Shown piece after piece: positions 1 through 6,978 of a stretch of DNA of 6,978 nt. This stretch comes from Candidatus Nanopusillus sp. (GTDB lineage: Archaea > Nanobdellota > Nanobdellia > Nanobdellales > Nanobdellaceae): the NCBI GenBank assembly GCA_046533775.1, contig JAWDOO010000015.1, positions 1 through 6,978 on the forward strand. Reading direction: 5' to 3'. The stretch's first letter is position 1. Each line of letters opens with the position of its first letter. The position numbers and the translations under genes are program-made. The notes under the pieces were generated by a model. That model was not told where the DNA came from. It worked only from the letters and a program-made list of their open reading frames with translations, and did not search any database.

Positions 1-438
1 TTTGATGGATTAGCCCTGTTTTTTCTTGGTTTATTATTTGAATATTTATATGGAAGTAAAGATCTTTTAATATTATTTTTCTTATCTGGTATTGTTGGAA
101 ATATATTCTTTTTATTTCAATATTATAATAACCCACTGATTGCTGGAATTGGATCTTCTGCTGCAATATCTGGTATATTAGGAGCATTGGGAATATTGAG
201 ACCAAAAGAGAAAGTAATAATATTTCCGATAATAATTCCAATAGATATGATATATGCAGCAATATTTTGGGTTATATTTAACTTAATTGGAGTATTTTAT
301 CCATTTATACCTTTGGGATTTTCTGCACATCTGGGTGGTACATTATTTGGATTTTTATATGGATATATATTAAAAAGATATAAAGGGAAAACATCAATAG
401 ATAATATTTTTGATAATCAAGAAACAATTTATTTATAA
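1..438 (+). CDS. Rhomboid-family intramembrane serine protease, C-terminal part (5' end outside the window)
   Basis: Frame 1 has no stop from nt 1 to the TAA at 436-438, so the track's TTG start at 187 is probably an artefact of the window edge. The translation FDGLALFFLGLLFEYLYG...GIGSSAAISGILGALG...FSAHLGGTLFGFLYG carries the rhomboid GxSx catalytic-Ser motif (Ser codon 157-159) and the AHxGG catalytic-His motif (His codon 328-330), both inside hydrophobic helices. Confidence 0.85.
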   Translation, partial: FDGLALFFLGLLFEYLYGSKDLLILFFLSGIVGNIFFLFQYYNNPLIAGIGSSAAISGILGALGILRPKEKVIIFPIIIPIDMIYAAIFWVIFNLIGVFYPFIPLGFSAHLGGTLFGFLYGYILKRYKGKTSIDNIFDNQETIYL

Positions 439-444
439 TTTTTT
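439..444 (+). terminator. Oligo-T tract (T6) immediately after the rhomboid stop codon; archaeal-type terminator candidate
   Basis: TAA at 436-438 is followed directly by TTTTTT at 439-444. T-runs are common in this AT-rich DNA, so the call is weak. Confidence 0.3.
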
Positions 445-454
445 GCCAATAAAA

Positions 455-463
455 TTATATAAA
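455..463 (+). promoter_or_regulatory. TATA-like box for the 79-aa ORF (leaderless geometry)
   Basis: The sequence aaaaTTATATAAAtt is centred about 27 nt upstream of the ATG at 486. No Shine-Dalgarno-like purine tract lies between them. Confidence 0.4.
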
Positions 464-485
464 TTATTAAAGTATAATTATTAAA

Positions 486-725
486 ATGGAAGCAAAATTC
501 GAAAATACAAATGAAAAATTAATAAAGGAAATAAGAACAAAATTGGCTACATTATCTACAAACACCCTTTTAAAATATTATGAAGATATTAAATCAAAGA
601 TTATTCCATCAAATTTATCATATTATTCTCAATATTTATCATATGAAGAATTATTAGATAATGTTGAAAGAGAATTAATATTGAGAGGAGCTCTAAAAAA
701 GATAAAAAAATTGGATATTCGATAG
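486..725 (+). CDS. Hypothetical small protein (79 aa), predicted helical, no recognisable family
   Basis: ATG-to-TAG ORF that exactly fills the gap between the rhomboid gene and the convergent thyA-like gene. A TATA-like box sits at the expected distance. I recognise no motif in it. Confidence 0.55.
   Translation: MEAKFENTNEKLIKEIRTKLATLSTNTLLKYYEDIKSKIIPSNLSYYSQYLSYEELLDNVERELILRGALKKIKKLDIR
704..710 (-). terminator. Oligo-T (T7 on the minus strand) 16 nt downstream of the thyA-like stop, embedded in the 3' end of the convergent 79-aa ORF
   Basis: An A7 run at 704-710 on the + strand reads as T7 on the - strand. A second A6 run lies at 695-700. Confidence 0.3.
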
Positions 726-2144
726 TTATACCTGATCTTGTATATATTTTTTGCCGGTTCTTCTAAATTCCTCCGATTTATATATTTCTTTTCCAACATA
801 CATTGAATGATCGTATGATGTAAAAAATGGTAGTCCCTTTAATATATTATATATTTCATCAACATTTTCAGATCCAAATTTAAAATCTAAAATTGTATTA
901 TCATAACTTCTATGTTCTACAAATGTTTTATTATCTTCATTATATATTATAAAATTACCCTTTGGATCTGGTACAAAAGATCTTATTCTATATCCATATT
1001 TTTCTAATACTCTTTCCATATATGGAAAATCATGTTCATATACATGTGCTGATGCTGAAATTGTTGTAACAATTCCTAATTCATATCCTTTGTTTGTTCT
1101 TTTATTTATTTCATTAACAATATATTCTCCAATTCTAATTAATGCATACATATTTAATGGCCATCCTCTAAACATGTCATTACTCCTTATATATTCTGTA
1201 AGGTTTAGATATTTCCCCTGAATTATTCCCTCTATAGATATAACACATGGCGGATCATTTGAATTTATATCTATATTTGGATTCCATGTAACCATGATTG
1301 CTCTCCTTGTTTCCGGATTTTTTGATAATTTATTTATAATATATTGTAATTGATTTAAATTATTATAATTAAGAAATCTTTCTCCATATGTATAATCAAC
1401 ACCTTCCGGTTTTTTATCAATAAAATATCCTTTTAAATGTTTTTCAAATTCTTCTAATTTAATAAATTCATCAAATTCTTTTTCTAAATAATATTTTCTC
1501 CCATATAATCCCAAACTAACAATTATATTTAATCTCTCTAATTGTTTTTCATTATATTCAGAACCTTTTAAAATTCCATACATTTTAATTTCTGTTAATA
1601 ATCTTACCCATGAATTAAATAATGATTCTTCATATATAAATGCAGGAGGTAATGGAATTGTATAACCATAATCTTTTTTTACATCTTCTTTTATTTCAAT
1701 ATTTATTTTCTTTCTAAATATATTTTCTGGTTTATAATTATTTTCAATTATTTCTTCTAATTTACTCATATTTTTATTCCAGAAATCTTTTCTCATATCT
1801 ATTACATTTGTAGTATTTAAAATTTCTTTTATTTCATTATAATTCAAATTTATATGATATCCCTTTAATGTATTTTCATCCTTATTATTAAATATATCAA
1901 TTAAAGCTTGACCGGATAGTGTTAGATCTGGTCCATATAGAATTATCTTATTTATCTGTGGGTTTTCTCCCAATGTTTGAATTAAATATTTTATTCCATT
2001 GATTGTATATAACGTTCCAATTATATTTATCTTATTTTTAATATTTTCAGGTAATGAATTAAATATAAAATCTTTTTTTGCCCATAATGTTGCTATAGAA
2101 ATATTGCTTTTCGGATTTATAATTAAAATATCTTTTTCTAACAT
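726..2144 (-). CDS. thyA: Thymidylate synthase (ThyA-type catalytic core) with an extra N-terminal MtrA-like module and a C-terminal DUF4346-like module
   Basis: 472-aa ORF. ThyA signatures are ETRRAIMVTWNP (R280/R281), NDPPCVISIEG (Cys300, codon 1245-1247), YIRSNDMFRGWPLNMYAL (R320/S321/D323/N331) and SAHVYEHD (H367/Y369). Residues ~1-140 (IIGTLYTINGIKYLIQTLGENPQINKIILYGPDLTLSGQALIDIFNN) resemble MtrA by eye. Residues ~390-472 (PDPKGNFIIY...VEHRSYDN...DHSMYVGKEIYKSE...KYIQD) resemble DUF4346 by eye. Confidence 0.85.
   Translation of the reverse strand: MLEKDILIINPKSNISIATLWAKKDFIFNSLPENIKNKINIIGTLYTINGIKYLIQTLGENPQINKIILYGPDLTLSGQALIDIFNNKDENTLKGYHINLNYNEIKEILNTTNVIDMRKDFWNKNMSKLEEIIENNYKPENIFRKKINIEIKEDVKKDYGYTIPLPPAFIYEESLFNSWVRLLTEIKMYGILKGSEYNEKQLERLNIIVSLGLYGRKYYLEKEFDEFIKLEEFEKHLKGYFIDKKPEGVDYTYGERFLNYNNLNQLQYIINKLSKNPETRRAIMVTWNPNIDINSNDPPCVISIEGIIQGKYLNLTEYIRSNDMFRGWPLNMYALIRIGEYIVNEINKRTNKGYELGIVTTISASAHVYEHDFPYMERVLEKYGYRIRSFVPDPKGNFIIYNEDNKTFVEHRSYDNTILDFKFGSENVDEIYNILKGLPFFTSYDHSMYVGKEIYKSEEFRRTGKKYIQDQV
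747..752 (+). terminator. Oligo-T (T6) 22 nt downstream of the 79-aa ORF stop, embedded in the 3' end of the convergent thyA-like gene
   Basis: TTTTTT at 747-752 follows the TAG at 723-725. Confidence 0.3.
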
Positions 2145-2166
2145 ATAGATAATTTTCTATTTTTTC

Positions 2167-2173
2167 TTATAAA
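2167..2173 (-). promoter_or_regulatory. TATA-like box for the thyA-like gene, overlapping the stop codon of the upstream glycosyltransferase gene
   Basis: The minus strand reads gAAAATTTATAAga, with its core centred about 26 nt upstream of the ATG at 2144. Only 22 nt separate the two genes. Confidence 0.35.
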
Positions 2174-3729
2174 TTTTCTTTTTTATTTATTATCCCCAAA
2201 TATAGTAAATTTTTTACATTCTTTTTGCTCATTTTATAACTTCTATATTGCAAATAGAATATAAATAATATTGAAATTATCCAAATATAAATGGAAAGCT
2301 CTCCCAATGTTATGCTCATTAAAAATGGTAAAATATTATAAGAATTTATATATGGTAGCCATGATGAATATGTATAGTAAAGGAAATATATATTTATTAA
2401 TAAAAATATTATATATACGGTTATCGAATAATAATCAAAATTATATTTTCTTATTGTTTTAACAGTAACTATCCATTTGTTATCTAAACCAATTAATAAT
2501 CTTCTTAAATAATAAGATATTGTTAATGCAGAGATACCCCAACCAATTAATAATACTAAAAAAGAATCCAAAATACTTGCTTTATTATATATTCTTTTTT
2601 CAACTATGTAATATTCTGTTATAAAAATTGTTATTATATAAATTTGTGAGAAATAAAAGAATGGAGCTACATAATACCATAATGGTGATGAAAGATTGAA
2701 TAGAATAATTATTATGCTAATTAATATTAATATAAAAGAAATTAATGGTAAAAATAATGTTGAAAACATATGAATGAAACTCATCTTTTGTTTAAATTTT
2801 AAATTTTTATTAAATAATATTTTCCAGAAATTTGAAATAATTACATCAAAAGTACCTGTTTGCCATCTTCTTAATGTTTTTAGCGTCATATTAAAGTTTG
2901 GAGGTAAATTTTGTCCATATTCAATCCAATCCCTAATATATATACCCTTAAAACCATTTAAATATAATCTAATTGTTAATGAAGCATCTTCAGTTAAATG
3001 TGGTGTAAATTTTCCAGCTTTTATATAATCTTCTAATCTCAAAACTCCACAAGAACCATGCGCCATGGATATATCATCCAAAATATTTTTCATTGGCAAA
3101 TAAAATTCAAAAAACGTGTCCACATAAATTCCAACAATTTTATGAAAATAATCTACTGGAACAGTCCTTCTGTTCCAATATACAAAAGATAAATCCTTAT
3201 TTGATTCTAGAATACATACAGCTTTATATAAATATTCGATTGTAACAGTCCATTCAAAATCATATACAGAAAAATACTTTATATTATATTTTCTTTTTAA
3301 ATAATCTAATACATCATCCAAAGCAGCACCCTTTCTTTTTATACCATTTAATCTAAAATAGTATTTTACTTTATCTAGGTCATATATTAAGTATTTTTCA
3401 TCATAATATTTTTTTAAACAATTTTTTTCTAAATATTCTACCAATTTATTTTCTTTGTTTAAATCTGTATCATCCAAAAATAAAAAATATATAGTAAGAT
3501 TTTTATACACATTATTTATATTTTTCAAATATTCAATTTTTTTTATTAAAAGATCTTCTTCTTCATTTTTTACTGGAAATATTACAAATAAATTTTCTTT
3601 ATTTTTTAAATCTCTATATTTTGGAATTTTTATTTTTCTATCTATATTTATCAAATATCTTAGATCAAATATTGATATTATTAATATATCTAATAATAAT
3701 AAGATTGAAGAAATAAATAATAGATCCAT
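2167..3729 (-). CDS. Membrane-integrated family-2 glycosyltransferase, processive synthase type (cellulose/chitin/PNAG-synthase-like)
   Basis: 520-aa ORF. It has an N-terminal TM helix followed by GT2 motifs: FPVKNEE (51-57), FLDDTD (84-89), KGAALDD (133-139), VYDFEW (a DxD-position variant, 155-160), TED in HLTEDASLTIRL (codons 2986-2994) and a QxxRW-type motif reading TLRRWQTG (Trp codon 2863-2865). About 5-6 hydrophobic helices follow, from residue ~320 to ~495. Confidence 0.9.
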   Translation of the reverse strand: MDLLFISSILLLLDILIISIFDLRYLINIDRKIKIPKYRDLKNKENLFVIFPVKNEEEDLLIKKIEYLKNINNVYKNLTIYFLFLDDTDLNKENKLVEYLEKNCLKKYYDEKYLIYDLDKVKYYFRLNGIKRKGAALDDVLDYLKRKYNIKYFSVYDFEWTVTIEYLYKAVCILESNKDLSFVYWNRRTVPVDYFHKIVGIYVDTFFEFYLPMKNILDDISMAHGSCGVLRLEDYIKAGKFTPHLTEDASLTIRLYLNGFKGIYIRDWIEYGQNLPPNFNMTLKTLRRWQTGTFDVIISNFWKILFNKNLKFKQKMSFIHMFSTLFLPLISFILILISIIIILFNLSSPLWYYVAPFFYFSQIYIITIFITEYYIVEKRIYNKASILDSFLVLLIGWGISALTISYYLRRLLIGLDNKWIVTVKTIRKYNFDYYSITVYIIFLLINIYFLYYTYSSWLPYINSYNILPFLMSITLGELSIYIWIISILFIFYLQYRSYKMSKKNVKNLLYLGIINKKENL

Positions 3730-3730
3730 T

Positions 3731-4111
3731 TTAATATAATGGACTCTGTATTATAATAGGTAATAGTTGTGATGATGCCGAATATATATACATGGGACTA
3801 ATTATCAGTGAATATATAATTAATGATATTAGTAATGACGCTAAAATAATAATTGCTATAATTATTAGAGACAAATCAAATAAATAATATAGTAATATCC
3901 CTATTATAAATAATAATATTATAATAAATAAGAATATTGATTGTATCATTGATAGATCCAATAATGATACTAATAATATAAGTAACAATGATAAAATTAT
4001 TAACAAAATTATAAATACTAATGCTCCTTTTTTCAATAACTTTGATAATATGATCAATACCAATGTGAATGTATATATTTCGAATAGAATAATGAATGTT
4101 GTTAATATCAT
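3731..4111 (-). CDS. Small polytopic membrane protein (126 aa, about 4 TM helices); candidate partner of the downstream glycosyltransferase
   Basis: The ORF ends at the TAA at 3731-3733, 1 nt before the glycosyltransferase ATG (3727-3729). There are four Leu/Ile-rich hydrophobic stretches separated by short polar loops (KLLKKG, DLSMIQS). A TATA-like palindrome is centred 25-26 nt upstream of the ATG. Low-complexity composition keeps confidence moderate. Confidence 0.6.
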   Translation of the reverse strand: MILTTFIILFEIYTFTLVLIILSKLLKKGALVFIILLIILSLLLILLVSLLDLSMIQSIFLFIIILLFIIGILLYYLFDLSLIIIAIIILASLLISLIIYSLIISPMYIYSASSQLLPIIIQSPLY

Positions 4112-4129
4112 ACATATTTTTTTACAAAA

Positions 4130-4143
4130 AAATTTATAAATTT
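4130..4143 (-). promoter_or_regulatory. Perfectly palindromic TATA-like element AAATTTATAAATTT in the divergent intergenic region
   Basis: The 14-nt sequence equals its own reverse complement. Its centre is about 25.5 nt upstream of the minus-strand ATG at 4111 (leaderless geometry). It shares the core AAATTTATAA with the element upstream of the thyA-like gene. Confidence 0.45.
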
Positions 4144-4271
4144 ATTCTATACCATTACTACTATATTAAAGGCAATATATTAATTATTTTCTATAAAATG
4201 ATAATTGATAAAATGTTTTGTAAAAATTTTAGAGCAAAAACCCTTAAAAGATTTTTAAATAAGTTATTTTA

Positions 4272-4910
4272 ATGGAAGATTACATAGATTTTGAAGAAAC
4301 AGGAATATTGGGAGTTGGAGATAAAGTACCAGAATTGGTAATAAAAGTATATGATACAGTAGAAAAAAAGTTCAAAGAAATAAATATATATAAAGATGTA
4401 TTAAGTAAAGGAAAATTTTTAGTATTATTCTATTACCCAGCAGATTTTACATTTGTATGTCCAACAGAATTAGAAGATCTAGCAGAAAAATATGATGAAA
4501 TAAAGAAGGAAGGTGCAGAAGTTATTGCAATGTCAACTGATACTGTATATACACACTTAGCATGGCACGCAACAGAAAAACTATTAGAAAATGTTAAATT
4601 TCCAATGGGTGAAGATCATACAGGAACAATAGCAAAGATGTTTAATATATATGATTATAAATCTGGAGTAGCATATAGAGCAACAATAATAATTGATCCA
4701 GATGGAACTGTTGTGGGAATGGAAGTAAATAATACAGATGTAGGAAGAGATTCTGATGAACTATTGAGAAAAATAAGAGCATTTAAATATGTAAGAGAGC
4801 ATCCAGGTGAAGTATGTCCAGCAAAATGGGGTAAAGATGTAAATATAACATTAAAGCCAGGAGAAAATTTAGTAGGAAGAGTATACGAATATTATAAAAA
4901 AGGCAAATAA
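4272..4910 (+). CDS. ahpC: Typical 2-Cys peroxiredoxin (AhpC/Prx1 subfamily)
   Basis: 212-aa ORF. The peroxidatic Cys sits in FYYPADFTFVCPTEL (Cys63, codon 4458-4460). The conserved Arg is in YRATIIIDPDG. The resolving Cys sits in HPGEVCPAKW (Cys182, codon 4815-4817). The start is slightly uncertain: about 12 residues precede the usual Prx N-terminus, and an in-frame TTG at 4308 is an alternative. Confidence 0.95.
   Translation: MEDYIDFEETGILGVGDKVPELVIKVYDTVEKKFKEINIYKDVLSKGKFLVLFYYPADFTFVCPTELEDLAEKYDEIKKEGAEVIAMSTDTVYTHLAWHATEKLLENVKFPMGEDHTGTIAKMFNIYDYKSGVAYRATIIIDPDGTVVGMEVNNTDVGRDSDELLRKIRAFKYVREHPGEVCPAKWGKDVNITLKPGENLVGRVYEYYKKGK
4896..4901 (-). terminator. Oligo-T (T6 on the minus strand) 11 nt downstream of the primase stop, embedded in the peroxiredoxin 3' coding end
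   Basis: An A6 run at 4896-4901 on the + strand. The primase stop TAA is at 4912-4914 on the - strand. Confidence 0.3.
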
Positions 4911-4911
4911 A

Positions 4912-6264
4912 TTATTTATTTTTTAATAGTTCTTCAAAGAATTTATCCCTAATAGGTTCATATACCTTTTTATAAAATTCTTGTTGATCTAAGAGAACCT
5001 CCTTTGGAAATTTTTTTAAATATTCCATTGCAAAGTTCCATGCAATATCATAATCAACTATACTATTTATTTTATCCTTTATTTCTTTATCATAATCTTC
5101 TGGTGTTTGATCTTTATCTCCTATATGAAAATATCCCGTCTTTTTATTATATGGTGCTTCTTCATTTCCAACTTTTACTAATTCTATTTCTTTATCTTCT
5201 TTTTCTTTAAAATATGGATGAAATATTTTTTCTTTACTCCTTTTATATATTGGTCTATAATATTTTGCCCATGCATAGAATATTGCTCTATTTAAACCAA
5301 AGCTCTTTGCTTTATTTATATCATTATATAATATATAATATCTTGCCGCTTGTAATAATCCCATAACTTGGAATCTTCCAACATTTCCTAAATTTTCTCT
5401 TTTTATTGATATTTTCTCCTGTTTTAATGTATTTTTATTTAAATAATTTACAATATAATTTTTTGTTTCTTTTATAGATATCTCTGCTAAATAATCCCCT
5501 TCTCCAGGTTCATATTCTCTCCATTTTTCACTATGTTTAAAATTCTTATAATTTGCCCAGGATAGATCAAAATTTTGAATATCGTTTGGTTTAAATACTA
5601 TGCATACATAATCTAAAAATCTATGAAATGATAAAGGTACTGTAAATACCCTCTGTATATCTATCTTATTTTCAACTTTGAATTCTCTAGATTTTCCCTT
5701 TGCTTTTGATATCTCTTTTTCTAAATCATCTTTCGCTTTCTTTAATATAAAATCTACAATTGCGAATGCAATATTTAGTGGATGATATTTATTTAATATA
5801 TTCTCTGAAAATGCTTTTTCATTAATATGTATGTGTATTCCCCTTCCACTCCATTTTAAATATACAGATTTATATATTTTATATTTTTCCAGATATGAAA
5901 CAATTATTTCTGCAACATTTTTTATTATATCAAAATCTTCTAATGTTCCATCAATATCAAAAATTGGCGTTACATATTTTATATTATTTATATCTTTTAA
6001 TTTGTCTTCAGAAATTTGATTATATATATTTATTGTCGCATAAATTGTTCGAAATTTCAAATAAGAAAATTTTGTAAATAAAGACTTGTATTCATCTTCA
6101 TTTTCAATTTTTAATGGTTTTTTATCTTTATCATATCTTATAAATATTCTTTGATCCAATCTATTTGTTTCTAAAGCGATCCATCTATTTTTTGAATAAT
6201 CAATAATCTCTTTTATAACATATTCATTCATGTAATAATTTTTTATTTCGAACCATTCTATCAT
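4912..6264 (-). CDS. priS: Archaeo-eukaryotic primase (PriS-like catalytic domain) with a C-terminal helical extension; possible fused PriS-PriL-type minimal primase
   Basis: 450-aa ORF. AEP motif I is PIFDIDG (D103/D105, codons 5950-5958). Motif II is KWSGRGIHIHI (5833-5850). Motif III is KIDIQRVFTVPLSFH (D202, codon 5659-5661). The whole protein has one cysteine (C221), so there is no Zn-knuckle and no 4-Cys Fe-S site. Residues ~290-450 are helical, Tyr/Lys-rich and not part of the catalytic fold. Confidence 0.85.
   Translation of the reverse strand: MIEWFEIKNYYMNEYVIKEIIDYSKNRWIALETNRLDQRIFIRYDKDKKPLKIENEDEYKSLFTKFSYLKFRTIYATINIYNQISEDKLKDINNIKYVTPIFDIDGTLEDFDIIKNVAEIIVSYLEKYKIYKSVYLKWSGRGIHIHINEKAFSENILNKYHPLNIAFAIVDFILKKAKDDLEKEISKAKGKSREFKVENKIDIQRVFTVPLSFHRFLDYVCIVFKPNDIQNFDLSWANYKNFKHSEKWREYEPGEGDYLAEISIKETKNYIVNYLNKNTLKQEKISIKRENLGNVGRFQVMGLLQAARYYILYNDINKAKSFGLNRAIFYAWAKYYRPIYKRSKEKIFHPYFKEKEDKEIELVKVGNEEAPYNKKTGYFHIGDKDQTPEDYDKEIKDKINSIVDYDIAWNFAMEYLKKFPKEVLLDQQEFYKKVYEPIRDKFFEELLKNK
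4919..4924 (+). terminator. Oligo-T (T6) 9 nt downstream of the peroxiredoxin stop, embedded in the primase 3' coding end
   Basis: TAA at 4908-4910 is followed by attatttaTTTTTT, with the T6 at 4919-4924. Confidence 0.3.
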
Positions 6265-6285
6265 AATAATCTAATAATGTTTTGA

Positions 6286-6297
6286 TAATATATATTT
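6286..6297 (-). promoter_or_regulatory. TATA-like box for the primase gene (leaderless geometry)
   Basis: The minus strand reads ttAAAATATATATTAT, centred about 27 nt upstream of the ATG at 6264. No SD-like element intervenes. Confidence 0.4.
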
Positions 6298-6366
6298 TAA
6301 TTTTTTATAATTAGGATGTTATATTGAAAATGATCAAAATATTTATTAAAAATATTGTTAGTTAGA

Positions 6367-6978
6367 TTATGTGTACATTGAGCCTTTTCCATTTATTGTA
6401 AGTGACCCATTATTAATTGTTACAGAACTTTGTCCATTAATATTTAATGTTCCATTGTTATTTTCTATTGTCATGGAACCCTGTCCATTTATATTTATTG
6501 TTTCATTATTAATTTCTATTGTAATAGAGTTCTGATTATTTATATTTGTTTGATTATTTTCTATGGAAATCTGCCAATTTGTATTATTCCAGTTCCAATT
6601 GTTCCAATTCCAATTTTCTATCCAATTCTTTATTTCTCTTCTAAAGTGTTTCATATGCTCCCCAATAATTTCTTCTTCATAATTTTCTCCCATACTTCTT
6701 ATTACTTCCCAATTATAATCTTCTAATTGATATATCATATTCAATAGTGTAGATATATTTTCATTCATAACTTCTTGTATTATTGGTGTTAATGTTTGAT
6801 TTAACTCTGGTAATATATTACATATGAATAATGAATTATTTGTATAATTACACAATACTTCAAACTTATCTAATAATAAGGGTAAATGTTCTAATAATCT
6901 ATTAATACGTTTTTCTAAAAGTTGAGTTATATTTAATTCTCCATTTCTATTCATTTTATAATCATTTTCAATTTCTTG
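6367..6978 (-). CDS. Asn/Trp-rich tandem-repeat protein of unknown function; the N-terminus may lie outside the window
   Basis: The track gives 6367-6954 (195 aa). However, the frame has no stop upstream of the ATG at 6954 through nt 6978 (it reads QEIENDYK-MNRNG...), so the true start is undetermined. The architecture is a helical region, then a WIENWNWNNWNWNNTNW cluster, then about 3.5 copies of a 17-aa unit (consensus hTIENNxGTLNINGQGS), ending in MYT. Confidence 0.7.
   Translation of the reverse strand, partial: QEIENDYKMNRNGELNITQLLEKRINRLLEHLPLLLDKFEVLCNYTNNSLFICNILPELNQTLTPIIQEVMNENISTLLNMIYQLEDYNWEVIRSMGENYEEEIIGEHMKHFRREIKNWIENWNWNNWNWNNTNWQISIENNQTNINNQNSITIEINNETININGQGSMTIENNNGTLNINGQSSVTINNGSLTINGKGSMYT
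6379..6573 (-). repeat. Coding tandem repeat with a 51-nt (17-codon) unit, about 3.5-4 degenerate copies
   Basis: The units are 6526-6573 (QISIENNQTNINNQNS), 6475-6525 (ITIEINNETININGQGS), 6424-6474 (MTIENNNGTLNINGQSS) and 6379-6423 (VTINNGSLTINGKGS, which has a 2-codon deletion). The two central units align nucleotide for nucleotide at most positions by eye. Confidence 0.8.
6574..6624 (-). repeat. Short ccaatt/ccagtt-type microrepeat encoding a Trp/Asn cluster (6 Trp in 17 residues)
   Basis: The + strand reads ccaatttgtattattccagttccaattgttccaattccaattttctatcca, encoding WIENWNWNNWNWNNTNW (aa 111-127). Confidence 0.6.

What the first reader, a model, noticed from the sequence alone, without database searches (positions are those of the whole stretch)
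726..2144. ThyA catalytic core sandwiched between an MtrA-like N-terminal module and a DUF4346-like C-terminal module
Seen directly: every hallmark ThyA active-site element is present (RR pair, PPC nucleophile, RSxD, the Asn that reads the uracil face, and HxY). The protein is nevertheless 472 aa, and the ThyA fold accounts only for roughly residues 165-385. The first ~140 residues follow the pattern I remember for methyl-H4MPT:CoM methyltransferase subunit A (MtrA): ...TLxxx...IxGxxxTxNxGIxxxIxxxxxNPxIxxxILxGxxxxxxGQALxxxxxN. MtrA is a corrinoid-binding Rossmann-like fold. The last ~80 residues follow the DUF4346 pattern (DPxGxFxI...VEHxSYDN...xHxxYxGKExxxxE...KYxQD). From memory, DUF4346 otherwise occurs attached to MtrA-like and pterin-binding (DHPS-like) proteins. 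The inference is that a dUMP-methylating core has been inserted into a scaffold repeatedly linked to C1 carriers (pterin or corrinoid). That raises the possibility of a non-canonical one-carbon donor or reductant, or of donor channelling, in an organism that may lack standard folate metabolism. If the architecture is already catalogued, its biochemistry is, as far as I know, uncharacterised.
Basis: partly seen in the sequence, partly recalled or inferred. Interest (0 to 1): 0.7.

Follow-up and report, generated by a model that had tools for sequence, protein, structure and literature searches.

The report
Three-domain thymidylate synthase of nanoarchaea
This gene of a tiny host-dependent archaeon encodes the enzyme that makes the DNA building block thymidylate, but the catalytic core is wedged between two extra domains inherited from a vitamin-B12-binding protein family; nobody has tested what these domains do, and the organism has no recognisable genes to supply or recycle the enzyme's usual folate-type cofactor.

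Summary
ORF 726-2144 (minus strand, 472 aa) has three modules: an MtrA-like N-domain (residues 1-140), a complete short archaeal-type ThyA core (168-388) and a DUF4346 domain (389-472). It is the Nanopusillus (Nanoarchaeota) member of a conserved family found in DPANN archaea, some TACK archaea and CPR bacteria. In CPR genomes the gene sits in dCTP deaminase - ThyA - thymidylate kinase runs, so it is very probably a real thymidylate synthase. Two-domain MtrA-DUF4346 proteins exist with the domains directly adjacent, and the ThyA core sits exactly at their junction, so the "inserted into a scaffold" reading holds. Those two-domain proteins keep MtrA's cobalt-ligand residues (His84, Glu54). Every ThyA-fused member examined has lost both through small deletions, which argues against MtrA-style corrinoid binding. 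The DUF4346 motif is unchanged in all architectures, including a DHPS-like enzyme in a methanopterin-biosynthesis cluster. The published gene table of the close relative N. acidilobi lists this protein as the only thymidylate synthase and shows no DHFR, SHMT or folate genes. The C-terminal fusion is already catalogued (arCOG03214, Pfam); I found no report of its biochemistry. What the flanking domains do is inference only: pterin handling is the best guess, a redox or recycling role the most interesting alternative.

The parts
726..2144 (-). Whole gene: 472-aa three-domain thymidylate synthase (stop codon 726-728)
   Evidence: ORF list. 135 homologues at E<=1e-3 in that search, nearly all full length. 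91% identical to the Ca. Nanopusillus acidilobi orthologue. AF2 model has pLDDT 92.7 and pTM 0.89.
1725..2144 (-). N-terminal MtrA-like alpha/beta domain (residues 1-140), without cobalt-ligand residues
   Evidence: NF002126 hits residues 3-87 at E 8.6e-8. The family profile hits MtrA structures 5LAA/8Q3V/5L8X at E 1.5e-17 to 3e-14. Translation checked.
1995..2018 (-). Loop G43-TLYTIN-G50: the position of MtrA Glu54 is Ile48 here, with a 1-residue deletion; Y46 is conserved only in the fused clade
   Evidence: Alignments. Column counts show position 48 is variable and Y46 is present in 36 of 36 residues at that column. Translation checked.
1911..1934 (-). Loop G71-PDLTLS-G78: the site where MtrA carries His84 (GSEVQGHIVGQ); the His and its neighbour are deleted
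   Evidence: In one search the His falls in an insertion relative to the family profile. In one search six MtrA-DUF4346 proteins keep the His (five as GH) and six fused proteins lack it. CPR, TACK and Huberarchaeum members also lack it. Translation checked.
1644..1724 (-). Linker, residues 141-167
   Evidence: No regular secondary structure in the model, and the lowest confidence outside the chain ends (pLDDT 66 for residues 151-160). The alignment is variable here.
981..1643 (-). ThyA catalytic core, short archaeal type (residues 168-388)
   Evidence: TIGR03283 covers 170-375 at 150.6 bits. PF00303 covers 247-385. Foldseek top hits are ThyA and dCMP hydroxymethylase structures at E about 1e-13. 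hhalign to E. coli ThyA.
1377..1394 (-). YTYGER motif (251-256); Y253 corresponds to E. coli Y94
   Evidence: Y251, Y253, G254 and R256 are invariant in 37 sequences.
1302..1307 (-). R280-R281, the Arg pair that in ThyA reaches into the partner subunit's dUMP site
   Evidence: R is present in 34/37 and 33/37 sequences.
1245..1253 (-). P298-P299-C300: catalytic cysteine nucleophile
   Evidence: C300 is invariant.
1152..1187 (-). R320-S321-N322-D323 through N331: phosphate-binding Arg/Ser, the pterin-contacting Asp (E. coli D169) and the uracil-reading Asn (E. coli N177)
   Evidence: R320, S321, D323, W328 and N331 are invariant.
1038..1046 (-). H367-V-Y369 (E. coli H207/Y209)
729..980 (-). C-terminal DUF4346 domain (residues 389-472): three strands plus two helices; conserved D393-x-x-G396, H446, E453 and Q469-D470
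   Evidence: PF14251 scores 53 bits. hhalign to DUF4346 domains from non-ThyA proteins gives 99.7%, E 1.3e-26. The AF2 domain model has pLDDT 87.5. No solved structure resembles it by sequence or Foldseek. Translation checked.

Best explanation
The gene encodes the working, and probably only, thymidylate synthase of a Nanopusillus-type nanoarchaeon. Chemistry happens in a short archaeal-type ThyA core. Cys300 adds to C6 of dUMP, which is held by R320/S321, N331 and the partner subunit's R280/R281. C5 then takes a methylene from a reduced pterin carrier contacted by D323. By analogy with ThyA, the pterin also gives the hydride, yielding dTMP and a dihydropterin. The core lies at the domain junction of an older two-domain protein type, MtrA-like corrinoid domain plus DUF4346. 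After the fusion the MtrA-like domain lost its cobalt-ligand residues and gained its own conserved set (W21, Y46, D73, S77, D116). DUF4346 kept the same polar motif it has on methanopterin-pathway DHPS-like enzymes. I infer that the flanking module is a ligand-binding accessory that helps the enzyme bind or retain a scavenged, non-folate (methanopterin-like) C1 carrier, and is not a corrinoid methyl carrier. Shown: domain identities, catalytic residues, loss of the cobalt ligands, architectures, and the dTTP-pathway gene context. Inferred: the donor, the fate of the dihydropterin, and any role for the flanks. Sub-confidences: about 0.85 that it is a thymidylate synthase, and about 0.35 that the flanks handle a pterin.
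For: All ThyA catalytic residues are present and invariant or nearly so across 37 homologues. Asn, not Asp, sits at the base-reading position (N331). In four CPR genomes the gene lies in a same-strand run of dCTP deaminase, fused ThyA and thymidylate kinase. In a Wolfebacteria contig it lies between two dCTP deaminase/dUTPase-like genes, and in Huberarchaeum it follows Tmk; these copies keep RR, PPC and RSND. The N. acidilobi gene table lists this protein (Nps_01005, arCOG03214) as the only thymidylate synthase, alongside Tmk, two deoxycytidine deaminases and an RNR. The N-domain is a true MtrA homologue but lacks His84 and Glu54 in every fused member, whereas six MtrA-DUF4346 proteins keep them (residue roles from PMC4915002). 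MtrA and DUF4346 are directly adjacent in stand-alone proteins and in NCBIfam NF002128. The DUF4346 motif is the same in all architectures. It occurs on the TIGR00284 DHPS-like gene inside a cluster with GCHY-1, PTPS, FolB, HPPK, GHMP kinases, DUF447 and a B12-radical SAM gene. The model is confident as a single unit (pTM 0.89). The short ThyA type (TIGR03283) ends at residue 375, so it lacks the C-terminal segment of canonical ThyA, and DUF4346 begins just after that point.
Against: No experiment exists. The protein was not detected in the N. acidilobi proteome table. TIGR03283 scores below its equivalog cut-off (150.6 versus 174.55 bits). Nothing shows that DUF4346 or the N-domain binds a pterin. 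DUF4346 also sits on His-bearing corrinoid-type proteins, one of them in a bacterial ArsR/MerR/DsbD neighbourhood, which does not look pterin-related. CPR bacteria are reported to use folate with FolA/GlyA/FolD (PMC11974145), so a methanopterin-specific role cannot hold for the whole family. I could not read model coordinates, so I do not know whether the conserved flank residues face the ThyA active site. If the pterin is the reductant, the absence of any annotated DHFR in both symbiont and host is unexplained.
Confidence: 0.55

Rival explanations
1. Redox or recycling module. The MtrA-like and DUF4346 domains together re-reduce the dihydropterin product, or deliver the hydride from another reductant so that the pterin stays tetrahydro. 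The protein would then be a functional analogue of bifunctional DHFR-TS or of ThyX, and this would explain ThyA in genomes without DHFR.
For: N. acidilobi (656 proteins) and its host have no gene annotated as DHFR; the host uses ThyX. No FolA homologue lies within 10 kb of the gene in any of 52 loci. The partners of DUF4346, ThyA and the DHPS-like enzyme, both release 7,8-dihydropterins (established chemistry, my knowledge). The N-domain has an alpha/beta fold with family-specific conserved W21, Y46, D73, S77 and D116 at the strand ends where MtrA binds its cofactor. TS fused to its recycling enzyme has precedent in DHFR-TS structures.
Against: There is no dinucleotide- or flavin-binding motif, no Pfam or NCBIfam reductase hit, and no structural match for DUF4346. 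CPR relatives commonly have FolA. Missing annotation in a 2016 gene table is weak evidence of absence.
Confidence: 0.15
2. Inert remnant or structural role. The flanks are leftovers of the ancestral fusion that now serve only folding, oligomerisation or thermostability. The enzyme is an ordinary methylene-pterin ThyA.
For: The cofactor ligands of the MtrA-like domain are lost. In the window's clade the meander segment is shortened. The ThyA core has everything needed for catalysis. At least one ThyA-DUF4346 protein without a recognisable MtrA domain exists (P0305).
Against: Both flanks are retained at full length from DPANN to CPR in very small genomes. The invariant residues are polar, at loop positions, and include the extreme C-terminal Q-D (D393, H446, E453, Q469, D470; W21, Y46, D73, S77, D116). 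That pattern is typical of ligand sites rather than packing.
Confidence: 0.2
3. Corrinoid-dependent methylation. The MtrA-like domain still holds a corrinoid without a protein ligand, or with H446 of DUF4346 as ligand. Methyl-Co(III) is then attacked directly by the Cys-activated C5 of dUMP, as SAM is in m5U methyltransferases, so no reduction step is needed.
For: The N-domain is a genuine MtrA homologue. DUF4346 has an invariant His and accompanies His-bearing MtrA-like proteins. N. acidilobi has a class II, B12-dependent ribonucleotide reductase and its host has cobalamin salvage genes, so corrinoid is available. The chemistry is plausible (inference).
Against: His84 and Glu54 are removed in every fused member but kept in stand-alone relatives, which is the pattern expected when corrinoid binding is given up. 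The meander motif GAIPF(Y/F)xEN is degenerate in the window protein. D323, the counterpart of the pterin-contacting D169, is invariant. No corrinoid-remethylating partner was found nearby.
Confidence: 0.06
4. Not a thymidylate synthase. The ThyA-like core is a dUMP or dCMP hydroxymethylase, or another pyrimidine-modifying enzyme.
For: The ThyA superfamily includes hydroxymethylases that score similarly in sequence and fold searches. TIGR03283 scores below its cut-off.
Against: Asn331, not Asp, reads the base. The gene sits in dcd-thyA-tmk operons. It is the only thymidylate synthase candidate in a genome that must make dTTP.
Confidence: 0.04

Closest known systems
Short archaeal ThyA of methanogens (NCBIfam TIGR03283; MJ0757 type, the latter from my own knowledge)
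   Same: Best-matching family for residues 170-375 (150.6 bits). Same catalytic residues. Same lack of the canonical folate-tail region and of the C-terminal segment of bacterial ThyA. The cofactor is presumed to be a methanopterin-type pterin, but this is little studied (PMC9012536).
   Different: The stand-alone proteins correspond to about 200 profile positions with no flanking domains. This protein scores below the equivalog cut-off and carries about 165 extra residues N-terminally and 84 C-terminally.
MtrA, corrinoid subunit of methyl-H4MPT:CoM methyltransferase, and its cytoplasmic homologues (PDB 5LAA, 5L8X, 8Q3V; PMC4915002)
   Same: The alpha/beta domain is homologous: family profile E 1.5e-17 with the same order of conserved Gly/Pro/Asp positions.
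   Different: No His84, no Glu54 and a degenerate meander motif. No membrane anchor. Not part of an mtr operon.
Two-domain MtrA-DUF4346 proteins (NCBIfam NF002128 and relatives; P0287, P0298, P0317, P0355, P0388, P0391)
   Same: Same two flanking domains in the same order, with the same DUF4346 motif.
   Different: There the domains are directly adjacent with no ThyA, and His84, Glu54 and the meander are retained, so these are probably real corrinoid proteins. Some have Cys-rich termini, and one sits among ArsR/MerR/DsbD-type genes.
DHPS-like enzyme of methanopterin biosynthesis (NCBIfam TIGR00284; MJ0301 type, the latter from my own knowledge)
   Same: Carries the same C-terminal DUF4346. Its product is a 7,8-dihydropterin, as is ThyA's (my knowledge).
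   Different: The catalytic domain is a Pterin_bind TIM barrel. No MtrA-like region was detected (hhalign probability 0.1%).
Bifunctional DHFR-TS of protozoa (for example PDB 3CLB, 2H2Q)
   Same: A thymidylate synthase fused to a second alpha/beta domain on one chain. These are the only multi-domain TS structures among the fold-search hits.
   Different: The partner there is a FolA-type DHFR at the N-terminus only. No DHFR family hit occurs here. The resemblance is one of architecture, not homology.

Membership tests
ThyA (Thymidylat_synt, PF00303) | Profile score above the curated cut-off | tested here: met
   60.2 bits versus gathering score 24.3, E 2.3e-16.
ThyA (Thymidylat_synt, PF00303) | Catalytic Cys nucleophile (E. 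coli C146) in a P-C context | tested here: met
   C300 in PPC, invariant in 37 homologues.
ThyA (Thymidylat_synt, PF00303) | dUMP phosphate ligands: Arg pair from the partner subunit (R126/R127) and R166/S167 | tested here: met
   R280/R281 and R320/S321.
ThyA (Thymidylat_synt, PF00303) | Asn reading the uracil face (N177; Asp in dCMP hydroxymethylases) | tested here: met
   N331, invariant.
ThyA (Thymidylat_synt, PF00303) | Pterin-contacting Asp (D169), and Tyr94, His207, Tyr209 | tested here: met
   D323, Y253, H367 and Y369.
ThyA (Thymidylat_synt, PF00303) | Converts dUMP and a methylene-tetrahydropterin to dTMP and a dihydropterin | not testable with these tools
   Supported only by context: dcd-thyA-tmk operons and its status as sole TS in the N. 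acidilobi gene table.
Methanogen-type ThyA equivalog (TIGR03283) | Score above the equivalog cut-off | tested here: not met
   150.6 bits versus cut-off 174.55. It is the best-matching family but below the trusted level.
MtrA (PF04208 / TIGR01111 / NF002126) | Profile score above the curated cut-off for this protein | tested here: not met
   PF04208 was not reported at E<=0.1. NF002126 scores 32 bits versus cut-off 161. Homology of the fold is nevertheless established by the family profile against 5LAA, E 1.5e-17.
MtrA (PF04208 / TIGR01111 / NF002126) | His84 as lower axial ligand of the corrinoid cobalt | tested here: not met
   Deleted together with its neighbour (GPDLTL--SG versus GSEVQGHIVG). 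Absent in all fused members and present in six MtrA-DUF4346 proteins.
MtrA (PF04208 / TIGR01111 / NF002126) | Glu54 hydrogen-bonded to His84, and the meander motif GAIPF(Y/F)xEN | tested here: not met
   The Glu54 position is Ile48 and is variable in the family. The meander region is about 8 residues shorter and lacks the E-N.
MtrA (PF04208 / TIGR01111 / NF002126) | Binds cobalamin | not testable with these tools
   Needs spectroscopy or metal analysis of purified protein.
MtrA (PF04208 / TIGR01111 / NF002126) | Encoded in an mtr operon or next to mtrH; C-terminal membrane anchor in the canonical subunit | tested here: not met
   The neighbours are a glycosyltransferase, a peroxiredoxin, a primase-like gene and a rhomboid gene. 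There is no transmembrane segment; the chain continues into ThyA.
DUF4346 (PF14251, PterinBD-DUF4346) | Profile score above the cut-off and the shared motif (D-x-x-G; DHAxYxGxE; Y-x-Q-D) | tested here: met
   53 bits versus 29.6. hhalign to non-ThyA DUF4346 domains gives 99.7%, E 1.3e-26. The motif residues D393, G396, H446, Q469 and D470 are invariant.
DUF4346 (PF14251, PterinBD-DUF4346) | Binds a pterin, as the Pfam name hints | not testable with these tools
   The only evidence is association with Pterin_bind and ThyA enzymes and a methanopterin gene cluster. No solved relative exists.
Bifunctional DHFR-TS | FolA-type DHFR domain on the same chain | tested here: not met
   No DHFR family among the Pfam or NCBIfam hits. 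DHFR-TS structures align only through the TS part.

The most novel reading that the evidence does not exclude
The His-less MtrA-like domain and DUF4346 form a new cofactor-handling unit that makes this ThyA self-sufficient in organisms with no DHFR, SHMT or pterin synthesis. It could re-reduce or retain a scavenged pterin on the enzyme. It could instead feed the methylene or hydride from a carrier other than free methylene-tetrahydrofolate. That would be a third way of making thymidylate, beside classical ThyA plus DHFR and flavin-dependent ThyX.
Probability: 0.2. Interest if true: 0.85.

Novelty: new variant of a known kind. Interest (0 to 1): 0.6.

Why it matters
Thymidylate synthesis is essential and is a classic drug target. 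[quoted passage not shown] This family puts the question in its simplest setting: a 656-gene symbiont with one thymidylate synthase and no annotated enzyme to load or recycle the carrier. The protein carries two extra, strongly conserved domains of unknown function. The contrast found here gives a concrete, testable handle on what the extra domains do: cobalt ligands are kept in stand-alone MtrA-DUF4346 proteins and removed in every ThyA fusion. It also warns against reading MtrA hits in DPANN and CPR genomes as methane-related genes. If the flanks turn out to be inert, the result is still a tidy case of domain insertion followed by decay of a cofactor site.

Tried and rejected
(1) DUF4346 as a diverged copy of the canonical ThyA C-terminal segment. 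ThyA profiles run on into the first strands of the domain. However, a profile of non-ThyA DUF4346 domains shows no similarity to E. coli ThyA (probability 0.5%), so I rejected this.

(2) An MtrA-like region hidden in the DHPS-like TIGR00284 proteins. hhalign gives probability 0.1%, so I rejected this.

(4) Single-sequence search of the N-domain against the PDB found nothing; the family profile was needed.

(5) Conserved C1-metabolism neighbours. Clustering ORFs within +/-6 kb in 44 loci, followed by Pfam annotation, showed only dTTP-pathway genes recurring across phyla, with no DHFR, SHMT, folate, methanopterin or cobalamin genes. One convergent MFS transporter with a weak BT1 (folate-biopterin transporter) match in L033 is too weak to use.

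(6) Neighbourhoods of stand-alone DUF4346 genes and of MtrA-DUF4346 genes were uninformative or on contigs too short to help.

(7) Literature searches for DUF4346, PF14251, arCOG03214, and ThyA with MtrA or DPANN found no description of the fusion. Two relevant surveys do not mention it.

(8) The first attempt to scan genomes with the 37-sequence alignment failed because it had no sufficiently conserved stretch; a 12-sequence alignment worked.

(9) I could not obtain model coordinates, so contacts between the domains were not measured.
Full report
**What is in the window.** The window has very low G+C (about 17-30%). It carries a 472-aa ORF at 726..2144 on the minus strand. The ORF lies 22 nt downstream of a co-directional family-2 glycosyltransferase gene and ends back to back with a 79-aa ORF. 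The protein has three modules.
- Pfam places Thymidylat_synt at residues 247-385 (60.2 bits) and PterinBD-DUF4346 at 393-470 (53 bits); both exceed their gathering scores.
- NCBIfam's best family is the methanogen-type ThyA TIGR03283, covering 170-375 (150.6 bits, below its 174.55 equivalog cut-off). An MtrA subfamily model (NF002126) matches residues 3-87 at E 8.6e-8.
- An AlphaFold2 model built on 37 homologues is confident as one body (pLDDT 92.7, pTM 0.89). It shows an alpha/beta domain to about residue 140, a linker (lowest confidence at 151-160), the ThyA core at 168-388, and a three-strand, two-helix domain to the C-terminus.

**Source and family.** The closest genomic matches are Candidatus Nanopusillus acidilobi 7A (complete genome CP010514.1), other Nanopusillus MAGs and Nanobsidianus stetteri, at 89-91% protein identity and with the same neighbouring genes. 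The window therefore comes from a related hot-spring nanoarchaeon. Homologues, nearly all full length, occur in these groups:
- DPANN archaea: Nanoarchaeota, Aenigmatarchaeota, Woesearchaeota, Micrarchaeota and Huberarchaeum.
- TACK archaea: Thermofilaceae/Infirmifilum, Nitrososphaera and other Thaumarchaeota, and Brockarchaeota.
- CPR/Patescibacteria and a few other bacteria.

Sources name the protein "thymidylate synthase". For the more distant members, the precomputed Pfam strings list MtrA, Thymidylat_synt and DUF4346 together.

**The ThyA core.** It gives these pairings: Y253/Y94, R280-R281/R126-R127, C300/C146, R320-S321-D323/R166-S167-D169, N331/N177 and H367-Y369/H207-Y209. PDB ThyA chains align over the same motifs, and Foldseek returns ThyA, DHFR-TS and dCMP hydroxymethylase structures at E about 1e-13. 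Across 37 homologues, C300, R320, S321, D323, W328, N331, Y251, Y253, G254 and R256 are invariant, and the Arg pair, H367 and Y369 are nearly so. The base-reading residue is Asn, as in dUMP enzymes, not the Asp of dCMP hydroxymethylases. The region before Y251 matches only the short archaeal type. That type ends at residue 375, so the canonical folate-tail contacts and the C-terminal segment of bacterial ThyA are not represented.

**Gene context supports thymidylate synthesis.** I clustered the ORFs around the gene in 44 genomes and annotated the recurrent ones.
- Four Patescibacteria contigs have a same-strand run of dCTP deaminase, fused ThyA and thymidylate kinase.
- A Wolfebacteria contig has the gene between two dCTP deaminase/dUTPase-like genes.
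- In Huberarchaeum it follows thymidylate kinase.

These copies keep RR, PPC and RSND. In Nanopusillus the neighbours are unrelated housekeeping genes.

**The N-terminal domain is a real MtrA homologue that has lost the cobalt site.** A profile of 20 N-domains finds the solved MtrA structures 5LAA, 8Q3V and 5L8X at E 1.5e-17 to 3e-14 over about 145 positions. The single sequence finds nothing. According to the structure paper, cobalt is ligated by His84, which is held by Glu54, and the most conserved segment is the meander GAIPF(Y/F)xEN (PMC4915002).
- In the HMM alignment, His84 and its neighbour fall in an insertion that the family lacks (GSEVQGhiVGQ versus GaDlsg..sGeaL), and Glu54 aligns to a variable position.
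- I then collected DUF4346 proteins exhaustively, annotated ten of them and aligned them with MtrA and fused members.
- All six stand-alone MtrA-DUF4346 proteins keep TEN(I/L)GIE, the His84 histidine (five as GH) and a recognisable meander.
- All six ThyA-fused proteins, including the window's, lack Glu54 (with a 1-residue deletion) and His84 (with a 2-residue deletion).
- The same His-less loop is present in ten further loci from CPR, TACK and Huberarchaeum and in all 37 sequences of the large alignment.
- No His or Cys is conserved in the fused N-domain. W21, Y46, D73, S77 and D116 are conserved instead, and of these W21 and Y46 replace other residues found at those positions in the six stand-alone proteins.
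- In the window's clade the meander is also about 8 residues shorter.

**The C-terminal domain.** The ThyA-linked DUF4346 is the same domain as in other architectures (hhalign 99.7%, E 1.3e-26). It keeps the same invariant D-x-x-G, DHAxYxGxE and Y-x-Q-D motif. Five architectures were verified: stand-alone (about 100 aa), MtrA+DUF4346, Pterin_bind+DUF4346, ThyA+DUF4346 and MtrA+ThyA+DUF4346. In Bathyarchaeia the Pterin_bind+DUF4346 protein (TIGR00284, called there as two overlapping genes) lies in a cluster with GCHY-1, PTPS, FolB, HPPK, GHMP kinases, DUF447 and a B12-radical SAM gene. From my knowledge of the pathway, that is a methanopterin-biosynthesis cluster. The domain has no solved relative by sequence or Foldseek.

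**Insertion into a scaffold.** In the stand-alone proteins, and in NCBIfam NF002128, the MtrA domain is followed within about 20 residues by DUF4346. In the fusion, the 220-residue ThyA core plus linker occupies exactly that junction. I cannot say whether insertion or two separate fusions produced it.

**The organism's C1 metabolism.** The N. acidilobi paper states that the organism cannot make nucleotides, cofactors, amino acids or lipids and has 656 proteins (PMC4935971). Its supplementary gene table shows the following.
[quoted passage not shown] It is the only thymidylate synthase and was not detected in the proteome.
- The table also lists thymidylate kinase, two deoxycytidine deaminases and a class II ribonucleotide reductase.
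- It contains no entry with "folate", "dihydrofolate", "hydroxymethyltransferase", "methylene" or "cobal".
- The host Acidilobus has ThyX, glycine hydroxymethyltransferase and cobalamin salvage genes, and no DHFR entry.

The C-terminal fusion was thus already catalogued in 2016. The N-terminal homology is visible in precomputed Pfam strings of relatives. I found no biochemical study.

**How it most likely works.** Shown: it has a complete ThyA active site, it is embedded in dTTP-pathway operons in relatives, and it is the sole candidate enzyme in a genome that must make dTTP. I therefore rate thymidylate synthase function at about 0.85. Inferred: the donor is a reduced methylene-pterin contacted by the invariant D323. 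In Nanopusillus it is probably a scavenged non-folate carrier, because the core is of the short archaeal type and DUF4346 travels with a methanopterin-pathway enzyme.

For the flanks, the pattern is deliberate loss of the cobalt ligands, gain of a new conserved residue set at the same strand-end crest, and an unchanged polar motif in DUF4346 reaching to the last residues of the chain. That pattern argues for a retained ligand-binding role rather than decay. My best guess is binding or retention of the carrier (about 0.35).

The main alternative is prompted by the lack of any DHFR in symbiont and host: a redox or recycling role (0.15). A purely structural remnant (0.2) and a ligand-less corrinoid methyl carrier (0.06) cannot be excluded. 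Corrinoid is at least available to the cell, since it has a B12-dependent RNR. A non-TS activity such as hydroxymethylation is unlikely (0.04).

**Weak points.**
- There is no experiment of any kind.
- There are no model coordinates, so I do not know where the flank residues sit relative to C300.
- CPR relatives are reported to use ordinary folate with FolA, GlyA and FolD (PMC11974145), which limits any methanopterin-specific story.
- One His-bearing MtrA-DUF4346 gene sits among ArsR/MerR/DsbD-type genes, which hints that DUF4346 may not be pterin-specific at all.
- The absence of DHFR and SHMT rests on text searches of a published annotation table, not on a fresh search of the genome.

**Verdict.** This is a real, strongly conserved, catalogued but uncharacterised variant of ThyA. 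The question of how these minimal cells feed and recycle their thymidylate synthase remains open and is now sharply testable.

Noticed in passing
window 4912-6264 (-): A 450-aa ORF with only a weak Pfam DNA_primase_S hit (E 0.024). Its N. acidilobi orthologue is annotated as a eukaryotic-type primase small-subunit homologue fused to an HTH domain. It is highly diverged from the known primase profiles.
   Followed up: partly
window 6367-6954 (-): A 195-aa protein with Asn/Trp-rich repeats (NWNWNNWNWNN, and repeated INGxxSxTIxN units) and no convincing family match.
   Followed up: no
window 187-438 (+): The 3' part of a rhomboid protease gene cut by the window start; the orthologue is 210 aa in the related contig L001. 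The ORF tool shows only an internal TTG start.
   Followed up: partly
window 2167-3729 (-) and 3731-4111 (-): A 520-aa family-2 glycosyltransferase with a multi-pass membrane C-terminal half (weak cellulose-synthase CelA similarity) ends 22 nt upstream of the ThyA start. It is preceded by a 126-aa very hydrophobic Leu/Ile-rich protein. The order is conserved in Nanopusillus contigs, so co-transcription with ThyA is possible.
   Followed up: no
L055:7001-8173 (protein P0391); also P0355: His-bearing MtrA-DUF4346 proteins with Cys-rich N- and C-terminal extensions. P0391 lies directly after an ArsR-type HTH gene and near DsbD_TM and MerR genes in a bacterial contig, which suggests a corrinoid protein linked to metal or metalloid handling.
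   Followed up: partly
protein P0388: An MtrA-DUF4346 protein with a below-threshold Pfam intein-splicing match (24.3 bits against a 35.8 cut-off) preceding and abutting its MtrA-like domain, whose first ~45 profile positions are unmatched.
   Followed up: no
protein P0157 (Ca. Nanopusillus massiliensis, 607-kb contig): A 60-aa 'partial hypothetical protein' that is 90% identical to the window's DUF4346 region and then diverges after SYDH. This suggests a frameshift, assembly error or pseudogene of this thymidylate synthase in that genome.
   Followed up: no
L051:5166-6738 and L052:5124-6648: In two Bathyarchaeia-type contigs the DHPS-like TIGR00284 protein is called as two overlapping genes: DUF6513+Pterin_bind, then the rest plus DUF4346. 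This could be a frameshift or a genuine split. It lies in a methanopterin-biosynthesis cluster.
   Followed up: partly
proteins P0115 and P0119 (alignment A1): A few bacterial family members replace the Arg pair (DHG or NKG instead of RR) and carry an insertion before the catalytic Cys (PWRTPC). They may have altered dUMP binding or a different substrate.
   Followed up: no
N. acidilobi gene table (PMC4935971 supplement): The nanoarchaeon has a class II (adenosylcobalamin-dependent) ribonucleotide reductase containing an intein, but no annotated cobalamin genes. It must therefore import a corrinoid from its host, which has cobalamin salvage genes.
   Followed up: partly

Follow-up and report, generated by a model that had tools for sequence, protein, structure and literature searches.

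An open-ended reading frame of Candidatus Nanopusillus sp. as a truncated member of an uncharacterised nanoarchaeal protein family with a strain-variable tail

The window analysed in our study is the whole stretch of 6,978 nucleotides at the start of contig JAWDOO010000015.1 of Candidatus Nanopusillus sp. At its far end, an open reading frame of 203 codons was found on the minus strand (6367-6978). The frame is open to the window edge, its stop codon lies at 6367-6369, and an ATG is present at position 6954. The features of the region are as follows:

6625-6978, minus strand: helical domain, residues 1-118 of the fragment, corresponding to ortholog residues ~248-365; its N-terminal side is cut by the contig end
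6574-6624, minus strand: Trp cluster W-IEN-W-N-W-NN-W-N-W-NNTN-W, residues 119-135, an optional module
6379-6573, minus strand: Asn/Gly-rich repeat array, residues 136-200, recognised by a TRF period of 51 nt and by lag-17 autocorrelation
6367-6378, minus strand: C-terminal MYT and the stop codon (6367-6369), from the translation and the endings of the family
6265-6366, minus strand: intergenic spacer separating the target gene from the primase-like gene downstream, where high identity to N. acidilobi-type strains resumes
4912-6264, minus strand: primase small-subunit-like protein of 450 aa, the downstream neighbour and Nps_01015 ortholog, with 92.9% amino acid identity to L002 9305-10654

The Rfam and tRNA scans of the window gave no matches. 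The reading frame constitutes the last 203 residues (the C-terminal ~45%) of a protein of ~450 residues. About 247 residues lie off the contig, and the alignment of the fragment with its orthologs begins at residue 248, which bears out the original prediction that the frame runs past the window. The ATG at 6954 is where it had been placed, but it is internal and not the true start of the gene, because the sequence QEIENDYKM is conserved in the orthologs and the fragment starts at ortholog residue ~248. No record of the exact protein and no overlapping contig were found; a scan of metagenomes returned 23 relatives, all at most 72% identical.

The protein had been taken for an orphan of no recognisable family. 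This was refuted, as 58 homologous clusters were found, and by sequence the fragment belongs to a conserved, unstudied protein family of Nanopusillus-type ectosymbiotic archaea. The members of the family range from 375 to 436 amino acids, and all those found come from thermophilic Nanoarchaeota (Nanopusillus, Nanobsidianus, Nanobdella, YN1, and Nanoclepta). With the window fragment itself as query, the word-indexed protein search had returned one relative only; a composite of the two frames of that relative recovered the whole family, so the single match reflects a limit of the tool. Neither the target and its orthologs nor the primase-like neighbour matched an NCBIfam family, and a literature search on Nanopusillus cell wall binding and on archaeal and nanoarchaeal CWB2 proteins found no study of the family.

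Within the family, the fragment is the ortholog of Nps_01020 of Candidatus Nanopusillus acidilobi (P0026, 408 aa) and lies in a collinear locus. The flanking DNA of the source strain is ~93% identical to that of N. acidilobi. Downstream, the primase-like, Prx, ThyA, and 79-aa genes stand in the same order as in CP010514, with 93% nucleotide identity and with neighbouring proteins that are 91-95% identical; the upstream side is off the contig. In blastn, window positions 4187-6300 were 93% identical to L002, and positions 6265-6300 were 100% identical to L019 and L022. Since the ortholog of Nps_01015 adjoins the gene, the locus is orthologous to the Hef-DHH-Nps_01020-Nps_01015-Prx-ThyA region of N. 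acidilobi; the primase-like name of Nps_01015 follows the published annotation (Wurch et al., 2016, Supplementary Data 1). We rejected a functional connection with the primase-like gene, as the two genes are neighbours in Nanopusillus only. Nps_01020 of N. acidilobi and its orthologs in Nanobsidianus stetteri, Nanopusillus MAGs, archaeon YN1 (YN1_5710), and Nanobdella aerobiophila (where the protein is labelled "cell wall binding protein") contain the same helical domain with an invariant C-x9-C loop and Trp. Their Trp cluster, ISIxNNQTN unit, and Asn/Gly units match the window, whereas the amino acid identity in the C-terminal half is only 64-75%. These orthologs are experimentally uncharacterised throughout.

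The helical domain contained four invariant residues, R27, C43 (nt 6850-6852), C53 (nt 6820-6822), and W90, in alignments A1 and A3. The AlphaFold model of the fragment contained helices at residues 17-122, with pLDDT 79-94 over most of them. The profile of the domain, which matched the window fragment with E = 1.7e-41, found only five representatives among 1.84 billion proteins. Foldseek of the fragment model against the PDB gave no fold match, and because the best E-value was 0.8 the domain is without a known structural relative. Two Pfam families, Spore_III_AF (E = 0.0013) and DUF7239 (E = 0.011), appeared on the fragment below their cut-offs and were set aside as they were not shared by the family members.

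The part of the protein that lies off the contig was studied in the orthologs. The family PF04122 (CWB2) scored above the gathering threshold in 57 of the 58 aligned sequences. The sole exception was the window fragment, whose CWB2 region would fall beyond nt 6978; the match thus holds for the orthogroup and not for the window sequence, and with the N-terminal 247 residues of the window gene itself unseen, the CWB2 assignment rests on orthologs. The ortholog P0032 scored 32.8 bits against PF04122 (cut-off 24.9), the best E-value in the family was 1.9e-12, and the family profile matched Cwp6 (5j72) with E = 1.2e-14. The AlphaFold model of P0032 (pLDDT 81, pTM 0.81) was alpha/beta over residues 1-232, with pLDDT mostly 85-96 and about 70-85 from residue ~190. 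Foldseek matched this model to Cwp6, Cwp8, and SlpA-HMW (5j72, 5j6q, 7acz, and 7acx) with probability 1.0 and E = 1.5e-5 to 3e-4, over alignments of 270-300 columns. On these models, the N-terminal ~230 residues of the orthologs are a predicted CWB2 pseudo-trimer of three tandem units, the third of which is shortened. The full-length ortholog is therefore laid out as a CWB2 triad, a lineage-restricted helical domain of ~120 residues, and a modular, strain-variable tail, without a signal peptide; the window contains only the helical domain and the tail.

Similar modularity was found in the Clostridioides difficile proteins Cwp6 (5J72), Cwp8 (5J6Q), and SlpA HMW (7ACX/7ACZ), in which a "functional" region that varies accompanies the anchoring triad. 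SlpA, too, typically has surface cassettes that differ between strains. The archaeal proteins differ from those of C. difficile in that their host is an archaeon without peptidoglycan or a PSII-type polymer, and in that the Nanopusillaceae members lack a signal peptide, have a shortened third repeat, and are heavily enriched in sequons. The part seen in the window, the helical domain and tail, is without a bacterial counterpart. We know of no cell-wall polymer in Nanoarchaeota of the type bound by CWB2 in Clostridioides, and of no ligand. In Nanoclepta minutus and related Nanoarchaeota (P0050, P0051, P0058, and P0061), the CWB2 triad is followed by the same helical domain with a C-x(9-10)-C loop and Trp; the helical-domain profile matched P0050 with E = 6e-27 and P0061 with E = 3e-5. 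P0050, P0051, and P0058 are also rich in sequons (18-22 each). However, these four outgroup members are only 19-40% identical, carry typical, cleavable-looking signal peptides, and end in Cys-rich tails (CxxxxC...PCDVPxGW) without Asn/Gly repeats.

The ten sequons named in the original prediction were all present in the fragment. The accompanying caveat pointed to the AT-biased composition, but their number exceeds what composition gives, with 10 sequons in the fragment vs. 4.7 ± 1.8 in shuffled sequences (P = 0.005). The full-length members contained 18-22 sequons where 3-8 were expected, and none of 2000 shuffles reached the observed count. Overall, the enrichment over composition was 2-5 times. 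No sequon enrichment was found in five neighbouring proteins. The Asn of the sequons was also better conserved (0.73-0.76) than other Asn (0.32-0.34) among members of the signal-peptide-less clade that are 48-64% identical. The four family-conserved sequons of the helical domain are NIT16, NYT44, NQT60, and NIS74. Of two Cys pairs, C43/C53 was invariant and the other, C198/C227 in P0032, nearly so. A glycosylated, surface-type protein, as had been proposed, remains the best reading, with sequons enriched beyond AT and Asn bias and preferentially conserved. The surface of N. acidilobi is glycosylated; it binds wheat germ agglutinin, indicating surface N-acetylglucosamine (PMC4935971).

The Trp cluster described earlier was confirmed, with six W in 17 residues in addition to W90. 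The module was found in Nps_01020 of N. acidilobi and about 13 other clusters and was absent in P0032, P0028, L006, and L007; an acidic linker replaces it in many orthologs. The 17-residue repeat that follows is real, whereas its copy number of about 3.5 needed revision: four units of 15, 17, 17, and 15 residues (residues 137-200) are followed by MYT. The array reads Q + ISIENNQTNINNQNS / ITIEINNETININGQGS / MTIENNNGTLNINGQSS / VTINNGSLTINGKGS. TRF gave a period of 51 nt with 2.1-2.6 copies and 77-82% matches at 6416-6547, and the self-identity at lag 17 was 26 vs. 6.8 ± 2.3 (maximum 17) when the same residues were shuffled 5000 times. The second and third units were identical at 12 of 17 amino acids and 41 of 51 nucleotides. 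Each 17-mer consists of two half-units of 9 and 8 residues with the pattern N-[GN]-x-G-[ST]-h-[TN]-I-x. The 17-mer MTIENNNGTLNINGQGS was identical in P0028, P0032, L006, and L007, and in the window a single residue is changed (QSS instead of QGS); the genes that share it are only about 60-70% identical overall.

Variation of the copy number among related strains had been predicted and was found, the orthologs containing 0 to about 4 repeats. The tail modules are swapped among strains, with a Trp cluster or an acidic linker, a variable number of repeats, and an optional Gly-Tyr end, and the family has four alternative endings: MYT/MYP, INII/INIV, GGYGGYGGYT, and RSPIP. The tail of the window is the longest, with 85 residues past the helical domain against at most 69 in the close protein clusters compared. 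The metagenome relatives L006 and L007 also contained about four repeat units; the full Trp cluster together with ~4 repeat units was found only in the window among the sequences retrieved. The tail is dispensable, because some intact orthologs (375-aa forms ending in RSPIP) are devoid of it. A protein search with the tail only gave no matches; as it missed even the identical 17-mers of P0028 and P0032, this negative carries no information. The only match of the tail profile among PDB sequences was to a ParM fusion protein, over 18 residues, and is spurious.

The rate of evolution of the gene was higher than that of its neighbours. The helical domain was 73% identical to that of N. acidilobi, whereas the neighbouring genes were 91-95% identical. 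The dN of the domain was 0.148 and its dN/dS 0.54, compared with 0.02-0.04 and 0.07-0.20 in the neighbours at a similar dS; the non-synonymous rate is thus about five times that of the neighbours. The window domain shared no more than 75% identity with any of 41 close relatives, whose mean identity to one another is 83%, and 16 of its changes fall on sites with a conservation of 90% or more, including P51F in the Cys loop and L65P. In the aligned codons of the tail, dN/dS was 0.16 (43 codons only). Because dN/dS stays below 1, relaxed constraint and positive selection are inseparable here. A higher density of non-synonymous SNPs was reported in putative surface proteins of Yellowstone Nanoarchaeota (PMC6142677).

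A signal or anchor sequence had been expected just outside the window. It was found in no Nanopusillaceae ortholog: an in-frame stop lies 0-10 codons before the MVTA... start in 30 of 30 loci, and no member has a hydrophobic N-terminus. No transmembrane segment was found in the Nanopusillaceae members either, the highest 19-residue Kyte-Doolittle window (at most 1.64) lying within a buried strand. The annotation that Wurch et al. (2016, Supplementary Data 1) give to Nps_01020 is arCOG00395, "predicted membrane-associated transcriptional regulator", in category K. Neither the membrane segment nor the HTH that this label implies was found, and the Pfam matches of the 58 members include no HTH. 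In the published proteome table of N. acidilobi, the abundance values for Nps_01020 are missing.

Taken together, these results favour, at a probability of about 0.6, an envelope-associated glycoprotein with a variable and possibly host-facing tail. On this reading the protein would belong to the cell envelope, with N-glycans and stabilising disulfides. The signal peptides of the outgroup members and the PGM/PMM and archaellum neighbours of the gene in Nanobdella, YN1, and Nanoclepta point the same way. Its CWB2 triad may provide a non-covalent hold on a glycan-bearing envelope component, such as the glycosylated S-layer or lipids of the symbiont, or possibly on surface glycans of the host, and the helical domain could serve as a stalk. 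The tail would consist of an aromatic Trp patch followed by amphipathic strand-turn units of 8-9 residues, which are probably ordered only on self-association or binding. It may be the exposed, fast-diversifying end of the protein, varying by gain and loss of 51-nt units and by swapping of modules, and is a candidate strain- or host-specific interaction surface. The path to the surface has no explanation in Nanopusillaceae, because neither a signal peptide nor a transmembrane segment is present, and this counts against the envelope reading. So do the lack of a CWB2-type wall polymer in Nanoarchaeota, the missing proteome values of Nps_01020, the intact orthologs that have no tail, and the low confidence of the tail model.

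The same absence supports a cytoplasmic protein, which after loss of the signal peptide in Nanopusillaceae would work on the inner side of the membrane or take part in DNA transactions, its sequons and tail being relics. The arCOG00395 annotation and the string of Hef, DHH phosphoesterase, family gene, and primase-like gene fit such a role, as do the Hef-DHH-X order shared by Nanopusillus, Nanobdella, and YN1 and the conserved gap of 24 nt that follows the DHH gene in each of L001, L002, and L003. The CWB2 fold has also reportedly been described as toprim-like. However, relics would hardly be expected to show sequon Asn more than twice as well conserved as other Asn in the very clade without signal peptides, and two conserved Cys pairs also stand against this explanation. 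No HTH or DNA-binding family was detected in the 58 members, and all the solved CWB2 proteins matched (Cwp6, Cwp8, and SlpA) are surface proteins. The adjacency to the primase-like gene occurs only in Nanopusillus. The gene adjoins a phosphogluco/mannomutase (PGM/PMM) gene and archaellum genes in Nanobdella, YN1, and Nanoclepta, and its neighbours in Nanoclepta do not include the DHH and Hef genes. We therefore consider a cytoplasmic role unlikely. Functionless low complexity of the Trp cluster and Asn/Gly repeats, which replication slippage and recombination would have generated in a genome with 22% G+C, together with allele divergence under relaxed constraint and decay, appears quite unlikely. 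The low confidence of the tail model (pLDDT <50), the intact 375-aa orthologs entirely without a tail, the nucleotide identity of up to 80% between the 51-nt units, which favours slippage, and a dN/dS of 0.54 that does not exceed 1 would agree with it, and so would the 16 substitutions at otherwise conserved positions and the broken orthologs L001 (frameshift) and L020 (truncation). Against decay, 203 codons run without an internal stop at only ~21% G+C, R27, C43, C53, and W90 are retained, the strict strand-turn pattern is kept, with MTIENNNGTLNINGQGS identical in several relatives and the window one residue off, and the tail dN/dS is 0.16, though over 43 codons only.

The fold of the tail bears on the original prediction of an orphan surface protein whose C-terminal third forms a monomeric beta-solenoid or beta-roll of the adhesin, ice-binding or bactofilin kind. 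The 17-residue period is real. On a direct reading, the Gly/Asn turns of the half-units and the hydrophobics at i/i+2 fit a two-sheet roll with ~17-18 residues per coil, and the Gly and hydrophobic positions of the half-units may resemble RTX nonapeptides; in both models, the strands assigned by DSSP, some short and some long, keep the register of the half-units. However, pLDDT was below 50 in both AlphaFold predictions (over residues 128-203 in the fragment, with short strands at 151-156, 159-164, 169-173, and 176-180), and the strands formed hairpins and not coils. By the refuting condition set with the original prediction, this counts against a solenoid, though only within the reach of a monomer prediction from a shallow, gappy alignment, outside which oligomer- or ligand-dependent folds fall. 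Bactofilin and ice-binding relatives found no support: no match at threshold was found in Pfam (bactofilin, HemolysinCabind, Beta_helix or adhesin; the best below threshold was DUF7239 with E = 0.002 and 18.8 bits vs. 24.6), nor any sequence or fold match in the PDB. There are ~4 coils at most and none in some orthologs, the family of 58 clusters exists, and a signal peptide or anchor is absent upstream in all 30 orthologous loci, so that this explanation is rather improbable. A likeness was found to the triple-stranded beta-helix spikes of phages and secretion systems (PF21930 and the DUF2345/VgrG C-terminus; 3PQI and 4S37), which also contain short, ~8-residue, Gly-containing strand-turn repeats. 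The matches were all sub-threshold and came from low-complexity sequence or a low-confidence model (PF21930, E = 0.0097, tail of L006; DUF2345, E = 0.099, tail of P0028/L008; Foldseek, E ~2.6-5). Long hairpins of low confidence in a monomer AlphaFold model would be expected for intertwined folds, and we treat the likeness to a spike beta-helix as a lead and not as a classification. An extended form of the envelope reading, in which a heavily N-glycosylated, disulfide-bonded CWB2 protein would be exported without a signal peptide by a non-classical path and its hypervariable tail would form intermolecular beta structure (such as a trimeric beta-helix or cross-beta spine) for strain-specific recognition of or attachment to the Acidilobus host by Nanopusillus, is a long shot.

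The first reading of this locus is thus corrected: the gene is neither an orphan nor part of a new system, but a truncated member of a catalogued and uncharacterised family. The Nanobdella surface-protein survey states its restriction to proteins with signal peptides, and because the published surveys of nanoarchaeal surfaces took only such proteins, the family was never examined in them. It poses a puzzle, as a bacterial-type wall-anchoring module is found in organisms without a wall, and the Nanopusillaceae members are also without an export signal. To our knowledge, no molecular determinant of host attachment or specificity has been established in Nanoarchaeota. As an envelope-associated glycoprotein, the protein would be a reasonable candidate for strain-level surface variation, because its non-synonymous evolution is ~5 times faster than that of its neighbours while its sequons are kept and its tail varies in copy number.

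The target was found to be a new, unusually diverged allele of a catalogued but unstudied Nanopusillaceae protein of the CWB2 family (cell-wall-binding module, Pfam PF04122). The first word-indexed protein search with the window fragment returned a single relative, P0002. The upstream sequence of the P0002 contig contained CWB2-like repeats, interrupted by an apparent frameshift. A composite query joining both frames of this contig retrieved 58 homologous clusters in the protein search, and the target was thus not the orphan of the original prediction. The clusters included N. acidilobi Nps_01020, the 'cell wall binding protein' of Nanobdella aerobiophila, YN1_5710 and a Nanoclepta minutus protein. 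Among species-representative genomes, family members occurred in Nanobsidianus, Nanopusillus, other Nanopusillaceae, Nanobdella, YN1, Nanoclepta and two further DPANN MAGs; outside those genomes the CWB2 part alone matched, in Firmicutes. The word-indexed search with the Asn-rich fragment missed this whole family except P0002, and that with the tail alone gave no match although identical 17-mers exist in the same database. A null result of this kind for low-complexity, AT-biased proteins therefore should not be read as 'orphan'.

The window is an entire contig of 6978 bp with a G+C content of about 22%. The following features were considered:

6367-6978, minus strand: target ORF, 203 open codons reaching the window edge
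4912-6264, minus strand: primase-like neighbour, 450 aa, ortholog of Nps_01015
3731-4111: membrane-protein gene, 126 aa, very hydrophobic, adjoining the GT2 gene
2167-3729: family-2 glycosyltransferase (GT2) gene, mostly inside the segment 2358-4186
187-438, plus strand: rhomboid-like ORF, 83 aa (PF01694, E = 7e-7)

The target ORF runs to the window end, and the fragment aligned only from residue 248 of the family proteins (375-436 aa); about 247 residues therefore lie off the contig, as the open frame had suggested. The ATG at 6954, pointed out earlier, is internal because 'QEIENDYKM' is conserved upstream of the matching position in the P0002 contig. The tail described earlier was confirmed: the fragment contained six Trp within aa 119-135, followed by four Asn/Gly-rich units of 15, 17, 17 and 15 residues (aa 137-200) and MYT. 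The gene contained a tandem repeat with a period of 51 nt (TRF), and the lag-17 self-identity of the fragment was 26 vs. 6.8 ± 2.3 (maximum 17) in 5000 shuffles; the 17-residue repeat is well above chance expectation. By direct reading, each 17-mer divides into two half-units, of 9 and 8 residues. These follow the pattern N-[GN]-x-G-[ST]-h-[TN]-I-x, predicted to form a short amphipathic strand and then an Asn/Gly turn.

The window was collinear with N. acidilobi CP010514, where the gene order is Hef, DHH, Nps_01020, primase-like Nps_01015, peroxiredoxin, ThyA and a 79-aa gene. Flanking DNA was 93% identical and neighbouring proteins 91-95% identical. No overlap extending the contig was found among 23 metagenome relatives, the best showing 72% identity. 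Wurch et al. described Nps_01015 as a homolog of the primase small subunit with a fused HTH domain. Its 450-aa ortholog matched the Pfam primase domain at E = 0.024 only and no NCBIfam family, and is therefore a very divergent primase-like protein. In Nanobdella and YN1, the CWB2 gene was followed by a conserved 72-aa ORF (L003 7257-7475, L004 7365-7583) and a phosphogluco/mannomutase (PGM/PMM) gene; in Nanoclepta, by two unannotated ORFs of 299 and 139 aa (L005 7450-8824) and a PGM/PMM gene. Archaellum genes were found near the CWB2 gene in all three. The CWB2-PGM/PMM link predates the primase adjacency seen in Nanopusillus.

The segment 2358-4186 (~1.8 kb) had no counterpart in CP010514, with flanks aligning at 93%; of the GT2 gene, CP010514 retains just the final 47 codons (L002 11501-11641). 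This strain-level indel affects a glycosylation gene located two genes from the sequon-rich target. Within the rhomboid protease domain, the match to the 83-aa ORF was confined to the C-terminal part, and the ORF's 94%-identical stretch in N. acidilobi (L002 13376-13624) carried no called gene. The listed TTG may lie downstream of the true start, or the gene may be truncated.

Compared with N. acidilobi, the target helical domain showed a dN of 0.148 and a dN/dS of 0.54 vs. 0.02-0.04 and 0.07-0.20 in neighbouring genes. Its dS (0.27) was inside the neighbours' range (0.22-0.31), and the difference therefore lies in dN. High nucleotide identity returned in the spacer 3' of the stop codon. Mean pairwise identity among 41 close relatives was 88% for the CWB2 triad and 83% for the helical domain; that of the window was at most 75% identical to any of them, with 16 changes at positions at least 90% conserved. 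The tail, as read from the aligned orthologs, is an assembly of interchangeable modules: a Trp cluster or else an acidic linker, repeat units numbering from zero to about four (the strain variation in copy number that had been anticipated), and one of four endings, MYT, INII, GGYGGYGGYT or RSPIP. The 17-mer MTIENNNGTLNINGQGS was identical in several relatives, and the window copy was one residue off. The window's tail was the longest among the sequences compared, and the only one retrieved to combine a full Trp cluster with about four units. The divergence and modular tail agree with the published finding that putative surface proteins of Yellowstone Nanoarchaeota have a higher density of non-synonymous SNPs (PMC6142677). 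Relaxed constraint is also possible because the helical-domain dN/dS is below 1, intact orthologs without a tail exist, and alleles appear broken in L001 and L020. The L001 ortholog (3900-5026, JGI Ga0080007_1072392) was split by an apparent frameshift near 4110-4124, either a sequencing error or a pseudogene; only the part from an internal GTG was called (P0002, 241 aa), and the 91%-identical P0003 was intact. In L020 (Ga0074075_14729, match 1477-2000), the protein ended prematurely just past the helical domain (362 aa, ...HFKKK*), possibly a broken or tail-less allele.

PF04122 matched 57 of 58 aligned family sequences, and the family profile matched C. difficile Cwp6 at E = 1.2e-14. AlphaFold modelled P0032, the closest full-length ortholog, with pLDDT 81 and pTM 0.81: alpha/beta (residues 1-232) and helices (239-368) at high confidence, followed by long strands (371-424) at pLDDT <50. 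Foldseek matched this model to Cwp6, Cwp8 and the SlpA HMW subunit (probability 1.0), and its predicted fold is a CWB2 pseudo-trimer. In the model of the window fragment, helices were predicted with confidence over aa 17-122, and pLDDT was <50 over aa 128-203. Foldseek found no PDB relative of the fragment model (best E = 0.8), and a helical-domain-only profile retrieved just five representatives, all family members, among 1.84 billion proteins; the domain is thus structurally novel but lineage-restricted. For the repeat tail, Pfam gave no match at threshold; DUF7239 (E = 0.002), the beta-helical trimerisation domain PF21930 (E = 0.0097, to the tail of the metagenome relative L006), and DUF2345 (E = 0.099) were sub-threshold. 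A PDB sequence search with the tail gave no meaningful match, and Foldseek matches of the low-confidence fragment model to phage spikes and single-layer beta-sheets had E >1. The originally proposed monomeric roll or solenoid, an intermolecular beta-helix and disorder are possible architectures.

The fragment contained ten N-x-S/T sequons, the number originally counted, vs. 4.7 expected from composition (P = 0.005), and full-length members contained 18-22 vs. 3-8 expected; neighbouring cytoplasmic proteins showed no such enrichment. Among members 48-64% identical, conservation was 0.73-0.76 for sequon Asn vs. 0.32-0.34 for other Asn. All four sequons of the window's helical domain and two Cys pairs were conserved across the family. 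These features support the surface-glycoprotein type proposed earlier and favour a place outside the membrane, as do the classical signal peptides and Cys-rich tails of more distant members, the PGM/PMM and archaellum neighbours, and the N. acidilobi surface, which binds wheat germ agglutinin (PMC4935971). Against it, no signal peptide was found in Nanopusillaceae: an in-frame stop lies 0-10 codons before the MVTAIL... start in 30 of 30 orthologous loci, so the signal expected just upstream is absent, and the published N. acidilobi proteome table gives no abundance values for Nps_01020. No hydrophobic segment was found in Nanopusillaceae orthologs across the loci checked. The table labels Nps_01020 a 'predicted membrane-associated transcriptional regulator' (arCOG00395); neither an HTH domain nor a membrane segment was found in support of this label. 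The chief discrepancy is that the sequon and Cys features point outside the membrane although Nanopusillaceae members carry no export signal. We infer that the protein functions as a glycoprotein anchored to the envelope, its exposed tail diversifying.
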